From assembly GCA_026395055.1 (NCBI GenBank), contig JAPLZK010000001.1, positions 17,527 through 81,526 of the forward strand: a stretch of 64,000 bases of DNA. The letters are read 5' to 3'. Below are positions 1 to 64,000 of this stretch, piece by piece; positions within the stretch are counted from its first letter, which is position 1, and the number at the start of each line of letters is the position of its first letter. This stretch comes from Candidatus Uhrbacteria bacterium (lineage in GTDB: Bacteria; Patescibacteriota; Patescibacteriia; UBA9934; GWF2-40-263). The translations under genes and the position numbers were made by a program. The notes below the pieces were generated by a model that saw only the letters and a program-made list of their open reading frames with translations, made no database searches and was not told the origin of the DNA.

Positions 1-66
1 ATCGGGACGCTGGCATACGGGAGTCGACCAGTTTTGGGAATACCAACACATAACATATCAACAGTC

Positions 67-92
67 GCAGCCTTGTATCAGGCTGCTTTTTT
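67..92 (+). terminator. rho-independent terminator (GCAGCCT-loop-AGGCTGC followed by T6)
   Basis: 7-bp GC stem plus T-run; presumably ends a gene upstream of the window. Confidence 0.5.
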
Positions 93-271
93 GTGCCGTG
101 GATATCTGTGTGGGAAACGGGTTGTATGACCACTTCCCAGGAGGATACACGGACGTTTAATCAAGTAGTTTGGCACTTTTGCGCGCGGGATAACTGGATC
201 TGTCCGGCTGTTGCCCATTATTTGATGACCATAGGCAACAGGTGGGCAACGATGGTGAAACCCAATTTCAC

Positions 272-300
272 GAAAATGAAAAAACACCAATGAATTGGTG
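272..300 (-). terminator. hairpin plus T-run downstream of tRNA-Gly on the minus strand
   Basis: CACCAAT-GAA-TTGGTG stem flanked by A/T runs. Confidence 0.45.
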
Positions 301-308
301 CTTTTTCG

Positions 309-386
309 TGGAGCAGGAAACGGGATTCGAACCCGCGGCCTTCTCCTTGGCAAGGAGAAGCTCTACCCCTGAGCTATTCCTGCAGC
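309..386 (-). tRNA. tRNA-Gly (anticodon GCC), CCA encoded
   Basis: Reverse complement folds as a cloverleaf: acceptor GCTGCAG, anticodon loop TTGCCAA, T-arm GGTTCGAATCC, 3' CCA. Confidence 0.85.
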
Positions 387-435
387 TTTAAGGTGAGGTC
401 ATTCTAGTCAAAAGCAATGAAATCGTCAACGGATG

Positions 436-466
436 AAAAAACTCGAGTTTGTACTCGAGTTTTTGG
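436..466 (-). terminator. terminator of the SpoU/TrmH gene
   Basis: AAAAACTCGAG-TTTGT-ACTCGAGTTTTT perfect hairpin with flanking A/T runs. Confidence 0.6.
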
Positions 467-467
467 C

Positions 468-1223
468 TTATCGATATCGTTCATACAATGCAATCGCTGT
501 CGCGGTCGCCACATTCAAGCTCTCGAGCTTAGCCTCATGATCAATCACAACGGATGTACCATCACGCGTCAAAGTTATTCCAGAACCTTCATTTCCAATG
601 ATAAGGACAATGGGCTGATCTGTTGCAAGAACGCTTTCCGACTTTGCTCCTGGGCGTTTCTCTAGTTTATAAATTGGTCTTGCGAGTTCTTTCAGAGCAT
701 CACGTGCGCGAGATGGATCAAGGTCGATCCAAGGCACAAGAAACAAACCACCAGCAGACGCACGAATGACTTTTGTTGAACTTGGATCTGCAGACTCGAC
801 AAGAATCATCGTCGCGTCGAATCCGAGACACAGGCGCATGATGGCCCCCACGTTTCCTGGATCTTGCACACGATCAAGCATCACAACTGTTTTTGATCGC
901 TTGATATCATCCATAGTCCACACAGGAATTTTTGCAATTCCGATAACCTCTTGCGGAGTGTCTGTCGTCGCAATTTTTCCAAACGAACGTTGTCCAATAT
1001 CATTGATATGAATAACCTCTTGCACAGCGTTCCCCGCGGTCTCAATCATCTTCGGTCCTTCAACCAAACACAAGCCCGTTTTTTCACGGCCTTTTTTTGT
1101 CTCAAGAGACGCGAGGAGTTTTCGTTGGTTATTTGTGAGCATATATTGTGTGAGGCTTGTAACATTTTTCTCTCGCTTCGTCAATGGATCTCGTGAGAAA
1201 ATTATTTCATTCAATACCTCCAT
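468..1223 (-). CDS. SpoU/TrmH family RNA 2'-O-methyltransferase (RlmB-like)
   Basis: 251 aa; SPOUT motifs (LDRVQDPGNVGAIMR, LIIGNEGSGI, SLNVATATAIALYE). Confidence 0.85.
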   Translation of the reverse strand: MEVLNEIIFSRDPLTKREKNVTSLTQYMLTNNQRKLLASLETKKGREKTGLCLVEGPKMIETAGNAVQEVIHINDIGQRSFGKIATTDTPQEVIGIAKIPVWTMDDIKRSKTVVMLDRVQDPGNVGAIMRLCLGFDATMILVESADPSSTKVIRASAGGLFLVPWIDLDPSRARDALKELARPIYKLEKRPGAKSESVLATDQPIVLIIGNEGSGITLTRDGTSVVIDHEAKLESLNVATATAIALYERYR

Positions 1224-1278
1224 GGTAACAAGAAACGATTGGAAACAAAAACAACCGATGAAGATCGGTTGTAAGAAA

Positions 1279-2472
1279 TCAATCGTCCATGTAATCGAGG
1301 ATGAGCTGCGGAATTGAGATGACGACCGCGATCATCATGAAGAGGAACGCGCCTTTGAATCCAAGAGCTTGAATGGAACAGATGGTGAGAAACGAACCAG
1401 GAATTCCAACCCAAAACGTACGCTGCGCGGCAGACAATGACGGATTCTTTGAAAGCATGCTCATCATGGTCGCTGCGATTAAGACGCTGAGCACAAAATC
1501 ATTCACAAACAAACTTGCAATCCAATACGCGCCGTACTGCATCCCAAGCATGATGCAGATGATGATTGGGACCGTGGTGAAATACCAAGTCAACGACGGA
1601 AACTCATCCGGTTGTTTTGACAGGTTCTTATCGAAAAGAAGAAGATCTGCCAAGATCGCGAAACAGGAAGTGAAGAACACATCGAAGACAAGATAGTCGC
1701 GCATGGTCCAACCCGCGAGAGCAAACTTCGGCTCCATGGAAAACCACTGCAACGCATCCGAAACAGGCTTGTTCATGAAGTGCCAGGCAGCCAGTGCATA
1801 CACGGCATAAACGACAACCCGAATCAGATCAATGATATTCGTGTTTTGCAACTTGTGCATGCTGAACGAAATGGAATTTTTCGCAAAATGTGAGAACACA
1901 GATGCGAGGAATCCATACTTCACAAACACGAAGGAGTGAAATAGTCCACCAAAAAATTGAGGGAGGACACGAGGCCATTGTCGCTCATCTGGATCACTGA
2001 AGTTTCTGAGGTGCACATAGGCGAACAGGGTGTTTGCCAAAATGAGCAGTACGTAAAATCCCGTTGTTCCCGAGAAGAGCGAGAGCTTTGAGCCACACCC
2101 GATCAAGAACCATCGAAACACCACCTCTTCCAAGAAAACAACAATGAAGAACGAGCGAAAGAATGGCCCTTCTGTCACCTGCTGATATTCATCCGCTACC
2201 ATGTTTGAGACGGAACGTCCGCAAACAACTGTAGAGATCACACCAAACAGAAGAGAGATTGGATAGCTGAGCGCAACGATCAAGAAGACAAATGGAATGA
2301 TCGCAAGAAACGTTGCCGTTTCCGCAGGTGCATAAGAACTCGTTCCGATCAGAAATGACCAAAGGTCGCGCAAGATTGCCCACGGATCCGCTGTGAAGTT
2401 CCAGCCAACGTATCCCATCAGCAACCAGCTCATCACTGCCGTAAACAATCCGGTCGATTTGATCTTCGCCAT
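1279..2472 (-). CDS. CPBP family intramembrane glutamic endopeptidase (CAAX protease/Abi-like)
   Basis: 397 aa polytopic membrane protein with EEVVFR (EExxxR) motif and downstream His motifs. Confidence 0.75.
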   Translation of the reverse strand: MAKIKSTGLFTAVMSWLLMGYVGWNFTADPWAILRDLWSFLIGTSSYAPAETATFLAIIPFVFLIVALSYPISLLFGVISTVVCGRSVSNMVADEYQQVTEGPFFRSFFIVVFLEEVVFRWFLIGCGSKLSLFSGTTGFYVLLILANTLFAYVHLRNFSDPDERQWPRVLPQFFGGLFHSFVFVKYGFLASVFSHFAKNSISFSMHKLQNTNIIDLIRVVVYAVYALAAWHFMNKPVSDALQWFSMEPKFALAGWTMRDYLVFDVFFTSCFAILADLLLFDKNLSKQPDEFPSLTWYFTTVPIIICIMLGMQYGAYWIASLFVNDFVLSVLIAATMMSMLSKNPSLSAAQRTFWVGIPGSFLTICSIQALGFKGAFLFMMIAVVISIPQLILDYMDD

Positions 2473-2624
2473 CTTTATCTCCTGTTTACATCACATGGAA
2501 AGAACATTCAGCCCCGTGCTGAATGAGCAAACCTAGCAAAGAATATGGGTAATGTCAATCCATGATAGGTCGCCTGCAAACTCGACAAAAATCAGAATTC
2601 TGATACCCTAAAGTCCAGTACATA

Positions 2625-2750
2625 CGAAAACCTTCCAAATTGGATGCAAAATTTATGTGGCTCGAGCACCGCACGTGAGCCGTACACGGAAGTACGGTGA
2701 ACGCGGAGCACAGAGACACATAAATTTGGCGCCGATTTGGAAGGTTTTCG
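2625..2750 (+). ncRNA. ~125-nt near-perfect extended hairpin abutting the tRNA-Leu 5' end (element copy A)
   Basis: Outer arms CGAAAACCTTCCAAATTGG / CCGATTTGGAAGGTTTTCG, inner arms AAATTTATGTG / CACATAAATTT, central CCGTAC-ACGGAA-GTACGG; homologous to the element at 36095-36221. Confidence 0.5.
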
Positions 2751-2751
2751 T

Positions 2752-2837
2752 GGGATGATGGCGGAATGGTATACGCAGGGGACTTAAAATCCCCGGGAGG
2801 AAACTCCATGCGGGTTCAAGTCCCGCTCGTCCCACCA
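2752..2837 (+). tRNA. tRNA-Leu (anticodon TAA), long variable arm, CCA encoded
   Basis: Acceptor GGGATGA/TCGTCCC, anticodon loop CTTAAAA, variable arm GGGAGGAAACTCCAT, T-arm GCGGGTTCAAGTCCCGC. Confidence 0.85.
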
Positions 2838-2872
2838 CACAAACATCAAGGCAGACCTATCCGGTCTGTTTT

Positions 2873-3166
2873 TTGTATGCTCGATTGACATTCCACTCCA
2901 AAAGCCTTAAGTTCTGGACAGACACACCAGACGTGAGGCTCACCATGCCGCAAGAAAAACTGTTACCCTTTCATAAAAGCATCCTCATGCTCATTGCGAA
3001 TGCAAATGTGCAAGAGATGAGCATCTTTGCACATCAAATCCATATCACGCTGATTCCTCCGAGTAGTTATGGAGAAATTCTGCGTGCCTGGAAACGTCGA
3101 TGCCAAGAAATCAAGTGTCCAGATCATGGGATCACGGCACGGCTCTCAACCTCGGATCACAACTAA
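2873..3166 (+). CDS. hypothetical protein
   Basis: 97-aa ORF, no recognisable domain or clear RBS. Confidence 0.25.
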   Translation: MYARLTFHSKSLKFWTDTPDVRLTMPQEKLLPFHKSILMLIANANVQEMSIFAHQIHITLIPPSSYGEILRAWKRRCQEIKCPDHGITARLSTSDHN

Positions 3167-3178
3167 CAAGGAGCGAAC

Positions 3179-3430
3179 ATGGCAGTAAAAAAACTTCGTC
3201 CGTTTGAGGAAACAATCGTGGAGGCAATCAAAACCGCAAACAGCTCGCATCTTGAGCTCATTGCCATTTTGCTTGAACGCACCATTATCACAAAAGATCA
3301 TGCGCTCATTGTGTCCACGTGGCTCAATCAATGCATGGGATTTCATTTCGATGCAAAATACGCCACAAGAGTCGCGAACAGCATCTTTACACAAGGACAA
3401 TCGCAAGCTCTCGAAAAGAAAGATCTCTAA
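3179..3430 (+). CDS. hypothetical small protein
   Basis: 83 aa; AAGGAG Shine-Dalgarno 6 nt upstream of the ATG; terminator follows. Confidence 0.5.
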
Positions 3431-3436
3431 ACGGAC

Positions 3437-3475
3437 CACCTATCGCAAATGTGCAAGGTGGTTTTTTCTTTTCCA
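3437..3475 (+). terminator. rho-independent terminator
   Basis: CCACCT-loop-AGGTGG followed by TTTTTTC. Confidence 0.55.
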
Positions 3476-3521
3476 CACGTTCCTTGCGCTTCCTTCTCGA
3501 CTGCCACATAATGAAGCCAAT

Positions 3522-4583
3522 ATGATCGAACGCGAAGAATTCGAAATGCCCATCGCGCCTTCGACAGGCTCAGGCAATAATACTGTCACACCAAATGCCT
3601 CCCCAGAAGAGCGCGATTTTGAGTTTTCCCTTCGTCCAAAAACACTTGCGGACTTTGTGGGACAAGAAGGATTAAAGGAAAACTTGACGGTATTCATGGG
3701 CGCGGCAAAAAAACGTGAGGAACCCATTGAACATGTGTTGCTCTACGGAAATCCAGGACTCGGAAAAACAACCCTCGCACATATCATTGCAAATGAAATG
3801 GGTTCACAGATTCGTGTAACGTCGGGTCCTGCTCTTGAGAAAGTCGGCGATCTTGCGGCGATTCTTTCAAATCTCCAGAAAGGAGACATTTTATTTATCG
3901 ACGAGATTCATCGTATTAACAAAACGATCGAGGAAGTTTTATATCCGGCCATGGAAGACTACGCGCTCGACATTATCGTCGGCAAAGGTCCGACCGCACG
4001 TACCCTTCGCATTAACCTTGAACATTTCACCCTTATTGGTGCTACAACACGTCTTTCCTTGTTATCCGCCCCGCTGCGAGATCGTTTTGGGATGGTGCAT
4101 CACTTAGATTTTTATAAACGCGATGACCTCGCAACCATTCTTCGTCGCAACGCAAATATCTTACGAACCCCCATTCATGATGACGCGGTAGAACTCCTTG
4201 CTATGCGCTCACGTCTCACACCTCGTATTGCAAACCGCATGCTTCGCCGCGCACGTGACTTCGCACAAGTAAAAGGTGACGGCACCATCACTCCAGACCT
4301 TTGCCGCGACGCCCTCGCCATGATGCGTGTTGATGAAGAAGGATTAGATGCCGTTGATCGCCACATCCTCACCACTATCATGGAAAAATTTCAGGGTGGC
4401 CCCGTTGGTCTTTCCACCATTGCTGCAGCCACACAAGAAGAAATGGAAACCATTGAAGATGTTCATGAACCCTACTTACTCCAACTCGGTTTTCTTGCGC
4501 GCACTCCACGTGGACGCATTGCCACGGATCGCGCATACAAACATCTCGGCATAGATATCCCAGAACAAAGTCGTCTGATATAA
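3522..4583 (+). CDS. ruvB: Holliday junction branch migration helicase RuvB
   Basis: Walker [10 protein letters not shown], Walker [10 protein letters not shown], RuvB C-terminal winged helix. The ORF track extends 5' to 3204, but the RuvB homology starts at MIEREEF (3522), preceded by CATAAT about 11 nt upstream. Confidence 0.9.
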
Positions 4584-4593
4584 TACATTCACT

Positions 4594-4887
4594 ATGCCAT
4601 TCACTCTTGCAGACATCAGTATCCCCGTTTCTATCTTCTTTGGATTATACGGAATATTTTTGTGCTGTTATGTCATTTACGGATTCTTTAACCTCGTTCA
4701 CTTGTTAGAATACGGCCGCGTTGGCGCGCCCCTCTTTGCCATTGTGATTGGGTTTGTTGGTGGAACCGTTCTTCTTGTCGCCGGATCCATCATTTGGTTA
4801 TTTCATTATGATCTGACGTACACCGTTCCGCTTGGAGAAATGATCAATTCGTTCAAACAGTATTTCTCCCATAAAACAGCCTTCTAA
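4594..4887 (+). CDS. small integral membrane protein
   Basis: 97 aa, 3 predicted TM helices. Confidence 0.45.
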   Translation: MPFTLADISIPVSIFFGLYGIFLCCYVIYGFFNLVHLLEYGRVGAPLFAIVIGFVGGTVLLVAGSIIWLFHYDLTYTVPLGEMINSFKQYFSHKTAF

Positions 4888-4892
4888 CGACT

Positions 4893-5450
4893 ATGCTCTC
4901 TCCTGATCACATTCCAAACAAGCGAAACAATGAAAAAATCGTTCTGTTTCTCAGACGACATTGGTTTGCGGTTTTGTCATTGGTTGTTTCCTTTATCTTA
5001 CTTACAGTTATTCCCATTGGGCTCGCCATCTACTTTTGGGACACGCTTTCGCTCTGGCTTGCAGAACCATTCTTTGGTGTTTTACTCTCGGTCCTCATTA
5101 GTATGTATTTCCTAGGCGTATGGCTTGTTACTGCCACAGGATTCACCGATTATTATCTTGATACGTGGATTGTTACAAACGAACGCATTATCAACATTGA
5201 ACAACAAGGATTATTTCAACGCGTTGCATCCGAACTGGATCTCACAACGGTTCAAGACGTCACGGCAGAAATTAGCGGTGTCCTTGAAACCCTGTTCCAG
5301 TTTGGTGATGTAGAAATCCAAACTGCCGGAGAACGAGAACACTTTGAGTTTAGACACGTTCCACATCCAGAACACGTAAAAGAAGTTATCATGCAATTAG
5401 TTCAAGCAGACAAGCGAGCGCTTGCGACAGGACAAACTCCCCCGGCATAA
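4893..5450 (+). CDS. membrane protein with bacterial PH domain (bPH_2 / YdbS-YdbT-like, DUF304)
   Basis: 2 N-terminal TM helices followed by YYLDTWIVTNERII, the PH-like fold signature. Confidence 0.55.
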   Translation: MLSPDHIPNKRNNEKIVLFLRRHWFAVLSLVVSFILLTVIPIGLAIYFWDTLSLWLAEPFFGVLLSVLISMYFLGVWLVTATGFTDYYLDTWIVTNERIINIEQQGLFQRVASELDLTTVQDVTAEISGVLETLFQFGDVEIQTAGEREHFEFRHVPHPEHVKEVIMQLVQADKRALATGQTPPA

Positions 5451-5451
5451 A

Positions 5452-5488
5452 TAAAATATCCTCCGATGATCGGAGGATATTTTATTTA
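5452..5488. terminator. bidirectional terminator between convergent genes
   Basis: AAATATCCTCCGAT-GATCGGAGGATATTT perfect hairpin flanked by A/T runs. Confidence 0.6.
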
Positions 5489-6406
5489 CCATGTATAGGA
5501 TTTCCAAGCCCAGCTTGAAAGGGTTTTTGCATCCGCAAACGATTGCGCACGCGAGTCCGAACCAAAGATGACAAGCAACAACTCTTTTTTTGCATTATTA
5601 TCTTTTGGACGAAGGGCTGTGACAAAATTCCAGGAGGACTCCTCTAGATACCCCGTTTTTCCCGCAACAACGATTCCGTTATTATAAGCAGGCTTTGTGA
5701 GCATCCAATTTGTATTTTGAATTTTTTTAATGGTTCCCGTATTGACCATGCGAACATTCCTTATGGGTGTACTCGCATATTTCTTAATGAACACGTTCTT
5801 GAACGCTTCATCGGCAACTTTTGCGAGTTCCATTGGCGTAGAGACATTCGCAGGATCTATTCCACTTGGATCAACGTACACCGTCGATTTTAATCCGAAC
5901 ACTTTTGCTTTTGCATTCATAGCATCTACGAACTCTTCTCTTGTGAGTCCCGTAGAGCGTGCAAGTGCATTTGCCGCGTTGTTTGCGGAACCGACAAGCA
6001 TGGAATAGAACAGATCGTCGATGGTGAACGCATCTCCGTTCTTCACATACAGTTTTGCTCCGCCCACATCATCCTCTGTGAGAACACCAAATATTTTTTT
6101 AGGGGATTCTTTTTTTTCAAGAACAATCTGTGCAGTCATGAGTTTTGTTGTCGAAGCAATGGGCCACACAAGATTTTCATTTTTCTCCGTGAGAACAATT
6201 CCGGTCGAGCGATCAATGACGACATAGGCCTTCGCATGAATCTTTGATTCGATCTCAGACGTGTCTACACGAACAGGTATTTTTGATTTTGTGGCGACGA
6301 TGGGAGTCTTCGGAGTTGGTTTCTTTATAACGGGCGCAGCAAAAATTACCGTGGGAAAAACCAGAAGGATGAAAAATGCGAAAATGATTTTCTTTAGAAC
6401 GTTCAT
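5486..6406 (-). CDS. D-alanyl-D-alanine carboxypeptidase (serine peptidase S11, PBP5 family)
   Basis: Signal anchor; SxxK (ASTTKLMT), SGN (VGSANNA) and KTG (AGKTGY) motifs. Start chosen at MNVLKK, whose ATG overlaps the stop of the upstream gene. Confidence 0.8.
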   Translation of the reverse strand: MNVLKKIIFAFFILLVFPTVIFAAPVIKKPTPKTPIVATKSKIPVRVDTSEIESKIHAKAYVVIDRSTGIVLTEKNENLVWPIASTTKLMTAQIVLEKKESPKKIFGVLTEDDVGGAKLYVKNGDAFTIDDLFYSMLVGSANNAANALARSTGLTREEFVDAMNAKAKVFGLKSTVYVDPSGIDPANVSTPMELAKVADEAFKNVFIKKYASTPIRNVRMVNTGTIKKIQNTNWMLTKPAYNNGIVVAGKTGYLEESSWNFVTALRPKDNNAKKELLLVIFGSDSRAQSFADAKTLSSWAWKSYTW

Positions 6407-6407
6407 G

Positions 6408-7325
6408 TTATGCGTACGAATTCTCGTAATGTGATTTATCAACAATACGTGGAGTGTCTTTCCCGTCATAGGAAGCAAACGTGTAATCAACCGTATTTCC
6501 TTGCTTGTCCTTTTCTGTCGTGATTTCCCAAATCAATTGCGTGCCATAAACATTTGATTGTTTTGATGTGCGCCCGTCTGGAGAATACGTAAATTTTACC
6601 GCGCCGACGGATTGTTTGTTTTCTCCGTCAATAATTTGACCACGTTGTTCCTCTATAAGTTGACCCTGTTCATTATAACGTTTTGCATACCACATTCCTC
6701 GTTTTGCCGAACTGCCTTCATACGATCGATGCATTATTTCGCGTCCATCTTTGTCATACGTGAATTCGGCGCTTAACATTCCATCCTTCGTTTCTTTTTT
6801 CTTTGTTGTTCCGTCTAATTCTTGCGTGTACTCATACGTTCGCAACGCTTCCGTCATTGGACTTGTTTCTCTCATTTGACCGGCAAACATCATGGCCGAC
6901 GGACGACCCTGCTCGTCATATTCATGTTCCGTTCCGATAAAAGACGTTTTATCTGCATATTTTATTTCTCTACGCTCTGACTGAACTCGCCCCTTTGCAT
7001 CATAGGCGATGGATTCTGTCGTTGTGCGAAAACGTGGATCTGCAGTTTTTGTTTTTTTATCGGGAGACAAAAAATCAAATAATTTCTTTTTTGGTACAAG
7101 AGCATTGTTCTCAGGCGCTTTTTCTGCAGCAGTTTCTTCGCTTGTCGTCACTTTGCGAACAACACGACCTTTATCGTCATAACTCAAAGCGGTTCGTTCC
7201 AAAACGGAACCAGGCTTTCCATTATAAAGAGACGTTTTTACAACCTCCACCAATCGCTTGGGAGTTTTCTCTGCCTCCTTTTTAAGGACCCCCTCCATAC
7301 TTCCCATGAATTCAGACATATGCAA
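6408..7325 (-). CDS. YD-repeat (RHS-like repeat) protein
   Basis: 305 aa with at least six degenerate YD repeats (YDDKGRV, YDAKGRV, YDEQGRP, TYDKDGRE, YNEQGQL, YSPDGRT). Confidence 0.6.
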   Translation of the reverse strand: MHMSEFMGSMEGVLKKEAEKTPKRLVEVVKTSLYNGKPGSVLERTALSYDDKGRVVRKVTTSEETAAEKAPENNALVPKKKLFDFLSPDKKTKTADPRFRTTTESIAYDAKGRVQSERREIKYADKTSFIGTEHEYDEQGRPSAMMFAGQMRETSPMTEALRTYEYTQELDGTTKKKETKDGMLSAEFTYDKDGREIMHRSYEGSSAKRGMWYAKRYNEQGQLIEEQRGQIIDGENKQSVGAVKFTYSPDGRTSKQSNVYGTQLIWEITTEKDKQGNTVDYTFASYDGKDTPRIVDKSHYENSYA

Positions 7326-7329
7326 AAAG

Positions 7330-9576
7330 TTAATTCCATCGTTTACTTAAATCGATCCCCTGATAGAAATATTTTAAAATGGCATCCCATTGTTGTCCAT
7401 TCTTTGCCATACAAAGAGCTTCACTTGCCGACAATCCAACGCCATGTCCCCAAAGTGTACGATTATTTGCGGCATCACATGGACACGGCACAGATTTAGC
7501 CCACGCGACCGTACCACCCCAAACTTCATGCCAGTCACGTGTTCGTCCATCTGAACGTGAGAAGTACGGTGTAATAGCCGTCTTGCCCGCATACGTCACC
7601 GTCACACCTCGTGTCTCACGCGCAGCCTGACCAATAGATGGATTTCCCATTTCATATTCATATCCTCTGTACACTTGGTCATCTGCCGATGAGTTCATGT
7701 GGAAAAACTCGGAAGCATGTTTTGTTGCGCGCTCCCACTGATAGAGCGCAAAGGTACGCGCAATCGTGATGAGTGTTTTTTTGAATTGATACTCAGAAAG
7801 TTCGGAGGTTTCTCCGAGTCCTGCCAAATAATCTTCCATAGGCAATTCGTTAATCACCCATGTACGATCTTTTGTGCTGTTATAACGAAGCTCCAGAATA
7901 TTTCTGTACGTATTTTCTGCGTACCCCGCATGACGCGTAACGCGCTTGTCAAAGTTTTCGATCTTACAAACAGATCCGGGCGCATTTGGAACGAATCGTA
8001 AATAAGAAACGGATTGCTCTAAGCCATCTCCTTTATCAAAGTAATAAATGGCATTTTTATAAAAGGCGAGGATGGGGTCATTTGCGAGTTTTTCCCCAAG
8101 GATGTTTCCGTTTCCATCAATTAATTTCCAATCCGTGTTACAGCTAATCTTTACTTGATTTGCCGTTTCGTCATCTACAATCAAAATTCCGATTCGAACA
8201 ATCGGTTCATCAATCAGATTCTGTGTTTCGATATTATTGACAATGGGACTGTTCAATAAATCTCCGGCATCAGACGTGACATCAACAGGAATATCAATTT
8301 CTGCATCCGGAAGCACTGTGTCATTTGCGGCGAACTGGTATTTCATGGTGTATGTTCCTTTTGTGGAAGGTGCCGTAAACGCAAAAGACAAAAAATCGAT
8401 TGCACCTGGATCAACGACTCCTGTGGAATTGAGCGCAAGTTGTGTTACCGGACTATTAGACCCAGTAGCCATCGACATCGTGTCTGCAGAACGCACTTCG
8501 CGTTTTATCCAAGGAACAGTTCCTGTGTTTCGCATTCCAACTTTATAAACAACTTGCTCTCCCCCTTCTGCATTCACACGCTTCTCCGATCTGAGCAAAA
8601 CGAATGCGGAAAGCCCTGGTTGTCCAATATCTGAAGCGAGTCTTGTTTTAGATGTTTGCGCGACAGGGATTGCTGTCTTTGCAACCTCGATTGTGAGCTT
8701 CACGGGCGCACCTGGAATCCAGGTTACGTTTTCGGAAACGAGATCGAAAGACTCAACATATGATCCGGTCTTCTTTGGTGCGGTAAGAACAAGTTCAAAA
8801 TGACCAACAGCACCTGGCGCAACAGACTTCTCTCTTAATTTCACGGGGTGCGCCGCGGTTAGCCATGTCTTATCTGCAAATACACTCTTGCGATCTTTTT
8901 TGTCGAACGTATAAAGCGAAACGAAAGAGTCACCCGTATTTTTCCATGTTGTCTTTCCGATATTTTTGTACGCAAGCTCAATTGTCTGTGTTGCACTAGG
9001 CGCCATCGAGATAGCATCTGGCTGATTCACGAGATACGCTTCATAACCTTTTCGAGCTGCGCTCTTTACTTCAATGGACAGTTTGATGTCTCCGCCTGGG
9101 ATCCAGGTTGTATCTTCTGAAACAATCGAGAAAGATTCTTTATACGTCCCAACTTTTTCTGGCGCGTGCAATGTAAGTTCAAAGTGTCCAATTTTATTTT
9201 TTGCAATGGATGATTCCTTCATTTTGGTTGGATGCGTCTCATCAATCCACGATGCGTCTGCGAAAATACTTTTTCGATTCTTTGCATCAAAGGTATAAAG
9301 CGAAACGTACCCGTCTCCAGAGTTTGTCCAAACTTCTTTTCCAATATTTTTGTAAGCAATGTCGACGGTCTTTGTTTCACCTGGTGCAAGCGTGATGCTC
9401 GACGCGAGCTTTTGAAGTTGTGCTTCGTATCCCTTGCGAGGCGCGGCTAGAACATGACCACCCCCTAACCCCCTCCTTGTTAAGGAGGGGGAAAATAAGA
9501 TCAAGAAAAAAACAAGACCGAATAATGCGATCTTCTTCCCCGCGGCGTTTTGTAGTGAAAAACGCTTCATAATCAT
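7330..9576 (-). CDS. SpoIID/LytB domain protein with N-terminal tandem Ig-like repeats
   Basis: Signal peptide; two ~125-aa tandem repeats (also visible as DNA repeats around 8690-9450) plus a degenerate third; C-terminal SpoIID domain (YLAGLGE ... GHGVGLS). Confidence 0.7.
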   Translation of the reverse strand: MIMKRFSLQNAAGKKIALFGLVFFLILFSPSLTRRGLGGGHVLAAPRKGYEAQLQKLASSITLAPGETKTVDIAYKNIGKEVWTNSGDGYVSLYTFDAKNRKSIFADASWIDETHPTKMKESSIAKNKIGHFELTLHAPEKVGTYKESFSIVSEDTTWIPGGDIKLSIEVKSAARKGYEAYLVNQPDAISMAPSATQTIELAYKNIGKTTWKNTGDSFVSLYTFDKKDRKSVFADKTWLTAAHPVKLREKSVAPGAVGHFELVLTAPKKTGSYVESFDLVSENVTWIPGAPVKLTIEVAKTAIPVAQTSKTRLASDIGQPGLSAFVLLRSEKRVNAEGGEQVVYKVGMRNTGTVPWIKREVRSADTMSMATGSNSPVTQLALNSTGVVDPGAIDFLSFAFTAPSTKGTYTMKYQFAANDTVLPDAEIDIPVDVTSDAGDLLNSPIVNNIETQNLIDEPIVRIGILIVDDETANQVKISCNTDWKLIDGNGNILGEKLANDPILAFYKNAIYYFDKGDGLEQSVSYLRFVPNAPGSVCKIENFDKRVTRHAGYAENTYRNILELRYNSTKDRTWVINELPMEDYLAGLGETSELSEYQFKKTLITIARTFALYQWERATKHASEFFHMNSSADDQVYRGYEYEMGNPSIGQAARETRGVTVTYAGKTAITPYFSRSDGRTRDWHEVWGGTVAWAKSVPCPCDAANNRTLWGHGVGLSASEALCMAKNGQQWDAILKYFYQGIDLSKRWN
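9456..9491 (-). repeat. GC-hairpin + SD-like element, copy 1 (inside SpoIID-family CDS)
   Basis: Minus-strand reading CCCCCTCCTT-AACA-AGGAGGGGG TTAGGGGGTGGTC; encodes RRGLGGGH in frame. Confidence 0.6.
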
Positions 9577-9662
9577 GAATAAGTGTATCGAAAAAAGAGG
9601 CCTTCGTCAAAAAACGTTGCAGCTTTGTCTCGTCACACCCACCCTGCTACAATGACTGTATT

Positions 9663-11096
9663 ATGATCTCTGCCCAATCTTTAGCAAAAAACTTCACCAT
9701 TCAAACCGCCGGAAAGATTTTTTCCATTTTAATCGGGCTCGCAACCATTGCGATCCTGACACGAGCCCTCAGCACAGAACAATTTGGGGAATACACAACC
9801 ACAACAACATTTCTTCAATTCTTTGGCATCCTCGTAGACTTTGGTTTCACCCTTACACTCCTTGTCATGATTTCCGAAAAAGGAGCACACGAAGAACATG
9901 TCATAGGAAATTTTCTTGGTCTACGTCTTGTCTCTGGTTTCATCCTCTTTGCATGTGCCCCAATCATTGTTCTCGCGCTTCCTTACTCATCAACCATTAA
10001 ACAAGCCGTTACCTTTGGGGCATTTGCTTACTTCCTGATGGGAGGTGCCTCCCTTCTTGTTGGAATATTTCAAAAATATGAAGCCATGTGGCGCGCAGCG
10101 CTCGCGGAACTTATCAATCGTTTTGTTCTTCTTCTCACAATCATCATCCTTGCATGGTTCCACTTCGGAGTGATCGCCTTTGTTGCCGCAATGATCCTTG
10201 CAAATGCCGTTTGGTTTTTCGTCATGATTCGATTCGCTAAACCATTCATCCGTGTTCGTTCACGTTTTGAAATCACGGCCTGGAAAAAAATCCTTTCGCG
10301 CAGCTGGCCCATTGCCGTCTCGATCATTTTTAACTTGATGTATTTAAAAGGAGATATTTTACTGCTCTCCTTGTATCGAACACAGGTAGAGGTTGGATTA
10401 TATGGTGTCGCGTATCGCATCATCGATATCCTCACCGTTATTCCAACCATGTTCATGGGATTACTCCTTCCATCCCTCACACACGCTTGGACAAATGGAG
10501 ACCATGAACAATTTCGCTCAAAGCTTTCACGCACCTTTGATCTCTTTATGATCTTTGTGATCCCAATCATTGCGGGTGCACAAATTGTTGGGGTAAAGTT
10601 AATCCAATTCATCGCGGGTGCTGGCTACGAACAATCCGGCGAAGTCATGAAGATCTTGATTCTCGCTTTATTTGGCGTATTCGTTGGGACTTTATTCGGC
10701 CACCTGGTTGTCGCCCTCAACAAACAACGTGCCATGATTTTTGGCTATGCTTCTGCGGCCATTCTCACGCTCGCTGGCTATCTTTTTACCATTCCTCGCT
10801 ATGGAATGTACGGCGCGGCGTGGATGACCGTGTTCTCGGAACTGTTTATCGCGATGGTCACGTTCGTTGTTGTGTACAAAACATCACGCGTCCTTCCGCA
10901 CCTCGGCGCATTTCTTAAATCCGTCTTCGCCGCACTCGTCATGTCGGGTTTCCTTCTCATCCTTCCCTCCATCCATGTGATCCTCGACATTCTCTTTGGA
11001 GCACTCGTGTATTTCGTGGTGATGATCCTTATTCGTGGAATCAATCTTGAGGATGCACGTCTTTTGTTACCGGGACGTTCTAAAAAATCCGTATGA
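9663..11096 (+). CDS. polysaccharide/lipid-linked oligosaccharide flippase (Wzx/MOP superfamily)
   Basis: 477 aa, ~12-14 TM helices, typical flippase topology. Confidence 0.65.
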   Translation: MISAQSLAKNFTIQTAGKIFSILIGLATIAILTRALSTEQFGEYTTTTTFLQFFGILVDFGFTLTLLVMISEKGAHEEHVIGNFLGLRLVSGFILFACAPIIVLALPYSSTIKQAVTFGAFAYFLMGGASLLVGIFQKYEAMWRAALAELINRFVLLLTIIILAWFHFGVIAFVAAMILANAVWFFVMIRFAKPFIRVRSRFEITAWKKILSRSWPIAVSIIFNLMYLKGDILLLSLYRTQVEVGLYGVAYRIIDILTVIPTMFMGLLLPSLTHAWTNGDHEQFRSKLSRTFDLFMIFVIPIIAGAQIVGVKLIQFIAGAGYEQSGEVMKILILALFGVFVGTLFGHLVVALNKQRAMIFGYASAAILTLAGYLFTIPRYGMYGAAWMTVFSELFIAMVTFVVVYKTSRVLPHLGAFLKSVFAALVMSGFLLILPSIHVILDILFGALVYFVVMILIRGINLEDARLLLPGRSKKSV

Positions 11097-12352
11097 TGTT
11101 CCTTCTTTTCCTTCTTCTCGCAATCTTTGCCTATCTCACGTGGCGCAATCTTGAAACGGGTATTCTTGTGCTGTGTGCATTGCTCCCGAGTTACTTGATA
11201 CGCTTCACGATCGGGAATATCCCAACAACATTTCTTGAAATGATGACACTGATAGTCATTCTTGTTTGGATCACGCAAAAAAAATGGAAGTTGGATATTG
11301 GAAGTTGGAAAAAAAATCCGCTTATCATTCCAATCACACTTCTTTTGATTGCAGCAACGATTGGAATTTTCCTCTCACCAGACAAACATGCAGCGATCGG
11401 AGTTTGGAAAGCGTTTTATATAGAACCGATTTTGTTGTTCTTTGTGCTTCGTGATGTGTTTACGAGATCCTTCACTTCGTTCAGGATGACGCGGGAAAAA
11501 ATATTTCAAACGTTCGGAGTGAGTGCACTCCTCATTTCCCTCTTCGGACTCGTTCAATATTTTTTCTCCATCGGAATTCCAGCTCCATGGGATCTTGAAC
11601 ACCGCATAACGAGCATATTTGATTATCCAAATGCACTCGCGTTATTTCTTGAACCCATTATTGTCATTTCGTGGTTTGAAATCGTGAGAATTACAAAGGA
11701 AACCACAAGAAACCAAAAGAAACCAAAAGAGTTTTGGTTCTGGATAGCCGTTTCGATCCTCTCGATGACGAATGTTTTTCTTGCACAATCCGAAGCAGGA
11801 CTTGCGGCACTCATTGTCACAGCCGTTTGCATCCTGCTCTTTTCAAGAACCACTCGTCGACAAACGCTTGCATCGATCCTGATCGCGGGCGCACTTGTTT
11901 TCACCATTCCAACATCGCGAACATACCTCATTCAAAAATTCACCTTCAGCGATTCTTCCGAACACGTTCGCCTTTCACAATGGAAAGAAACAATCACTCT
12001 TCTCAAAGATCACCCAATCTTTGGTGCCGGCCTCTCCGGATATCCGATTGTCATGAAGCCGTATCATCACGATCTCCAATATGAAATCTTTCAATATCCC
12101 CACAATATTCTGTTAAACATCTGGGTCGAGCTCGGATTGCTTGGACTGATTGCGTTTGCTCTTCTCGGATTTCAAATTCTTTTCCGCCCCTTCCGCCCTT
12201 TCAGCCTTTTTACATTCCTCTTTCTCGAGATTCTGCTTCACAGCCTCGTCGATGTTCCCTATTTTAAAAACGATCTCGCAATGATGACATGGATCCTGAT
12301 CGCATGTGCCCTCGCTGCACAAACACATACACTCAAAAAATCTTGCTCGTAA
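11093..12352 (+). CDS. O-antigen ligase/polymerase family membrane protein (Wzy_C domain)
   Basis: 419 aa polytopic; YPHNILLNIWVELGLLGL loop typical of Wzy_C; overlaps the flippase stop by 4 nt. Confidence 0.6.
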   Translation: MMFLLFLLLAIFAYLTWRNLETGILVLCALLPSYLIRFTIGNIPTTFLEMMTLIVILVWITQKKWKLDIGSWKKNPLIIPITLLLIAATIGIFLSPDKHAAIGVWKAFYIEPILLFFVLRDVFTRSFTSFRMTREKIFQTFGVSALLISLFGLVQYFFSIGIPAPWDLEHRITSIFDYPNALALFLEPIIVISWFEIVRITKETTRNQKKPKEFWFWIAVSILSMTNVFLAQSEAGLAALIVTAVCILLFSRTTRRQTLASILIAGALVFTIPTSRTYLIQKFTFSDSSEHVRLSQWKETITLLKDHPIFGAGLSGYPIVMKPYHHDLQYEIFQYPHNILLNIWVELGLLGLIAFALLGFQILFRPFRPFSLFTFLFLEILLHSLVDVPYFKNDLAMMTWILIACALAAQTHTLKKSCS

Positions 12353-12355
12353 TCT

Positions 12356-12970
12356 ATGGCAATCTTTAATCGCTCGCTCAAGACAAGCAAATCTTCTCTC
12401 GGTTTTTTTCCCATCCTTCTTGGACTTATTGTCATTGGAACGATTGGCCTTCAGATTTACAACCATGTCCCAACAACCCCAAACGTTCCACTTTTATTGA
12501 AGACCCCAGACATGATTGAACTTTCAAAGTTTGAAGACATCGCGTCACACACACAAACTCCTGTAACGCTTCCAGAAAAATTATTTGGGAGCTCCCTTTA
12601 TCTCATCGGGATTTATCCAAGCATCGCCAAAAACTGGCCTGCGAATTCCGTTTCCATGATTTTTGTGAAGGATAACGCGCGTTTTGTGGAAATGGATGTT
12701 CTTCCAAACACAACACTCGCGTCTGTATCCCCACAATACACAGCTTATCCACAAGAACCTGTTGCCATCGAAGGCGAGCTGAAAGGAACCCTCTTTCATC
12801 TGCGCAGTGGCTTTGATTGCACAACACCAAAACCAAATACTGTTCCGGCCATGTGTCTCATCACAAACATGCTGCTGTTTGAGAAAAATGGAACACTCAT
12901 TCAGATCTCAACAGACGGAAATCACATCACGCAAGGTGAACTCCTCGAGATGGCACGATCCATCAAATAA
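12356..12970 (+). CDS. hypothetical membrane-anchored protein
   Basis: 204 aa, single N-terminal TM helix, no recognisable domain. Confidence 0.5.
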   Translation: MAIFNRSLKTSKSSLGFFPILLGLIVIGTIGLQIYNHVPTTPNVPLLLKTPDMIELSKFEDIASHTQTPVTLPEKLFGSSLYLIGIYPSIAKNWPANSVSMIFVKDNARFVEMDVLPNTTLASVSPQYTAYPQEPVAIEGELKGTLFHLRSGFDCTTPKPNTVPAMCLITNMLLFEKNGTLIQISTDGNHITQGELLEMARSIK

Positions 12971-13005
12971 AAAACCTCGCCGTTATACGGCGGGGTTTTC
13001 TCTTA
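12969..13005. terminator. bidirectional terminator
   Basis: CCTCGCCG-TTATA-CGGCGGGG hairpin flanked by A-run and T-run. Confidence 0.55.
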
Positions 13006-13963
13006 CAACTTCTTTTGAAATGACAGGTGGTTTTTTTATCGGGAATGGTTCACGCCACAATTCATATTGATCATTGAAGGTTTCACGCAGAAGATGATAC
13101 GGATTATTTTGTTTACGTTCGATTGTTTTCTCCTCAGGGAGAACAATTTTTTCATCGCGGATATACTGAGAAACCCACTCATAGCTTTTTGCAAGAATAT
13201 CGAGCGTGCTTTGTTGTTTGAATCGAGCGGCTAATTTCATTTGTGACTCGAGCTGAGTGGAGATCTCATACAAAAGAAGTGCGCGCACGGGATGTTTCTC
13301 GAGTGTACGTTGTTTTCCTTGAACCCATGTGCGCGCAAGGTCTGTCAGGCGTAATGGATCCAAGACCAAAAGAATTTTTGGGACTCTGTGCAATGCACCA
13401 AGAGGTTTTCCATCTGGAGATTGATCGTATTTTATTTTTCCAAGATTTCCAGAACGAACATCTCGTGCAATATACGAAAGTTTATCCAACAAAATATCTT
13501 TGCTTGACGTCGTTGTAAAATCAACAAGAAGCGGTGGTGGTTGTGTCCCCTCACCTTCTGGGAATTTAATGATCATGTCCACCCCCTGAAAGACATCATC
13601 AAAATCAGAGGTGTGTTGGGTGACCACCCCTTCCCCAAACCACTGATTCAAATCAATTTGTTCTGTAAGGATGGCCTCAAGTACGTTTCCACGACGCTGC
13701 CCTGCTTCCGATACGGGATCTTTTTTAAAAGTAAACTTGCGCTTACGATCTTCTACGTCGCGGAGATCACGCGCAACATCCGCCTTCCCATACACAGACG
13801 TAAATGGACCCATCTGTATTTGATCTACCTCAGTTCGAAGCGCTTTTGCATAAGATACATCTAAGACAACCTGATCATTCTCAAGTGCAATTTCCTGAAC
13901 AACCTTTTGTTTTTCCACTTCTTTTGGCGTTCGAAAAAAGGGTTCTGAGCGTGGTCGATCCAT
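12983..13963 (-). CDS. hypothetical protein, paralog of 13973-15556
   Basis: 326 aa; shares conserved blocks with its neighbour (LEAIxxEQIxLNxWxG, GxDxxxxF, HPVR). Confidence 0.6.
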   Translation of the reverse strand: MDRPRSEPFFRTPKEVEKQKVVQEIALENDQVVLDVSYAKALRTEVDQIQMGPFTSVYGKADVARDLRDVEDRKRKFTFKKDPVSEAGQRRGNVLEAILTEQIDLNQWFGEGVVTQHTSDFDDVFQGVDMIIKFPEGEGTQPPPLLVDFTTTSSKDILLDKLSYIARDVRSGNLGKIKYDQSPDGKPLGALHRVPKILLVLDPLRLTDLARTWVQGKQRTLEKHPVRALLLYEISTQLESQMKLAARFKQQSTLDILAKSYEWVSQYIRDEKIVLPEEKTIERKQNNPYHLLRETFNDQYELWREPFPIKKPPVISKEVVRENPAV

Positions 13964-13972
13964 AAAGCATAA

Positions 13973-15556
13973 TTACGCGGCAAGTTTTTGATTCGCCTTC
14001 TTTTCCAGAGCGACTCGTTGTTCTAAAGCTGCTTTTGCCTTATTCAACTCTCGTAATCGTTCAAATTCTTTTGCGAGAAATTTTATTTCTGGATCAACAG
14101 ATATGTCCCCCTGTTTTCTTTGTCGAATAAGAGATTCATATCTGGCCACCAATTCTTTTTTTGTTGGCACACCATTCGGAAACTCAGTTTGTTTCACAAT
14201 AGGCGCGACTTCTGGTTGCTGTTCCGGTTTTTGCTTCAATAATTCTTTTCCGAATCCCAATGCTCCTCTAAAAAATCTCAGTTCGCCTGCGATAGAAATA
14301 TCTCCAAGTGCCAACCGTTGTACAAGAATGTCATAACGCTCTTGTTGCTTCTCGATTGATAAACGGACCAAACGTTCTTTTGGCCAGATCCCCTTATGCT
14401 CTCCCAATCCTTTAAAAAATTCTGCGCGTGTCTGCTTTTTTTTAGACACTTCCGGTGTTACCACTTCTGTCACGACGCCGACTCCTTTGTTTTCTATTGT
14501 CTGAGCCTTGTCCTGAGAAGATTTCGTATGTTCTTTTTGAACAAGCAGCTTCTGCAGTTTATTTTCTAAATCGAATGTTGGAAGTGCTGCTTTCTTTTTC
14601 TTCGCGATTTTTAATTTTAATTCTAGTTCTTCCATGCGTTCTACATTTTCGGGATCAAAGACATTCTTCACGGAATTTTTAATTGTCTCTGCACCTTGAT
14701 CAACATAGCTTATCTTTGATGGCGAAACGCGTGACGCTGTACGTTGCATGGCCCCGTACTGAGCAGATAAAACTTCAACGAGCTTTGCAGCTTTTGGATT
14801 TCCACTTGCCTCAAGCGCGTGTGCATACGCAAGCTGACCCGCGAGCTGATCTACAATTTCCTTCATAATGGTTTGCCTGACTGGATGTTCTGCAAGAGCT
14901 GTTTGATTTCCTTGTACCCAAAGACGTGCAATATCAACAACATGTTGTTTTTCAAGAGCGAGAACAATTTTAGGAATAAATCGCTTTCGACCCTGAATAC
15001 TTTGATCTACCGTTTGAAAATACGTCATTTCTCCCAATTCCCCCCTATTGAGTTGCGAACGGATCTTTTCCAGTTTCAAACGAATAACCTGCCCTTTTCC
15101 GTGCGTGGCATCAATCGCAAACCCCATGTGTCTTAAGGCTCCATCCTCATTAAACTCTGTCACGAAATCAATGCCATTCGCATAGTCATCGTATTCACAG
15201 GTTTGTTGTGTATTGATGTTCGGCCCGAGCCATTCGTTCAATTCTATTTGTTCAATCACAATGGCTTCCAGGATCTTTCCCAATTGACGCATTTCTCCCA
15301 TTTCCGGATTCGCTGATCCGTGATCAAAAATACCACGAAGGCGCTCAACCTCTTTTGCCTGTGCTCTTAATTGTTTTTTTCCATAAACCCCCTCAAAATC
15401 CTCAACCTGAATCTGATCCGTCTCTGTCTCCAACGCTTTTTGATACGCAGCTTCAAGAACCACTCGATCACTCTCAAGTTCTTTTCCCTCTTTTCCTTTT
15501 TCCCTTGCAGCTTCCTTCGCCGCTTGAAAATGAGCCTCCTGACGAAATCGTTCCAT
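13973..15556 (-). CDS. hypothetical protein, paralog of 12983-13963 with K/E-rich coiled-coil C-terminal extension
   Basis: 527 aa; N-terminal ~270 aa homologous to the neighbour. Confidence 0.6.
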   Translation of the reverse strand: MERFRQEAHFQAAKEAAREKGKEGKELESDRVVLEAAYQKALETETDQIQVEDFEGVYGKKQLRAQAKEVERLRGIFDHGSANPEMGEMRQLGKILEAIVIEQIELNEWLGPNINTQQTCEYDDYANGIDFVTEFNEDGALRHMGFAIDATHGKGQVIRLKLEKIRSQLNRGELGEMTYFQTVDQSIQGRKRFIPKIVLALEKQHVVDIARLWVQGNQTALAEHPVRQTIMKEIVDQLAGQLAYAHALEASGNPKAAKLVEVLSAQYGAMQRTASRVSPSKISYVDQGAETIKNSVKNVFDPENVERMEELELKLKIAKKKKAALPTFDLENKLQKLLVQKEHTKSSQDKAQTIENKGVGVVTEVVTPEVSKKKQTRAEFFKGLGEHKGIWPKERLVRLSIEKQQERYDILVQRLALGDISIAGELRFFRGALGFGKELLKQKPEQQPEVAPIVKQTEFPNGVPTKKELVARYESLIRQRKQGDISVDPEIKFLAKEFERLRELNKAKAALEQRVALEKKANQKLAA

Positions 15557-15617
15557 ACGAAATAGTTATGTTACACGCATGATATCAAAAACCGTCGCGA
15601 AGTGCGACGGTGATGAA

Positions 15618-15824
15618 CTATTTCTTTTTCCAAACCATTTTACTAAAGATAAAGATATAGAGTATTTCCAGAATTCCGACGGTATTGATTAGCAACAACG
15701 CCACAAACCAGCGTGCATCTTTCTTCTGCGCGGCTTTCCAAAGCGCAACACCTTTCCATGGAAGCGTCCAGATGGTGAGCGCTCCTAAAATCCAAACGGG
15801 TAAACCGTTTAAAACTTGGTACAT
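15618..15824 (-). CDS. small membrane protein
   Basis: 68 aa, two TM helices, Lys-rich C-terminus. Confidence 0.4.
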   Translation of the reverse strand: MYQVLNGLPVWILGALTIWTLPWKGVALWKAAQKKDARWFVALLLINTVGILEILYIFIFSKMVWKKK

Positions 15825-15833
15825 ATTTCTCTG

Positions 15834-17090
15834 TTAAAAAAGGAATAAAGAAACTCCGGCTGCGAACATCACAATGGTTGCAAGAAGACCTAACACATTC
15901 GAAAGTTTTCCGTTTGTGTGTTTCCCCATGATTTTTTTATTATTTGAAATGAGCAAAATAAGTACAAGAAGAATTGGTGCAACGAGTCCATTCAACACCG
16001 CTGTGTAATACAACACTTTGAAGGGAGGAATGTTTAGGAAATTTACGAACAACCCAATAACCGTCGCAAGAATGATCACGCCATAAAATGCAGGAGCTTC
16101 ACGCCATTTCTTTGAGAGACCGCTTTTCCATCCAAATGCCTCTGCAATTGCATATGAAGCAGAACCCGTAAGAATAGGTACAGCAAGAAGTCCAACGCCC
16201 ATGATTCCGATCATAAACAGGAGCGACGCGAAATTTCCTGCGATTGGGCGCAGCGCTTGCGCTGCCTGTGTTGCTGTTTCAATGTGTGTGATTCCATTTG
16301 CTCCAAGTGTCGCAGCCGCTGTCACGATAATAAAGAACATCATGAGGTTAGAAAAGAACATGCCAATTCCAGTATCGATCCAAAGATCTTTGAAGTCGGA
16401 TTTCACAACGATCGGTTTTCCGATCCCGAATCCTAAAATTTTATGATGTTCAATTTCCTCTTCTACTTCTTCATCCGCTTGCCAGAAAAAAAGATACGGA
16501 GAAATGGTGGTTCCTAAAATTGCGACAATGTTCAGAATATACTCTTTGTTCCAAGAAAACGCGGGGGCAATCGTGGACCATGCAACAAGCATCCAGTCTT
16601 GATGAACTAAAAATGCGGCAGCAACGTAAGAAAGCAAGGAAAGCGTTAACACTTTTAGAAATTTTGCATACATTGGATACGGAACAAAAATTTGCAGAAG
16701 AACCGTTCCGACAGTAATCACAAAGAGCCACAACGCAAATGGAAGTCCGAAGAGTACTTGTGTCGTAGAAGCCATTGCTCCAAGATCCGCACCAACGTTA
16801 ATCGTGTTTGCAATAAACAAAAGCGCCACAGCAATCGCCAGAACTTTTTTGGAATAATATTTTCTGATCACTCCAGAAAGCCCCTCTCCTGTTACCGTTC
16901 CAATTCTTCCACACATTTCTTGCACGATAAGCATGAGCGGAAAAGAAAACAACGCTGTCCAGAGTTGGGTGTATCCAAATTGGGCTCCTGTTTGTGAGTA
17001 CGTGGCGATTCCAGATGGGTCATCGTCTGCGGCTCCGGTGATAAATCCTGGACCAAGGCGTTGCCACAGCGTTTTTTTCTTTTCGATCAT
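15834..17090 (-). CDS. mntH: NRAMP family divalent metal (Mn2+/Fe2+) transporter
   Basis: GPGFITGAADDDPSGIATYSQTGAQFGY Nramp signature; 11-12 TM helices. Start moved to MIEKKK because the track's upstream GTG lies inside a terminator hairpin. Confidence 0.8.
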   Translation of the reverse strand: MIEKKKTLWQRLGPGFITGAADDDPSGIATYSQTGAQFGYTQLWTALFSFPLMLIVQEMCGRIGTVTGEGLSGVIRKYYSKKVLAIAVALLFIANTINVGADLGAMASTTQVLFGLPFALWLFVITVGTVLLQIFVPYPMYAKFLKVLTLSLLSYVAAAFLVHQDWMLVAWSTIAPAFSWNKEYILNIVAILGTTISPYLFFWQADEEVEEEIEHHKILGFGIGKPIVVKSDFKDLWIDTGIGMFFSNLMMFFIIVTAAATLGANGITHIETATQAAQALRPIAGNFASLLFMIGIMGVGLLAVPILTGSASYAIAEAFGWKSGLSKKWREAPAFYGVIILATVIGLFVNFLNIPPFKVLYYTAVLNGLVAPILLVLILLISNNKKIMGKHTNGKLSNVLGLLATIVMFAAGVSLFLF

Positions 17091-17107
17091 ACTCGGGCAG
17101 TATAACA

Positions 17108-17140
17108 AAAAAACCCTCACATGTGCGAGGGTTTTCGTTT
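17108..17140 (-). terminator. terminator of the reductase gene
   Basis: AAAACCCTCACATGTGCGAGGGTTTT hairpin with T-run. Confidence 0.55.
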
Positions 17141-18631
17141 TTAAAATCCCGGAAAATAATCTACCCGAATCTGTTTGCTTGGAACCCCCATGGATTTCAC
17201 CAACTTTACATAATTCTCAACCATCATCGGTGGGCCAGAGAAATAAAATGTTCTGGAAAGAAAATCGGGAACCTCTGCCTCAATCAGTTCTTTTGTTATG
17301 AACCCACTCTTTCCTTGCCATGCTGGAGATGGTTTCGCAACAACACAGCTTAAGCGTGCTCCAATCTGATTACAGATCTGATCAAATTCTGCTTTATAGG
17401 CACAATCGTTTTCTGTGTTGATGCAGCAGAACAACACAACGTCTCGTTTTTGATGCGTGGCCGCAAGCTCACGAATCATACTGCGAAACGGCGTGATTCC
17501 AATTCCTCCTGCAATCCAAACCATTTTCCGTGCTGGATCTTTTGGCAAAACGAAATCTCCGGCAAGATTTGAGGCAACAAGCTGATCTCCCGGCTTCATT
17601 TCAAGTAACTGTTGTTTAAACGTACTTGAATGCGCGCGATCAACCCGAACCCCGAGATGAACTTCATCATCAGATGGTGCGGATGCAATCGTAAAAAATC
17701 GACGATTTCCCCGTGAATCTGTTTTGTGAAGCGGAAGGGTCCACTCAAGATACTGCCCTGGATGAAACGCTAATTTTTTATCTGGCGTAAAGACGAAGTT
17801 GCAAACCTGTTCTGTTTCACACGTCATACTCTTAAACGTAAGACGTAAAACTTGTCTTGAACTCACAATATAGGCAAAGATATTTCCAATGAGCAGCGCA
17901 AGTTCTGGAGACATCACGAGTGGGCCCATGGCGAACATCACCATGAATAACACCCCAACTCCTGAACCAAAAATAATCTGATCGCGTTTCATGGCGGGTG
18001 CTGTTCGTGGTTCTGTGAGCATCATGGTTCCAAAAAAGACCAATGGCCAAGAAAGAAAAAGTGAGGAAACAGAAATACCTTGAAGCAAACCTGTTACGAT
18101 TGCCGCAACAGTGAATGCACCAACTTCCTCAAAACGTCTGATCTTTCTTACGACCATGAGTCCAAACACCAATGCAACGGGCAACAACCATGGTGTTGCC
18201 ACCCACCAAATCACCAAAGGGATTTGAAAAAGATCGAATAAAAATGCCGTGATTGCAATTGGGTTAAAGAGATGTTTTCCTCCAATCGCAAAAAGATATT
18301 TTGAGGCTTGCGCAACCAGTGCAACACAAGCGAGCATGAGTGCATTTTGCACGGTCAGCACGGTTGGATCAAATACGAAAAATAATAACAAGGCCGTAAT
18401 GAACATGGATTCCGCATTCATCGCTGCACGTGTTATTTTTGCAAAAAAGACATTTCCTGCAAATGATCCAAACAAAAGAATCACGAGTGCAAGCACCATG
18501 CTCACGACAGAAAAATGCACCTTACCGAACGCGGCAAGGATTATGGAATACCCTGCCTCTATGAAGAGTCCGTACAACATCAACCGATACATGGTGATGC
18601 TGTTTAAAAATTTATCCATAAACTTCATCAT
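17141..18631 (-). CDS. fusion protein: N-terminal RnfD/NqrB-like membrane domain + C-terminal FNR-like FAD/NAD(P)-binding reductase domain
   Basis: N-terminal GGKHLFNPIA and TEPRTAP resemble RnfD/NqrB NPFNPA and TDPVTSP blocks; C-terminal RRFFTIAS (RxYS FAD motif) and WIAGGIGITP (NAD(P) motif). Confidence 0.65.
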   Translation of the reverse strand: MMKFMDKFLNSITMYRLMLYGLFIEAGYSIILAAFGKVHFSVVSMVLALVILLFGSFAGNVFFAKITRAAMNAESMFITALLLFFVFDPTVLTVQNALMLACVALVAQASKYLFAIGGKHLFNPIAITAFLFDLFQIPLVIWWVATPWLLPVALVFGLMVVRKIRRFEEVGAFTVAAIVTGLLQGISVSSLFLSWPLVFFGTMMLTEPRTAPAMKRDQIIFGSGVGVLFMVMFAMGPLVMSPELALLIGNIFAYIVSSRQVLRLTFKSMTCETEQVCNFVFTPDKKLAFHPGQYLEWTLPLHKTDSRGNRRFFTIASAPSDDEVHLGVRVDRAHSSTFKQQLLEMKPGDQLVASNLAGDFVLPKDPARKMVWIAGGIGITPFRSMIRELAATHQKRDVVLFCCINTENDCAYKAEFDQICNQIGARLSCVVAKPSPAWQGKSGFITKELIEAEVPDFLSRTFYFSGPPMMVENYVKLVKSMGVPSKQIRVDYFPGF

Positions 18632-18643
18632 ATCTTTTTCCCT

Positions 18644-19513
18644 TTAGGTGATGAATAATTCCGCTGGAAAATCTTGAGACATTTTAAACGTGTATTCTGC
18701 GGAGACAATCAAGTACGCAAAATCAAATTCTTTCTGTAATACCTCTGGCTCCACAAAAAATAAACAGGTTGTGAGTGCGTCGGCGGTGCGTGCATTTTTT
18801 GCAATCACCCAAACAGCAGCAAGATGTTTTGGAGACGTGAGTGTGAACGGATCCATGATGTGATGAAATTGTTTCCATGCACGTCTGTTTCCTGCAGAGC
18901 CACAAATACTTTCATTTCCAATCTGTGCAACACCAATCACGGAGGTTGAGTCATTCGGGTGTTCAAGCCCAACACGAATCTTTTTTTCCGGAACATCTGC
19001 ATGCAGAATATCACCCCCTGCATTGATCGTAAATGCAGAAACCCCATTTCGTTGCAGTAAATCCCCGACAATATCAATCAAATATCCTTTTCCCGCCGCC
19101 CCAACATCAATAAGAACAGGTTGTTTAATAAGAAGTTTTGGAAATGCGTATTCCATTGCCAATTCCCAATGCATTGGTGAAGACAAGGATTTTGGCTCGA
19201 GAGAATATGTTGCATCATAGCCCGCATCCGATAACACATTTCCAATGAGAGGTGTTACGGATCCGTTCGTAAGCCGATACATTTTTTCATAAAGATCGAA
19301 CAGGGGTTTTGCATCGTCTGGCAAAACGTATTCTCCTGATTGTTTTGACATGCTCGCAATCAACGAGTCATCACGAAAACGCGAATAGTGTTTGTCGTAA
19401 ACAGCAATGCGCTTCTGTATCAATTTAAAAATATCCGATGCTTGCGAATCGGATATTTCGGTCAGGAGATCAATTTTCCAGTGTGTGCCAATGGCTTCAA
19501 ACTCCCAAGTCAT
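18644..19513 (-). CDS. apbE: FAD:protein FMN transferase (ApbE)
   Basis: GKGYLID and HIMDPFT motifs. Start taken at MTWEFEAIGTHW, whose ATG abuts the stop of the upstream FMN_bind gene. Confidence 0.85.
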   Translation of the reverse strand: MTWEFEAIGTHWKIDLLTEISDSQASDIFKLIQKRIAVYDKHYSRFRDDSLIASMSKQSGEYVLPDDAKPLFDLYEKMYRLTNGSVTPLIGNVLSDAGYDATYSLEPKSLSSPMHWELAMEYAFPKLLIKQPVLIDVGAAGKGYLIDIVGDLLQRNGVSAFTINAGGDILHADVPEKKIRVGLEHPNDSTSVIGVAQIGNESICGSAGNRRAWKQFHHIMDPFTLTSPKHLAAVWVIAKNARTADALTTCLFFVEPEVLQKEFDFAYLIVSAEYTFKMSQDFPAELFIT

Positions 19514-19514
19514 A

Positions 19515-20069
19515 TTATCTTTGTGCTTGCGCTTTGATTTTTGCAAGAGCATCCATAAATCCAATTGGGGTAAGAGATGATCCAGAAACAGTGTCAACTT
19601 GAACAGAATCAATTTTCATTCCAACAACAGCACTTACTTGTGTGGAAAAATAATTTTGCCAATTTTTGGATGTGCCGTTTCTTGCTTGTGGAGTAGCGCT
19701 GATTGCCGTAATGACATCATTTTTTAAGGTGAGCGATATACCAATGGTTTCTGGTCCTCCAGGAGCAACATAATTTCCGTTTGCGGAATAAGAACCATCT
19801 TTGTAGGTACTTTTTTGTGTTACAGGAGGAGTTGCTGTTGCGTCAGGGGTTGGAGCGGGTGTTGGCGTCTGTGTAGGTGAGGAGGTCGTTGTCTGTTCTG
19901 GTGCTGGAGCAGGGATCTGCATGGTTGGTGTTGTTGTAGCAGGTATTTGTGGTGGTTGGTCATCAAGCCCAGATCTTGCGGACATCATGAACGCGACGAG
20001 TCCGCCAAGGACCGCAATAATAACAACAAGGATAAGCCATTTTTGTGCAGGATTTTTTTGAGGTTCCAT
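19515..20069 (-). CDS. secreted/membrane-anchored FMN-binding domain protein (NqrC/RnfG/PplA-like)
   Basis: N-terminal TM/signal, Pro/Thr-rich linker, FMN_bind domain with DTVSGSSLT matching the ApbE flavinylation motif; start placed at MEPQKN. Confidence 0.7.
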   Translation of the reverse strand: MEPQKNPAQKWLILVVIIAVLGGLVAFMMSARSGLDDQPPQIPATTTPTMQIPAPAPEQTTTSSPTQTPTPAPTPDATATPPVTQKSTYKDGSYSANGNYVAPGGPETIGISLTLKNDVITAISATPQARNGTSKNWQNYFSTQVSAVVGMKIDSVQVDTVSGSSLTPIGFMDALAKIKAQAQR

Positions 20070-20195
20070 AAGATTAAATTTAGATGACACTAGTATAACG
20101 GCGAATACAGAGACTCGCAAGCATGCCGTTGCAACCATTTCATTGTTCAATGAATAGAAGATGATAGAATGCGACTATATTCTTGAATCCAATTT

Positions 20196-21833
20196 ATGCA
20201 TGCTGCTGAACTTTTTGTGAAATCTCTGGAACAAGAAGGGGTGAAATACGTTTTTGGTGTCCCTGGTGAAGAAAACCTTCGTTTTCTTGAAGCTTTGCGC
20301 ACGTCATCCATCCAATTCGTTCCAACGCGGCATGAACAGTCTGCGGGATTTATTGCTGCAACCATCGGAAGACTTACAGGAAAAACCGGAGTCGCTCTCT
20401 CAACCCTCGGACCTGGCGCAACAAACTTCATGACCGCTGCGGCATATGCGCAACTCGGCGGTATGCCCATGCTCATGATTACGGGGCAAAAACCGATTCG
20501 AAAAAGTAAACAAGGCGCATTTCAAATTATTGATGTGGTGAACATGATGCGTCCCGTTACCAAATTCACCAAACAACTTATTGATGGTGAGGCGGTAGCT
20601 GCAACCGTACGAGAAGCCTTTCGAGAAGCAGAGGAAGAGCGTCCAGGCGCTGTTCATATTGAACTTCCAGAAGATGTCGCAGATGACCTTGTAGAATCTC
20701 AACCACTGGAAGTCAAAAAAATTCGTCGACCAATTGCAGAAGAAAAAGCTATTTCACAAGCTGTTGAGCTTATTCAAAACGCCAAATCCCCTCTCCTCCT
20801 CATTGGAGCCGGAGCAAATCGTAAACTCACCGCAAAAATGTTGCGTGAGTTCATTGATAAAACAGGCATTCCATTTTTTGATACACAAATGGGAAAAGGT
20901 GTTGTAGATGAACGTCACGAGCTGTACGTCGGAACGGCTGCGTTATCTGCAAATGATTATGTGCATTGCGCGGTTGAGGCAGCAGACCTCATTATAAACG
21001 TCGGACATGATGTTGTAGAAAAGCCCCCATTCATCATGAAACGAAACGGACAAACGGTGATCCATATCAATTTCTATTCCGCGAAAATGGATCAAATTTA
21101 TTTTCCTCAACAAGAAGTCATTGGGGACATCGCAAATGCCATCTGGCAAATCAAAGAACGAATCACTCCGTCTTCACATTGGGACTTTTCCAAATTTCTG
21201 CACGCACGCAATCAGCTCTTATCCTATATTTCTTCTTCATCGATAGATCAATCCTTCCCCATTAAACCACAAACGCTTGTTGCAACCGTTCGTGAAACGC
21301 TTCCTTCTGACGGAATCGCCTGCCTTGATAACGGAATGTATAAACTCTGGTTTGCGCGACAATATCAAGCGCATGAGCCAAATACACTCCTTCTCGACAA
21401 TGCCCTTGCAACCATGGGCGCAGGTCTTCCCTCTGCAATTGCAGCCGCTATGTTATTTCCAGAGAAAAAAATTCTCGCAATCTGTGGCGACGGTGGATTC
21501 ATGATGAACTCCCAAGAAATGGAAACTGCCGTTAGACTTCGCCTCAACATCACGATTCTTTTATTAGATGACAATGGGTACGGCATGATCAAATGGAAAC
21601 AAACCGGCATGCAACTTCCAACCTTTGGCCTAGAATTCAAAAATCCAGATTTCGTGAAATATGCAGAAAGTTACGGAGCCTTTGGTCATGAATTAGAGAA
21701 GACCGAAGATCTGAAAGCCTTGATGAAAAAAACCTTTGCTGTTCCGGGCATTCACCTCATTCATATCCCCGTAGACTATTCCGAAAACGACAAAGTATTG
21801 AGCAAAGATTTAAAGAAACGTATTTGTTCCTAA
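20196..21833 (+). CDS. thiamine pyrophosphate-dependent acetolactate synthase (AlsS/IlvB family)
   Basis: 545 aa; TPP N-terminal pyrimidine-binding, central and C-terminal GDGG TPP-binding domains. Confidence 0.8.
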   Translation: MHAAELFVKSLEQEGVKYVFGVPGEENLRFLEALRTSSIQFVPTRHEQSAGFIAATIGRLTGKTGVALSTLGPGATNFMTAAAYAQLGGMPMLMITGQKPIRKSKQGAFQIIDVVNMMRPVTKFTKQLIDGEAVAATVREAFREAEEERPGAVHIELPEDVADDLVESQPLEVKKIRRPIAEEKAISQAVELIQNAKSPLLLIGAGANRKLTAKMLREFIDKTGIPFFDTQMGKGVVDERHELYVGTAALSANDYVHCAVEAADLIINVGHDVVEKPPFIMKRNGQTVIHINFYSAKMDQIYFPQQEVIGDIANAIWQIKERITPSSHWDFSKFLHARNQLLSYISSSSIDQSFPIKPQTLVATVRETLPSDGIACLDNGMYKLWFARQYQAHEPNTLLLDNALATMGAGLPSAIAAAMLFPEKKILAICGDGGFMMNSQEMETAVRLRLNITILLLDDNGYGMIKWKQTGMQLPTFGLEFKNPDFVKYAESYGAFGHELEKTEDLKALMKKTFAVPGIHLIHIPVDYSENDKVLSKDLKKRICS

Positions 21834-21839
21834 TTTCCT

Positions 21840-23204
21840 ATGTCTCTCACTTCCACCAATCCAACCACTGGAAACATGCTAAAGGAATATCCGGAACTCA
21901 CAGACACAGAGCTTGATGAAAAACTCACCCTCGCAGAATCGCAATTCGTGTCTTGGAAAAAAACATCTTTTGAAGAACGTGCAAATCTTTTTTTAACGCT
22001 CGCGGGATTATTCAAATCACGCGGAACAGAAATTGGAACACTTGCAACGCAGGAAATGGGAAAACCGCTCGCGCAAGCCATCGCAGAAGTAGAAAAATGT
22101 GCGAGCGTTTGTGAATATTATGCGCATCATGCCGCAACCATTCTTGCAGAAACTTCCATTGCATCTGATGCATCTGAAAGTTATGTCCGTTTTGATCCAA
22201 CAGGCGCTGTCCTTGCCGTCATGCCTTGGAATTTCCCCTTCTGGCAGGTTATGCGATTTGCGGCTCCTGCACTCATGGCGGGAAACGTTGGGCTTTTAAA
22301 ACACGCCTCAAATGTTCCGCAATGCTCCGAAGCTCTCGAAGATTTATTTTTGGAGGCGGGATTCCCTGTTGGGGTTTTTCAAAATCTCTTAATCGGTTCT
22401 GCAAAAGTTGAACGTGTCATTCGTCACAACATCGTTCAGGGCGTTGCGCTTACAGGCAGCGAATTTGCAGGAAGCAAGGTTGCCGCGCTCGCCGGCTCTC
22501 TCATTAAGAAGACCGTCTTAGAGCTTGGCGGAAGTGATCCATTCATCGTTCTTGAAGACGCCGACATCGAAACGACGGCCGCCGCTGCGGTGAAAGCACG
22601 CTTTCAAAACAACGGTCAAAGTTGTATTGCCGCAAAACGATTTATTATTGTAGACGCCGTTTATGATGCGTTCCTTTCTGCATTCAAAACAAATGTAGAA
22701 GCACTTGTCATTGGGGATCCAATGGATCTAACCACAGCGATTGGCCCAATGGTGAACAACTCCTCACGAGCAGAAATTGAAAAACAAGTTGCGGATTCCG
22801 TTGCGCTTGGGGCAGTTATTGAAACAGGTGGCGCATACCTTGAACGACCCGGATTTTATTTCGCTCCAACCATTCTTTCCAACGTGAAATCTGGAATGCC
22901 TGCGTATCATGATGAACTTTTTGGGCCGGTTGCATCCGTCATTCGAGTAAAAGATGCGGAAGAAGCCATCCACGTTGCAAACGATACCGTCTTTGGACTT
23001 GGTTCTAGCATTTGGACCAAAAATCTGGAGCTCGCAAAAGAACTGGCTCCACGCATTCGTGCGGGATCTGTCTTTGTGAATGGAATGGTGAAATCCGATG
23101 TGCGTCTTCCATTCGGAGGAACAGGAATTTCTGGATACGGACGAGAACTCTCAAGTTATGGAATCCTCGAGTTCGTAAATATCAAAACCGTGTGGGTGAA
23201 ATAA
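21840..23204 (+). CDS. NAD(P)-dependent succinate-semialdehyde dehydrogenase (aldehyde dehydrogenase family)
   Basis: 454 aa; ALDH catalytic Cys (GQSCIAAKR) and Glu (LELGG) motifs. Confidence 0.8.
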   Translation: MSLTSTNPTTGNMLKEYPELTDTELDEKLTLAESQFVSWKKTSFEERANLFLTLAGLFKSRGTEIGTLATQEMGKPLAQAIAEVEKCASVCEYYAHHAATILAETSIASDASESYVRFDPTGAVLAVMPWNFPFWQVMRFAAPALMAGNVGLLKHASNVPQCSEALEDLFLEAGFPVGVFQNLLIGSAKVERVIRHNIVQGVALTGSEFAGSKVAALAGSLIKKTVLELGGSDPFIVLEDADIETTAAAAVKARFQNNGQSCIAAKRFIIVDAVYDAFLSAFKTNVEALVIGDPMDLTTAIGPMVNNSSRAEIEKQVADSVALGAVIETGGAYLERPGFYFAPTILSNVKSGMPAYHDELFGPVASVIRVKDAEEAIHVANDTVFGLGSSIWTKNLELAKELAPRIRAGSVFVNGMVKSDVRLPFGGTGISGYGRELSSYGILEFVNIKTVWVK

Positions 23205-23205
23205 A

Positions 23206-23250
23206 AAAAGACGACTCATACGTGGGTCGTCTTTTTTTATTTAGAATCCA
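23206..23250. terminator. bidirectional terminator
   Basis: AAAAAAGACGACTCATACGTGGGTCGTCTTTTTTT. Confidence 0.6.
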
Positions 23251-25757
23251 TGCTTACGGTAAAAAAGTCGTTTCCCAATTTCTACAATCAACAAATAGAC
23301 GAGGACAAGACCTATGATAAGGAGCACGATCGGGAATGGTAATGGGGAAAAGTGAAGCAATGTTCCGATTGGGGTGTATGGAATAATCCAACCAACAGCC
23401 AAACACGCAAACGTACTCAGGAACAACCACTTACTTGGACGACTTTGTAAAAATGGAATCTTACGCGTTCGAATAATATGAATCACGAGCGTTTGGGTCG
23501 CGAGCGACTCCATAAACCACCCTGTTTGAAACACAGATTCAGAAACATGAAAAATGGAAAACAATAAGATGAATGTTGCAAAGTCGAAGAGCGAACTGAT
23601 GAGTCCAAATGTATACATGAACTTTTTCAATCGTTTCAGATCCCATTTGCGTGGTGTACGAATCCAATCTTCATCTACGTTATCAGAAGAAATCGTGAGT
23701 TGAGAAACATCGTAAACAAAGTTGTTGAATAAAATTTGAATCGGTAACATCGGTAAGAATGGAAGATAAAACACAGCTCCAAGAACAGAAAACATATTTC
23801 CGAAGTTCGAAGAAAGTCCCATCATGATGTATTTCATGGTGTTTCCAAACGATCTTCGACCTTCAATCACCCCACGTACAATCGATTCCAATCCTTTTTG
23901 TGTCAAAATAATATCCGCTGATTCTTTTGCTACATCCACAGCTGTATTCACCGAAATTCCCACATCTGCCGTCTTAAGCGATGGTGCATCATTGATTCCG
24001 TCCCCCATGTAACCAACCACATGCCCACCTGATCGAAGCGCAATGATCACCCGATTCTTTTCATCTGGAGAAAATCGCGCAAAGATGGTTGTCTCTTCTG
24101 CACGTACTCTAAGCGCATCATCCGTCATGGTTGAAATTTCTTTTCCGAGCAAAATTCCTTTCATAGGAAGTCCGATATCTGTACAAACTTTTTTTGTAAC
24201 AAGTTCGTTGTCTCCCGTAATAATTTTCACTTCGATTCCGTATTGTTCCAATTCAACAAGCACGCCCTTTACATCTTTTTTTGCCGGATCGAGAAACGAC
24301 ACAAATCCCATAAACGTGAGATCGGATTCATCTTCTTTTGCGTATTGCTCCTTCACCTCAACGTGTGATCGAATGGCAACCGCAAGCACACGAAATCCAT
24401 CGGCACTGAGTGATTCATAATACGCGATGGCTTTCGCATACAGTTCTTTCCCGAGCACACCTACACGATCACCCTGATGATACATCGTGCATTTCGCTAG
24501 AACTTCTTCTGGCGCGCCTTTTGTAATAAGCGTGCGGCCCTCTGGTCCTTCCACCGCAACACTCATGAGCTTACGCACAAAGTCGAATGGAATTTCTTCC
24601 ACCTTTTTATAGGCAGAAATATCTTGTCCATCAAAATCAATCACGGCTTTATCAAGCGGATTCTTTACACCCGTTTGATGAAAGCTATTTAAATAGGTGT
24701 ACAACAAAACGCGATCATCTTTTGCTCCAAACCCATCTGTAAATGTCACGAGTTGAATTTTATCTTCTGTGAGCGTTCCTGTTTTATCTGTGCACAAGAT
24801 ATCCATGCTTCCAAAGTTTGGCATCGCGGATAATCGTTTTACGATCACCCCGTCTTTTGCCATGCGCTCAGATCCACGTGCCATGGTCACGGACATAATA
24901 ACGGGCAAAAGCTCTGGGGTCACTCCAACGGCAATCGCCACCGCAAACATGAAGGACTCAAGAATGTCACGATGCATGAGCGCTTGAACAAGAAAGATTG
25001 TCATCACCAAAAACAAAATAATTTTTGAGATGAAAAATCCAAAGTGATCGATTCCCAACTCAAAATCACTCTTGTCTTGTTTTTTCAAAAGTGTCTCCGC
25101 AATTTTTCCAAACTCGGTTTGTTTTCCTATGGCAAAAACAACCGCACGTGCCGTTCCACTTACAACAGAAGAGCCAAGAAATAAGACGTGACTTGCTTCA
25201 TCTGTTCCAAACCCGCACGGATATTTTTCTTTTGGAAAGGATTCTCCTGTGAGCGCTGATTGATTCACGAAAAAATCATCTGCTTCAAAGACAATGGCGT
25301 CTGCGGGAATCAAATCTCCGGAACTCAAAAAAAGAATATCCCCAACACATACCTCCACGATCTTTATTTCTTTTTTTTCTCCCGATCGAATGACGGTCGC
25401 CGTTGCACTTACCTTATCTTTTAATCGTTTTGCCGCATTCCCTGCACTGTGTTCTTCAAAGAAATCCAAACACACACTCGCAAGAATCATGATCGTTACA
25501 ATCATCGAATTTGTAACCTGACCGAAATAAAGGGAGATCGCCGTTGCCGAGATCAAAATCAAAATGAGCGGACTTTTAAAATGAGAAAGAAATTCTAAAA
25601 CGATTCCAATTTCTTTTTTGTCAGAGATGGAATTTGGTCCATCTGTTTGAAATCGATGAAACACCTCAATATCTACAAGACCTTCTTTTGAGGTTTTTAA
25701 ATCAGAAAAGAGTTGTTCCGTAGAACAGGTGGCGTATTTTTCAGAAAGTTGGGACAT
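23241..25757 (-). CDS. P-type cation-transporting ATPase (Mg2+/Ca2+ type)
   Basis: 838 aa; DKTGTLT phosphorylation site, TGDN, GDGINDAPSL, 10 TM helices. Confidence 0.9.
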   Translation of the reverse strand: MSQLSEKYATCSTEQLFSDLKTSKEGLVDIEVFHRFQTDGPNSISDKKEIGIVLEFLSHFKSPLILILISATAISLYFGQVTNSMIVTIMILASVCLDFFEEHSAGNAAKRLKDKVSATATVIRSGEKKEIKIVEVCVGDILFLSSGDLIPADAIVFEADDFFVNQSALTGESFPKEKYPCGFGTDEASHVLFLGSSVVSGTARAVVFAIGKQTEFGKIAETLLKKQDKSDFELGIDHFGFFISKIILFLVMTIFLVQALMHRDILESFMFAVAIAVGVTPELLPVIMSVTMARGSERMAKDGVIVKRLSAMPNFGSMDILCTDKTGTLTEDKIQLVTFTDGFGAKDDRVLLYTYLNSFHQTGVKNPLDKAVIDFDGQDISAYKKVEEIPFDFVRKLMSVAVEGPEGRTLITKGAPEEVLAKCTMYHQGDRVGVLGKELYAKAIAYYESLSADGFRVLAVAIRSHVEVKEQYAKEDESDLTFMGFVSFLDPAKKDVKGVLVELEQYGIEVKIITGDNELVTKKVCTDIGLPMKGILLGKEISTMTDDALRVRAEETTIFARFSPDEKNRVIIALRSGGHVVGYMGDGINDAPSLKTADVGISVNTAVDVAKESADIILTQKGLESIVRGVIEGRRSFGNTMKYIMMGLSSNFGNMFSVLGAVFYLPFLPMLPIQILFNNFVYDVSQLTISSDNVDEDWIRTPRKWDLKRLKKFMYTFGLISSLFDFATFILLFSIFHVSESVFQTGWFMESLATQTLVIHIIRTRKIPFLQSRPSKWLFLSTFACLAVGWIIPYTPIGTLLHFSPLPFPIVLLIIGLVLVYLLIVEIGKRLFYRKHGF

Positions 25758-25760
25758 AAA

Positions 25761-27011
25761 TTAACAATGTTCTCCAGCGAGATATCCTGTTGTCCAACAA
25801 AGTTGGAGAGAAAATCCCCCGGATGGGCGGCGAATATGTAAAAGATCGCCTGTCACATACAGATTATCATATTTCTTTGTCGCACACGTCTTTGGGTCAA
25901 TCTCGGAAAGAGGCAATCCGCCATCTGACACAATCGCAAGATCGTTTCCCATGAGTCCTTCGATGGAAATCGTGAGGGATTTCATGGTTTGCACAAGAGC
26001 TTTGCGATCTTCTTTCTTTAGGCTATGCACTTTCATCATCGGATCAATTGATTTGATTTGTGACAAGATTGCGTCTGACATGCCGTCAGGAGCGAATGCT
26101 TTAAACACATTTTTGAGAGATTTATTTTTGTTTGCATCAAAAAATTCAACGAGCTGTTCATCAAGTGCGCCATGATCTGTATCTGGAAACGCATCAACAA
26201 GTGCAGTCACTTCCCCTTCGTGAAGGGCATCAGCGATTTTCGAGGACGCATTCAAAATAGTAGGACCAGACAAACCAAAGTGCGTAAACAAAATACGTCC
26301 TTTCAAAACAAAGGATCGCATTCCATCTACGAAGAAGGTGATACGCGCTGGATCAAGAGAAATTCCGGACAATTTTTTCACCCATTTTTCCGTGACGGCA
26401 ATTGGGACGAGAGTTGGTGTTGGATTTTGGACTTCAAACCCGAGATCCTTCAACCATTTAAATCCGTCTCCGGTTGATCCGGTTTCTGGATGAGACATTC
26501 CACCGGTCGCAAGAATAAATGCGTCGGCACGGTATTCATTCTTTCCAACAAACACTTTTTCAATATGTCCGTCTTTACCAACAATCTTTGTCACAGGCGA
26601 ATTTGTTTTGATCTCGACCGCTCCGTCGACCATGTATTTTTCCAAAACCAAAAAGACATCGAATGCTTTCTGCGTTTTTGGAAACGCACGTTTGTGCGCT
26701 TCGATTACAAGCGGCAATCCCCGTGATGGGAAAAACTCGAACGTTTGTTTTACACCGAAGATGGAAAATGGCGAGTAGAGAAATTTCTCGGCAGCACCAT
26801 AATGTGGAAGTAAAACGTGCGGATCCTCTTCAGCATTCGTAATGTTACATCGCCCACCACCCGAGATTTTTAACTTCTCCCCGAGCGCTTTATTTTTCTC
26901 GAGCAACAAAACTTTTTTGCCCCGAGCGGCTGCGCGACCTGCACACATCATGCCAGAGGCTCCACCACCAATCACAATGACGTCGTACTTTTTTTGATTT
27001 TTTGTTGTCAT
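25761..27011 (-). CDS. HI0933-family NAD(P)/FAD-dependent flavoprotein (BaiN/aminoacetone oxidase-like)
   Basis: YDVIVIGGGASGMMCAG dinucleotide-binding start and conserved C-terminal GG motif. Confidence 0.75.
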   Translation of the reverse strand: MTTKNQKKYDVIVIGGGASGMMCAGRAAARGKKVLLLEKNKALGEKLKISGGGRCNITNAEEDPHVLLPHYGAAEKFLYSPFSIFGVKQTFEFFPSRGLPLVIEAHKRAFPKTQKAFDVFLVLEKYMVDGAVEIKTNSPVTKIVGKDGHIEKVFVGKNEYRADAFILATGGMSHPETGSTGDGFKWLKDLGFEVQNPTPTLVPIAVTEKWVKKLSGISLDPARITFFVDGMRSFVLKGRILFTHFGLSGPTILNASSKIADALHEGEVTALVDAFPDTDHGALDEQLVEFFDANKNKSLKNVFKAFAPDGMSDAILSQIKSIDPMMKVHSLKKEDRKALVQTMKSLTISIEGLMGNDLAIVSDGGLPLSEIDPKTCATKKYDNLYVTGDLLHIRRPSGGFSLQLCWTTGYLAGEHC

Positions 27012-27052
27012 ATAGTGCCCACATCATCAAACAAAAAACCCTAACGTGCAAG

Positions 27053-27724
27053 TTAGGGCAGATAAAGGTCGCGAAGACGCGAAGAAAAGAGTGTTGATTT
27101 GGCAAGCTTACGAAGTGCAGATTGTTCGATCTGACTAATACGTTCTTTCGAGACACCAAATTCAAGACCGATCTCTGGTTGTGTTTGTCCGTCTGGATCC
27201 TGTGCGCCACACATGCCCACAAAACCGAAACGCCGACACAAAACCTCTCGTTCTCGATCGGTCATTTTTACGGTCATGATTGCCTCTTCAACAATCTTTC
27301 GACGTTCGTCGGAAAAAAACTGTGCAAACGAGGGATCATCACTCACATGAGGAGTTGTTGTTGCCTCTCTTTTCCTGGGGTCTGTCATGCGATCGAGGAA
27401 CGTCTCCGATGGATCTTCCCCAATTTGGCGATCGAGCGAATAAAATTTCCGCACCTTGTATTTATGTCGTCCTCCTTCACGTACACGACGAAGCGCCGGC
27501 TGTTTCACAATAGACTCTTGAATCGTGGCGCGAATTTTGGACATCGCGTGTCCGGCAAAACCGCCGAGTTCTGGTTTGAATGTTTGGAGCGCGCGCCACA
27601 AACCAATTCGACCATCCTGGCGCATTTCATCAAACGTAATTCCGTAGAAACACGCCCATGCCTGCTGCATAGCCACCTTTACGGCAAGTCCTTCATTTTG
27701 CTTGATGACTTGATCAATCTCCAC
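27053..27724 (-). CDS. sigma-70 family RNA polymerase sigma factor (compact, group 3-like)
   Basis: Region 2 (GRIGLWRALQTFKPELGGFAGHAMSKIRATIQESI) and region 4 HTH (ERISQIEQSALRKL). Start set at GTG with AGAGGAGGGG SD; the track ORF extends further 5' without support. Confidence 0.7.
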   Translation of the reverse strand: MEIDQVIKQNEGLAVKVAMQQAWACFYGITFDEMRQDGRIGLWRALQTFKPELGGFAGHAMSKIRATIQESIVKQPALRRVREGGRHKYKVRKFYSLDRQIGEDPSETFLDRMTDPRKREATTTPHVSDDPSFAQFFSDERRKIVEEAIMTVKMTDREREVLCRRFGFVGMCGAQDPDGQTQPEIGLEFGVSKERISQIEQSALRKLAKSTLFSSRLRDLYLP

Positions 27725-27730
27725 GTGATA

Positions 27731-27802
27731 CCCCTCCTCTTTAAACAAAGAACAGGTCAAAAATATACGTGATATGTACGTATTCGTCAATGAATCATTG
27801 AC
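27731..27802. promoter_or_regulatory. divergent promoter pair sharing the palindrome GTCAATGA-A-TCATTGAC
   Basis: Perfect 8-bp-arm palindrome at 27786-27802 supplies TTGAC -35 boxes on both strands; -10 TATATT for the sigma gene, and a weak -10 plus CAAGGAG SD for the 27877 gene. Confidence 0.45.
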
Positions 27803-27876
27803 AAAATTGCAAAAATGCCTTACACTTCCCAGTCGTTTAGACGCCCAGTACGACATGGGCACAAGGAGAGTGACAC

Positions 27877-28422
27877 ATGAAGCGAGTCCTTTGTTTGGTT
27901 TCTCTGGCAATTTGTCTGCTTTCGACGCAAGCGTTTGCAAAATCGGACAAGCCCATTCGGCCAGCGCATGACACGTCCTCAAACACGGACCTCTACAAGT
28001 ACGTCTGGCACTGCACCTTCACGGTGACACCAGACCGCAAGACCATTGCGTCTTGCGCGCCCGGCAAGTTCAACAACGCCCGGAAGTTCATTCCCGTTCC
28101 CGTCCAAAAGGATCACCACACGATTTCGAATCGCGTCGTGAAGTTCCTGACTGGCTTTTACGGAAACGAAACGTATCCGTACGAGGATGCCAAATCCAAG
28201 AAGCCTGTCGCGCGACCGGAACGATGTGAATTCGAACTGACCCACGGCGAAACAGCGAATCCGAATGACACGGCTGTCGTTCACGTTCGCTCCGGAACAT
28301 GCCCCCTCACAAGTCCTTCCGAACAGTTTTTGTTCCAAGATCGTCTGCTCAATGCTCTGAATGACATCGTCTATGAGCGCGGCGACGTTCCGGGCGGACT
28401 CGCAGAAAACAACGACGACTGA
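27877..28422 (+). CDS. secreted Cys-containing hypothetical protein
   Basis: 181 aa, Sec signal peptide (MKRVLCLVSLAICLLSTQAFA), 6 Cys, good SD. Confidence 0.6.
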   Translation: MKRVLCLVSLAICLLSTQAFAKSDKPIRPAHDTSSNTDLYKYVWHCTFTVTPDRKTIASCAPGKFNNARKFIPVPVQKDHHTISNRVVKFLTGFYGNETYPYEDAKSKKPVARPERCEFELTHGETANPNDTAVVHVRSGTCPLTSPSEQFLFQDRLLNALNDIVYERGDVPGGLAENNDD

Positions 28423-28467
28423 TTCTCTCTGACTCGATCACCATCGAGTTTTTTTATTCTCACAAAT

Positions 28468-28500
28468 AAAAAACCTCGAGAACAAACTCGAGGTTTACCT
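28468..28500. terminator. bidirectional terminator
   Basis: AAAAAACCTCGAG-AACAAA-CTCGAGGTTT. Confidence 0.6.
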
Positions 28501-29502
28501 TTAAACATGAAACTCACCGTCCTGATAAACAACCTCGTCGTCGATCATGATGCGATCAATATCCACAAACACATCCACATGATATCTCCCTTTCTTACGG
28601 TGCAGTCCTGGCTTTGCATAAATGGTGTGTTTTGCACCGAGTGATAAGTGCATCCCATGTTGTCTTTCAAAGGCGGTAATGTCGTAAACAATTTTGTCTT
28701 TGCTCATCGCACGGTTGAGTCCGAGTCCTAACTCGCGAACAATCACATCTTCATCCTCGCGAATGCGATCAAGAATGTCTTTGAAATCTTGTGGCGCGTC
28801 AGGCGCGTTCAAAATTCCATTCTCGACAATCACCTTAAACGGTTCAACGATCTGAATGTAGTGGTCTTGGTTTGCGTACCCAAAAATCATCGCTTCCCCA
28901 TTTACCCTTGTGAGGTCGCGTGCTTCGGTAAAAACTTCTCCGATCGGAAATGTTCCTCCAACATTTTTCATGTCTGAATAATCTCCGATATTCAATTTTG
29001 TTGGTTCCATTCCTGTGTCATACGTAAGAGTTGTGCCAGGACATTCAACAACAACTTTCGAGCATGTGTCGAGACGTTTCTTCAGTCCGTGTCCTTTTTC
29101 ATGATAAAACGCTTTCTCATATGCAAGCGCTTCAATATACACCGGAAACTGTGGTTCTTGGATTCTTGCGAGGTGAACATGCTCGATCGTTTTTAATCCA
29201 CGTGCAAACAATTCGATACGAATGCGAAATTCGTTTAAGCGAAAGTTCATGGACTGCACAAGCACAACAAGATCACCTTCTTTCAGCGATCGCATTTTTT
29301 GAATGACCTCTTCTGGCGTGACAGAATCGAAATCGAGGAACTCGCCATTTGGAAGCGCACCGCGATAACCATCCGTAATAATTTTCGTAAGTGGAGCGAT
29401 GGTATCAAAAATTACAAGCGCGTGTTCACTTGATTGGAGTTGAATGGCATCGTTCACGATGTCTGTCAGATGTTTTGTTGCAAGTTGTGTGAGGTCATTC
29501 AT
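28501..29502 (-). CDS. putative aminopeptidase (peptidase M29 / aminopeptidase T-like)
   Basis: 333 aa; GTFPIGEVFT and HLSLG blocks resemble the M29 family; tentative. Confidence 0.4.
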   Translation of the reverse strand: MNDLTQLATKHLTDIVNDAIQLQSSEHALVIFDTIAPLTKIITDGYRGALPNGEFLDFDSVTPEEVIQKMRSLKEGDLVVLVQSMNFRLNEFRIRIELFARGLKTIEHVHLARIQEPQFPVYIEALAYEKAFYHEKGHGLKKRLDTCSKVVVECPGTTLTYDTGMEPTKLNIGDYSDMKNVGGTFPIGEVFTEARDLTRVNGEAMIFGYANQDHYIQIVEPFKVIVENGILNAPDAPQDFKDILDRIREDEDVIVRELGLGLNRAMSKDKIVYDITAFERQHGMHLSLGAKHTIYAKPGLHRKKGRYHVDVFVDIDRIMIDDEVVYQDGEFHV

Positions 29503-30110
29503 AAAAGAAGAAAAAGTTGTTTGCGCGTTGATTCTGGATCCGTGTGCGTGATGGCTTGTCCACCGAGTTCTATAAAGAGATCTGTCGTGCTCTTTGTGTC
29601 GTCGATAAAAATCGTGTTTTCAATAGGAACTCCGAGAATATCGGCGACGTACTGGAAGAGCTTGCCATGTTCGTCTTGTTTAAGCAATCCATGATCCGCG
29701 GAATTGAAAATCTCATCGAAAAGCTGATCAAACTTCTGATACGGAACCGTGACTTCAGAAAAGATGTCCATATTGTCGGAAACGATCGCGATCTTGAATC
29801 CTTTTTCTTTGAGCTCGCGCGCGAGATCGATCATTTCGTCAATAATCTTCATTCGTTTCACACTCTCGATAAATAGTTGATCGAGAAGCAAGCGATCCAT
29901 TCCTGTTTCTCCCACGATCCGATCGTGAAGTATGCGCCAAGTTGTTTTGCCGCGCATCCAATCACGCACAAGCTCATGGTCACCAAAAATTGTTTGTGAA
30001 ATCCACTCACTCACTTCTTTATGATCAGGAAGTAAGGTCGATTCATAAAAATGGTCGTGTGAGAGCACATGATGAAAATCAAATAGAAAGGCACGCGCGT
30101 CTCGTTTCAT
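29499..30110 (-). CDS. HAD-superfamily hydrolase-like protein
   Basis: 203 aa; degenerate motif I (FLFDFHH), motif II (IAIVSDN), motif IV (FIDD). Confidence 0.45.
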   Translation of the reverse strand: MKRDARAFLFDFHHVLSHDHFYESTLLPDHKEVSEWISQTIFGDHELVRDWMRGKTTWRILHDRIVGETGMDRLLLDQLFIESVKRMKIIDEMIDLARELKEKGFKIAIVSDNMDIFSEVTVPYQKFDQLFDEIFNSADHGLLKQDEHGKLFQYVADILGVPIENTIFIDDTKSTTDLFIELGGQAITHTDPESTRKQLFLLL

Positions 30111-30160
30111 ATGAAAGCTATTCTATCGGCTCGACAAAGAACCGTCCAAAAAAACATCCG

Positions 30161-31141
30161 TTACGGATGTTTTTGTTCAATATGTTTATCGATAAGCGCA
30201 ATAGCTTGTGCGAGTCGCTCCTTCTTTGTTCCTCGAACAACCACGAATGTTCGCCCCGTCTCCGCGAGTCGCTCCTCGAAACGACTATGCATCCAATGGC
30301 GAATGTGTTCCCCATCGCGCGTTCCATCTTGAACGAATGGAATTTCATCGCCGGTTAAAATATAGAGATCATGTTTCATTGTATTGGCCAGTTTCTCGAC
30401 TGCGGACGATCGCGATTCCATGTAGCGCTCATGCCAGACAGATGTTGCGAATGCATCTGTGTCGCAGATCAACACTTTGTTACACACTTCCGCAAGCGCG
30501 TCTTCCATTTTATTTTGCATCTCCGCGATGTGCGTAAATTCTTCACTCGTCCAATTCGTTCCATTTGCATCAAACAACTTTCCTTCCGCATAGGATCGTC
30601 CATATTCCGGAACCCATGTTGTCTGATAATGCGCTGCAAGATCTTTTGCGAGTGTTGTGGTCCCCGTCGACTCAGCACCAAGGATCACGATACGTTTTGC
30701 GTAGTATCCTCGAATAGGTGGCGAGAGGAACTCCCATTGTGCAAGCGGATTTTCCCGAACACGTGTTCCAGAAATTGGCACCGCTTCACGTGGGTGATCT
30801 ACGCAAATGTGTTTGCATCCGAGTGCAGCAGCGTAGGGGTCACCGTAGTCTTCCGATGTGAACACCGCGTCTGGCGCGCCTCCCAGAATTTCTTTTGTGC
30901 GGCCCGCCCAAGCAACGGAGTCATCATCGTCGAGGTCATCGACCGTGACATGAACATGTGCAGAAGGAAATAATTTTTGTATCCATGATGCGCGCAATGA
31001 TGCGTGCGGCACCTGCCCCGGCTTGTCGCACACAATAACCGTGAGCTGTTCACACTGTGCGAGCGCAGTTTCAATAAGAAACTCATGTCCTTTGTGTGGC
31101 GGATAGAATTTTCCAACAACAACCCCTTGAGTAAATTTCAT
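30161..31141 (-). CDS. nadR: bifunctional NMN adenylyltransferase / ribosylnicotinamide kinase (NadR without HTH)
   Basis: HxGH nucleotidyltransferase motif (YPPHKGH) plus C-terminal Walker A (GAESTGTTT); start abuts the pnuC stop. Confidence 0.8.
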   Translation of the reverse strand: MKFTQGVVVGKFYPPHKGHEFLIETALAQCEQLTVIVCDKPGQVPHASLRASWIQKLFPSAHVHVTVDDLDDDDSVAWAGRTKEILGGAPDAVFTSEDYGDPYAAALGCKHICVDHPREAVPISGTRVRENPLAQWEFLSPPIRGYYAKRIVILGAESTGTTTLAKDLAAHYQTTWVPEYGRSYAEGKLFDANGTNWTSEEFTHIAEMQNKMEDALAEVCNKVLICDTDAFATSVWHERYMESRSSAVEKLANTMKHDLYILTGDEIPFVQDGTRDGEHIRHWMHSRFEERLAETGRTFVVVRGTKKERLAQAIALIDKHIEQKHP

Positions 31142-31142
31142 A

Positions 31143-31796
31143 TTATTTTTGTAAAGAGAGATGTTTTGCATGTGTGCGTTTCCACTCCACGAGTCCTCGA
31201 ACACACATAAGGAAGAAGATGGCGTAAAGAAATGCTGTGAGGTACAAATCTTTGATGATGTAGAGATACACATAGATCACATCCACACTCATCCAGATAT
31301 ACCAATTCTCCATGCGTTTCTTTGTGAGGAGATATTGTGCAACAAGACTCATGGCTGTTGTAAGAGCATCAAGGAACGGTGCCGCATCGTGTGCGTGCAC
31401 AAGAATCGCAAACTCTGCCCATGTTCCAAGCGCAAGAAGAATCGCGAGCCAAATCCATTCACGACGTGGGGCCTTTGAAATGGGAAGCTCCGTCTTTTTT
31501 GCTCCCCCATACAACCACCAATACCAACCAAGGATACCAAGAATGATATAGACAATTTGTAATGCGGCATCTGCAAACAAAGAAGACTGCCAAAAAAGAA
31601 TAAGGAAAAACGCACTGTTCGCAATGCCAATAGGCCAATTCCAAATATTCTCTTTAACGGTAAGCCACACACACCAAGCTCCGGTCACAAATCCCAGTGT
31701 TTCCGTAAAACTAAAGGGGAGTTTCTGAAAATACGCCGCTGCGCTTAATCCAAGCGACGCAAGGATTCCGAGTCCGTACACAATTTTGTTGAACAT
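31143..31796 (-). CDS. pnuC: nicotinamide riboside transporter PnuC
   Basis: 217 aa, 7-8 TM helices, PnuC-like WxxW-rich helices; sits upstream of nadR. Confidence 0.75.
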   Translation of the reverse strand: MFNKIVYGLGILASLGLSAAAYFQKLPFSFTETLGFVTGAWCVWLTVKENIWNWPIGIANSAFFLILFWQSSLFADAALQIVYIILGILGWYWWLYGGAKKTELPISKAPRREWIWLAILLALGTWAEFAILVHAHDAAPFLDALTTAMSLVAQYLLTKKRMENWYIWMSVDVIYVYLYIIKDLYLTAFLYAIFFLMCVRGLVEWKRTHAKHLSLQK

Positions 31797-31915
31797 AAGG
31801 TATAGTTAGTGTTACTGATACACAAACTATACAACAACCACAGATCGTGTCAAGTATACACAAACTAAGCCCCCTTTAAGACACAACATCTGATCTACGC
31901 TATAATTCCTTTATA

Positions 31916-32089
31916 TGATTAAACGCATTGCATTTTGGATCGGCATCATTATCGTTGTTGGTTCACACATTTCCATGCTCGTCATGGGAATGCCGGCCGC
32001 TCAAGTGATTCCCCACGCTGTCATAAACATCGTGGCAGCAGGACTCATGATCTTTGGAAGTATGTCTCTTGATAAATAATGCGGAGACA
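31916..32089 (+). CDS. possible small membrane protein (57 aa)
   Basis: Two TM helices; shorter than the track cutoff; followed by a strong terminator; no clear SD. Confidence 0.3.
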
Positions 32090-32092
32090 AAA

Positions 32093-32130
32093 ATAAAAAC
32101 ACTCCGTGCAATACGGAGTGTTTTTATTTT
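32093..32130. terminator. bidirectional terminator
   Basis: AAAAACACTCCGT-GCAATA-CGGAGTGTTTTT perfect hairpin. Confidence 0.65.
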
Positions 32131-32153
32131 CCTAGAATATATTGGATTTTAAT

Positions 32154-34685
32154 CTATGCCTGCAACGGAAGCTCAAACCAGAATGTACTTCCTTTTTTCT
32201 CTACAGATGAGAAACCGATTGTTCCTTTATGCATTTCTACATAATGTTTCGAAATGAATAAGCTGAGCCCTGACGCATCTGGTCTCATCAGAGCCGCATT
32301 CCATCCACGATGAAAACGTTCAAAAATATGCGCTTGTTCTGTTTCAGGGATACCGATTCCTGTATCGGAAATTTCGAAGCGAACGTTATCTTCTTTACGG
32401 AAAAGTTTTACCGTAATGTGCCCTCCTTCATTTGAATAGGCGATTGCATTATCTATCAAACGAACGATTACATCCCGAATTTTGATTGCATCGATGGAAA
32501 TCTCCGGAAGAGATTTATCTGGCGCGATAATCTCATAAGAAATATTCTTGAGGTGACAGGGCAATAACTTTTCTTCCGAAATGGATTTGTATAAATCTGC
32601 AATACTCACTTCATCTGTTTCTAAACGTATACGACCTTCTTCAATATCAATCGCCGCAAGCAAGTCTCCAATACGCTCAATGATTTGTGTATTGGCTGCA
32701 TAAGCTCCTTTGAGCGCTTCTTCTTGTGCAGGCGCAACATCACCGCGTTGTCGTTCAAGAATCGCTCCGATATTCCATCGAATGACCGTAAGCGGTGTAC
32801 GTAGTTGGTGAGAAACAATCTGAATGAAATTATTTTTGAGTTGATCAACTTCTTTTGTCCGTTCTTCAATTTTCTTTTTCAAACGTAGCGTCGCGATTCC
32901 AAAAGCAAGATCCGCTGCAAGCTCTTCTAAAACCTGAACTTCTTGTGAACCAAAAGAATCCAATTCACTAGAATAAATATTGAGAGCTCCAATTATTTGT
33001 TCTCCGCTTAAAAGCGGTAAAGCAATGGAGGTTTTATATCCACGATCAACCGCAGCTTGTCGCCAAGGGGTCATTTTTGGATCTGTTTGGATATCGCGAG
33101 CAATTTGCGTCTTCCCTGTTCGGATTGCAAGACCCGTTGGACCGCGACCATGCGCATCATCCGCCCATGTTATTTTTGTATATTTAAGGTAATCCGTTCC
33201 AAACCCCGCCTGTGCAACCGGACGTACTGTTTTATCTTTATCGTGTTCCGCAAACCCAATCCACATTAATCGATATCCCCCTGAACTGACAATGACTTCA
33301 GAGATCTTATCCAATAATGTTTTTTCATCTGTAACACGAATGAGTGCCTGATTATTTTCATTCAGCATGCGCAATGCGCGGTTCACGCGAACAAGTTCTT
33401 TATCTATCAACGCACGTTCAACACGAATTCGATGTGTGACAATCCCAAATGCAAGATCTCCCGCAAGCTCTTCAAGAATTTTAATTTCTTTTTCATTAAA
33501 CGCATTGATTTCATTCGAATAGATGGTGAGGGCACCAAGCATTTCCCCTTCACTTATAAGAGGCAAAGCAATCGAGGACTTGAGACCGTTTTTCAACGCA
33601 GATTTTTTCCATGGCAGCATCTTTGGATCATTCCCGATATCACTGGATATCTGCGTTTTTCCTGTTCGAATCGCCGTACCTGTTGGACCGTGACCATATT
33701 TTTCGTCCGCCCAAGTAATCTGAAGAGACTTGAGATACTCTACACCAGACCCAGCTTGCGCAACCGAACGCACTGTTTTTGTTTTATCTTGCTCAGCAAA
33801 TCCAACCCACGCCAAATGATACCCGCCTTCATCTGCTGCAATGCGACATGTCTCATTCAATAACATCTTCTCGTCTGCAGCACGAATCAGCGTTTGATTG
33901 ATACTGCTCACCATGTGTAATGCTCGATTGACACGAACGAGCTCTAATTCTGATTCCTTACGTTCTGTAATATTACGTGCGGTTGCGTACGTAATTCCGT
34001 CTTCCTTGTTATAATTAGCACGCCATGAAAGCCAGATAAAACTCCCATCTTTACAGATATATCGATTCTCAAAATTCAAGGAAGAACCTGTCTTTATTTG
34101 GTGCGCCATTTCATCACGCGTAGATTGTTTATCGTCAGGATGAATAAAATCAATAAAAGATTTTGAAAGGAGTTCTGCTTCAGAATATCCAAGCTCCTTT
34201 AGACATGTTGGGTTTACTCTTTTAAATGCCCCGTTTGGATCTGCAATCACCATGATGTCTGTAGATAAATTGAAGAACTTAAAAAACTGCTCACGCTCCA
34301 GATCAATACGCTTAAGCTCCGTAATATCTGTCCCAAAAAGCCGAAACATTGTTGTCTTAGGAACCTTCGTCAAGGTTTGTGTATAAAAATGTCCATTAAC
34401 AAAAACTTCACGTGTGAGGATATTTAAATAATTTTTGGGTGTCTTCTGAAAAAATTTTTCCAACCCTTTTAAAAAAGGATGTTCCATGCGGAACATGCCC
34501 ATGTCTGGAAACAACTGTTTTGCCGCAGAATTCATGTATTGAATATCTCCAGAAGCACTCAATTGAATAAGTGGATTTGGATTATACTCTGGAAAAGATG
34601 CAAGATCCGGAAAATTTTCTGTTATGGACTCATGAAACACGGCAGGAGTTTTCATAAATAGTTTCTTTAACATAACATGCAACAA
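32154..34685 (-). CDS. sensor histidine kinase with PAS and two tandem GAF domains
   Basis: 843 aa; N-terminal PAS, two near-duplicate GAF domains, HisKA H-box (SHQLRTPL), HATPase_c (DTGIGIPE); no response regulator adjacent. Confidence 0.85.
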   Translation of the reverse strand: MLHVMLKKLFMKTPAVFHESITENFPDLASFPEYNPNPLIQLSASGDIQYMNSAAKQLFPDMGMFRMEHPFLKGLEKFFQKTPKNYLNILTREVFVNGHFYTQTLTKVPKTTMFRLFGTDITELKRIDLEREQFFKFFNLSTDIMVIADPNGAFKRVNPTCLKELGYSEAELLSKSFIDFIHPDDKQSTRDEMAHQIKTGSSLNFENRYICKDGSFIWLSWRANYNKEDGITYATARNITERKESELELVRVNRALHMVSSINQTLIRAADEKMLLNETCRIAADEGGYHLAWVGFAEQDKTKTVRSVAQAGSGVEYLKSLQITWADEKYGHGPTGTAIRTGKTQISSDIGNDPKMLPWKKSALKNGLKSSIALPLISEGEMLGALTIYSNEINAFNEKEIKILEELAGDLAFGIVTHRIRVERALIDKELVRVNRALRMLNENNQALIRVTDEKTLLDKISEVIVSSGGYRLMWIGFAEHDKDKTVRPVAQAGFGTDYLKYTKITWADDAHGRGPTGLAIRTGKTQIARDIQTDPKMTPWRQAAVDRGYKTSIALPLLSGEQIIGALNIYSSELDSFGSQEVQVLEELAADLAFGIATLRLKKKIEERTKEVDQLKNNFIQIVSHQLRTPLTVIRWNIGAILERQRGDVAPAQEEALKGAYAANTQIIERIGDLLAAIDIEEGRIRLETDEVSIADLYKSISEEKLLPCHLKNISYEIIAPDKSLPEISIDAIKIRDVIVRLIDNAIAYSNEGGHITVKLFRKEDNVRFEISDTGIGIPETEQAHIFERFHRGWNAALMRPDASGLSLFISKHYVEMHKGTIGFSSVEKKGSTFWFELPLQA

Positions 34686-34781
34686 GGGAAAATAATCGAG
34701 CGATCCTTTTTATCGTATGAATAGTATATCAAAACATCCTCGATTCCTCGAGGATGTTTTGATAATCGACACGTCATCAAA

Positions 34782-35042
34782 TTACTTTTGAACTTTATTC
34801 CAAATCACAGCAAACGCATACCCAAATACATATCCAATTGCAGCTGTGACGAGAACGAGACCAGTAGCAAGAACAAAATCAAATGGGAGAATCTTGTAGA
34901 CCGGTGTGATTCTGTGGAGAATAAAAATAAAATCCATGAGTGGTTGCGCCACACCGAGCGCAATTAAAAAGGACCACAAGAGATGAAATAAACCAAGGGC
35001 GACACCAAACGAGACGCCCGTCTTATGTGGCTGTAACGTCAT
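34782..35042 (-). CDS. small membrane protein
   Basis: 86 aa, 3 TM helices. Confidence 0.4.
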   Translation of the reverse strand: MTLQPHKTGVSFGVALGLFHLLWSFLIALGVAQPLMDFIFILHRITPVYKILPFDFVLATGLVLVTAAIGYVFGYAFAVIWNKVQK

Positions 35043-35194
35043 AAAAATTCACTTAATAAATAAAAACTTAGAATTACAGATAGTTTATCACGAATCCTCT
35101 TGCGAGATAACTCACCATCTCGTCCCTTGATCTTTTTCTAAATGCATGATCAACTCTGTCTGTGATTACGCATAAATCACAAGGAGACCAAAAC

Positions 35195-35908
35195 ATGCGC
35201 CTTTCTCGAGTCGTTCTGACACGCGGCACTCAACAAGCCATTCTTCAAGGAATGATTCACGTTGGACCACAGAAACTGTACGACACGGTTCAAAAAGACA
35301 TGGATCAAGCGGCCCAGAGTGGCTACCAAGTTGTTTTTGAAGGTGTACGAAAAAGTTTGCCGGGAAAAATCGTTTTTTCCTCAAACGCAAAAAAAATCAA
35401 ACTGTTCCTTGAAACTCTTTTCAAACTCTACCCAGTCCTTGCTTCCACGTTTGGTGTCTCTACGCAAAAAATCAAATACCCCAAACGGGCGATCAATGCA
35501 GACACAGATCTTGATGACGTTGTGAAACGTCTCGATCGAAACAAATTTAGGTGTAATTTTCTTCTCTTCATCATCCAGATATTTTTCAAAATGGAATCCG
35601 AACGAACGGAAGAAGAAAAGAAAAAAGATGCAAAAGACTGGAAGACAGAGATGAATCGTTCAGACAAATCCCTCACAAGCAAATTCTTTGCCTGGCTGTT
35701 CTTTCGAAAAGCGATGCCCATTATCTTGGACTATCGAAACGAAGTTGCTGTACGGAAAATGCGCTCGTACGACCAATTCACAAAATCTACGCGCAACTAC
35801 TTCATCCTTTACGGAGATCGACACGTCAAAGGACTTGTACGCTTGCTCCAAAAAGAAGGGTGGGTTGTTGCAAAGACAACCTACACAGATCTCGCAGAAT
35901 TCATCTAG
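35195..35908 (+). CDS. TraB/GumN family protein
   Basis: AAGGAG SD upstream of MRLSRV; GMIHVG and YGDRHVKG blocks resemble the TraB/GumN family. Confidence 0.45.
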   Translation: MRLSRVVLTRGTQQAILQGMIHVGPQKLYDTVQKDMDQAAQSGYQVVFEGVRKSLPGKIVFSSNAKKIKLFLETLFKLYPVLASTFGVSTQKIKYPKRAINADTDLDDVVKRLDRNKFRCNFLLFIIQIFFKMESERTEEEKKKDAKDWKTEMNRSDKSLTSKFFAWLFFRKAMPIILDYRNEVAVRKMRSYDQFTKSTRNYFILYGDRHVKGLVRLLQKEGWVVAKTTYTDLAEFI

Positions 35909-35959
35909 TCTCACCCGTTCCATGAACGGGTTTTTTGTTTCAACATCTTTGATACATCG

Positions 35960-36000
35960 CCAAACAAAAAAATCGAATAGAAACATTCGATTTTTTTGTT
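35960..36000. terminator. bidirectional terminator (19-bp perfect stem)
   Basis: CCAAACAAAAAAATCGAAT-AGAAAC-ATTCGATTTTTTTGTTTGG. Confidence 0.65.
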
Positions 36001-36090
36001 TGGCGGAGAGGGAGGGATTTGAACCCTCGATACCCTTGCAGGCATACGTGATTTCGAGTCACGCGCATTCGACCACTCTGCCACCTCTCC
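36001..36090 (-). tRNA. tRNA-Ser (anticodon CGA), long variable arm, CCA encoded
   Basis: Reverse complement GGAGAGGTGGCAGAGTGGTCGAATGCGCGTGACTCGAAATCACG...GGTTCAAATCCCTCCCTCTCCGCCA. Confidence 0.85.
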
Positions 36091-36094
36091 ACGC

Positions 36095-36221
36095 GTAAAA
36101 CCTTCAAAATTGGCGACCTGCTTGCGCTTCGCAGAAAAAATATTTCGGAGTACTTTTTGGTACACCTCAATATTTTTTCCGCTCCAGCGCGGCGCATCTC
36201 ATCCAATTTTGAAGGTTTTAC
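36095..36221 (-). ncRNA. ~125-nt near-perfect extended hairpin abutting the tRNA-Ser 5' end (element copy B)
   Basis: Outer arms GTAAAACCTTCAAAATTGG / CCAATTTTGAAGGTTTTAC (perfect), inner arms AAAAAATATT / AATATTTTTT; arms 17/19 identical to the element at 2625-2750. Confidence 0.5.
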
Positions 36222-36313
36222 TCGACGAGAGGATAACACGCTAAAGTCGTCGTATCAAGCGTTGACAAAATCACTTTTCAATGATAAGAACTCTCTCACC
36301 CAGGAGGTGCTCT

Positions 36314-36910
36314 TTGAAACCAAGATACAAAACCATCGAGAAGATGTTACGCAAGGTTGATGAGCCAAATCGCTCTGCGTGTCTGAAAATTGTAGCAGAT
36401 CATCGCAAGCTGTTTCAGACTGTGCAAGGGTCGACGAATAACCATCAAGCGTGGCTTGGCGGATACTTCGATCATGTTCAGGAAATCATGAACATTGCGG
36501 TGCGGCAGTTCAAACTGTTGAATCGCCTGCGACCACTTCACTTTTCGCTTTCAGATCTTCTCCTCGTCGTGTTTCTGCATGATATCGAGAAGCCTTGGAA
36601 GTATGAACTGCGTGAGGATGGTGAACTGCACCACATCGCTTCCATGGAAACCAAGGAAGACCACCAACGCTTCCGTATGCAAAAACTCACGGAGTATGGG
36701 ATTCAGTTGTCGCCCGATCAAGAAAACGGCATCACGTATGCCGAGGGTGAAGTGAACAACTACTCCGCTCGCGAACGCCGCATGAGCCCGCTCGCCGCCG
36801 TCGCACACATGTGTGACGTGTGCAGCGCACGCGTCTGGTTTGATCACCCAATGACAGGAAATGATCCGTGGCCTGGCGCACGTCGCGTGCGTGACACAGG
36901 AGGTGTTTAA
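36314..36910 (+). CDS. HD domain phosphohydrolase-like protein
   Basis: FLHDIEKP HD motif; start set at TTG 5 nt after AGGAGGTG (track ORF starts at 36281). Confidence 0.55.
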   Translation: MKPRYKTIEKMLRKVDEPNRSACLKIVADHRKLFQTVQGSTNNHQAWLGGYFDHVQEIMNIAVRQFKLLNRLRPLHFSLSDLLLVVFLHDIEKPWKYELREDGELHHIASMETKEDHQRFRMQKLTEYGIQLSPDQENGITYAEGEVNNYSARERRMSPLAAVAHMCDVCSARVWFDHPMTGNDPWPGARRVRDTGGV

Positions 36911-37302
36911 TGGGATTCACCCTCGAAGCAAACATGTGTTACGGGATTCCTCTCGTATGGACCAGAGAAGATGCAGACGCGGTCAATACCGAAGTGGAAC
37001 GCGCCATGCGTGTCATCTATAAAAGCCAAAATCAACCACATAAAATCATTCTTGTCGATTTTGGTGACAAGCGAAAAGATTATGATCACGACGAAGACGA
37101 TCTCCGATGCGGATCGATTCTCGCCCCACGGGAATCCGTCACAAACGTCTTACATAACGGCGTTCACGAATTCGGACAAGCCTTTCCTGTTTTCGACGAG
37201 GCAATAAAAGAAAAATGGCAACAAGAACTCAGGGAGTTTTGCGATGAGATTGGCATCCCCTTCCGCGAACCCCAGTTCCTTCTCTCAGCCCACTACGGCT
37301 AA
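36910..37302 (+). CDS. hypothetical protein, translationally coupled to the HD gene
   Basis: 130 aa; TAATG stop/start overlap. Confidence 0.45.
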   Translation: MGFTLEANMCYGIPLVWTREDADAVNTEVERAMRVIYKSQNQPHKIILVDFGDKRKDYDHDEDDLRCGSILAPRESVTNVLHNGVHEFGQAFPVFDEAIKEKWQQELREFCDEIGIPFREPQFLLSAHYG

Positions 37303-37357
37303 TCCGTCATTAAAACGACGGATTTTTTGTTTCCTTGGTATACTGTTTTTATTGTTC

Positions 37358-37627
37358 ATGATCGAAAATCATATGTCCTACCTCAAGCGAGACTGGGATC
37401 CCCTCTCTAAAGAACGCCGTGCGGGATTACTCAGAGAAGTCATTACGTATTTTCGGTCGGCACACGACCAAGAAATTGGCATGCTTGCTGCGGAAGAAAT
37501 TCTGGATTTTTTTTTGCAGACCCTTGGAAGCGATCTGTATAAAAAAGCGATCAATGATACAAAAATGGTGATACGGCAGAATGCAGAGAACCTAGAAGTG
37601 GATTTGGATCTGCTCATCCATAAATAA
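37358..37627 (+). CDS. DUF2164-like protein
   Basis: EIGMLAAEEILDFFLQTLGSDLYKKAINDTK matches the DUF2164 core; start inferred at MIENHM. Confidence 0.45.
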   Translation: MIENHMSYLKRDWDPLSKERRAGLLREVITYFRSAHDQEIGMLAAEEILDFFLQTLGSDLYKKAINDTKMVIRQNAENLEVDLDLLIHK

Positions 37628-37629
37628 AC

Positions 37630-37662
37630 ATCCGATAAAATCGGATGTTTATTTTTTGTATG
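37630..37662 (+). terminator. rho-independent terminator
   Basis: AAACATCCGAT-AAA-ATCGGATGTTTATTTTTT. Confidence 0.65.
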
Positions 37663-37719
37663 CACCTGGTCGAACACACAGGCGCAGCTGTCACACCCCT
37701 ACGAACCCAACCCATTCCC

Positions 37720-37728
37720 TGTTATAAT
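37720..37728 (+). promoter_or_regulatory. extended -10 promoter (TGtTATAAT) 10 nt upstream of the galU ATG
   Basis: Perfect TGnTATAAT with no SD and a very short leader, implying a leaderless or near-leaderless mRNA. Confidence 0.4.
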
Positions 37729-37737
37729 GTTTTCACT

Positions 37738-38604
37738 ATGAAAATCCGAAAAGCGATTATTCCGGTTGCTGGAATGGGGACACGTTTCCTCCCCGCTGCA
37801 AAGGCGCAGCCAAAAGAAATGTTAGCCGTGGTTGATAAGCCGGTTATTCAATATATCGTAGAAGAAGCCGTCGCAAGTGGAATTGAGGAAATTATCTTCG
37901 TGACCGCTATTGGCAAACGCGCCATTGAGGATCACTTTGATCGCAACTTTGAACTTGAGTACCGATTAGAGCAAAAGAAAAAGATGGAAGCGCTCAAAGA
38001 AATTCAAAAGATTGGAAAACTCGCAAAGATCGCGTTCGTCCGCCAAACAAAACCACTTGGAGACGGGCATGCAATTCTCTCCGCCCTTCCCTTTGTCGAG
38101 AAACACGAGCCGGTCGCGATTTTGTTCGGCGATGACATCATCGACGGAAAAATTCCGGCCCTCAAACAATTGATTGATGTTTATAACGCATACGAGTCTC
38201 CTGTTATTGCTCTGCAAAAAGTTCCAAAGAAAGATGTTTCAAACTATGGCGTAATAGGTGGAAAGAAGATGAAAGATGGCTCATGGCAAATTGATCGCTT
38301 CGTTGAGAAGCCGTCCGTTGCAGAAGCTCCCTCAGATCTCATCGTCATTGGCCGATACATCATCACTCCAGAAATCATGGCCATGTTGCCAAAGGTTTCT
38401 GCGGGAAAAGATGGAGAAATTCGTCTTGCGGACGCATTCGCTGCGTATCTTGCGAGCGGAAAATCGCTTTATGGATGCCAGTTTGATGGCACACGCTATG
38501 ACTGCGGTTCTAAACTCGGATTTGTGAAGGCGCAAATTGAACTTGGACTGAAACACAAAGATATTGGCGCAGATCTGAAAAAATATTTGAAAACCTTAAC
38601 GTAA
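37738..38604 (+). CDS. galU: UTP-glucose-1-phosphate uridylyltransferase
   Basis: MKIRKAIIPVAGMGTRFLPAAKAQPKEML N-terminal signature; start at M32 of the track ORF. Confidence 0.9.
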   Translation: MKIRKAIIPVAGMGTRFLPAAKAQPKEMLAVVDKPVIQYIVEEAVASGIEEIIFVTAIGKRAIEDHFDRNFELEYRLEQKKKMEALKEIQKIGKLAKIAFVRQTKPLGDGHAILSALPFVEKHEPVAILFGDDIIDGKIPALKQLIDVYNAYESPVIALQKVPKKDVSNYGVIGGKKMKDGSWQIDRFVEKPSVAEAPSDLIVIGRYIITPEIMAMLPKVSAGKDGEIRLADAFAAYLASGKSLYGCQFDGTRYDCGSKLGFVKAQIELGLKHKDIGADLKKYLKTLT

Positions 38605-38666
38605 AAGATCGGTCGAGTTATAAAACAGCGTGTTTTATAACTCCATCTGCTTTTCTACTCCCCTAC

Positions 38667-40061
38667 ATGACAATTTTTATGATCACACGGAGAAATTTTA
38701 CAAAACTCATTGCGGCTCTTTCCCTTCTTTCCCTTTTGGGTGCAGGGTGTGGTGGGCCATCTGATGCACAGATTGCTGCGTCAAAACCCGTTAAACTTGT
38801 TGTTTGGCGTGTGTTTGATACACAAGACACCTTACAACCCATCATGACCGCGTATCAAAAAATTCACCCAAACGTTTCGTTTGAGTATCGTGAATTACGA
38901 TCCGATGAATTTAAAAACGAACTCTTGCGCGCACTTGCAGAAGGAAACGGTCCAGACATTTTCTCTCTCAACAATGCGTGGATTGGAGAATATCAATCCC
39001 TCATCACCCCGCTTCCCGCTTCCCTCAAAATTCCCTACTCAGAAGTTCGTGGAACCATCAAAAAAGAAACGGTTTATACCGTAAAAGAACAACCAAGCAT
39101 TTCTCTTCGTTCATTGAAAACAGATTTCGTAGACGTTGTAACCTCTGATGTTCTTCGTCCCTTTCAAGAAAATGCAAAGGCTCCTGTCTTAGATCGTATT
39201 TTCGGACTTCCTCTTGCCGTAGACAACCTCGCACTTTACTACAATAAAGATTTATTGAATGCCGCAGGATTCCCAGAACCCCCAAAAACATGGACAGATT
39301 TTCAAGCGCAAGCAACCAAACTCACCCACATTGGTGCAAACAATGAAATTTCACAGTCCGGTGCAGCGCTTGGAACAAGTAAAAATGTAGAGCGCGCATC
39401 AGATATTCTTTCTCTCCTCATGATGCAAAACGGAACGCAAATGACAGACGAACGCGGCGTTGCCATCTTTGCCGTTCCTGACACAAGCAGAAAAATCATG
39501 GCCTTAGACGCGTTAAACTTCTACACAGATTTTGCCAACCCAACAAAACAGGTTTACAGCTGGAATAAAACACAACCAAATTCCTTTGATGCATTCACTT
39601 CCGGAAAAACAGCGTTCTTCTTTGGCTATTCGTACCATGCACCACTCATTCGTGCAGCGGCTCCCAAACTCCCGTTCGCAATTGCAAGTATTCCACAAAT
39701 TGAAGGGGGGAAAAATGTGAACTATGCGAACTACTGGGTTGAAACAGTTTCAAAAGCTTCAACAAATCAAGATTTCGCTTGGGACTTTATCCAATTTGAA
39801 ACAAGTGCAGAGCAAGTCCCACAATACTTAAAGATTGCGCGCAAACCAACCGCACGTCGCGCACTTATCAATTCACAAATGCAAGACGAAGATCTTTCCA
39901 TCTTTGCTTCACAACTCCTCACGGCAAAAAGTTGGTATAAAGGGAAAAATGCCACGGTTGCAGAAAGTGCAATGCTTGATCTCATTGATTCTGCTCTTGC
40001 CGGAGACGACCAACAACAATCCATCCAAGCAGCACAAAACAAGGTAAATCAGACGCTGTAG
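38667..40061 (+). CDS. ABC-transporter-type extracellular solute-binding lipoprotein (SBP family 1), orphan
   Basis: Lipobox LLGAGCGG; SBP_bac_1-like fold length; no permease or ATPase genes adjacent. Confidence 0.65.
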   Translation: MTIFMITRRNFTKLIAALSLLSLLGAGCGGPSDAQIAASKPVKLVVWRVFDTQDTLQPIMTAYQKIHPNVSFEYRELRSDEFKNELLRALAEGNGPDIFSLNNAWIGEYQSLITPLPASLKIPYSEVRGTIKKETVYTVKEQPSISLRSLKTDFVDVVTSDVLRPFQENAKAPVLDRIFGLPLAVDNLALYYNKDLLNAAGFPEPPKTWTDFQAQATKLTHIGANNEISQSGAALGTSKNVERASDILSLLMMQNGTQMTDERGVAIFAVPDTSRKIMALDALNFYTDFANPTKQVYSWNKTQPNSFDAFTSGKTAFFFGYSYHAPLIRAAAPKLPFAIASIPQIEGGKNVNYANYWVETVSKASTNQDFAWDFIQFETSAEQVPQYLKIARKPTARRALINSQMQDEDLSIFASQLLTAKSWYKGKNATVAESAMLDLIDSALAGDDQQQSIQAAQNKVNQTL

Positions 40062-40065
40062 AATT

Positions 40066-40629
40066 ATGAAAAAACTTGCCTACATCTTTCTCACCCTTGT
40101 TCTTCTTATCGCTCCGTCGATAAGCAGAGCAGCGTATGTGAGCGATAATTGTCCGGGTGACCCACTTTCCCTAACCGTACGTTGCCCAAAAGAAAGCGTG
40201 GGTTGGTTTATGCAAGGGATTACAAACGCCTGCGGAAATGCTGGCAACTGCACACTGGGAGACATGATGATCGTCACCGCAAACGTTGGAAACTTTGTTC
40301 TCAAAATTATTGCCGCGATCGTTTTGTTCATGTATGTCCTTGGTGGATTCTGGTATCTTATTTCCCACGGAGATCCAAAACTTGTTGATAAAGGGAAAAC
40401 GGCCTTACGCGTTTCAACCATAGGCTTACTGATCGTCATGTTTGCCTACCTTGGTGTTAAAACACTTTACGCCGCCTTAACAGGAACGACCGTTGATACA
40501 ACAACCGTCGTATGTGACGGAACAAATGATGGAAAACAGTGTGGAAAAATTAGTACATGTCAGCAAGGAGCTTGTTACATTGATGCAGGAACAACCGCAG
40601 ATGCCATAAAAAACTTTTTCAACAAATGA
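40066..40629 (+). CDS. Sec-secreted small protein with C-terminal double-TM hairpin (VirB2/TrbC-like topology), paralog 1
   Basis: Signal peptide, Cys-rich N-terminal region, conserved GGFxY(L/M)xxGGDxxKVxKxK block between two hydrophobic helices, Cys-rich tail. Confidence 0.6.
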   Translation: MKKLAYIFLTLVLLIAPSISRAAYVSDNCPGDPLSLTVRCPKESVGWFMQGITNACGNAGNCTLGDMMIVTANVGNFVLKIIAAIVLFMYVLGGFWYLISHGDPKLVDKGKTALRVSTIGLLIVMFAYLGVKTLYAALTGTTVDTTTVVCDGTNDGKQCGKISTCQQGACYIDAGTTADAIKNFFNK

Positions 40630-40630
40630 T

Positions 40631-40972
40631 ATGTCTTCTCAGCGCCTTAAGTATTTCTTTCTGAGCATTTGTCTGCTTCTCTTACCACAACTTGCTTCTG
40701 CCGAACTCATCAATCCTCTCGGTTCCGGAATCACCATTGAAAGTTTTATCGGTCGCCTCATTAAATTTCTCCTAGGACTTTCTGGATCGGTCGCGCTTCT
40801 CATGTTTGTCTGGGGAGGATTTCAATATCTATGGTCCGGAGGGGATCCAAAGAAGGTTGAAAAAGGAAAAGAGACGCTCAAGAATGCCGTCCTTGGAATC
40901 GTGATCATCTTTTTCGCCTACACGCTTGTAAATTCGCTCATCAAAGTTCTCTCAAGTGGAGCATTGACATAG
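40631..40972 (+). CDS. VirB2/TrbC-like small secreted membrane protein, paralog 2
   Basis: Same architecture and conserved motif (WGGFQYLWSGGDPKKVEKGK); 1-nt intergenic gap to paralog 1. Confidence 0.6.
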   Translation: MSSQRLKYFFLSICLLLLPQLASAELINPLGSGITIESFIGRLIKFLLGLSGSVALLMFVWGGFQYLWSGGDPKKVEKGKETLKNAVLGIVIIFFAYTLVNSLIKVLSSGALT

Positions 40973-41009
40973 GCATGTGGATATCTTTCCATATCAAAAA
41001 TTCCAAAAA

Positions 41010-41045
41010 AACGATAAAATATCTTTATCGTTTTTTCATATTCAA
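41010..41045 (+). terminator. terminator after paralog 2
   Basis: AAACGATAAA-ATATCT-TTATCGTTTTTT. Confidence 0.55.
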
Positions 41046-41097
41046 TTTTTTAACTCTGTCCGTTCGGGTTAGGCTTGCCTTTCCCCTACCAATCTTT

Positions 41098-41538
41098 ATG
41101 AACACGCTTTCAAAGAAACACCTTGGTTACGTTCTTGGTGCCGCCGTCGCCCTTTCACTCATGCTTCCAGCCGTTCTTGGACTTGCACATCCTGCACAAG
41201 CTGCAGCGTTAACTCAAGACCAGCTATTTGGCGGAACAGCAGGAAGCGATGCAACCTTTGCAGACACAGCAGGTCTCAGCACCGGAGGTTCAGGCGGACT
41301 TGTTGGAACCATCGGAGCCATCATTAAAACAGCCATGGGATTCCTGGGAATTATCGCGGTTATCATCATTCTTCTCGGAGGATTTAAATGGATGACTTCT
41401 GGTGGAAACGACGAAAAGGTTAAGAAAGCAAAACAACTCATCTTCCAAGGAATTATCGGACTTGTCATCGTCCTTTCTGCATACGCCATCGCAACATTCG
41501 TTATCTCAAACATCGTTACCGCAACAAGCGCAGGGTAA
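41098..41538 (+). CDS. VirB2/TrbC-like small secreted membrane protein, paralog 3
   Basis: Signal peptide ending AHPAQA, Ala/Gly/Thr-rich region, motif LGGFKWMTSGGNDEKVKKAK; start at MNTLSKK. Confidence 0.6.
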   Translation: MNTLSKKHLGYVLGAAVALSLMLPAVLGLAHPAQAAALTQDQLFGGTAGSDATFADTAGLSTGGSGGLVGTIGAIIKTAMGFLGIIAVIIILLGGFKWMTSGGNDEKVKKAKQLIFQGIIGLVIVLSAYAIATFVISNIVTATSAG

Positions 41539-41544
41539 TCAAAA

Positions 41545-41582
41545 AAAACAAACTCCCCATTGCCTTCAATGGGGATTTGCAT
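41545..41582 (+). terminator. terminator after paralog 3
   Basis: TCCCCATTG-CCTT-CAATGGGGA. Confidence 0.5.
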
Positions 41583-41617
41583 GAGGTGATTTCTAAAAAT
41601 CCTCTCATGTGAATCTT

Positions 41618-41898
41618 ATGAAGCGACTCGCGATTTATTTTCTGGTTTCAATCAGTCACTCAGTCTTCCTGCATTAATCGGTCGAGGACTTGCTGTTCTC
41701 CTCGGTTTAATCGGAATCATCTTTGTTGTCTATATCATCTGGGCTGGTATCATGTATATGACCGCAGCGGGAGACGATACGAAGGTAAAAAAAGCAAAGG
41801 CAATGATTACGCAATCCGTAATCGGAATCATCATTATGGTTGGTGCTTATGCCATCTCAAACTTCGTCATCACACAACTAACAAACGCCGTAAAATAA
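41618..41898 (+). pseudogene. frameshifted/truncated copy of the pilin-like gene (paralog 4)
   Basis: ATG ORF gives only MKRLAIYFLVSISHSVFLH before a stop. The +2 frame continues ...LPALIGRGLAVLLGLIGIIFVVYIIWAGIMYMTAAGDDTKVKKAKAMITQS..., ~70% identical to paralog 5. Confidence 0.6.
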
Positions 41899-41923
41899 AA
41901 TTTTAAAAAAACTATCTATCTAT

Positions 41924-42328
41924 ATGTTAAAAGCAAGTTACCTCAAGTTCGGAGCAATGGTCGGATCCCTTCCCGTTTTGTTCTTACCAGCAGCTGTTTT
42001 TGCAGCACCTCCAGCAGGCACAGGACTTAGCGCAGCAAAAACATCTCTTGATACCGTAAAAACAGAAGCGGGTGTTACGGCAGGCGCAGCAGATTTGCCA
42101 ACACTTATTGGACGTATCATTGCTGTATTGCTCGGTGTCATGGGAATCATCTTGGTTGTCTACGTTATCATGGCAGGTATTACTTATATGACAGCAGGTG
42201 GTGATGACACAAAGGTAAAGAAAGCAAAAGCAATGATTCAAACTTCTGTGGTCGGTATCATCATCATCGTCGCAGCTTACGCCATCTCTTCATTCGTCAT
42301 TGCTCAAATCACAACAGCAACAGGTTAA
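41924..42328 (+). CDS. VirB2/TrbC-like small secreted membrane protein, paralog 5
   Basis: Signal peptide, Ala/Gly/Thr-rich linker, motif YMTAGGDDTKVKKAKAM, second hydrophobic helix. Confidence 0.6.
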   Translation: MLKASYLKFGAMVGSLPVLFLPAAVFAAPPAGTGLSAAKTSLDTVKTEAGVTAGAADLPTLIGRIIAVLLGVMGIILVVYVIMAGITYMTAGGDDTKVKKAKAMIQTSVVGIIIIVAAYAISSFVIAQITTATG

Positions 42329-42331
42329 TCG

Positions 42332-42370
42332 CAAGCGCAAAACAGAACGCATTATCGCGTTCTGTTTTTT
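42332..42370 (+). terminator. terminator after paralog 5
   Basis: CAGAACGC-ATTAT-CGCGTTCTG followed by TTTTTTT. Confidence 0.6.
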
Positions 42371-42441
42371 TATTCCAATGAAAAAGCCCCGACACCCATC
42401 CAGCGATTTGCTGATTGGATGCCGAGGCGAGAGTGACGATG

Positions 42442-43332
42442 TCAGTACGTGGTGTCACCGGTGCGTGCGCTGATTTGCGGACGACCGGATTGATCATGAC
42501 TGACCGAGTTTTCGTGGAATAAGAGACGTTTTGGATTTCCCCAGACCGTTTCGACACGCGAGATTCCAGGTGCAACCATGACCGCAACAGTCTTGATTGG
42601 GACCAAGAATATGAGTTCGATCGTGTCACCGGGCTGATAACCTACGTAGATGCTGTCAGGGCCGCTTGGATCGAACCCTCGTACCGGCATCTCATCTTCC
42701 TTTCTGTCGCCATCCAGATCCACGTAGAAATCCATGAATCGAACACCGGAGGGTGGCGGACCTTTGTAGGCAACCGCGAGTGTTTGGCCGTTTTTCTTCA
42801 CGACCACTCGCTGCAGACCAGATCGACCGAACCATTTTACCGCACCTTGATTGATTGAGTAGACTTCCACGCGAAATGGAGATCCACCAAACATATCCCA
42901 AGTTGCGGCCGCATTACTGCCGGGAGGATCAATGGTTTGAAACGGTGCGCCACCCATCCAGAACGGAGGCATTTCCTCCTGAGGCGAGGTGGAAGTTGCT
43001 TGGGCTGGAGGAGGAACATGCTTTGGAGCAGATTCGAGGGCCTGAGCCGTCTTCGACACGCGTTCGAGAGCCGCTTCGACCTTGTCGCTCCGCAGACTCT
43101 CCACTTGCGCTTTGAGCTGCAGAACCTTGAGGTCGACGTCTTTCTTGCAGTCCGCCGCAGAAAGCGCAATCGAGATTTTCAGGCTCGTCGGCGCCGTGTA
43201 CGGATCGTACTTCTTGTCGCACGCAGCCTTGTCAGCCGCGATCTGCGCCTCCGTCGGGATCACCACCGCTTGCGCAAGGGCAATCGAAGAAGACGAGAGG
43301 AACAGAACCAAAACGATGATGGACTTGAACAT
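42442..43332 (-). CDS. secreted hypothetical protein in the GC-rich island
   Basis: 296 aa; Sec signal peptide (LSSSSIALAQA); GC-rich codon usage unlike the flanks. Confidence 0.5.
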   Translation of the reverse strand: MFKSIIVLVLFLSSSSIALAQAVVIPTEAQIAADKAACDKKYDPYTAPTSLKISIALSAADCKKDVDLKVLQLKAQVESLRSDKVEAALERVSKTAQALESAPKHVPPPAQATSTSPQEEMPPFWMGGAPFQTIDPPGSNAAATWDMFGGSPFRVEVYSINQGAVKWFGRSGLQRVVVKKNGQTLAVAYKGPPPSGVRFMDFYVDLDGDRKEDEMPVRGFDPSGPDSIYVGYQPGDTIELIFLVPIKTVAVMVAPGISRVETVWGNPKRLLFHENSVSHDQSGRPQISARTGDTTY

Positions 43333-43435
43333 GAGGAACTCCTGTTGGCCCGAGTCGGACCATGCGTCAGGGCGAGCGCTTATCTCTGCCCCGACTTTGT
43401 CTTTTCAGACCGACTCAGAACCACTCCTCGTCGAT

Positions 43436-44005
43436 CTACTTTTTCTTCAACACATCACGAACGATGATCACCTGATCTCGCTCGATGCGATCCAGACGCT
43501 GTTCGATCGCACTATCACCCGAACCACCACCTTTTGGTTGACTCGTTTGATAGTATTGACCTTGGCTGAGCAGCGGAAGTCCAGGCGCGTAGCCCATACT
43601 TGCCGCTTCAGCTGCCATCATGGCCGGAGAAGATCCGTTCATGTTGGCGCCGTACATTCCGCCCATGCCGAACATCGTCCACCCAGCCTGCACGTCAGAC
43701 CGAGAGGCATCCTGACCGAGCGTCACGGGCATCTTTTTTTCGATTGCCCGCAGTGCCACCTCGCCCGTTTGCAGGGTTTGGAGGCGACGATTCTGCTCTG
43801 CCAAGATCTGGGAGGCGCCACTCGCCGTGCCAGAATAGGTGGCTTCCGTTTGCAGGGTTTGGAGGCGACGATTCTGCTCTGCCAAGATCTGGGAGGCGCC
43901 ACTCGCCGTGCCAGAATAGGTGGCTTCCAATTGCCCGTCTTTTCCGGGCTTGAGTGTTGCGCAGCCTGCGCAGAGCACCAGAAACAGTGCCAGCAGCTTT
44001 TGCAT
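43436..44005 (-). CDS. lipoprotein with perfect 27-aa tandem repeat
   Basis: Lipobox LVLCAGC; EATYSGTASGASQILAEQNRRLQTLQT repeated twice (81-nt perfect DNA tandem duplication at 43767-43928); Gly/Met-rich middle. Confidence 0.55.
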   Translation of the reverse strand: MQKLLALFLVLCAGCATLKPGKDGQLEATYSGTASGASQILAEQNRRLQTLQTEATYSGTASGASQILAEQNRRLQTLQTGEVALRAIEKKMPVTLGQDASRSDVQAGWTMFGMGGMYGANMNGSSPAMMAAEAASMGYAPGLPLLSQGQYYQTSQPKGGGSGDSAIEQRLDRIERDQVIIVRDVLKKK

Positions 44006-44263
44006 GGCCGTCCTTTTGCCGACTTGTCACGTGACTGTCGGTTCTAAGAATCTGTTTGCCCAAACCATTTGAGCAAATAGGGATTCGATTGAAGGTACGA
44101 AAAAGCTTTGAAACCGTTCTTTCAAGCCTTTTTCGCCATTTCAATCGTTCTTATCAACTGACAACTATACCACAAAAAAGCCATTTTGTCAAGGTATTAT
44201 GGGCTTTTCCTTGACTTTTGCGTCGATTTCTCCTGTAATACACTCATACGAGTGGGAGGAAGG

Positions 44264-44671
44264 ATGGAAAACGAACCCTACGGAAACCTTACACATTTAT
44301 GGCGATTTCACGAAGTTGAGGAGTCGTATCAGATCCTTCTTCGGACCGCACGCAAAGTCATCAAAGAACGCCAATTCTCTGGCACCTTTCTTGCAGAAGA
44401 CCTGTATGCACGTGATCGCCTCTTTGGCTCCGTGCGATCCACTGGAGCTCGCCCACAAAAAGACGTGGCTCCAAAATGGAACGAACTCATTCGTCTATTT
44501 CAGCAACCTTGGTCTCAGGAAACAGAAGAAGCACAAACACTTCTCCTCATTCGAGGGTTTCTCTCTCACGCCGTCACGCGTGGCGACCTGAGGCGCGCCC
44601 AGCTTGTTGGCTCTCAACATGACGTCCGCGGATTCGCCTTTGTCGAAAAGACACCATCAAATAGTACATGA
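44264..44671 (+). CDS. hypothetical protein
   Basis: ~135 aa from MENEPYG with GGAGGAAGG SD 3 nt upstream of the ATG; the track ORF begins earlier at 44186. Confidence 0.4.
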   Translation: MENEPYGNLTHLWRFHEVEESYQILLRTARKVIKERQFSGTFLAEDLYARDRLFGSVRSTGARPQKDVAPKWNELIRLFQQPWSQETEEAQTLLLIRGFLSHAVTRGDLRRAQLVGSQHDVRGFAFVEKTPSNST

Positions 44672-44756
44672 ATCTCTTCCCCACTCAATTGCTGTTGCAA
44701 TGGGTGGTCTTTTTTTTCAAAAAAAAATCGACGTGATTAAACACATCGATCAGATC

Positions 44757-47225
44757 TTATTCTCCTGAATTCACACGAGCACACAGTTCAGGCGAGAGAT
44801 GAAGACTCTCACACGTCTTATGTGGACGCGAATGCGATACAGGGTACTTTTGTTGCACATGCGAAGACGCAGGTGTCGCCGTGGGAACGGGCTGCGAAAT
44901 CACAAGGGGGTTTGACACACCTTGCTGCACAACGGGTGGCGGAGCAAAGAGCACGGCCAACCAATCCGCGGACGAACTGGCTTGGGTTTTCTTTTCAAAG
45001 AATGCATTGATGTGTGACCCTGTCCATGTCCATGTTGCGAGAAACATGAGCAGAACGAATCCCATTCCCCAAACCCATTTGTTTGGTGGTCGACGCAGAA
45101 TCTCTACATCAACTCCATTCTCACTTCTTCGCTTTTTGATATGCAACCAGCGCACAGCCAATGCAATCAAAGGTCCTGCTGTGCAGAGAATGGCAACAAA
45201 CTGTGTGATTTTCGAATTTTCGAACCACTCTTTAACCTTCGAGAAGGGAGTGCCTGAATTTTGTGAAATGAGAACTATTACAGTTACAAGGAATACAATT
45301 AGCGTGAGAGCTCTGAACAAACGCATGGTTTTAGCCGCATTTTGACGAGCCTCCTCAGTAAACTCATACCCAGACAATCCCATTTGAGATGCGAGGGCGA
45401 AAAAGGTGGGGACGCAGATCACGAGGCGCAAAAGCCACGGGGTACTCACGGAGAGCAGGACCATGAAGATGCCAACATGAATGGCAATGAACATGATGAG
45501 GATGCGCCCCTTATTGACGAGCCAATCCTTTTCAAGGTTCGGGAAGAACCGCGTCACAAGTGACAGGAGTCCCTGAATAGCCGTAAAGGAAAACAGTTCC
45601 AAGCACGCGAGGATTCCGCCACCGGCAACAAGTGCCGTTGCGAATTCATTCGGTGTCAACCGTTCCATGACATCTGCCGTCACAAAGACAGTACCAGCAA
45701 TTCCCGTCGTAATGCCGAGCACTACGAAAAGGAACCGAGTCCATCCTGCGAAATTCCACGCGAGTGCGAGGGAAAGCAGACATGGCATGAGGAAGAGAAC
45801 ATCCAAGGAAGAAGCCTCGATTGGACGCGTCAGGCTTACACCAAACGCACCAAGCATCACGAGACTCAGGAACATTGCGAACAATGCCGTGAATCCAATG
45901 GCACTTGCAAGCGCAATCTTTCCGGCCGCATGTGCAACCGTTCCGATCGCATCTTCCAGTCGATTTGCAACAGGGGCAGCCGTAGTGGCCGCTGTTCCTG
46001 TCACACCTTCGAGAATCGCCTTCGCCCGCGTAAACGCATGGCGAATTTGGTTTTCGACGGTGAGCGTTGCGCCCATCCAGGTCTGCACATACTCGTAAAT
46101 GCTCGCAATCTGTTCCGCGGAAAATTGAGTTTCCCCATCCGCGACCACAAAATGCATGCCGAGCGTGTTGATGCGACTTGGACGTGATGCCAAATCGGAG
46201 AGCAAATCACGCCCTTTGCGCTGTTCATGCTCAGGTTTGTCATGCATCGTCAGAGCCCAGGAGACTTGGAACGTGTGTCCCGCATCATCGAGCCTTTCTT
46301 CTTTCGATGGCGTAGGAGCTTTCGGTTCCGTAAGCCTCAAAAGCAAACTGATGGTTGCGGGATCTGTTCCCGTAAATTCCATCCGACGAATCGCGTCCGC
46401 GATCGGAAGATCTTCGATATTCAGCGCGAGGAAGCACAATCGCTTGTACTCATCGTCCGTCACATCTTCTTCCACAACGCGCGGCGGTCCGATCTTGTCA
46501 TCCTTTTGCTTTTGACCAGGAGTCGTTTTGGATTTCGTCCGCTTAACGTTCGCGATCCGCTCTTGCTTGAGGGCTTGAAACTTTGCCCCTTTGCAACACG
46601 GCAGACCGAGTCTGTCTGTACGGATCGTACGTGTACCATCTGCGGCAACGTCATACTCGTACTCAAAGATGTCGGCCGGCGCCGTGCCATAAGGCGGCAA
46701 ATACGCAACCCGATCCAGTGAACCAGGTTTCTGAGGTGACCGGGCCGAATCATCTGAAACGATTTCCGACACACTTGCTTTCACATGTGCCTCAAAACCA
46801 TCGCCAAGAGCTTCCGCTCCACCCACCAAAATGCGTGGGGCGAGATTCTGCAAGGCAAAACGGATTTGATGCATGACCGGATTCTTTTCTTCCGGCATAA
46901 ACTTTCCCCAATCCATTTTCTGCATCCATGCCGCGATTCCGGCACCAATGCCCGTAAGCGCGAGTCCGGTTGCTTTTGTGCCAAATGCGTTTTGGATGAA
47001 GAGAAGCGTCTTGCTGTTACGCAGACGTGTAATCGCATCGAAGAGAATGTTATGGGTGTTGTCCCCATTCGCAATCCCTTCTTTGATGTACTGAGAGAGC
47101 GTCTCGTGAAAGTACCGCTCTACCACTTCTCCGCCAGCTTCTTTGCCAATCGATGACCAGTCAAACATGACCTTCTCCTTGTGTGCGGCACTTTGCCGTG
47201 TAATGTAGAGAACAAAACGCCGCAC
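44757..47225 (-). CDS. large hypothetical membrane protein (N-terminal ~420-aa soluble domain + ~10 TM C-terminal domain)
   Basis: 822-aa ORF, multiple strongly hydrophobic helices; no recognisable family; high GC. Confidence 0.55.
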   Translation of the reverse strand: MRRFVLYITRQSAAHKEKVMFDWSSIGKEAGGEVVERYFHETLSQYIKEGIANGDNTHNILFDAITRLRNSKTLLFIQNAFGTKATGLALTGIGAGIAAWMQKMDWGKFMPEEKNPVMHQIRFALQNLAPRILVGGAEALGDGFEAHVKASVSEIVSDDSARSPQKPGSLDRVAYLPPYGTAPADIFEYEYDVAADGTRTIRTDRLGLPCCKGAKFQALKQERIANVKRTKSKTTPGQKQKDDKIGPPRVVEEDVTDDEYKRLCFLALNIEDLPIADAIRRMEFTGTDPATISLLLRLTEPKAPTPSKEERLDDAGHTFQVSWALTMHDKPEHEQRKGRDLLSDLASRPSRINTLGMHFVVADGETQFSAEQIASIYEYVQTWMGATLTVENQIRHAFTRAKAILEGVTGTAATTAAPVANRLEDAIGTVAHAAGKIALASAIGFTALFAMFLSLVMLGAFGVSLTRPIEASSLDVLFLMPCLLSLALAWNFAGWTRFLFVVLGITTGIAGTVFVTADVMERLTPNEFATALVAGGGILACLELFSFTAIQGLLSLVTRFFPNLEKDWLVNKGRILIMFIAIHVGIFMVLLSVSTPWLLRLVICVPTFFALASQMGLSGYEFTEEARQNAAKTMRLFRALTLIVFLVTVIVLISQNSGTPFSKVKEWFENSKITQFVAILCTAGPLIALAVRWLHIKKRRSENGVDVEILRRPPNKWVWGMGFVLLMFLATWTWTGSHINAFFEKKTQASSSADWLAVLFAPPPVVQQGVSNPLVISQPVPTATPASSHVQQKYPVSHSRPHKTCESLHLSPELCARVNSGE

Positions 47226-47451
47226 ACGATTTTTGTGTCACACGGAACTTCCGCATGAATAAATCGCATTCGTTCGCGTTTGGTATTCCTCAGTTTGGCG
47301 CGACTTTGCACCGTGAAGAATACGCCCGTTATACCTGATTTTCCTCATTTTGTCAACTGTTTCTGGCATAAAATGTTACTAAAACAAAACAAAAATCGAT
47401 CATTTGATCGATTTGTTCTAAAAAACTGACAGATATTGTGCCCCCTCCTTC

Positions 47452-47487
47452 ACAAGGAAGGGGTTAGGAGGTGGTCTCATGGGTGGT
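47452..47487 (+). repeat. GC-hairpin + SD-like element (CCCCCTCCTT-CACA-AGGAAGGGG TTAGGAGGTGGTC), copy 2
   Basis: About 90% identical over ~37 nt to the reverse complement of 9456-9491; sits immediately 3' of the oxidoreductase stop. Confidence 0.6.
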
Positions 47488-48674
47488 TACATCGGCAAAA
47501 CGACACCAGAATCCGTTAAGTCTGCTTTTTCCTGAATCAACTTTGTAAGAATCGCGCGATCCATATTTCGTCCTGTTAAAATTGCGCCAACAAGTTTATT
47601 TTTTCGAACAAATAGTTCCGTAACTCCACCCGCCTCAACCGTTCCAATAAGTCTTGTCTCGTCCGCATGCGTTCGAGACGTGTCCCCGATAAAAATAATT
47701 TCAATGCCAACGATATTCATTGCATAGGAAGAAACCAGATCGAATGCAGCGTGTGACCCGGTCATATTTCTTGCTGCCACACGTCCTTGCATTTGCGCGT
47801 TCATCCAGTTCCCCGTAATAAACGTTCGCTCAAAACGTTCGTCGAAAAATTCGGCAACATCTCCTGCGGCGTAAACATCTTTCACATTTGTTTCTAAAAA
47901 TGCGTTCGTAAGAATCCCTTCATGCATTTGAATGCCAGATTCTTGCAACAAAGAAAAGTGTGGCGCTACACCAACTCCAACTCCTAAAAGAGAACAGGGG
48001 TATGTTTGTCCGTTGATAAAAATAGATTCGATCGTTTTCTCACCAATGCATTCGATTTCTTTTGCGTTCTCGATAACCGTAATTCCGTTTTGAACAAGTT
48101 GATTTTTAATCAACATTCCGGCCTCTTCAGAAATTCCACGTGACCACATATGTGCGCCACGGTACGCGAGCGTAATGGGAATATTCGCTTCGTGAAAAAT
48201 ATTTAAATATTCGCACGCAATAAATCCTCCGCCATAAATGCACGCGTGTGCATCTTTCGGAAGTGCTCGCATGAGTTCCACCAATTGATCCGCATCATCA
48301 AGCGTACGCAAATAAGAAACTCCCGGAAGATCTTGATCCATTAACTTTACTTCACTTCCGCTTGCGATCAATAATTTGTCATAGGAAAGTTCTCCTCCCC
48401 CAACAAACTCAATGTGTTTATTCTTTGCATCCACACGTTCAATAATTTCTCCCGCGAGCCATTCAATCTGCTGCTCCGCATACCAGGATTCTTTTTTCAA
48501 AAAAACACGTTCGCGTGGAATTTTTCCCTTAATATAATGCGGCAACAAAACACGCGAATAGAGCGCGTGAAATTCTTCTGAAATAAGCGTGATCTTGGAC
48601 GCCGAATCCAACTTGCGCAATTCTTCTGCGCACGTCGTTCCCGCAATTCCTCCACCAATGATGACGTAGTGCAT
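47487..48674 (-). CDS. FAD-dependent pyridine nucleotide oxidoreductase (ferredoxin/rubredoxin reductase-like)
   Basis: MHYVIIGGGIAGTTCAEEL Rossmann start, second dinucleotide fold; first gene downstream of the ferredoxin; start at M21 of the track ORF. Confidence 0.75.
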   Translation of the reverse strand: MHYVIIGGGIAGTTCAEELRKLDSASKITLISEEFHALYSRVLLPHYIKGKIPRERVFLKKESWYAEQQIEWLAGEIIERVDAKNKHIEFVGGGELSYDKLLIASGSEVKLMDQDLPGVSYLRTLDDADQLVELMRALPKDAHACIYGGGFIACEYLNIFHEANIPITLAYRGAHMWSRGISEEAGMLIKNQLVQNGITVIENAKEIECIGEKTIESIFINGQTYPCSLLGVGVGVAPHFSLLQESGIQMHEGILTNAFLETNVKDVYAAGDVAEFFDERFERTFITGNWMNAQMQGRVAARNMTGSHAAFDLVSSYAMNIVGIEIIFIGDTSRTHADETRLIGTVEAGGVTELFVRKNKLVGAILTGRNMDRAILTKLIQEKADLTDSGVVLPM

Positions 48675-48774
48675 AAAAAAATAAAATTCGAAATGGAGAA
48701 ATATCGAATGTCGAAAATGAACGATACAGATCATTTTGTTTTCGTCTTTCGATATTCGGATTTCGAATTTTTAC

Positions 48775-49059
48775 TTACATGTCTGGAAACAATTGCGTTC
48801 CTGCTTCATCAAAAATGAAAATGGCGAGTGTGGGACAGGATTGCGCACCAAGTAAAATATTTTCCATTTCATCATCCGTCACTTCCATCCAGCGTTCGTA
48901 TTTAGATCCTTCCGGTTCTGTTCCGTGATCCAACACGTATGCTTTATTTTCTGCATTCATTTGAAATGTGTCAGGAGCAATGGTGACGCAAGACGCTGCA
49001 CCAATACACAGATCCTCATCAACTTTTACGCGGATACGTGGCATATTAAACTTCTTCAA
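48775..49059 (-). CDS. small ferredoxin (single [3Fe-4S]/[4Fe-4S] cluster type)
   Basis: DEDLCIGAASC ... AQSCP cysteine pattern. Confidence 0.7.
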   Translation of the reverse strand: MKKFNMPRIRVKVDEDLCIGAASCVTIAPDTFQMNAENKAYVLDHGTEPEGSKYERWMEVTDDEMENILLGAQSCPTLAIFIFDEAGTQLFPDM

Positions 49060-49288
49060 AAGTTATTTCTGTAATTTCTGGGCAGGTCTCTTTTACCAAA
49101 TCCATAATACCTTCTTTGTACGATGAAGAACATTCGCATCCTCCACAAAAACCAGAAAGACGAAACGATGCATTTGGAACTTCAACCAATAAGACTTCGA
49201 TCGAGCGTCCAGCGGATGCAAGAATGGGTTTCAGATGTTCGAGACGTTTTTCTAACAATTCTTTTTGCATACGATTACGCGGCACCAA
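49046..49288 (-). CDS. NifU C-terminal domain / Nfu-type Fe-S cluster carrier
   Basis: GFCGGCECSS CxxC motif; translationally coupled on both sides. Confidence 0.7.
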   Translation of the reverse strand: MVPRNRMQKELLEKRLEHLKPILASAGRSIEVLLVEVPNASFRLSGFCGGCECSSSYKEGIMDLVKETCPEITEITFEEV

Positions 49289-49982
49289 AATATTTTTCTT
49301 TATAAAATCGAATCAACTCTTCCACAGCGGGAAGACAGTTCGGATTTCCGATTCCTACTTTTGTTTTCTGTTGAACAAGTTCGAGTGTATGTGCGCCCTC
49401 GAGGACTGCTTCTTCAATATCATGATCGGTCACTTTTGAAACAGGATCAATGATGCGTGATGACTCGACCACGATTTTATCAAACGTTTCTACACGACGG
49501 TAGAAGTCATTGATTGCATCGCGAAGCGCTTTGTCACAAAGGACGGAACAGTGGAACTTTCGTTGTGGAAGTCCGCCAAGACGTTCCATGATGTCTTGTG
49601 GTTTCAGCTTGCGCGCTTCGTCGAGTGTGAGTCCGCCATTCTCTGTCACCATCACAGAAGCCATAGACGTTGAAGCGATCGCGCTTCCACACCCAAAGGT
49701 TTTCCATTTAAATTCAAGAATTTTTTCTGTCTCTGGGTCCACATTCATCCAAACACGCAATTCATCTCCACAGGCAGGGGAACCAACTTTTCCAATCGCA
49801 TTGAATTGCGTTTCATCTGCATCATTCTCCATGAAATTTTTTGGATGAAAAAAATGTTCTTTCACAATGTCTGTGTAGAACCAAGATTTTGTTTGATCGT
49901 GTGACGCAACGTCACCCTTTGTCCCGGGGACGGGTTCTTGTTTGTAATCCATAAAATTATTGCCAATACTTTTCATCCACAC
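49275..49982 (-). CDS. nifU: NifU-type Fe-S cluster scaffold (IscU-like N-terminal + BFD-like [2Fe-2S] domain)
   Basis: GSPACGD, FGCGSAIASTS and HCSVL scaffold Cys motifs; C-terminal BFD-like segment. Confidence 0.8.
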   Translation of the reverse strand: MWMKSIGNNFMDYKQEPVPGTKGDVASHDQTKSWFYTDIVKEHFFHPKNFMENDADETQFNAIGKVGSPACGDELRVWMNVDPETEKILEFKWKTFGCGSAIASTSMASVMVTENGGLTLDEARKLKPQDIMERLGGLPQRKFHCSVLCDKALRDAINDFYRRVETFDKIVVESSRIIDPVSKVTDHDIEEAVLEGAHTLELVQQKTKVGIGNPNCLPAVEELIRFYKEKYFGAA

Positions 49983-51156
49983 TCACAGGACTAATAGATC
50001 TGAGTGTTTGCACGAGTGGTGGAAGTGATTTTAAAACATAATCAATGTCTGCTTCTGTTGTTGCGTGTCCAAGCGAGAAGCGCATGGAACCGTGAGCAAC
50101 CTCATACGGAAATCCGAGCGCAAGAATCACGTGTGACGGATCAAGAGATGCGGAAGTACAAGCGGAGCCAGTGGACGCATAAATTCCTGCTGCATCGAGA
50201 TAAAGGAGAAGCGCTTCGCCTTCGATGTCAATGAATGATGCATTTACGTTGTTCGGCAAACGATGGATTCGATCCCCATTGATCCGTGTTCGAGGAATTG
50301 TTGAGAGGATTCCTTCAATGAGTTTGTCGCGAAGTGGAGTAAGTCGAGCTGTTTGTTCGACTCGTTCCGCTTGAACAAGCTCGAATGCTTTTGCAAATCC
50401 GATGATGCCCGCAACATCTTCTGTTCCCGGACGAATGCCGCGCTCTTGCGCACCACCAAACATGAGTGGCTCAAGTTTAATTCCACGCTTCACATACAAA
50501 AGCCCTGTTCCTTTTGGTCCATAAATTTTTGGGCCATTCATGGTGAGCATGTCGACGTGAAGTTTTTCGACATTCATGTCTAAGTACGCTGCCGCTTGGC
50601 ATGCGTCTGTATGAAAAACAAGATGTGGCAACTTTTTCTCTTCGCGATATTTTTGAATGATGTTTCCAATATCCGCAATCGGTTGAATGGTTCCAACTTC
50701 ATTGTTTGCGTACATGATCGAAACCAAAATCGTATCTTCCGTGAGCGCCTCCTCGATCTGACGCGCGTCAATCATTCCCTCTTTGCCTGGCTTGAGATAC
50801 GTCACACGAAACCCCTCTTTCTTTTCAAGACGAATGCATGCTTCGAGAACGGCATGATGTTCAAACGATGTTGTAATGATGTGCATGCCAAACTGTTTAT
50901 TCATGCGTGCGTAACCAAGAATCGCCAAATTATCCGACTCTGTTCCGCCTGAAGTAAACAAAATTTCATCTGGGCGAACATGCAAAACACTTGCCATGGA
51001 AGCACGCGCTTCGCGAAGCGCGTCTGTTGCAACCTTCCCACGAGAATGAAAACTGGATGGATTACCGTATTTATCTTGTAGGTACGGCAACATAACCTCA
51101 AGAACACGAGGATCGAGGGGAGTTGTTGCCGCGTGATCTAGATAGATATCAGGCAT
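49957..51156 (-). CDS. nifS: cysteine desulfurase (NifS/IscS, class V aminotransferase)
   Basis: IYLDHAATTP start, PLP-Lys region, SGSACTS catalytic Cys loop. Confidence 0.9.
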   Translation of the reverse strand: MPDIYLDHAATTPLDPRVLEVMLPYLQDKYGNPSSFHSRGKVATDALREARASMASVLHVRPDEILFTSGGTESDNLAILGYARMNKQFGMHIITTSFEHHAVLEACIRLEKKEGFRVTYLKPGKEGMIDARQIEEALTEDTILVSIMYANNEVGTIQPIADIGNIIQKYREEKKLPHLVFHTDACQAAAYLDMNVEKLHVDMLTMNGPKIYGPKGTGLLYVKRGIKLEPLMFGGAQERGIRPGTEDVAGIIGFAKAFELVQAERVEQTARLTPLRDKLIEGILSTIPRTRINGDRIHRLPNNVNASFIDIEGEALLLYLDAAGIYASTGSACTSASLDPSHVILALGFPYEVAHGSMRFSLGHATTEADIDYVLKSLPPLVQTLRSISPVSVDEKYWQ

Positions 51157-51214
51157 ATGGTTGACCGAGTGTATCAAAAAAGCCGCTGGAAATCAACGGC
51201 CACCCTCTGATTTG

Positions 51215-51223
51215 TGTTATAAT
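51215..51223 (+). promoter_or_regulatory. extended -10 promoter (TGtTATAAT) 12 nt upstream of the ATG at 51235
   Basis: Identical TGTTATAAT nonamer to the galU promoter; no SD. Confidence 0.35.
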
Positions 51224-51234
51224 TCCCCTATCCA

Positions 51235-51723
51235 GTGTTCAATCCGTTATTCGTAACATTTTATATGCAAATTGGAGAACAATACCCAGCATTCCACAAA
51301 AAAACGCTCGTCGTTGTTGCAGACCACAAACACGCCAAACTATTTCTTGGTGAAGATCGTGAATTTACATTTTTGGAAGAAGTAAAGACAACTCATTTAC
51401 ATCCAGAAGCTGGCGATCGAACATCCATGCTGTCCTCAACCGGCGGGCATGGTGCCGTTATAAATGAAAAGGAAACGATTATTGATGAGGATCATTTGTT
51501 TCATGCTCTCGCAAAAGATTTACACATTCGCCTTGAAAAGCATGAGTATGAAGATCTTATCATTGCGGCCGGTCAAGAAGTTCACCAATTGCAAAAATTG
51601 CTCCATCACGATGTAAACGCGCGCGTTCTTCATCTCATTCCAAAACTCCTCACAGAGTTTAATGGTGAACGATTACTCGAACATCTTGAACTTGGACAAG
51701 CCATCACAGAAGACCGGTCTTGA
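51235..51723 (+). CDS. hypothetical protein (host-attachment-protein / baeRF-like?)
   Basis: 162 aa; TLVVVADHKHAKLF resembles the N-terminus of the PF10116 host attachment protein family; tentative. Confidence 0.35.
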   Translation: MFNPLFVTFYMQIGEQYPAFHKKTLVVVADHKHAKLFLGEDREFTFLEEVKTTHLHPEAGDRTSMLSSTGGHGAVINEKETIIDEDHLFHALAKDLHIRLEKHEYEDLIIAAGQEVHQLQKLLHHDVNARVLHLIPKLLTEFNGERLLEHLELGQAITEDRS

Positions 51724-51773
51724 TCTGGATCAATAATCTTGATACATTTCCGTCGATCCCAAAAGATCGACAG

Positions 51774-51849
51774 GGCCTGATGGCGAAGTGGTTAACGCGG
51801 CGGTCTGCAAAACCGCTATGCGAGGGTTCAACTCCCTCTCAGGCCTCCA
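51774..51849 (+). tRNA. tRNA-Cys (anticodon GCA), CCA encoded
   Basis: Acceptor GGCCTGA/TCAGGCC, anticodon stem GCGGT/ACCGC with loop CTGCAAA, T-arm GAGGGTTCAACTCCCTC, discriminator U. Confidence 0.75.
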
Positions 51850-51885
51850 AACAAAAAACCCGAGCGTAATGCTCGAGTTTTTTGT
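51850..51885. terminator. bidirectional terminator
   Basis: AAAAAACCCGAGC-GTAAT-GCTCGAGTTTTTTGTTTT. Confidence 0.6.
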
Positions 51886-51886
51886 T

Positions 51887-52546
51887 TTAGAATACTTCAA
51901 TGGTTGTTTGTTTCAATCCGAACTGTTTGGCTTGTTTTAAATCCTTGAGCCAAATGTCCATGTGCTTGTCATAACGTGCGTTCATACGGTCTTGCACCGT
52001 AAAAATACGGTCACCATATAATTCTGGAATACGCACGTGCGTTCCCATGGGCAAAAAGTTTGCCGCAACAACGTCTTCAAGCCCACGTTTACATACGTTC
52101 ATTCCAGAAGCTGTAATACAAGGGGAATCGTCCGTTTGGCCGACTTCCGAAGTATAAGCCGTAATTGGAATGGTATATGTCTTACGCGCCTTTGCATCAA
52201 CAGAAACCGGAAGGTCTCCGAATGATTTTGTTTCATTTTCCATGGCGTTAATCATAAGCGCCACGGTTTGGTGATCCACGGGCTTTTGGTCCGTTGCCAT
52301 GTCTGCGTTCGCCATTGCTGGGAAAAAGACATATGTACCAATCATTGCCACAAAGGCAACAACAGAAACATCAAAGGCATATTTACGAACAAGAACCAAT
52401 TTTTGTGTAATTTTAATGAAGATTTTGGATGTGAAAAAAGCAACGGTACGTACGTACCCAAAATCGTTGTCCCAAATCATAGCGATTGCCGATTTGGTTT
52501 TCTTTTGAATTGTTTTCAAGCCCTTTGTTAAGCGTTTATTTGTCAT
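51887..52546 (-). CDS. 3D-domain protein (MltA-like lytic transglycosylase domain; YabE/YocH-like)
   Basis: N-terminal TM anchor; C-terminal block with three conserved Asp (GQTDDSP ... DVVAANF ... DRMNARYDKHMDIW). Confidence 0.6.
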   Translation of the reverse strand: MTNKRLTKGLKTIQKKTKSAIAMIWDNDFGYVRTVAFFTSKIFIKITQKLVLVRKYAFDVSVVAFVAMIGTYVFFPAMANADMATDQKPVDHQTVALMINAMENETKSFGDLPVSVDAKARKTYTIPITAYTSEVGQTDDSPCITASGMNVCKRGLEDVVAANFLPMGTHVRIPELYGDRIFTVQDRMNARYDKHMDIWLKDLKQAKQFGLKQTTIEVF

Positions 52547-52716
52547 ACCCGACGTTTCCTTCCTCCTACAGAAGAGACGTTGGGCAGGGCAAATAGTGTT
52601 CCATCAAAAAACCCTGTTTCCAGAGTGGCACTATAGTACCACGAAAACCTGTATTTGTCAATGGTTTCAGGCCTTCTTTTCTATTTTTTTTAGCTTAACA
52701 TAGCCAATTACCTCTT

Positions 52717-55700
52717 GTGGATGCTTTGTGGATTCCTTTGTCGAAAACCAGAAAATCAGGTATCCTACCTTCACTTATGTCACAACACATTTACAACAAG
52801 CAAAGCTGGAAAAACTCTGGAAAACCAAGCGCTATGCTTGGTCGAATCTGGGGATCGTTTCGTCAAACCGCCATCGGCAAAAATTTGTGGCTCATTCTCA
52901 TCTTCCTTGTCGTCCTTGGCTCCCTTTTGGCCTTGGGATTATTCGCCATTGCAAGCCGAGACCTCCCAAGCCCGGGCAGTTTAACTCAACGCAAAATCTC
53001 TCAAACAACAAAAATATACGATCGAACCGGTGAACACCTTCTCTACGAAATCGCCGGTAACCAAAACCGCACACTCAAGCAATTCCAAGTAGGATTCTGC
53101 AGTCCAAAAGATCCAAAGCTCACCTTTGATCCAAAAGGCATTCCACTTTACGCCATTCAAGCAACGGTCACTGCAGAAGACAGAAGCTTCTGTGAACACA
53201 GTGGCTTTGATGTGAAGGGACTTGCACGCGCCGTCTTTTTAAACCTGATTGGTCAACGTGTTGGTGGATCCACTCTCACACAACAACTCGTGAAAAACGC
53301 GATTCTCTCGAATGAAAAAACATTCACACGTAAAATCAAAGAATTAATTTTGTCTGTTGAACTTGAACAAAAATATTCCAAAGATGAAATTCTTCAAATT
53401 TATTTTAATGAAATTCCGTACGGATCAAGTTATTATGGAATCGAAGCCGCATCACAAAACTATTTTGGAAAATCTGTAAACGATTTATCGGTCGCAGAAG
53501 CTGCAACCCTCGCTGCACTTCCAAAAGCACCAACAACTTACTTGAATAATCCAGACATGCTGAAGACACGTCGAGATTATATTTTGGGTGAAATGCAAAA
53601 ACTTGGATTCATCGACAAGGCAACGTTTGAAAAAGCAAAAGCGGAACAAACTCCTGTGAACATTCGCTTGTCGAACATCACGGCACCGCACTTCGTCATG
53701 GATGTGAAGGCAGATCTCGAAGACACGTATGGTCGCCGCACGGTTGAGGAAGGCGGACTCAAAGTGATTACGACACTTGATTATAAATTGCAACAGATTG
53801 CAGAAGAAGAAGTAACCAACGGAGTAAATGCGAAAGGTTCGCAATACGGATTCTCAAACTCTTCTCTCGTCGCCGAAGATCCACACACAGGACAAATCCT
53901 CGCCATGGTCGGTTCGAAAGACTTCTTCGACAAATCGATCGATGGCCAGGTGAACGTCGCAACGCGTCACCGACAACCAGGCTCGAGTTTCAAGCCAATC
54001 GTTTATACAAAGGCGTTCGAAATGGGATACACACCAAACACAGTTCTTTGGGATGTGAATACAGATTTTCCAACAGCAGTCGGAACCTACTCACCACACG
54101 ATTACGATTTGAAAGAACGCGGACCACTTAAAATTCGTGACGCTCTTCAATCATCCCTCAACATTCCTGCGGTTAAAACGGTATACCTCGTTGGTGTTGA
54201 TAACGCGCTCGACTTTGCAACTTCACTTGGTTACGACTCGTTTTCAAATCATGCAAACTTCGGCATGTCGATTGTGCTTGGAGGTGGTGAAGTTCGACTG
54301 ATTGATCACGTAAACGCTTACGCAACATTCGCAAACGAAGGAAAATTAAACGAACAAGTTTCTGTCTTACGCGTAGAAGATGCAACAGGAAATGTTCTCG
54401 AAGAATGGAAACAAAAAGATCCAAAACAAGTTGTGGATCCAAATGCGGCACACATGATTTCAAATGTTCTTTCCGATAATGTGGCGCGTACACCAATCTT
54501 CGGACCAAAAAGTAATCTTCAACTCGCAGACAGACCTGTTGCCGCTAAATCTGGAACAACAAATGATTTTCATGACGCATGGCTTATGGGTTACACACCA
54601 TCACTTGCCGCGGGTGTATGGGTTGGAAACAACAACAACACGGCCATGAAAAATAAGGCGGATGGTTCTATTGTTGCGGGTCCAATCTGGAATGCATTCA
54701 TGAAGCGCGCTCTTGAAGGAACACCTGTCGAACAATTTCCAACACCAGACATTCATCCAACAGGCAAACCTGTTCTTGATGGCTCGCTCGGCGCACAAAC
54801 ACTCATCATTGATCGTGCGAGCGGAAAGATCGCAACAGACTTTACACCAGACACATTTAAAGAAACGAGAGTCTACGGTGGCTATCACGAAATTTTACAA
54901 TTCGTAACACCAAGCAATCCACAAGGTCCCGCACCAGATCATCCAGAACAAGATCCTCAGTATGCAGCCTGGGAAACAGGAGTTCAAAATTGGCTCAATA
55001 AAAAACAAACGGAAACAGGAGTTCAACTTGTCACAACAAATCCACCAACAGAACAAGATGATGTTCACATTCCATCAAACACACCAACCATTCATCTTCA
55101 ATCCCCTTCAAACAACACGGTTATTGATGGGCACTCAATTCCTGTCTCTGTAAGCACTTCTGCGCCTCGCGGAGTCGCACGCGTTGAATATTATTTGGAT
55201 GATCTATTTATTGGTTCCATTTCGCACCAATCATCCTTTGACACAACCCTCTCGATTCCTTCAACAATTCCGAAAGGATTGCATTCTTTGAAGGCTGTCG
55301 CCTATGACGATATCGACAATAGTGCCTCAGATGTTGTGAGTATTCAAACAACTGCGGAAGCAGAAGATAATACATTTAGTCTGACAGATCCAAAGAACGG
55401 TCAGACAATCGATAAAACAACAGGTGTTTATACAATCGTTACATCCTTAAAAAATCCACAAAGTATAGGTTCTGTGACAATCTTTGCGGAACAAGTTGGT
55501 TCACAAGCAAAAACCGTTATTGGAGAATTCTCAAATCCAACTTCCCCATTTGTTACGGTGGACTGGAAACTTCCCGATACGGGAGCATGGGTTCTATCCG
55601 CAAGTGCAAAACCAAAATCAGGTTCTACCCTTATTACAACAGGAGGAACAGTTGTAGAAGTTCAAGGATCCATGATTTCATCCGCAACGGATTCAGGGAG

Positions 55701-55743
55701 TGTATTCAAACCCACAAACTCTCTAGACCCATTTGCAAAATAA
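52717..55743 (+). CDS. class A penicillin-binding protein (PBP1A: transglycosylase + transpeptidase) with C-terminal Ig-like extension
   Basis: GT51 motifs (EDRSFCEHSGFD, GGSTLTQQL), transpeptidase SxxK/SxN/KTG (SSFKP, KSGTTND), ~300-aa Ser/Thr-rich C-terminal tail. True start probably MSQHIY (52780) or MLGRIW (52834). Confidence 0.9.
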   Translation: MDALWIPLSKTRKSGILPSLMSQHIYNKQSWKNSGKPSAMLGRIWGSFRQTAIGKNLWLILIFLVVLGSLLALGLFAIASRDLPSPGSLTQRKISQTTKIYDRTGEHLLYEIAGNQNRTLKQFQVGFCSPKDPKLTFDPKGIPLYAIQATVTAEDRSFCEHSGFDVKGLARAVFLNLIGQRVGGSTLTQQLVKNAILSNEKTFTRKIKELILSVELEQKYSKDEILQIYFNEIPYGSSYYGIEAASQNYFGKSVNDLSVAEAATLAALPKAPTTYLNNPDMLKTRRDYILGEMQKLGFIDKATFEKAKAEQTPVNIRLSNITAPHFVMDVKADLEDTYGRRTVEEGGLKVITTLDYKLQQIAEEEVTNGVNAKGSQYGFSNSSLVAEDPHTGQILAMVGSKDFFDKSIDGQVNVATRHRQPGSSFKPIVYTKAFEMGYTPNTVLWDVNTDFPTAVGTYSPHDYDLKERGPLKIRDALQSSLNIPAVKTVYLVGVDNALDFATSLGYDSFSNHANFGMSIVLGGGEVRLIDHVNAYATFANEGKLNEQVSVLRVEDATGNVLEEWKQKDPKQVVDPNAAHMISNVLSDNVARTPIFGPKSNLQLADRPVAAKSGTTNDFHDAWLMGYTPSLAAGVWVGNNNNTAMKNKADGSIVAGPIWNAFMKRALEGTPVEQFPTPDIHPTGKPVLDGSLGAQTLIIDRASGKIATDFTPDTFKETRVYGGYHEILQFVTPSNPQGPAPDHPEQDPQYAAWETGVQNWLNKKQTETGVQLVTTNPPTEQDDVHIPSNTPTIHLQSPSNNTVIDGHSIPVSVSTSAPRGVARVEYYLDDLFIGSISHQSSFDTTLSIPSTIPKGLHSLKAVAYDDIDNSASDVVSIQTTAEAEDNTFSLTDPKNGQTIDKTTGVYTIVTSLKNPQSIGSVTIFAEQVGSQAKTVIGEFSNPTSPFVTVDWKLPDTGAWVLSASAKPKSGSTLITTGGTVVEVQGSMISSATDSGSVFKPTNSLDPFAK

Positions 55744-55747
55744 AATA

Positions 55748-55779
55748 AAAGACACTCTACTTCCAGAGTGTCTTTTATT
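55748..55779. terminator. bidirectional terminator
   Basis: AAAGACACTCT-ACTTCC-AGAGTGTCTTTTATTTT perfect hairpin. Confidence 0.65.
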
Positions 55780-56916
55780 TTATTGTTTGATTGGCATCAC
55801 AATATAACGATGCTCATTTGGTTTGTCTTTTGTTGTCAGCAAACAGGGATTTGAGGCATCAATCATCTGAAAGAGAACTTGTTCTCCGTACATAGATTGT
55901 AAACCATCAAGGAGATAACGAAAGTTTACCGTTACCGTATTATTCACTCCTGTAATTTCCGCATCACATGTCGTTGTGTTTTCTCCACGCGTGACATCAA
56001 CTGCCTGGACACTTACACGTTTGTCTGTTGGAGAAAAAAGGAGGGTTACATCGAACAACCCATTCTTTGAAAACAAACTTGCGGTCTTTACCGCTTTCAA
56101 AAAATCCTCACGATCAATTACGGCTTGTGTTTGAAATTGTTTTGGAATGATCTGTTCGTAGTCTGGATATTTTTCTTCAATTGTTCGCGACACAAGTTCA
56201 ACGGGGCCATACATAAAGACAACCTGGTTCTGTTTCACTTGCATGGTGATGTAGGAAGGTAAGTCCACCTCGTCTCGAAACACAGATAAAACACGACTTA
56301 CTTCAGAAAGCGTCTTTGCAGGAATAACCACACGGAAATCTTGCGCAGGACCACTTGTAACCGGAATCGTCTTTTCAGATAGTCGGTATGAGTCTGTTGT
56401 TGCAAGTGTGAGTCTCATCTCCTGCTGGAAGGGGTAGAAATGCATCAGGACACCCGTAAGCTCTGGACGCGACTCATTCGTTGCAACAGAGAAGAGAACC
56501 TGTGAGAGAGCTGATTTCAAATCATCGATCGGAATCTGAAAACTCATATCCCCTTCAACCTTTGGAACAAGAGGAAAATCTGAAGCATTCATTCCGTGTA
56601 TTTTTGTTTTGTGCCCTCCACATTCCACCAAAACGTGATCCCCATTTGTTTCCAAGTGAATCACTTCATTTGGAAGAAGTGAAACGTAGTCAAAAAATAA
56701 TTTTGAAGGGATCGTAAATTCTCCTTGTTCATCAATCTTTCCTCGAACAGAACAATTGATGGCAATTTCAAGATTGGTGGCGGTAAATCGTACGACTCCC
56801 CCGTCTGCTTTTACAAGAACGTTTTGGAGGATTGGAAGATTTACGTTTTTTGTCACTAAGTGACTCGTGATGCTGAGTCCTTGGTGGAGGTTTTCTTGCG
56901 TGCAGGAAATCTTCAT
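55780..56916 (-). CDS. dnaN: DNA polymerase III beta sliding clamp
   Basis: 378 aa, three-domain clamp; lies downstream of dnaA. Confidence 0.9.
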   Translation of the reverse strand: MKISCTQENLHQGLSITSHLVTKNVNLPILQNVLVKADGGVVRFTATNLEIAINCSVRGKIDEQGEFTIPSKLFFDYVSLLPNEVIHLETNGDHVLVECGGHKTKIHGMNASDFPLVPKVEGDMSFQIPIDDLKSALSQVLFSVATNESRPELTGVLMHFYPFQQEMRLTLATTDSYRLSEKTIPVTSGPAQDFRVVIPAKTLSEVSRVLSVFRDEVDLPSYITMQVKQNQVVFMYGPVELVSRTIEEKYPDYEQIIPKQFQTQAVIDREDFLKAVKTASLFSKNGLFDVTLLFSPTDKRVSVQAVDVTRGENTTTCDAEITGVNNTVTVNFRYLLDGLQSMYGEQVLFQMIDASNPCLLTTKDKPNEHRYIVMPIKQ

Positions 56917-56934
56917 AGGTTTTAGTTTTTTGAT

Positions 56935-57167
56935 TTGAAAAAGGGAACTAAAGATAATGATAAGGCTGTGGATGACAGGGATAACTTTTTCTTTTTAGCT
57001 CCTCTTAGCAAAATTCTTTTCCGAATGCCTGTGGAAGACTTCTGTGGAAAGGTGTGTACGAGTGTGTGGATAGAAATTTCATCCAAAACAACGTTCTTTC
57101 ATCCACGGGTTTTGCACAGTGTTATCCAGTGGGTTGTCGATATCTTATACACAAGGATAACTGGTGA
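56935..57167. promoter_or_regulatory. dnaA-dnaN intergenic region with DnaA-box-like motifs
   Basis: TGTGGATAG, TTATCCAGT, TTATACACA and AAGGATAAC within 100 bp. Confidence 0.45.
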
Positions 57168-58580
57168 CTAAGATGTGTATAAGCGCTGTTTGATGAGTTC
57201 AAGGTCGTGCTGAAGCTTTTCATCAGCGGTTAAGCATTCAGAAATTTTCTCGTAGGCGTGCATGGCGGTTGTGTGATCTCGGCCACCAAGTTCGTTTCCG
57301 ATAGATGGATAACTGGATTTCATTTCTTCCCGCATGAGATACATGATGATTTGACGAGGAAATGCGAGTTTTTTCTCACGACTTTTTCCAAGCAAGTCTT
57401 CGATACGAATATCAAAGTAGATTGATACGGTATGAATGAGTTGCTTTGGTGTTACGTTCTTCTTGAGTGAAGAAGGTTGAAAGCTGGTGAGAATTGGTTT
57501 AACCGTGTCGAGTGTTGGTCGAATGTTTTTGAATTGATGGAAAGCGATCACTTTATTGAGAGCACCTTCAAGTTCTCGCACGTTCGTCTGTACGACGGAT
57601 GCAATGTGATTCAGGATGTCGTGTTCAATTTGATAAACCTTTTCGCGACATTTTGATTCAAGAATAGCCACGCGCGTTTCAAAATCTGGGGATCCAACAT
57701 CCGCCATCATTCCTTGTTCGAGACGAGAGGATAGTCGTGCCTCAAGTGATGGAATGGCTTTTGGTGGGCGATCCGATGAGAATACGAGCTGTTTGTTGTT
57801 TTGAAAGAGTTGGTTGAATGTGTGGAAGAATTCTTCTTGTGTGCTCTCTTTTCCGCCAAGAAATTGAATGTCATCAATGAGAAGTGTATCCACCATTCGA
57901 TATCTGTTCTTAAAATCATTCATTTTTCCGGTACGAAGCGCTGAAACGTAATCATTTGTGAAACGTTCACACGTAATATAAAGAATGCGAAGGTTTGGGT
58001 TCTTTCGTAAGAGCTCATTTCCAATCGCTTGAAGCAAATGGGTTTTTCCAAGCCCAACTCCTCCGTAGATATAAAGAGGATTGTAAACGCCCCCCGGTTG
58101 ATTTGAGACCGCTTGAGCGGCGGCGTGAGCAAGTTCGTTTTGTTTTCCAACAATGAAGGTTTCAAAACAATATTTTCCATTTAAAGAAAACTCTCCTGTT
58201 CGATTTTCTTGAACGTCCGATGGTTGTTCGGTAAAAAAATCTTTTGGGGATTGTACGGGTTGTTCTGGAGCATGATAAACAGGTTGTGGTTCTGGTTTTC
58301 CTGCAACAGGAACCATTTGCGCCGGGATCTGACGTGTTTCAACACGGAATGTAATGTGTTTAATGTTTCCTCCTGTGTGCTCTTGCACAGACTTAATGAT
58401 TTCTTTCGCATGTTTTTTTTCAAGCCATGTCAATGTAAACATGTTTGGAACACCAACGGTAAGAGAGTGTTCTGAAATCTCTGAAATGAACGTGCTTTTA
58501 AACCACGTCGTGAAATTTGCTTTGCTAAGGGACAACTCGAGTTCCCCAAGAACAGCTTGCCAGAGTTCGATCGTGTTCAT
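57168..58580 (-). CDS. dnaA: chromosomal replication initiator DnaA
   Basis: AAA+ Walker A GGVGLGKTHLL; C-terminal DnaA-box-binding HTH (GGRDHTTAMHA). Confidence 0.95.
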   Translation of the reverse strand: MNTIELWQAVLGELELSLSKANFTTWFKSTFISEISEHSLTVGVPNMFTLTWLEKKHAKEIIKSVQEHTGGNIKHITFRVETRQIPAQMVPVAGKPEPQPVYHAPEQPVQSPKDFFTEQPSDVQENRTGEFSLNGKYCFETFIVGKQNELAHAAAQAVSNQPGGVYNPLYIYGGVGLGKTHLLQAIGNELLRKNPNLRILYITCERFTNDYVSALRTGKMNDFKNRYRMVDTLLIDDIQFLGGKESTQEEFFHTFNQLFQNNKQLVFSSDRPPKAIPSLEARLSSRLEQGMMADVGSPDFETRVAILESKCREKVYQIEHDILNHIASVVQTNVRELEGALNKVIAFHQFKNIRPTLDTVKPILTSFQPSSLKKNVTPKQLIHTVSIYFDIRIEDLLGKSREKKLAFPRQIIMYLMREEMKSSYPSIGNELGGRDHTTAMHAYEKISECLTADEKLQHDLELIKQRLYTS

Positions 58581-58816
58581 AACGACAATTTATGAGAAAA
58601 AACGATTCAAATACACGAGGTTGAATGTAAGATGTGTGTAAGTGTAACCATTTATCCACAAGTGGGCAAGTGTGCGAATTGTTCGTAAAGCCCTTGATAA
58701 GTTGTGGATAGCATGTTAGTATCTGTGTACTTGTCGTGGCTAGCCACCTATTGCAAAATTAGGTATAAAGCTGGTCACAGGAACCTGTTCACCCATCACA
58801 CGATTAATGTCGATCT
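58581..58816. promoter_or_regulatory. probable oriC (rpmH-dnaA intergenic region with consensus DnaA boxes)
   Basis: TTATCCACA at 58652-58660 and TGTGGATAG at 58703-58711 in opposite orientation; AT-rich stretch AAAATTAGGTATAAAG; canonical rpmH/dnaA synteny. Confidence 0.6.
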
Positions 58817-58969
58817 ATGCCAAAGCGAACCCACCAACCAAAGAAGCTCAAACGCGTAAGAACACACGGTTTTCTTAAGCGTATGAGCACAAAGAACGGC
58901 CGAGAAGTTATTGCTCGCCGTCGTGCAAAAGGACGTAAGCGCCTTGCGCCAAAAGCTACAAGTAAATAA
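58817..58969 (+). CDS. rpmH: 50S ribosomal protein L34
   Basis: [44 protein letters not shown]; 50 aa, below the track cutoff, found by manual translation. Confidence 0.9.
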
Positions 58970-58975
58970 ACCTCT

Positions 58976-59314
58976 GTGTTTCCTTCCGTAAACCGATTAC
59001 GTAACGAAAAAGATATCAAAACACTCTTCGCGAAAGGCAGGAGTGTTTTTGATGTCACACTCGGCATCCGGTTTGCCCCAAATAACCTACCAATGACTCG
59101 GTTTACAGTCGTTGTCGGGACGAAAATCTCGAAACGGGCGGTGGTGCGAAATCGTTTAAAGCGCAGAATTCGAGGAATCGTTGAAAAACGTCTTCTCGAG
59201 ATTAAGCCGGGGTTTGATGTCCTGTTTCTCGTAAAGAAGGAGACGATCGACCAGACACATAAGCAACTTGTTGAGCAGATTGAACGCATGTTTAAGCGCG
59301 CAAAACTCGTATGA
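58976..59314 (+). CDS. rnpA: ribonuclease P protein component
   Basis: Basic 112-aa protein with RnpA RNR motif region ([11 protein letters not shown]); GTG start 6 nt after the rpmH stop. Confidence 0.85.
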
Positions 59315-59571
59315 AGCTCCGATTTTGGATTGTTCCAAGTCTCATTGTTCTCTTTTTGATCCGACTCTATCAAAAAACCCTTTCATTTGATCATGGATTC
59401 ATGAAACTCTATTACCCAGACGGGTATTGTCGGTTTCATCCAACGTGTTCGGAGTATGGATACCACGCAATCGAGAAGCACGGCCTTATAAAAGGAGGAT
59501 GGCTCACGGTTGGGCGAATTATTCGTTGCAATCCATTCAATAAAGGAGGAATCGATGAGGTTCCAAACTAA
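59311..59571 (+). CDS. yidD: membrane protein insertion efficiency factor YidD
   Basis: [20 protein letters not shown] hemolytic-domain signature; overlaps the rnpA stop. Confidence 0.85.
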
Positions 59572-59572
59572 A

Positions 59573-59632
59573 ATACCAACGAAATCGTTGGTATTTTAGT
59601 TATCCCCATTCGATGGGGCTATGGGGATAAGG
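59573..59632. terminator. tandem hairpins / bidirectional terminator
   Basis: AAATACCAACGA-AAT-CGTTGGTATTTT followed by TCCCCAT-TCGA-TGGGG. Confidence 0.55.
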
Positions 59633-59642
59633 TGTTGATAGT

Positions 59643-60362
59643 CTATTTATCCCAAAGCATCTCAAACATTTCCTTGAAAATATCCACCATACTTGGAACT
59701 TCGATAACAACCGCTAAAGCGGTTTGATCTGGGCTTACGATCAGGATTTTATCATCAAAGATATCCATTGTACTTTTAAATATGTGGTTCTTTGGCAGTA
59801 CTCGAACTTCTCGAAGCAACTTCTCATCATCAGGACTCGCTTTGACCGAGTCGGCTGAAAGCAGAATTCGTGTTTTTATTTTCGCATCCGCTCGATCGAA
59901 CCGAAACTTTTGAAAAAACTCAGGATTAATTCCCTCCCAAGCCGTCGCACTTCCGATCGCGTCGTAAGATTTTCCTTTATATTCAGCGAGAATGCCTGTG
60001 TAGAAACGCTCAAGCTCTTGTTTTGTCTCGATAAAACGTAGGCCTACACTCGAAACAGTTTGTTTCTCGACAGACTTTAGCTCTGGAATGATTGCATTGA
60101 ACGATTCGAGCCGCTTTTCGAACTGTCCAGCGACTTTGTCTGGCTTTTCTGCTCGATATAAACGCTTTGACTTGTGAAAATACGTAGAAGCAAAGCCTTT
60201 TTCATGCAAAGACTTGAGGATTGGATAGATTGTTGTCCGCTTCAAACCGACTTCCTTTGACAAAGCAATGGCATTTGCACCCCCAAATTTCAATAAAGCG
60301 AGGTAAGTTCGCGCCTCGTCTTCGGTTAGTCCGAGGGTTTGAAGAGTGGTTACGTGGGACAT
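59643..60362 (-). CDS. TrmB-family transcriptional regulator
   Basis: N-terminal winged HTH (LTEDEARTYLALLKFGGANAIALSKEVGLKRTTIYPILKSLHEKGF) plus C-terminal effector-like domain. Confidence 0.6.
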   Translation of the reverse strand: MSHVTTLQTLGLTEDEARTYLALLKFGGANAIALSKEVGLKRTTIYPILKSLHEKGFASTYFHKSKRLYRAEKPDKVAGQFEKRLESFNAIIPELKSVEKQTVSSVGLRFIETKQELERFYTGILAEYKGKSYDAIGSATAWEGINPEFFQKFRFDRADAKIKTRILLSADSVKASPDDEKLLREVRVLPKNHIFKSTMDIFDDKILIVSPDQTALAVVIEVPSMVDIFKEMFEMLWDK

Positions 60363-60371
60363 AAGGGGTGT

Positions 60372-60483
60372 TTGAGGTACAGATTACAGATATGGTTGAT
60401 ATACAGATAAAACAAATGGCCGATAATCTGGGCTTATTTCTAGAATCTGTATATCCGTATGCCGCCATCTGTAATCTGTACCT
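60372..60483. promoter_or_regulatory. nested inverted repeats in the TrmB-regulator upstream region (candidate operators)
   Basis: Outer GAGGTACAGATTACAGAT..GG / CCATCTGTAATCTGTACCTC (~20 bp); inner GATATACAGAT / ATCTGTATATC. Confidence 0.4.
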
Positions 60484-60580
60484 CAAGTATTTTATACTGT
60501 CAAAATTTTACAACGGAATTTGATTCTTGTCAAGCTTATACTAAATTTAGCCAAATTATTTATTAAATCCGTTTGGATCC

Positions 60581-60610
60581 ATTGACAAAAAGGCAAAAAT
60601 CGGGTATACT
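60581..60610 (+). promoter_or_regulatory. sigma-70-type promoter (TTGACA-17-TATACT)
   Basis: Consensus -35 TTGACA, 17-nt spacer, -10 TATACT; ~100-nt structured leader before the 60719 ATG. Confidence 0.55.
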
Positions 60611-60718
60611 GATGTTATCAAGAATGAGAGAGCGATCAAAGAGATTGCGACTCGCTTGAGGAGAGAGTTCATTCGAAACAACAAGTCCTGACGCAAAGCG
60701 ATCAGGCAAGGAGTTACT

Positions 60719-61144
60719 ATGGTTCGCATGATCACGATTCTGAACTTCGAAAACCTTGGGGATGTCACCGAGAAGCTGGCGCAGTGGTTGAATGGCTTGT
60801 CTCCAACTTCTTCGAAGCAGGCACTGTTACTGAAGGATGAAAAGAATTCCTGCACGGTTTTCATTGATGGACAGTATTTCAAGTGTCCCGAGCTTATCGG
60901 CTTCGAAAGCCGTGGTGGTTACAATGACGGCTGGGTCCAAGTTTGGATGTTCAAAAGCGAAATGGATAGTCGACAGCCCAGCATGTCAGATCTCTACTAC
61001 GAGTATGGGAATCGTGATTGGGAGGCTGTCGAGCTTGATTACCTCGATGAGCTCGATGTGGAAGGCGACGAAAACGTCCAAATGGAGCGTTGGCAGAATG
61101 AGGATCCGCAAGGATTCCATGAGTGGTTCAATCCCAACGAATAA
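60719..61144 (+). CDS. hypothetical acidic protein
   Basis: 141 aa; AAGGAG SD 7 nt upstream; Asp/Glu-rich C-terminus. Confidence 0.55.
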   Translation: MVRMITILNFENLGDVTEKLAQWLNGLSPTSSKQALLLKDEKNSCTVFIDGQYFKCPELIGFESRGGYNDGWVQVWMFKSEMDSRQPSMSDLYYEYGNRDWEAVELDYLDELDVEGDENVQMERWQNEDPQGFHEWFNPNE

Positions 61145-61148
61145 AATC

Positions 61149-61297
61149 TAACCCATCGCTCGGATTTGATCACACGACACTTCGTGATCTCCGAGTTGAT
61201 GGGTTCCCTTCTTGGATGATCAACATGGGTTGGTCGAACGAGAGTGGAGTGAATCGAAACAATAATGGCGGTTTGAGGATTGCCAAAAGGAACTACG
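61149..61297 (+). repeat. structured leader element, copy 1 (57-nt hairpin + ~90-nt conserved leader ending in SD)
   Basis: AACCCATCGCTCGGATTTGATCACACGACACTTCGTGATCTCCGAGTTGATGGGTT nested hairpin, then leader ending GATTGCCAAAAGGAACTACG-ATG. Confidence 0.6.
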
Positions 61298-61543
61298 ATG
61301 CGAAACGAAAATAAGGTCTGCGGAAACGACTGTCAAATCAGCGAACCGCACAAGGCACTTGAGGCATTTGAACGTGTGTGCGTTTGCGAAAAGCACGGTG
61401 CGTTTAAACGCGTCTATGAGCCCAATGGAATTTATCGGGGCTCATACGGTTGGAAAAAAATGTCCGACGAAAATCTTCAGATGTTTCTGGAGAGTAGTCG
61501 GCATGTTGAAGCATATTATGGGAAGTGTGTTTCTCGAGGTTGA
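61298..61543 (+). CDS. small Cys-containing hypothetical protein
   Basis: 81 aa from MRNENKVCGNDC; SD AAAAGGAA; CxxxC and CxC pairs. Confidence 0.5.
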   Translation: MRNENKVCGNDCQISEPHKALEAFERVCVCEKHGAFKRVYEPNGIYRGSYGWKKMSDENLQMFLESSRHVEAYYGKCVSRG

Positions 61544-61565
61544 TCTTGTAAGACACCTCAAGTCC

Positions 61566-61714
61566 TAACCCATCGCTCGGATTTGATCACACGACACTTC
61601 GTGATCTCCGAGCTGATGGGTTCCCCTTTTGCATGATCAACGTGTGTTGGTCAGGTGAACGTGGAACAAGTAGAAACAACAGTGGCGATCTAACGATTGC
61701 CAAAAGGAGTCAAT
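61566..61714 (+). repeat. structured leader element, copy 2
   Basis: Hairpin 56/57 identical to copy 1 (61567-61622); following ~90 nt about 65% identical; ends GATTGCCAAAAGGAGTCAAT-ATG. Confidence 0.6.
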
Positions 61715-61978
61715 ATGGCCAGCAAGCGTGGATTGCGAATTCGTGCGGCAAAAATTGCGGCGAGAGAAAAAGGGATGGTGATTGTGTTGAGGCCGAAATG
61801 GCGGGAGGACACAGAACCGTTCTGCAAGTGTGAACATCGAAACTGCCTTTGTTCCGATGGTGGTTGTGCTGTGTGCGACACCAAAATAAAGGTTGGTGAA
61901 TTCAGCTACTCGAACTACGATTCCAAAGAGGTTCGAAGGCAGAACGTGGCTGCGATGATTCCTTCTTACAATTGTTAA
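61715..61978 (+). CDS. small Cys-rich hypothetical protein
   Basis: 87 aa from MASKRGL; CKCEHRNCLCSDGGCAVCD cluster; SD AAAAGGAG. Confidence 0.5.
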   Translation: MASKRGLRIRAAKIAAREKGMVIVLRPKWREDTEPFCKCEHRNCLCSDGGCAVCDTKIKVGEFSYSNYDSKEVRRQNVAAMIPSYNC

Positions 61979-62035
61979 GGTTCTGAATTCGAAGTTTTCG
62001 TTTTGTATCACGAAGAGTTCGACGACGGAGCTGGC

Positions 62036-62260
62036 ATGAAGTATTGCGAGGCGATTCTTGTTTGCAAGACGTGTGGAAGCACGTATCTGCAGAACGAACA
62101 CACGCCCTATGCAGGATCACGAAAGTCATGTCAGGAAATTTCTTCTGAAGAAGCTGAGGGTTTTCTTCGTGGAAAACACAAAGCCGAACAAGATGAGATA
62201 CGAGAACAAGAGAAACGAAATCGTTTATTCGAAATGAGAATCAATTCAGTCTTTCAGTGA
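62036..62260 (+). CDS. small Cys-containing hypothetical protein
   Basis: 74 aa from MKYCEAILVCKTCGS with GGAG 7 nt upstream; the track ORF starts at TTG 62003. Confidence 0.4.
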   Translation: MKYCEAILVCKTCGSTYLQNEHTPYAGSRKSCQEISSEEAEGFLRGKHKAEQDEIREQEKRNRLFEMRINSVFQ

Positions 62261-62306
62261 GTCTGAAACTCGGATGATGTCACTTTATGACATCTTCTAA
62301 ACAAAC

Positions 62307-62340
62307 GGCGCGCACAGAATCAAATCTGTGCGCGCTATTT
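62307..62340 (+). terminator. rho-independent terminator
   Basis: GCGCGCACAGA-ATCAA-ATCTGTGCGCGC followed by TATTTT. Confidence 0.6.
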
Positions 62341-62366
62341 TATAACGTCACTCGCGAGTGACGTTA
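62341..62366 (-). terminator. terminator for the DUF167 gene
   Basis: ATAACGTCACTC-GCGA-GTGACGTTAT perfect 11-bp stem. Confidence 0.5.
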
Positions 62367-62581
62367 TTTATTTCCACCTGTTTTATTCGTGTCGTCTTCC
62401 CTCTCACAATCTCGATGCGAGACTTTGCAATGTCGAGATCGTTGGACAACACTTCAATCACCGCATCATTTGCCTTCCCCTTCTCCGCAATTGCCGTTAC
62501 GGATATCTTCACGGTCTCTTCATCGATCCATTCGATCTTGTTTTGTCGCGATCGAGGTTTTACGTGGACGGTGATAATCAT
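62348..62581 (-). CDS. DUF167 (YggU/UPF0235) family protein
   Basis: 77 aa; VHVKPRS ... IAEKGKANDAVIEVLS ... IVRGKTTRIKQVEI matches the DUF167 pattern. Confidence 0.6.
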   Translation of the reverse strand: MIITVHVKPRSRQNKIEWIDEETVKISVTAIAEKGKANDAVIEVLSNDLDIAKSRIEIVRGKTTRIKQVEINNVTRE

Positions 62582-62667
62582 AAATTCGAATATCGAATAA
62601 CGAAATCCGAAAACTCAAGCCTTTTTTGTTTATAGTTTTCGAATTTCGTTATTCGATATTCGAATTT
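62582..62667. repeat. 25-bp perfect inverted repeat with nested 8-bp IR, abutting the DUF167 start codon
   Basis: AAATTCGAATATCGAATAACGAAAT ... ATTTCGTTATTCGATATTCGAATTT; inner CGAAAACT / AGTTTTCG; loop contains CCTTTTTTG. Confidence 0.65.
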
Positions 62668-62672
62668 ATTTT

Positions 62673-63512
62673 TTATCCTCTCCACTTCTTCAACAACTTC
62701 ACTTCCCCTGCACGCTTCTCATCCATTGGCGTTTCAAGAAGCAAATCAAGATGCTGTAACTTTGGATGTTGCACAAACAACTTGATCGCGTCTTTGCCAA
62801 TGAGTCCATCGCCGATCGACTCGTGTCGATCTTTGTGTGAGCCCAATTCGACCTTTGAGTCGTTCAAGTGTGATGCAACTAATTTCTTCAACCCCACAAT
62901 CTTGTCGAATTTTTTTATCATTGTGTCGAGAAGCTCCGGTGTACGAAAATCGTATCCGCTTCCGAATGCATGTTGTGTGTCAAAACAAATACCAATTTCT
63001 TTTCCACGTTCTGCGCCGTCGAGAAAAGCCGCAAGTTCTTCGAATGAGTCGCCCATTACCGCTCCTGCACCCGCCGAGATTTCGATAAGCAATTGGCACG
63101 AACCTTTGTATCCATGCATGATTTTATTAAGCCCTTCGATCACAAGTTTCACTCCCGCCTCTTCTCCAACTTCTTTCGCCGACCCCGGATGAAACATCAT
63201 CCCCTTTACACCGAGCAAACTTCCACGCTCGAGTTCTTCACGCAAAATGCGAATCGAGTTTCCGCGAGTAGACGCTTTCTCGGACGCAAGGTTTGTGATG
63301 TATGGGCCGTGAATGTAACAGCTTTTGATTTTGTGTTCGATCATCGCATCTCGAAACATCTTTTGATCTTCCTCTGTAATATTTCGAACGTTCCCGCCTT
63401 GTGGCGGACGCGAAAAGAACTGGAAGGTTTCGCACCCAATTTCTCCCGCATTTTTGGGTCCATTGAATAATCCACCTGCTGCTGAAACGTGGGCACCGAC
63501 ATGCATATTGAA
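62673..63512 (-). CDS. nfo: endonuclease IV (AP endonuclease family 2)
   Basis: MHVGAHVSAAGG start, metal-binding His/Glu/Asp pattern (HGPY, HLNDSK); start at M29 of the track ORF. Confidence 0.85.
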   Translation of the reverse strand, partial: FNMHVGAHVSAAGGLFNGPKNAGEIGCETFQFFSRPPQGGNVRNITEEDQKMFRDAMIEHKIKSCYIHGPYITNLASEKASTRGNSIRILREELERGSLLGVKGMMFHPGSAKEVGEEAGVKLVIEGLNKIMHGYKGSCQLLIEISAGAGAVMGDSFEELAAFLDGAERGKEIGICFDTQHAFGSGYDFRTPELLDTMIKKFDKIVGLKKLVASHLNDSKVELGSHKDRHESIGDGLIGKDAIKLFVQHPKLQHLDLLLETPMDEKRAGEVKLLKKWRG

Positions 63513-63630
63513 AATGATATGTAGGGACAGGTCGCGACCTGTCCGACTATTAACAATAGAAGTATACGCAGAAATCCAGAAAAGAAAAAACCGCATCGCA
63601 AATGCGAGACGGTTGAGGTGCGGTCATGGT

Positions 63631-64000
63631 TTATGAATCACAGAGATTCGGAATGTTGTTTCTTGAGAGTGTGATGACGAGTGATTCTTCTGGTTGCACT
63701 TCATTTGATGAGAGAAGGCGAAACAAACCTTGTTCCGACGCTGCTTCACAGATGAGAGCGTTGTGTGTTGTAACAATGAACTGAACGCGCGGAAAATGTT
63801 TACACAACTGCGGTCCGAGTTTGGACACGATCGACGGGTGAAGCGCGAGCTCCGGTTCGTCGATGAGGACAACTCCAGGAACATCTACGATCGGATATCC
63901 GTTTGGAGATGTGATGGATGCTTTCGCGTCTCGCAGTAGCCACGACGTGAGTGAAGCCAAAAGGGCAACCGTGCGTTGCGTCGCTTTTGATTCCATATAA
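63631..64000 (-). CDS. AAA/ABC-type ATPase (AAA_21/OLD-like), C-terminal fragment
   Basis: Walker B LIDEPELALHP and H-loop FIVTTHN; N-terminus lies beyond the window. Confidence 0.55.
   Translation of the reverse strand, partial: YMESKATQRTVALLASLTSWLLRDAKASITSPNGYPIVDVPGVVLIDEPELALHPSIVSKLGPQLCKHFPRVQFIVTTHNALICEAASEQGLFRLLSSNEVQPEESLVITLSRNNIPNLCDS

Follow-up and report, generated by a model that had tools for sequence, protein, structure and literature searches.

An operon-like array of five VirB2-like pilin genes headed by a solute-binding lipoprotein gene in a Candidatus Uhrbacteria genome

Introduction

Tandem arrays of small VirB2-like pilin genes have already been described in Patescibacteria. 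The survey of Quinonero-Coronel et al. 2025 (PMC12102498) counted 441 such arrays in 383 assemblies, each with 2-11 VirB2-like genes whose identity is 25% on average and 54% at most. The first report of a Sec-signal array, that of TM7x, dates from 2018, and the array of Southlakia epibionticum (SEML1_0014-0019), which adjoins VirB4, VirB6 and PrgI, is essential.

The DNA analyzed here (the window, a stretch of 64 kb) comes from a Candidatus Uhrbacteria metagenome-assembled genome (MAG) (Patescibacteria, GTDB class ABY1). Because tandem arrays of 2-11 divergent VirB2-like pilins have been published for this phylum, the array that it contains is a known kind of locus. It is a new example of the published Patescibacteria arrays, which adds one Uhrbacteria (ABY1) instance and changes little. 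For the solute-binding gene found at its head, we found no published account.

Results and Discussion

Organization of the locus

The locus is an operon-like block in which the gene of a solute-binding lipoprotein is followed by those of five paralogous pilins, VirB2-like proteins of PF18895. It is chromosomal and lies about 14 kb from dnaN/dnaA. The five paralogues (c1 to c5) occupy positions 40066-42328 of the plus strand, and in each of them a signal peptide precedes a variable segment and a hairpin of two helices joined by a basic loop. The features of the region are the following:

38667..40061, plus strand: solute-binding gene, family-1 (sugar-type) extracellular lipoprotein, first gene of the operon (SBP_bac_1, 104.8 bits)
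40066..40629, plus strand: c1, pilin-like protein of 187 aa; N-terminal segment and 47-aa C-terminal extension both Cys-rich
40631..40972, plus strand: c2, pilin of 113 aa, the most conserved copy
41006..41042, plus strand: AT-rich hairpin after c2, 13-bp stem followed by T6, terminator-like
41098..41538, plus strand: c3, pilin of 146 aa, variable segment rich in Ala/Gly/Thr
41554..41613, plus strand: pair of adjoining hairpins after c3 (-28.2 kcal/mol, z -6.1)
41618..41898, plus strand: c4, allele with a deletion; the intact gene encodes a 129-aa pilin
41924..42328, plus strand: c5, pilin of 134 aa, whose closest paralogue is c4 (core identity 73%)
42339..42375, plus strand: intrinsic terminator closing the array, 12-bp stem followed by T7 (-17.4 kcal/mol, z -4.2)
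44757-47225, minus strand: neighbouring polytopic membrane protein of 822 aa

A tandem array of five small plus-strand genes had been proposed in an initial annotation of this DNA, and its coordinates agree with the ORF check. The stop codon of the solute-binding gene is separated by 4 nt from the start of c1, and the stop of c1 by 1 nt from the start of c2. In the case of c3, the mechanical ORF opens at 40975; as the signal peptide starts with MNTLSKK, position 41098 was taken as the start.

The GC-rich segment at 42-47 kb was considered as a foreign island and rejected, its three genes being syntenic in related species.

Comparison with described systems

The number of genes fits the published range of 2-11 (PMC12102498). 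The mean identity of the paralogues, calculated over the longer protein, is 31%, and that of the closest pair, c4 and c5, is 57% (63% over the aligned residues), slightly above the published maximum of 54%. Like the array of S. epibionticum ML1 and the 'Sec secreted array' of Nanosynbacter lyticus TM7x, the Uhrbacteria array belongs to PF18895 and displays the signal peptide/variable segment/hairpin order. The resemblance extends to the strong divergence of the tandem paralogues (4-6 copies), to a chromosomal position near the replication origin and to a monoderm, host-dependent phylum. However, the S. epibionticum array forms part of a type IV secretion system (T4SS) cluster: a VirB6-like gene is oriented divergently from it, VirB4 and PrgI are close by, and no solute-binding gene stands at its head. 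In contrast, the Uhrbacteria array is headed by such a gene, and neither VirB4, VirB6, VirD4 nor any other T4SS component was found in the 64-kb window, which covers 40 kb upstream and 22 kb downstream of the array.

The diderm VirB2/TrbC/TraA pilins (PF04956) share with the present proteins a Sec signal peptide, two hydrophobic helices and a short basic loop. They differ from them in that only c2 passes PF04956, the host is monoderm, five paralogues are present instead of one major pilin, and VirB5, VirB7, VirB9, VirB10 and a cyclisation/acetylation system are absent from the window. The Mbov_0395 family of Mycoplasma ICEs (NF045849) also consists of two-helix pilin-like proteins from a wall-less or monoderm lineage, but these proteins are about 80 aa long, have neither the long signal peptide nor the variable segment, and are encoded by single-copy genes in mobile elements together with VirB4.

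Architecture and family of the array proteins

All five proteins contain two K/R among their first 8 residues, and their hydropathy profiles display three hydrophobic segments, corresponding to the signal peptide and two TM helices. A Sec signal peptide is predicted for each copy, as initially annotated, and rule-based prediction places the cleavage at SRA↓A, ASA↓E, AQA↓A, ALA↓A and VFA↓A. The common C-terminal core claimed at that stage is real: the loop motif contains the invariant residues G63, G71, V76, K78 and K80 (c2 numbering, alignment A2). The description of copy 1 as Cys-rich also holds, since c1 contains 8 Cys.

With a gathering threshold of 26.6 bits for PF18895, c2 (59.1 bits), c3 (36.6) and c5 (29.9) scored above the cut-off and c1 (22.5) below, the E-values across the array proteins ranging from 4.7e-16 to 1.2e-4. 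The position-1 orthologues of c1 in related species and the intact form of c4 have precomputed PF18895 matches. When a family HMM built in this work was used, the array proteins were matched with E-values of 1e-23 to 1e-50 (1.8e-27 for c1). A chance resemblance is thereby excluded. The TrbC/VirB2 model PF04956 (threshold 27.9 bits) gave 42.4 bits for c2 and 13.9 bits for c3, with no match for c1 and c5. NF045849, 'pilin-like conjugal transfer protein' (cut-off 40 bits), was passed by c3 (40.9 bits), whereas c2, c4 and c5 remained below. Furthermore, c2 is named 'pilin' by the NCBI pipeline. The type IV prepilin motif (G↓F/M-T-L-I-E, class III leader with an N-methylation motif) was found in none of the five proteins, and PF07963 gave no match, in agreement with the initial annotation. 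The proteins thus belong to the pilin family and have the signal peptide/variable segment/helix-loop-helix architecture. Their identification as VirB2/TrbC-like proteins rather than type IV pilins, which had been suggested from the same features, is supported by these profile matches.

In the AlphaFold2 model of c5, two long helices (residues 58-89 and 95-133) are predicted on both sides of a 5-residue loop, with a pLDDT of about 90 in the core. Fold searches with the hairpin model returned only generic helical hairpins and are uninformative for such a fold. When the paralogue profile was searched against the sequences of solved structures, no pilin was retrieved. Designed 'Pizza' propellers, which appeared as candidate structural relatives, were discarded as spurious matches to the loop motif only.

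Age and selection of the five paralogues

The genes c1 to c5 correspond one-to-one to positions 1-5 of the arrays of related species (L064 and L063). In comparison with L064, dN was 0.06-0.15 in the cores and 0.09-0.37 in the variable segments, for a dS of about 1-2. The core of c2 is 88% identical to that of its orthologue in L064, and conservation between species reaches 88% in the N-terminal, Cys-rich segment of c1. The alignments thus establish five old paralogues, individually conserved and, as these substitution rates show, under purifying selection.

It had been proposed that the paralogues constitute a diversifying repertoire by which a surface filament varies in its antigenic or adhesive properties, the broken copy being part of its turnover, an idea also raised in the literature by analogy with Bartonella and Anaplasma. 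It is true that, in c3-c5, evolution is about 2-4 times faster in the exposed N-terminal segments than in the cores, that the N- and C-terminal lengths of the orthologues vary greatly (112-191 aa for c2-type proteins, some of which carry Cys-rich inserts), and that deletion and intact alleles of c4 coexist. Nevertheless, an orthologue of every copy stands at the corresponding array position in other species, and all segments, among them the Cys-rich segment of c1, have a dN/dS well below 1, although dS is saturated, so that brief positive selection could go unseen. In addition, the array contains neither repeats nor recombination signals, and moderate similarity is confined to c4/c5. The Bartonella and Anaplasma VirB2 loci, which also consist of tandem paralogues differing mainly in their exposed segments, are recent variable duplications tied to immune evasion in animal hosts, whereas the Uhrbacteria copies are ancient positional orthologues under purifying selection. 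A variation repertoire is therefore very improbable, and the original proposal was not supported. Owing to their positional orthology and purifying selection, the paralogues are better viewed as specialized subunits, which bears on the way the proposed Patescibacteria pilus is built.

The lesion in copy 4

In this assembly, the ATG of c4 at 41618 opens a frame of only 19 codons (MKRLAIYFLVSISHSVFLH, followed by a stop codon). The conserved core (…SLPALIGRGLAVLLG…TAAGDDTKVKKAK…NAVK, followed by a stop codon) continues in another frame, in which 41752 is the first canonical start and 41898 the end. The NCBI annotation retains only a 73-aa remnant (NTX72_00330). Two Logan assemblies, those of SRR20698643 and SRR20698644 (L001 and L002), contain an extra 109 bp between positions 41640 and 41641 and an intact 129-aa ORF (P0001). 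Elsewhere they match the window closely, with 100% identity over 5579 bp upstream and 99.85-100% downstream. In this assembly, copy 4 thus has a 109-bp deletion, by which most of the signal peptide and variable segment are lost and the frame is shifted. Among the causes initially put forward, a deletion, possibly due to an assembly error, was retained. A single-base frameshift was discarded, as was a programmed one, on account of the 109-bp deletion relative to the intact allele; no slippery heptamer was seen.

The chances are nearly even, but slightly against, that the gap is an error of MAG assembly and that copy 4 is no pseudogene in the organism. The intact gene is present in the assemblies of two independent read sets which otherwise match the window at 99.8-100%, and position 4 is intact in all sister-species arrays. 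However, the junction displays a microhomology of only 1-2 bp, with no flanking repeat that could mislead an assembler, and a deletion allele present as a minority or majority form in the population is equally possible.

A pilin operon probably served by a secretion system encoded elsewhere

With a probability of about 0.6, we consider that the locus is a PF18895 pilin operon whose products would be assembled, by a T4SS encoded elsewhere, into a surface filament or conduit in which the paralogues have distinct roles. First, each precursor would be inserted by Sec and cut by signal peptidase I after a small-x-small site, as deduced from VirB2/TraA pilins. The mature protein would then form a membrane hairpin, whose basic GGDxxKVKKAK loop would be cytoplasmic and whose two ends, the variable N-terminus and the C-terminus, would be exposed on the outer side. 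A monoderm-type machine (VirB4, VirB6, VirB3/PrgI), with its genes elsewhere in the genome, would draw subunits from this pool and assemble them. The resulting filament or conduit may serve for contact with the host cell; the same has been proposed for Saccharibacteria, in which the equivalent array is essential. As the five paralogues are conserved and not interchangeable, distinct structural roles (major, minor, tip, adaptor) seem likelier than variants of one another. A pilus has so far not been seen for any member of the PF18895 array family.

Related loci were also inspected for secretion genes. In five of them (L126, L094, L104, L025 and L114), the solute-binding gene and the pilins are directly followed by two extended VirB6/TrbL-like genes (PF04610, 31 bits). 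Apart from these L126-type genes, no T4SS ATPase or VirB6 was found within 7-10 kb of the examined arrays headed by a solute-binding gene. A VirD4/T4CP-like ATPase was found near related arrays at L109 only. Thirty large ORFs near related arrays, when scanned with Pfam, corresponded to GyrA, LeuRS, PNPase, RecG, FtsH, AddA-like and DUF2079 proteins or were unannotated.

In the consulted part of the published Table S1, three assemblies of the nearest sequenced species (RIFCSPHIGHO2_02_FULL_47_44, RIFCSPLOWO2_12_FULL_47_9 and RIFCSPLOWO2_01_FULL_47_17), all with the orthologous array, bear the entry 'VirB4: No', as do 18 of the 36 Uhrbacteria in that part. The five other named ABY1 genomes with such arrays are VirB4-positive there; the orthologous five-gene array occurs, for example, in one of them, Uhrbacteria CG_4_9_14_3_um_filter_50_9.

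The neighbouring 822-aa membrane protein was also evaluated as an extended VirB6 and rejected: jackhmmer established no connection with VirB6-like proteins, hhalign against the VirB6-like proteins of the L126-type loci gave a probability of 10.9%, and PF04610 matched neither this protein nor any of the 51 family members scanned. Its family counts 62 representatives among 1.84 billion proteins, and its AlphaFold2 model (pLDDT 48) is too poor to be used.

The solute-binding gene at the head of the array

The solute-binding gene is tightly coupled to the pilin array. In 58 of the 70 arrays that could be evaluated, an orthologous gene ends a median of 5 nt before the first pilin; in the reverse test, pilin arrays follow the three homologues (3/3) picked by similarity to the solute-binding protein alone. 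This block is seen in ABY1 (Uhrbacteria, Jacksonbacteria, Komeilibacteria, Magasanikbacteria and Kerfeldbacteria), in Sungiibacteriota and in some Saccharimonadia. The nearest solved relatives of the solute-binding protein are maltose/trehalose-binding proteins, with only about 55 bits.

A tentative extension, which we hold to be somewhat doubtful, is that the conserved unit extends beyond the pilin array to a whole operon, with a divergent solute-binding lipoprotein of the sugar type as its first product and no ABC permease nearby; this lipoprotein would act with the VirB2-like proteins at the cell surface if the coupling is functional. In that case, the binding protein may recognize host-cell glycans for the pilus or anchor. 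Alternatively, it may receive host-derived solutes via a T4SS-related structure, which, if true, would suggest import, rather than export, as one role of the enigmatic Patescibacteria T4SS. Being present at the head of nearly all these arrays, the gene provides a handle on the function of a system whose role is called completely unknown in the literature.

A further alternative is that the hairpin proteins act with the lipoprotein independently of any T4SS, either as a membrane platform that docks or displays it or as a capture system for host sugars or glycans. The 58 coupled arrays keep this arrangement in spite of differing upstream contexts (galU, gyrA or ychF), and the binding protein, with 60-85% identity in the top 120 clusters, is more conserved than the pilins. 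Neither in the window nor in its annotated relatives is the binding gene accompanied by a gene for an ABC permease or ATPase. In related loci, moreover, extracellular proteins of 600-3400 aa carry the same hairpin module fused at their N-terminus, which indicates that this module can act as an anchor. The sister species listed as VirB4-negative in three assemblies would also fit, and in lineages apparently devoid of VirB4 the binding protein and the pilins might work without a secretion ATPase. However, the pilin family is homologous to TrbC/VirB2, and in Saccharimonadia-type loci the block lies directly beside VirB6-like genes. VirB4 is listed in Table S1 for all five of the other named genomes with such arrays, the incompleteness of MAGs could account for the 'No' entries, and the adjacency of genes indicates a coupling, not a mechanism. 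We thus regard T4SS-independent action as unlikely, and assembly by a T4SS encoded elsewhere remains our preferred reading.

Terminators and spacers

Three transcription units are predicted: the solute-binding gene, c1 and c2; c3 by itself; and c4 together with c5. Copies 3, 4 and 5 had each been credited with their own terminator. The claim was borne out for c5, which is followed by the 12-bp stem and T7 run that close the array. It had to be withdrawn for c4: the 25-nt spacer between c4 and c5 is unstructured (0 kcal/mol) and contains no terminator. The case of c3 is intermediate; its two hairpins have no clear U-tract on the plus strand, and the first of them was called a terminator by the consensus scan on the minus strand only. 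In addition, the hairpin and T6 run downstream of c2, which did not appear in the initial annotation, are located in a region (40973-41060) with a folding energy of -18.1 kcal/mol (z -5.4).

Architecture and family membership of the array

Five tandem plus-strand paralogues, as proposed in the initial annotation, were recovered as ORFs behind a solute-binding gene.

Features of the pilin locus
38667-40061, plus strand: gene of a family-1 (sugar-type) extracellular solute-binding lipoprotein, heading the pilin array
40066-42328, plus strand: pilin array, five genes
Copy 1 (c1), plus strand: 187 aa, intact
Copy 2 (c2), plus strand: 113 aa, intact
Copy 3 (c3), plus strand: 146 aa, real start at 41098, intact
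Copy 4 (c4), plus strand: broken; 19-codon signal-peptide ORF from 41618, core in another frame to 41898
Copy 5 (c5), plus strand: 134 aa, intact

Every protein starts with a basic N-terminus and a hydrophobic signal segment that closes on a small-x-small site. A variable segment comes next and then two long hydrophobic helices, connected through a G-G-D/N-x-x-K-V-x-K-x-K loop. A type IV prepilin motif was found in none of the five. These features confirm the expected signal peptide and helix-loop-helix architecture. The AlphaFold2 model of c5 is a confident two-helix hairpin. Because fold searches cannot discriminate so simple a fold, the kinship of the pilins with VirB2 rests on sequence profiles.

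The gathering threshold of Pfam PF18895 (T4SS_pilin) was exceeded by c2, c3 and c5, c1 falling slightly under it; c2 also passed that of PF04956 (TrbC/VirB2), and c3 reached the cut-off of NCBIfam NF045849 (pilin-like conjugal transfer protein). These matches bear out the proposed VirB2/TrbC-like identity: the VirB2-like reading of the array is right. A profile of the five paralogues retrieved 894 relatives, the best-named belonging to Candidatus Uhrbacteria. The window's own proteins have NCBI entries (NTX72_00330 and NTX72_00335, on a 159,118-bp MAG contig), c2 being annotated as 'pilin'.

Using these same Pfam models on 3,035 Patescibacteria genomes, Quinonero-Coronel et al. 2025 (PMC12102498) found 441 arrays across 383 assemblies, each holding 2-11 VirB2-like genes, at a mean identity of 25%. 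The first sighting of such an array was in TM7x, where it was noted as a set of small, VirB2-related proteins with Sec signals. Southlakia epibionticum has six genes of this kind (SEML1_0014-0019), which are essential and adjoin VirB4, PrgI and VirB6-like genes. A 2025 review describes the Patescibacteria systems as unique among monoderms for potential pili, and the literature states the function of the system as unknown. Since these published arrays match that of the window, the latter is a further example of an already described kind of locus.

The start of c1 lies 4 nt past the stop of the solute-binding gene and that of c2 1 nt past the c1 stop, while terminator-like hairpins occur 3' of c2, c3 and c5. 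This gene packing and the hairpin positions suggest three transcription units: the solute-binding gene with c1 and c2; c3; and c4 with c5. Of the terminators initially ascribed to copies 3, 4 and 5, those of c3 and c5 correspond to such terminator-like hairpins, but the c4-c5 spacer consists of 25 unstructured bases and holds no hairpin.

The lesion of copy 4

Exact-sequence lookup of c5 and c2 led to the Logan assemblies of SRR20698643 and SRR20698644, with which c4 was compared. For both, identity to the window is 100% across 5,579 bp upstream of the lesion and 99.85-100% beyond it; between window positions 41640 and 41641, both hold 109 bases that the window lacks. With these bases restored, c4 encodes an intact 129-aa pilin (N-terminus MKRLAIYFSVLVQILFLSSLPALA|APAAD…). 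The lesion is therefore a 109-bp deletion; microhomology at the junction is only 1-2 bp, and array position 4 is intact in all related species. Thus, c4 is broken in this assembly, as first noted, though not by a simple frameshift. The deletion is either an allele that truly occurs in the population or an error of the assembly.

Conservation of the paralogues

The array was compared with those of nine other species. In the nearest two (loci L064 and L063), array positions 1-5 correspond one-to-one to c1-c5. In 6/7 more distant species, c4 matched position 5 best, and the c4 and c5 cores are 73% identical, which marks these two copies as the youngest pair. Against L064, dN was 0.06-0.15 in the core and 0.09-0.37 in the variable segment, both below a dS of about 1-2, which is saturated. 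Within c1, the N-terminal, Cys-rich segment retains 88% identity; the poorly conserved part is the C-terminal extension (21%). The exposed segments are under looser constraint and prone to insertions and deletions. Even so, every pilin copy is old and under purifying selection, so that specialised subunits fit the conservation pattern better than an antigenic-variation repertoire. The suggestion of diversifying paralogues is accordingly not supported.

A solute-binding gene heads the array

The solute-binding protein begins with a signal peptide (window 38667-38760, MTIFMITRRNFTKLIAALSLLSLLGAGC) containing a Tat-like TRRxFxK and a lipobox-like LGAGC motif, and shows only distant kinship to solved maltose/trehalose-binding proteins. 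Its association with pilins was followed in 51 metagenome and 79 genome loci, fetched by pilin similarity and scored with purpose-built HMMs. Counting non-identical arrays with at least three small pilins and visible upstream DNA, the gene heads 58 of the 70 that were evaluable, its end lying a median of 5 nt ahead of the first pilin, in a sample biased to relatives of the window's pilins. Three of the 12 arrays without it are second sub-arrays of loci that possess one. Since the genes farther upstream vary (galU, gyrA or ychF), the association is not mere synteny. Furthermore, when homologues were picked by binding-protein similarity alone, 3/3 preceded 4-6 pilin genes. Among named lineages, the block occurs in Uhrbacteria, Jacksonbacteria, Komeilibacteria, Magasanikbacteria, Kerfeldbacteria, Sungiibacteriota and one Saccharimonadia MAG. 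The solute-binding gene thus belongs to the same unit as the pilin array. No accompanying ABC permease or ATPase gene was seen in the window or annotated relatives, and no description of the association was found in the searchable full-text literature.

Relation to type IV secretion

A link to a type IV secretion system (T4SS) is favoured by the homology of the pilin family to VirB2, and by the published table, in which five named genomes of ABY1 that carry such arrays are VirB4-positive. In addition, at L126 and similar loci, the solute-binding gene and pilin block are directly followed by two extended VirB6/TrbL-like genes, an arrangement that physically ties the block to T4SS membrane components. 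At L126 (6895-16900), as at L094, L104, L025 and L114 (Saccharimonadia-type), four pilins and two VirB6/TrbL-like genes of about 850 aa follow the solute-binding gene. On the other hand, the 64-kb window contains no T4SS component, and the only such components found within 7-10 kb of the examined arrays headed by a solute-binding gene were the VirB6-like genes at L126-type loci. The nearest sequenced species is VirB4-negative in the published table (three assemblies), as are 18/36 Uhrbacteria in the same part of it. Joint action of the pilins with the solute-binding protein, independently of a T4SS, is a live alternative. Most likely, the precursors would be inserted by Sec, their signal peptides cleaved after insertion, and the specialised subunits assembled by a T4SS encoded elsewhere in the genome.

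Surrounding genes and additional observations

The remaining window is ordinary chromosome, with dnaA, dnaN, ruvB, NifS/NifU and galU as well as genes for PBP1 (a class A penicillin-binding protein), a P-type ATPase and an Nramp transporter. The genes dnaN and dnaA lie at 55780-58580 (minus strand), about 14-16 kb from the array, which fits the published remark that T4SS genes of Patescibacteria are often close to dnaA (Quinonero-Coronel et al. 2025, PMC12102498). Three genes lie downstream of the array and convergent to it.

Minus-strand genes downstream of the array
42442-43332, minus strand: 296-aa secreted protein
43436-44005, minus strand: 189-aa lipoprotein
44757-47225, minus strand: 822-aa polytopic membrane protein

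They lie in a GC-richer segment (0.49-0.54 versus about 0.44) and are conserved, their synteny with the array being kept in related Uhrbacteria; they gave no T4SS signal. The 822-aa family lacks Pfam annotation and counts only 62 representatives in 1.84 billion proteins. The lipoprotein gene contains a perfect 81-bp tandem duplication at 43765-43928 (2.0 copies, 100% match), so that the 27-aa repeat EATYSGTASGASQILAEQNRRLQTLQT occurs twice; orthologues measure 157-196 aa.

Pairs of giant ORFs (about 600-650 and 2800-3480 aa) were observed at L027, L030, L095, L097, L102, L103 (9866-20318, for example), L106, L112, L118, L121, L124, L131 and L137. At the start of each ORF, within residues ~10-240, stands an entire pilin module (signal peptide, variable segment and two-helix hairpin), and a huge extracellular extension comes after it; the hairpin can thus also anchor surface proteins at their N-terminus. 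In c1, the C-terminal extension of 47 aa resembles these extensions on a small scale.

Adjacent paralogues of 326 and 527 aa, similar over their N-terminal ~230 residues and giving no Pfam match, are encoded at 12983-13963 and 13973-15556 (both minus strand). Finally, many Patescibacteria-type loci (L063, L065, L067 and others) come from MAG records titled 'uncultured Gammaproteobacteria bacterium', apparently a default or mistaken organism label for this series of MAGs.

Follow-up and report, generated by a model that had tools for sequence, protein, structure and literature searches.

A three-hairpin RNA element repeated between exchangeable orphan genes beside the replication origin of related Uhrbacteria

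Close to the replication origin of a Candidatus Uhrbacteria bacterium, two long and strongly structured segments stand in front of small open reading frames (ORFs), and the locus raises the question of what such a segment is and what it does between genes. An earlier note on the window (the whole stretch of 64,000 nucleotides that was analysed) had described the two segments as a duplicated 5' leader. According to our analysis, they are copies of a real and previously undescribed RNA element with three hairpins, which belongs to an operon located beside the replication origin in a few related Uhrbacteria. This operon starts at a consensus promoter next to the gene of a TrmB-type regulator, ends at a canonical terminator ahead of yggU and comprises one to three orphan ORFs. 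In the window, dnaA (57168-58580), dnaN, rpmH and rnpA are situated just upstream of the locus and the cumulative GC skew reaches its minimum near 56 kb, in agreement with the origin-proximal position given in the earlier note. The locus contains the following features:

59643-60362, minus strand: TrmB-family helix-turn-helix (HTH) regulator, divergent from the array (Pfam PF01978, E = 5.7e-16)
60582-60610, plus strand: sigma-70-type promoter TTGACA-17-TATACT, 11/12 consensus positions
60617-60718, plus strand: promoter-proximal leader 0, with a variable hairpin, the linker GAGAGTTCATTCGAAACAA, P3 and a Shine-Dalgarno (SD) site, without P1-P2
60685-60707 and 60708-60713, plus strand: P3 (alpha type) and SD AAGGAG of leader 0
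60719-61144, plus strand: ORF A1, 141 aa, an orphan without Pfam, PHROG or PADLOC match
61149-61297, plus strand: repeat element, copy 1
61150-61205, plus strand: P1 of copy 1, a hairpin of 20 bp in three stems (a, b, c), loop ACGACAC
61205-61248, plus strand: P2 of copy 1, a hairpin directly abutting P1
61249-61297, plus strand: linker GAATCGAAACAA, P3 (beta type, 61266-61285) and SD AAGGA (61287-61291) of copy 1
61298-61543, plus strand: ORF A2, 81 aa with 5 Cys, putatively coding, with SD and ATG present
61566-61714, plus strand: repeat element, copy 2
61567-61622, plus strand: P1 of copy 2, one base different from P1 of copy 1
61622-61665, plus strand: P2 of copy 2, with one pair changed from C-G to U-A relative to copy 1
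61666-61714, plus strand: linker, P3 (61683-61702) and SD AAGGAG (61704-61709) of copy 2
61715-62260, plus strand: ORF A3-A4, an 87-aa and a 74-aa ORF in the same frame with a TAA (61976-61978) between them
62307-62336 and 62342-62367: two terminators, each a hairpin with a T-tract, closing the array and the convergent yggU
62348-62581, minus strand: yggU (DUF167; Pfam PF02594, E = 5.5e-23)

The borders of the array are conserved. On the left, the TrmB gene (89–91% identity in four relatives) adjoins the array in every locus, and on the right yggU does so in all relatives. The promoter reported in the earlier note is present, its block is identical in the related locus L003 and near-identical in L004, L006 and L016, and the array is predicted from the consensus match to be driven by it. 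Within 61149-61297 and 61566-61714, the promoter scan revealed no promoter-like site on the plus strand. L003 and L004 have kept the paired-terminator arrangement. The 3' half of leader 0 is identical to its counterpart in L003 and can be aligned with the 3' part of the elements between the ORFs.

The two copies form a direct repeat (61148-61291 and 61565-61708) with 84% identity across 144 nt, which confirms the duplication, and they begin, as had been described, at distances of 5 and 22 nt from the stop codon before them (the first base of P1 in copy 1 lies 5 nt past the stop of A1). The near-identity of the two hairpins also stands, with a single base different, but the recount gives 55/56 instead of 56/57; the next ~90 nt are similar, at 65/92 (71%) instead of ~65%; and both copies do end in GATTGCCAAAAGGA and an ATG, with a gap of 6 nt and not of 5 nt. 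The P1 sequence gave two matches in the window versus none in 100 shuffles. Together with P2, it forms a compact, spacer-free two-hairpin unit of 107 nt, which abuts or includes the stop codon of the upstream ORF: the onset of P1-P2 is located at this codon or at most 24 nt from it, and in three of the six copies the conserved TAA of a TAACCC motif itself serves as the stop. The P1 loop ACGACAC and the 8-bp basal stem are invariant among the six distinct copies, the apical stem of P2 (TGATCA/TGGTC) is conserved, and P3 occurs as two unrelated sequence types, each of which forms a hairpin. The element is composite and not simply a 5' leader: its linker-P3-SD part also occurs in leader 0, which lacks P1-P2, and P1-P2 is kept at one locus without a downstream ORF.

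The two copies fold at −58.6 and −60.8 kcal/mol (z = −5.0 and −4.8, about −5 in both; 0/200 shuffles as good), and their minus strands fold more weakly, at −42.1 and −51.6 kcal/mol. Each copy consists of the hairpins P1 (−29.0 kcal/mol in copy 1), P2 and P3, followed by the SD site and the ATG. The covariance analysis, named in the earlier note as a check, bore the structure out. Across the six distinct copies, paired cells make up 94.4%, versus 33–47% with the partners slid, six pairs are changed on both sides versus 0–2 in the slid controls, and the observed covariation score was reached by 0/500 shuffles; as these copies derive from five arrays of one narrow clade, the statistics reflect few independent events. 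Helix 4, in P2, has 17 pairs, of which four are changed on both sides, and is paired in 94% of cells; a U.G pair in P2 is kept in 6/6 copies. Stems b and c of P1 covary among the relatives, and the pairing of P3 survives G-U to A-U and U-G to C-G changes between the window copies. The pairs of P1 are almost all Watson-Crick and can form in DNA on either strand, so that a role as a DNA hairpin is possible for P1 alone; P2 and P3 require G.U pairs on the plus strand. Overall, the comparative covariation supports a plus-strand RNA structure.

The shape of P1 differs between two groups of copies. In group 1, its 20 bp contain two breaks, a 1x2 loop and a 3-nt bulge, and in group 2 there is a 10-nt asymmetric internal loop (10x1) and the longest helix is 8 bp. 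RNase III sites of the phage T7 type comprise about two helical turns (at least 20 bp) of quasi-continuous double-stranded RNA, and the asymmetric loop of group 2 makes a classical RNase III substrate doubtful. Several other structural roles were considered. No kissing or pseudoknot partner for the P1 loop that is conserved in all copies was found by eye in the P2 loop or the linker. An alternative, switch-like pairing of the P1 3' strand with the P2 5' strand is possible in group 1 and, on inspection, not conserved in group 2. A conserved peptide reading through P1-P2 was rejected, as the frame is open in group 1 and contains several stops in group 2, and so was a three-frame stop trap, as stops in all frames are inconsistent across the copies.

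Five related Uhrbacteria loci have a common frame, in which the TrmB gene, the consensus promoter and a leader are followed by ORFs split by P1-P2-P3. Within this frame, the arrays consist of A1, A2 and A3A4 in the window, B1, B2 and B3 in L003, C1 and C2 in L004, D1 in L006, and E1 in L016, with two copies of the element per operon in two genomes and one in the others. Nucleotide identity is 70–82% in the flanks and 73–93% in the element (56–57/58 across genomes for group-1 P1 copies), whereas the ORFs have no detectable similarity except for A3-A4; E1, at position 1, is homologous to C2, at position 2. All ORFs are preceded by the same 5'UTR module, composed of the A-rich linker GAAACAA, the small hairpin P3 and the SD site. 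The P1-P2 unit follows each ORF that has a next ORF, and it also follows the lone ORF of L006, where no ORF lies downstream. The element is kept, with compensatory changes, while the ORFs between its copies are replaced from genome to genome, and it therefore probably serves as mRNA punctuation and as homology for gene swapping. For the single gene pair A3A4/B3, dS is 0.30, versus 1.0–2.8 for TrmB, yggU, nfo and rnpA of the same genomes, which suggests a recent exchange. The sequence data point to an exchange of cassettes between lineages.

The cassette ORFs themselves gave no Pfam, PHROG or PADLOC match. Among 5.8 billion proteins, the sole match of A1 was A1 itself; its only likeness to the first ORF of L003 is a DWxAxxLDYLxE motif, and its AlphaFold2 model has a pLDDT of 37. 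A2 has no homologue in 1.84 billion representative proteins, is missing from the annotation of the NCBI record and has a codon score barely above that of the other frames, which is weak coding support. The earlier note had regarded the 81-aa and 87-aa ORFs as paralogues and had placed a third small CxxC protein at 62036. The former view was not upheld, with no BLASTP alignment between the two ORFs at E ≤ 100, and the latter must be revised: the supposed third protein is in frame with the 87-aa ORF, with one TAA between them, and the A3-A4 orthologue in L003 is one uninterrupted protein of 184 aa. The dN/dS of A3-A4 is 0.16, the 19-codon "spacer" is likewise under purifying selection, and the sense frame alone behaves as coding. 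An antisense ORF (61637-62101, minus strand) was rejected as a true gene, with a pN/pS of 1.6 versus 0.19 in the sense frame.

The known distribution of the element is very narrow, about one genus-level clade. Further copies of the hairpin were sought, and none was found beyond this locus (194–279 kb): the element is confined to it according to the covariance model (194 kb of the window and relatives), the linker-P3-SD module is confined to it according to nhmmer (279 kb), and the 67 kb surrounding more distant TrmB genes contained no element. Among 185,579 species-representative genomes, the group-1 P1 core was found at one site in one genome, that of the L003 carrier. A dispersed palindromic repeat (REP, BIME, MITE or Correia-like) would require many copies scattered over the intergenic regions of unrelated operons and was rejected, as copies occur at one locus only. 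No Rfam family was matched: in the window, Rfam 15 at gathering thresholds gave four tRNA matches only, and at E ≤ 10 the sole overlap with the element was a chance match of 19.5 bits to a miRNA model (gathering score 93.5). The whole array had no blastn match among 50,697 phage and 72,556 plasmid records. Two pattern scans of viral contigs returned 0 matches and a relaxed third returned 36, about chance level; the best of these, L052 (25 bits with the covariance model), was rejected as an unrelated array of CCCATCAC repeats. The P1 pattern also had 0 matches in a metagenome collection, a weak result, since L004, from a JGI sample, shows that this collection is not exhaustive.

The explanation that we favor, with a probability of about one half, is that a locus-specific intercistronic RNA punctuates and stabilizes the mRNA, provides a standard 5'UTR and serves as homology for the shuffling of cassettes. 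In the mechanism that we infer, P1-P2 would punctuate the transcript: it would keep 3' exonucleases from attacking the upstream cistron at its 3' end, and/or an endonuclease or RNA-binding protein would target it by reading the ACGACAC loop and the basal stem. A plain exonuclease barrier needs no invariant 7-nt loop and 8-bp stem, and some specific partner is therefore implied. Once the transcript is cut in this way, the downstream cistron would carry at its start a structured standard 5'UTR resembling that of the primary transcript, and the expression of each cassette would be insulated from whichever ORF precedes it. With a length of 60–150 nt and high similarity within and between genomes, the modules may act as portable homology, and homologous recombination between them could lead to the deletion, reordering and import of cassettes. 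Both parts have precedents: in E. coli, RNase-generated structured 5' ends and protective 3' hairpins reshape operon expression (PMC5927463), and in T4-type phages, orphan genes are shuffled via homologous recombination at the repeats of promoter-early stem-loop (PeSL) regulatory cassettes (PMC2839356, PMC4122927).

The turnover of ORFs could also be ascribed to P1 acting as a site-specific recombination site: folded in the DNA as a hairpin or cruciform, it would serve an integron-like system with its recombinase elsewhere in the genome. In accordance with this, the ORFs are swapped exactly between conserved elements and one ORF family occupies differing positions, in every copy variable sequence gives way to conserved sequence no more than a few nt from TAACCC, and the dS of the shared cassette is low. 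The resemblance to integrons extends to the promoter upstream, at one end of promoterless, mostly orphan ORFs, to the ~60-nt imperfect hairpin after each ORF (56–63 nt for P1, with bulged bases and AAC...GTT ends), to the stop codon, which the element supplies in 3/6 copies as attC often does, and to the cassette content and order, which differ between relatives. However, we consider such a site unlikely, as the Pfam annotations (L001, L007, L013) show no recombinase gene in the ~10 kb to the left and right, and no IntI, the tyrosine recombinase that stands together with attI beside an integron array, is encoded nearby, where the genes within ~10 kb are dnaN, dnaA, rpmH, rnpA, yidD, TrmB, yggU, nfo, an AAA ATPase gene, a HATPase gene and tig. 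The geometry is also different. An attC site has a 7-bp R box, RYYYAAC/GTTRRRY, with AAC/GTT innermost, an unpaired spacer of ~5–6 nt per arm and an L box, and what attC sites have in common is their structure and not their sequence (PMC5027507); they recombine as single-stranded DNA. In P1, AAC/GTT are the outermost pairs of an unbroken 8-bp stem (AACCCATC/GATGGGTT), the bases outside it are unpaired, and beyond this stem the pairing is next interrupted by a loop, of 1x2 in group 1 and of 10x1 in group 2; moreover, the P1 sequence is almost invariant within each group. The conserved unit runs ~90 nt past the hairpin, up to the ATG, and this part has a plus-strand RNA-type structure with G.U pairs and an SD site, in which P2 and P3 are foldable only as plus-strand RNA. 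Finally, the direct repeats of the leader module suffice for the loss and reordering of cassettes by homologous recombination. A related and similarly improbable idea is that the locus is a new gene-cassette platform of the CPR, an origin-proximal "orphan-gene nursery" in which P1 marks boundaries for a putative recombinase or nuclease. Such a platform would function like an integron while being unrelated to IntI and attC; promoterless ORFs would be captured, excised and reordered at P1, with the RNA module attached to them ensuring that they are expressed.

Other explanations concern the RNA itself. If P1 or P1-P2 were an atypical or factor-dependent attenuator, expression would fall along the array, with read-through tuned by upstream translation. 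The stability of P1 (−29 kcal/mol), the pyrimidine-rich tract 3' of it and its position 0–24 nt past the upstream stop codon, where a terminating ribosome would melt its base, are all compatible with this. However, P1 is followed by TTCCCTTCTT, with no T-tract, as had been stated earlier; with UUCCCUUCUU directly 3' of it, it lacks the combination of a GC-rich hairpin and a U-tract that characterizes intrinsic terminators, and the terminator scan did not call it. The earlier note was right to see a highly structured repeated element, to rule out a simple intrinsic terminator and to count a role in processing, in stability or with cassettes among the possibilities. The operon's own ends are canonical terminators with hairpin and U-tract, which means that the organism uses the standard signal, and no promoter past P1 would restart transcription, yet A3-A4, being under purifying selection, must be expressed; attenuation is thus an improbable role. 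Somewhat harder to sustain is the release of P1-P2 as a small stable trans-acting RNA, with the loop CACACGACAC as a pairing seed or protein decoy. The invariance of the loop and basal stem next to covarying inner stems, the compact 107-nt unit of abutting P1 and P2, and the intact L006 copy without a downstream ORF would suit such an RNA, but the targets of the P1 loop in the 64-kb window with at most one mismatch are at chance level (6 versus 3.7 expected), the two exact matches are the element's own antisense strand, and the element was never found apart from this operon, where it is present in two copies in two genomes and in one in the others. Least of all do we expect a riboswitch or thermometer controlling the downstream ORF, although the earlier note had listed this among its candidates and the long structured 5' region has conserved unpaired nucleotides upstream of the SD site. 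Such a device would have an expression platform that masks the SD site or a terminator in one of two states, ahead of a functionally coherent set of genes. Here, the SD site lies 3' of P3 and is unpaired, and thus unsequestered, in the minimum-free-energy folds, we found no alternative pairing that is conserved, the genes that follow are unrelated orphans without a common pathway, the L006 copy has no downstream gene at all, and there is no Rfam family even at E ≤ 10.

Among known systems, the PeSL cassettes of T4-type phages come closest to the locus (Arbiol et al. 2010, PMC2839356; Comeau et al. 2014, PMC4122927). In both cases, short conserved regulatory repeats with a stable stem-loop are located among small orphan genes in a hyperplastic region, and the genes between the repeats are inserted, deleted or replaced in close relatives, with homologous recombination as the proposed vehicle; in the present locus, five array variants with the same borders document such gain, loss and replacement of orphan genes between repeats. 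However, a PeSL joins a strong sigma-70-like promoter with an effective stem-loop terminator, whereas the present element has neither promoter nor U-tract, its stem-loop is not a canonical terminator, and the array is consequently one operon. It is also longer (three hairpins and an SD site), has covariation at the RNA level and occurs at one chromosomal locus of CPR bacteria, whereas PeSLs are dispersed in the phage genome, and the array has no sequence similarity to phage records.

RNase III sites between the early genes of phage T7, and REP sequences, are processing or protective intercistronic structures. The structures known from malEFG (REP), from papBA and from a genome-wide set of E. 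coli operons (Dar & Sorek 2018, PMC5927463) likewise have stable hairpins directly behind the stop codon and structured 5' ends ahead of the following cistron. The expected effect, segmental stabilization together with translatable monocistronic units, is also like that of plastid intercistronic expression elements (PMC2230500). The difference is that those structures are individual and gene-specific, or are generic REPs, whereas here one family with an invariant loop and a presumed cleavage is reused around unrelated, exchangeable ORFs.

The genomes of CPR/Patescibacteria are small, and knowledge of their non-coding RNA and of the routes by which new genes reach them is very scarce. Since the distribution of the element is limited to about one genus-level clade, its general importance is limited. 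Nevertheless, the locus presents a compact and conserved RNA architecture that is reused around exchangeable orphan genes beside the replication origin, and the element is a new RNA motif to search for, the invariant loop of which implies a specific partner. If the model of an intercistronic punctuation and shuffling RNA holds, the locus would be a natural case of a standardized module for expression and insulation, a chromosomal counterpart to the PeSL shuffling of phages, and a defined site at which the turnover of orphan genes may be watched in uncultivated episymbionts.

The region 60400-62600 of the window, in a Candidatus Uhrbacteria MAG with the locus tags NTX72_, carries a 144-nt direct repeat (61148-61291 and 61565-61708, 84% identity). 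Its first 56 nt form P1, the hairpin described in the earlier note; the window contains two P1 sites that differ at one position, against 0 in 100 shuffles. In our recount, the two copies are identical at 55/56 positions of P1 and at 65/92 (71%) of the remainder. Folding of each 152-156-nt copy gave three hairpins: P1 consists of three stacked stems (20 bp) with the loop ACGACACUUC, P2 adjoins P1 without a gap, and P3 sits just 5' of the ATG and an unpaired Shine-Dalgarno (SD) site. The fold energies of -58.6 and -60.8 kcal/mol (z = -5.0 and -4.8) bear out the high degree of structure ascribed to the copies. The reverse complements fold much more weakly (-42.1 and -51.6), an effect of the G.U pairs in P2 and P3; the structure is therefore a feature of the plus-strand RNA. 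The surroundings also agree with the earlier description: the promoter is present, no T-tract follows P1, canonical T-tract terminators stand at the end of the array, and proximity to the origin is indicated by dnaN, dnaA, rpmH, rnpA and yidD directly upstream and by a GC-skew minimum near 56 kb.

Features of the array in the window
60582-60610: array promoter, TTGACA-17-TATACT
61149-61297: first copy of the element
61566-61714: second copy of the element
62307-62367: array terminators, canonical, with T-tract

A scan of 185,579 species-representative genomes with the inner P1 stems returned a single contig, L003. Nine more related contigs (L004-L012) were recovered when the window's ribosomal protein L34 was looked up by exact sequence, and L016 was added by a TrmB-anchored metagenome scan. 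All loci have a common frame, namely rpmH-rnpA-yidD, TrmB (-), promoter and leader, ORF array, terminator(s), and yggU and nfo (-); compared with the window, the flanks are 70-82% identical in DNA and the TrmB protein is 89-91% identical. Relatives of TrmB at <=66% identity have ordinary neighbours and no element, and the system is restricted to a narrow clade. The content of the arrays varies as follows, a full element being P1-P2-linker-P3-SD.

Arrays of ORFs (length in aa) and elements
Window: A1 (141) / element / A2 (81) / element / A3-A4
L003: B1 (109) / element / B2 (182) / element / B3 (184, orthologue of A3-A4)
L004, likewise L005, L008, L009 and L011: C1 (111) / element / C2 (189)
L006: D1 (224) / P1-P2 only / terminator
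L016: E1 / P1..., then the contig end

L003 (CAYHDY010000002.1) was deposited as 'uncultured Gammaproteobacteria bacterium', yet it is syntenic with the Uhrbacteria locus from rpmH to nfo at 70-83% nucleotide identity, and its taxon label or binning is probably wrong. In the window strain, an AAA_15/AAA_21/SMC_N-type ATPase (357 aa) and an HATPase_c_3 protein (665 aa) lie between nfo and the trigger-factor gene (window 63631-64000 (-), cut by the window end; L013 2000-6563), whereas in L004 and L006 nfo directly adjoins tig. This insert looks like a strain-specific island and is possibly a defence system.

Six distinct copies of the element were aligned. Stem a of P1 (UAACCCAUC...UGAUGGGUU) and the loop ACGACAC are invariant, while stem c changes from GAUCAC/GUGAUC to GAGCAC/GUGCUC and stem b from CUCGGA/UCCGAG to CCGAA/UUYGG. 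The stem b change comes with a 9-10-nt insertion and divides the P1 copies into group 1 and group 2; L003 contains both types. In P2, the top UGAUCA/UGGUC is invariant, including a U.G pair, and four pairs are changed on both sides. Pairing holds in 94.4% of the cells of the model-based alignment, versus 33-47% with the partners slid; compensatory double changes affect six pairs, versus 0-2 in the slid controls, and the observed covariation score was reached by 0/500 shuffles. P3 is represented by two unrelated sequences, GUCCUGAC...GAUCAGG and UGGCGRU...GAUUGCCA, each of which folds into a hairpin at the same place.

The 3' part of the element (GAGA..GGAG..TTC, GAAACAA, P3 and SD) also occurs, without P1-P2, in the promoter-proximal leader of every locus, and L006 has an intact P1-P2 that no ORF follows; the element is therefore composite. 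Its P1-P2 part goes with the end of the ORF upstream, whose stop codon is the TAA of the conserved TAACCC in 3/6 copies, and linker-P3-SD is the standard 5'UTR of every array ORF. Covariance-model and nhmmer searches of 194-279 kb found neither module away from this locus. Among Logan short-read contigs of the same strain, L001, L002 and L007 end inside the repeat and L013 and L014 start within it; assemblies are thus broken by the repeat.

Two further structural details were observed. In the group-2 P1 sites (L003 3704-3760, L004 12113-12166, L006 5527-5580), the 10-nt asymmetric loop GGAC(G/A)U(A/U)AAA permits a second pairing, C-G and G-C beside tandem G.A/A.G, and where L004 and L006 have A for G in this loop, the opposite arm has U for C. 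Six sequences leave two readings, an alternative conformation or a structured internal-loop motif. In its 5' half, the leader of the window (60617-60680) is strongly divergent in sequence from that of L003 (2570-2625), yet each forms a hairpin near the predicted transcript 5' end that may be a 5'-terminal stabilising stem-loop.

Among the cassette ORFs, nucleotide similarity was absent except for A3-A4/B3, only short common motifs were seen at the peptide level, and no Pfam, PHROG or PADLOC assignment was obtained. D1 (L006 4827-5501) has a weak N-terminal match to the receiver domain PF00072 (E = 0.0016, under the family cut-off) and DnaJ-like CxxCxGxG repeats at its C-terminus; CxxC(x)(G/S)T motifs occur in several other cassette ORFs, and EPFCKC is common to A3 and C2. 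The 81-aa and 87-aa ORFs of the window, A2 and A3, were previously proposed to be paralogous, but they have no similarity to each other and hence are not paralogues. Support for A2 as a gene is weak: its codon usage gives marginal support, none of 1.84 billion representative proteins is a homologue, and it is neither annotated in the NCBI record nor called as a gene in any collection. A3 and A4 (74 aa) occupy one frame with a single TAA between them (61976-61978), their counterpart in L003 is one 184-aa protein, and the 19 codons from the TAA to the A4 ATG (61979-62035) are under purifying selection, with one amino-acid change and several synonymous ones. Therefore, the third small CxxC protein suggested at 62036 is not an independent gene; it is the C-terminal part of the A3-A4 frame. 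Since A3-A4 is one gene split by the TAA, no hairpin element lies between its parts. The TAA could be a recent nonsense mutation, a stop-codon read-through site or a sequencing error. The A3-A4/B3 cassette is clearly coding (dN/dS 0.16-0.19, sense frame only). A word-index protein search was empty for the concatenated query and for P0004, though exact look-up places their cluster in the collection; negatives of that search for these small proteins are not to be trusted.

E1, first in L016, is homologous to C2, second in L004 (43% over 54 aa, plus a common DTWE..C.C region), and thus cassettes change position. Deletion or exchange between the direct repeats of the leader module can account for this difference. 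The C2-like ORF of L016 (240-720 (-)) is apparently frameshifted: its N-terminal 151 aa and its homologous C-terminal part (DTWECRCRTG...) lie in different frames, through either pseudogene decay or faulty assembly. Divergence was compared between the window and L003 genomes.

dS per gene, window versus L003
TrmB: 1.35
yggU: 1.0
rnpA: 1.6
nfo: 2.8
cassette A3-A4/B3: 0.30

Group-1 P1 copies are 56-57/58 identical within as well as between these genomes, which exceeds structural need, because group 2 shows that the stems can change. The low cassette dS and the P1 identity are consistent with cassettes and elements having recently been passed between lineages by transfer or gene conversion.

Overall, a conserved plus-strand three-hairpin RNA structure lies between exchangeable ORFs of one operon, and we put the probability of a real conserved structured RNA bounding swappable ORFs at about 0.9. 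As to its function, integron-like site-specific recombination would suit the cassette logic and a hairpin that includes the stop codon, but P1 does not have the attC geometry, no recombinase is nearby and the conserved unit is mostly RNA-type structure, so we regard this as unlikely. Marginally less probable is an atypical attenuator: P1 is a stable hairpin right next to the stop codon, but it has neither a U-tract nor a restart promoter, and the operon end uses canonical terminators. A trans-acting small RNA or protein decoy would agree with the invariant loop and the L006 copy; a negative target search of the window and the fact that the element is never found alone make it more doubtful again. 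A riboswitch or thermometer is very improbable, given that the SD is free, that the downstream genes are unrelated and that L006 has a copy as well.

We consider the odds roughly even for a mechanism of processing or insulation combined with homology. P1-P2 would act as mRNA punctuation: it would shield the upstream cistron at its 3' end, be bound by a nuclease or RNA-binding protein that recognises the invariant loop and basal stem, or both. Linker-P3-SD would equip every cistron with the structured 5'UTR that the primary transcript has, insulating cassette expression from its neighbour, and the conserved modules may provide homology for cassette shuffling.

The RNA motif is new, with no matches in Rfam families, phage records, plasmid records or viral contigs. 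Its logic resembles that of intercistronic stabilising and processing structures, such as those of E. coli operons, where hairpins protect 3' ends and RNases generate structured 5' ends (PMC5927463), and that of the PeSL-type regulatory repeats that mediate orphan-gene shuffling, PeSLs having been proposed to supply the homology for gene shuffling in T4-type phages (PMC2839356, PMC4122927). The element, whose known distribution is tiny, is an RNA supported by covariation and linked to a hypervariable orphan-gene locus, in a phylum about which little is known.
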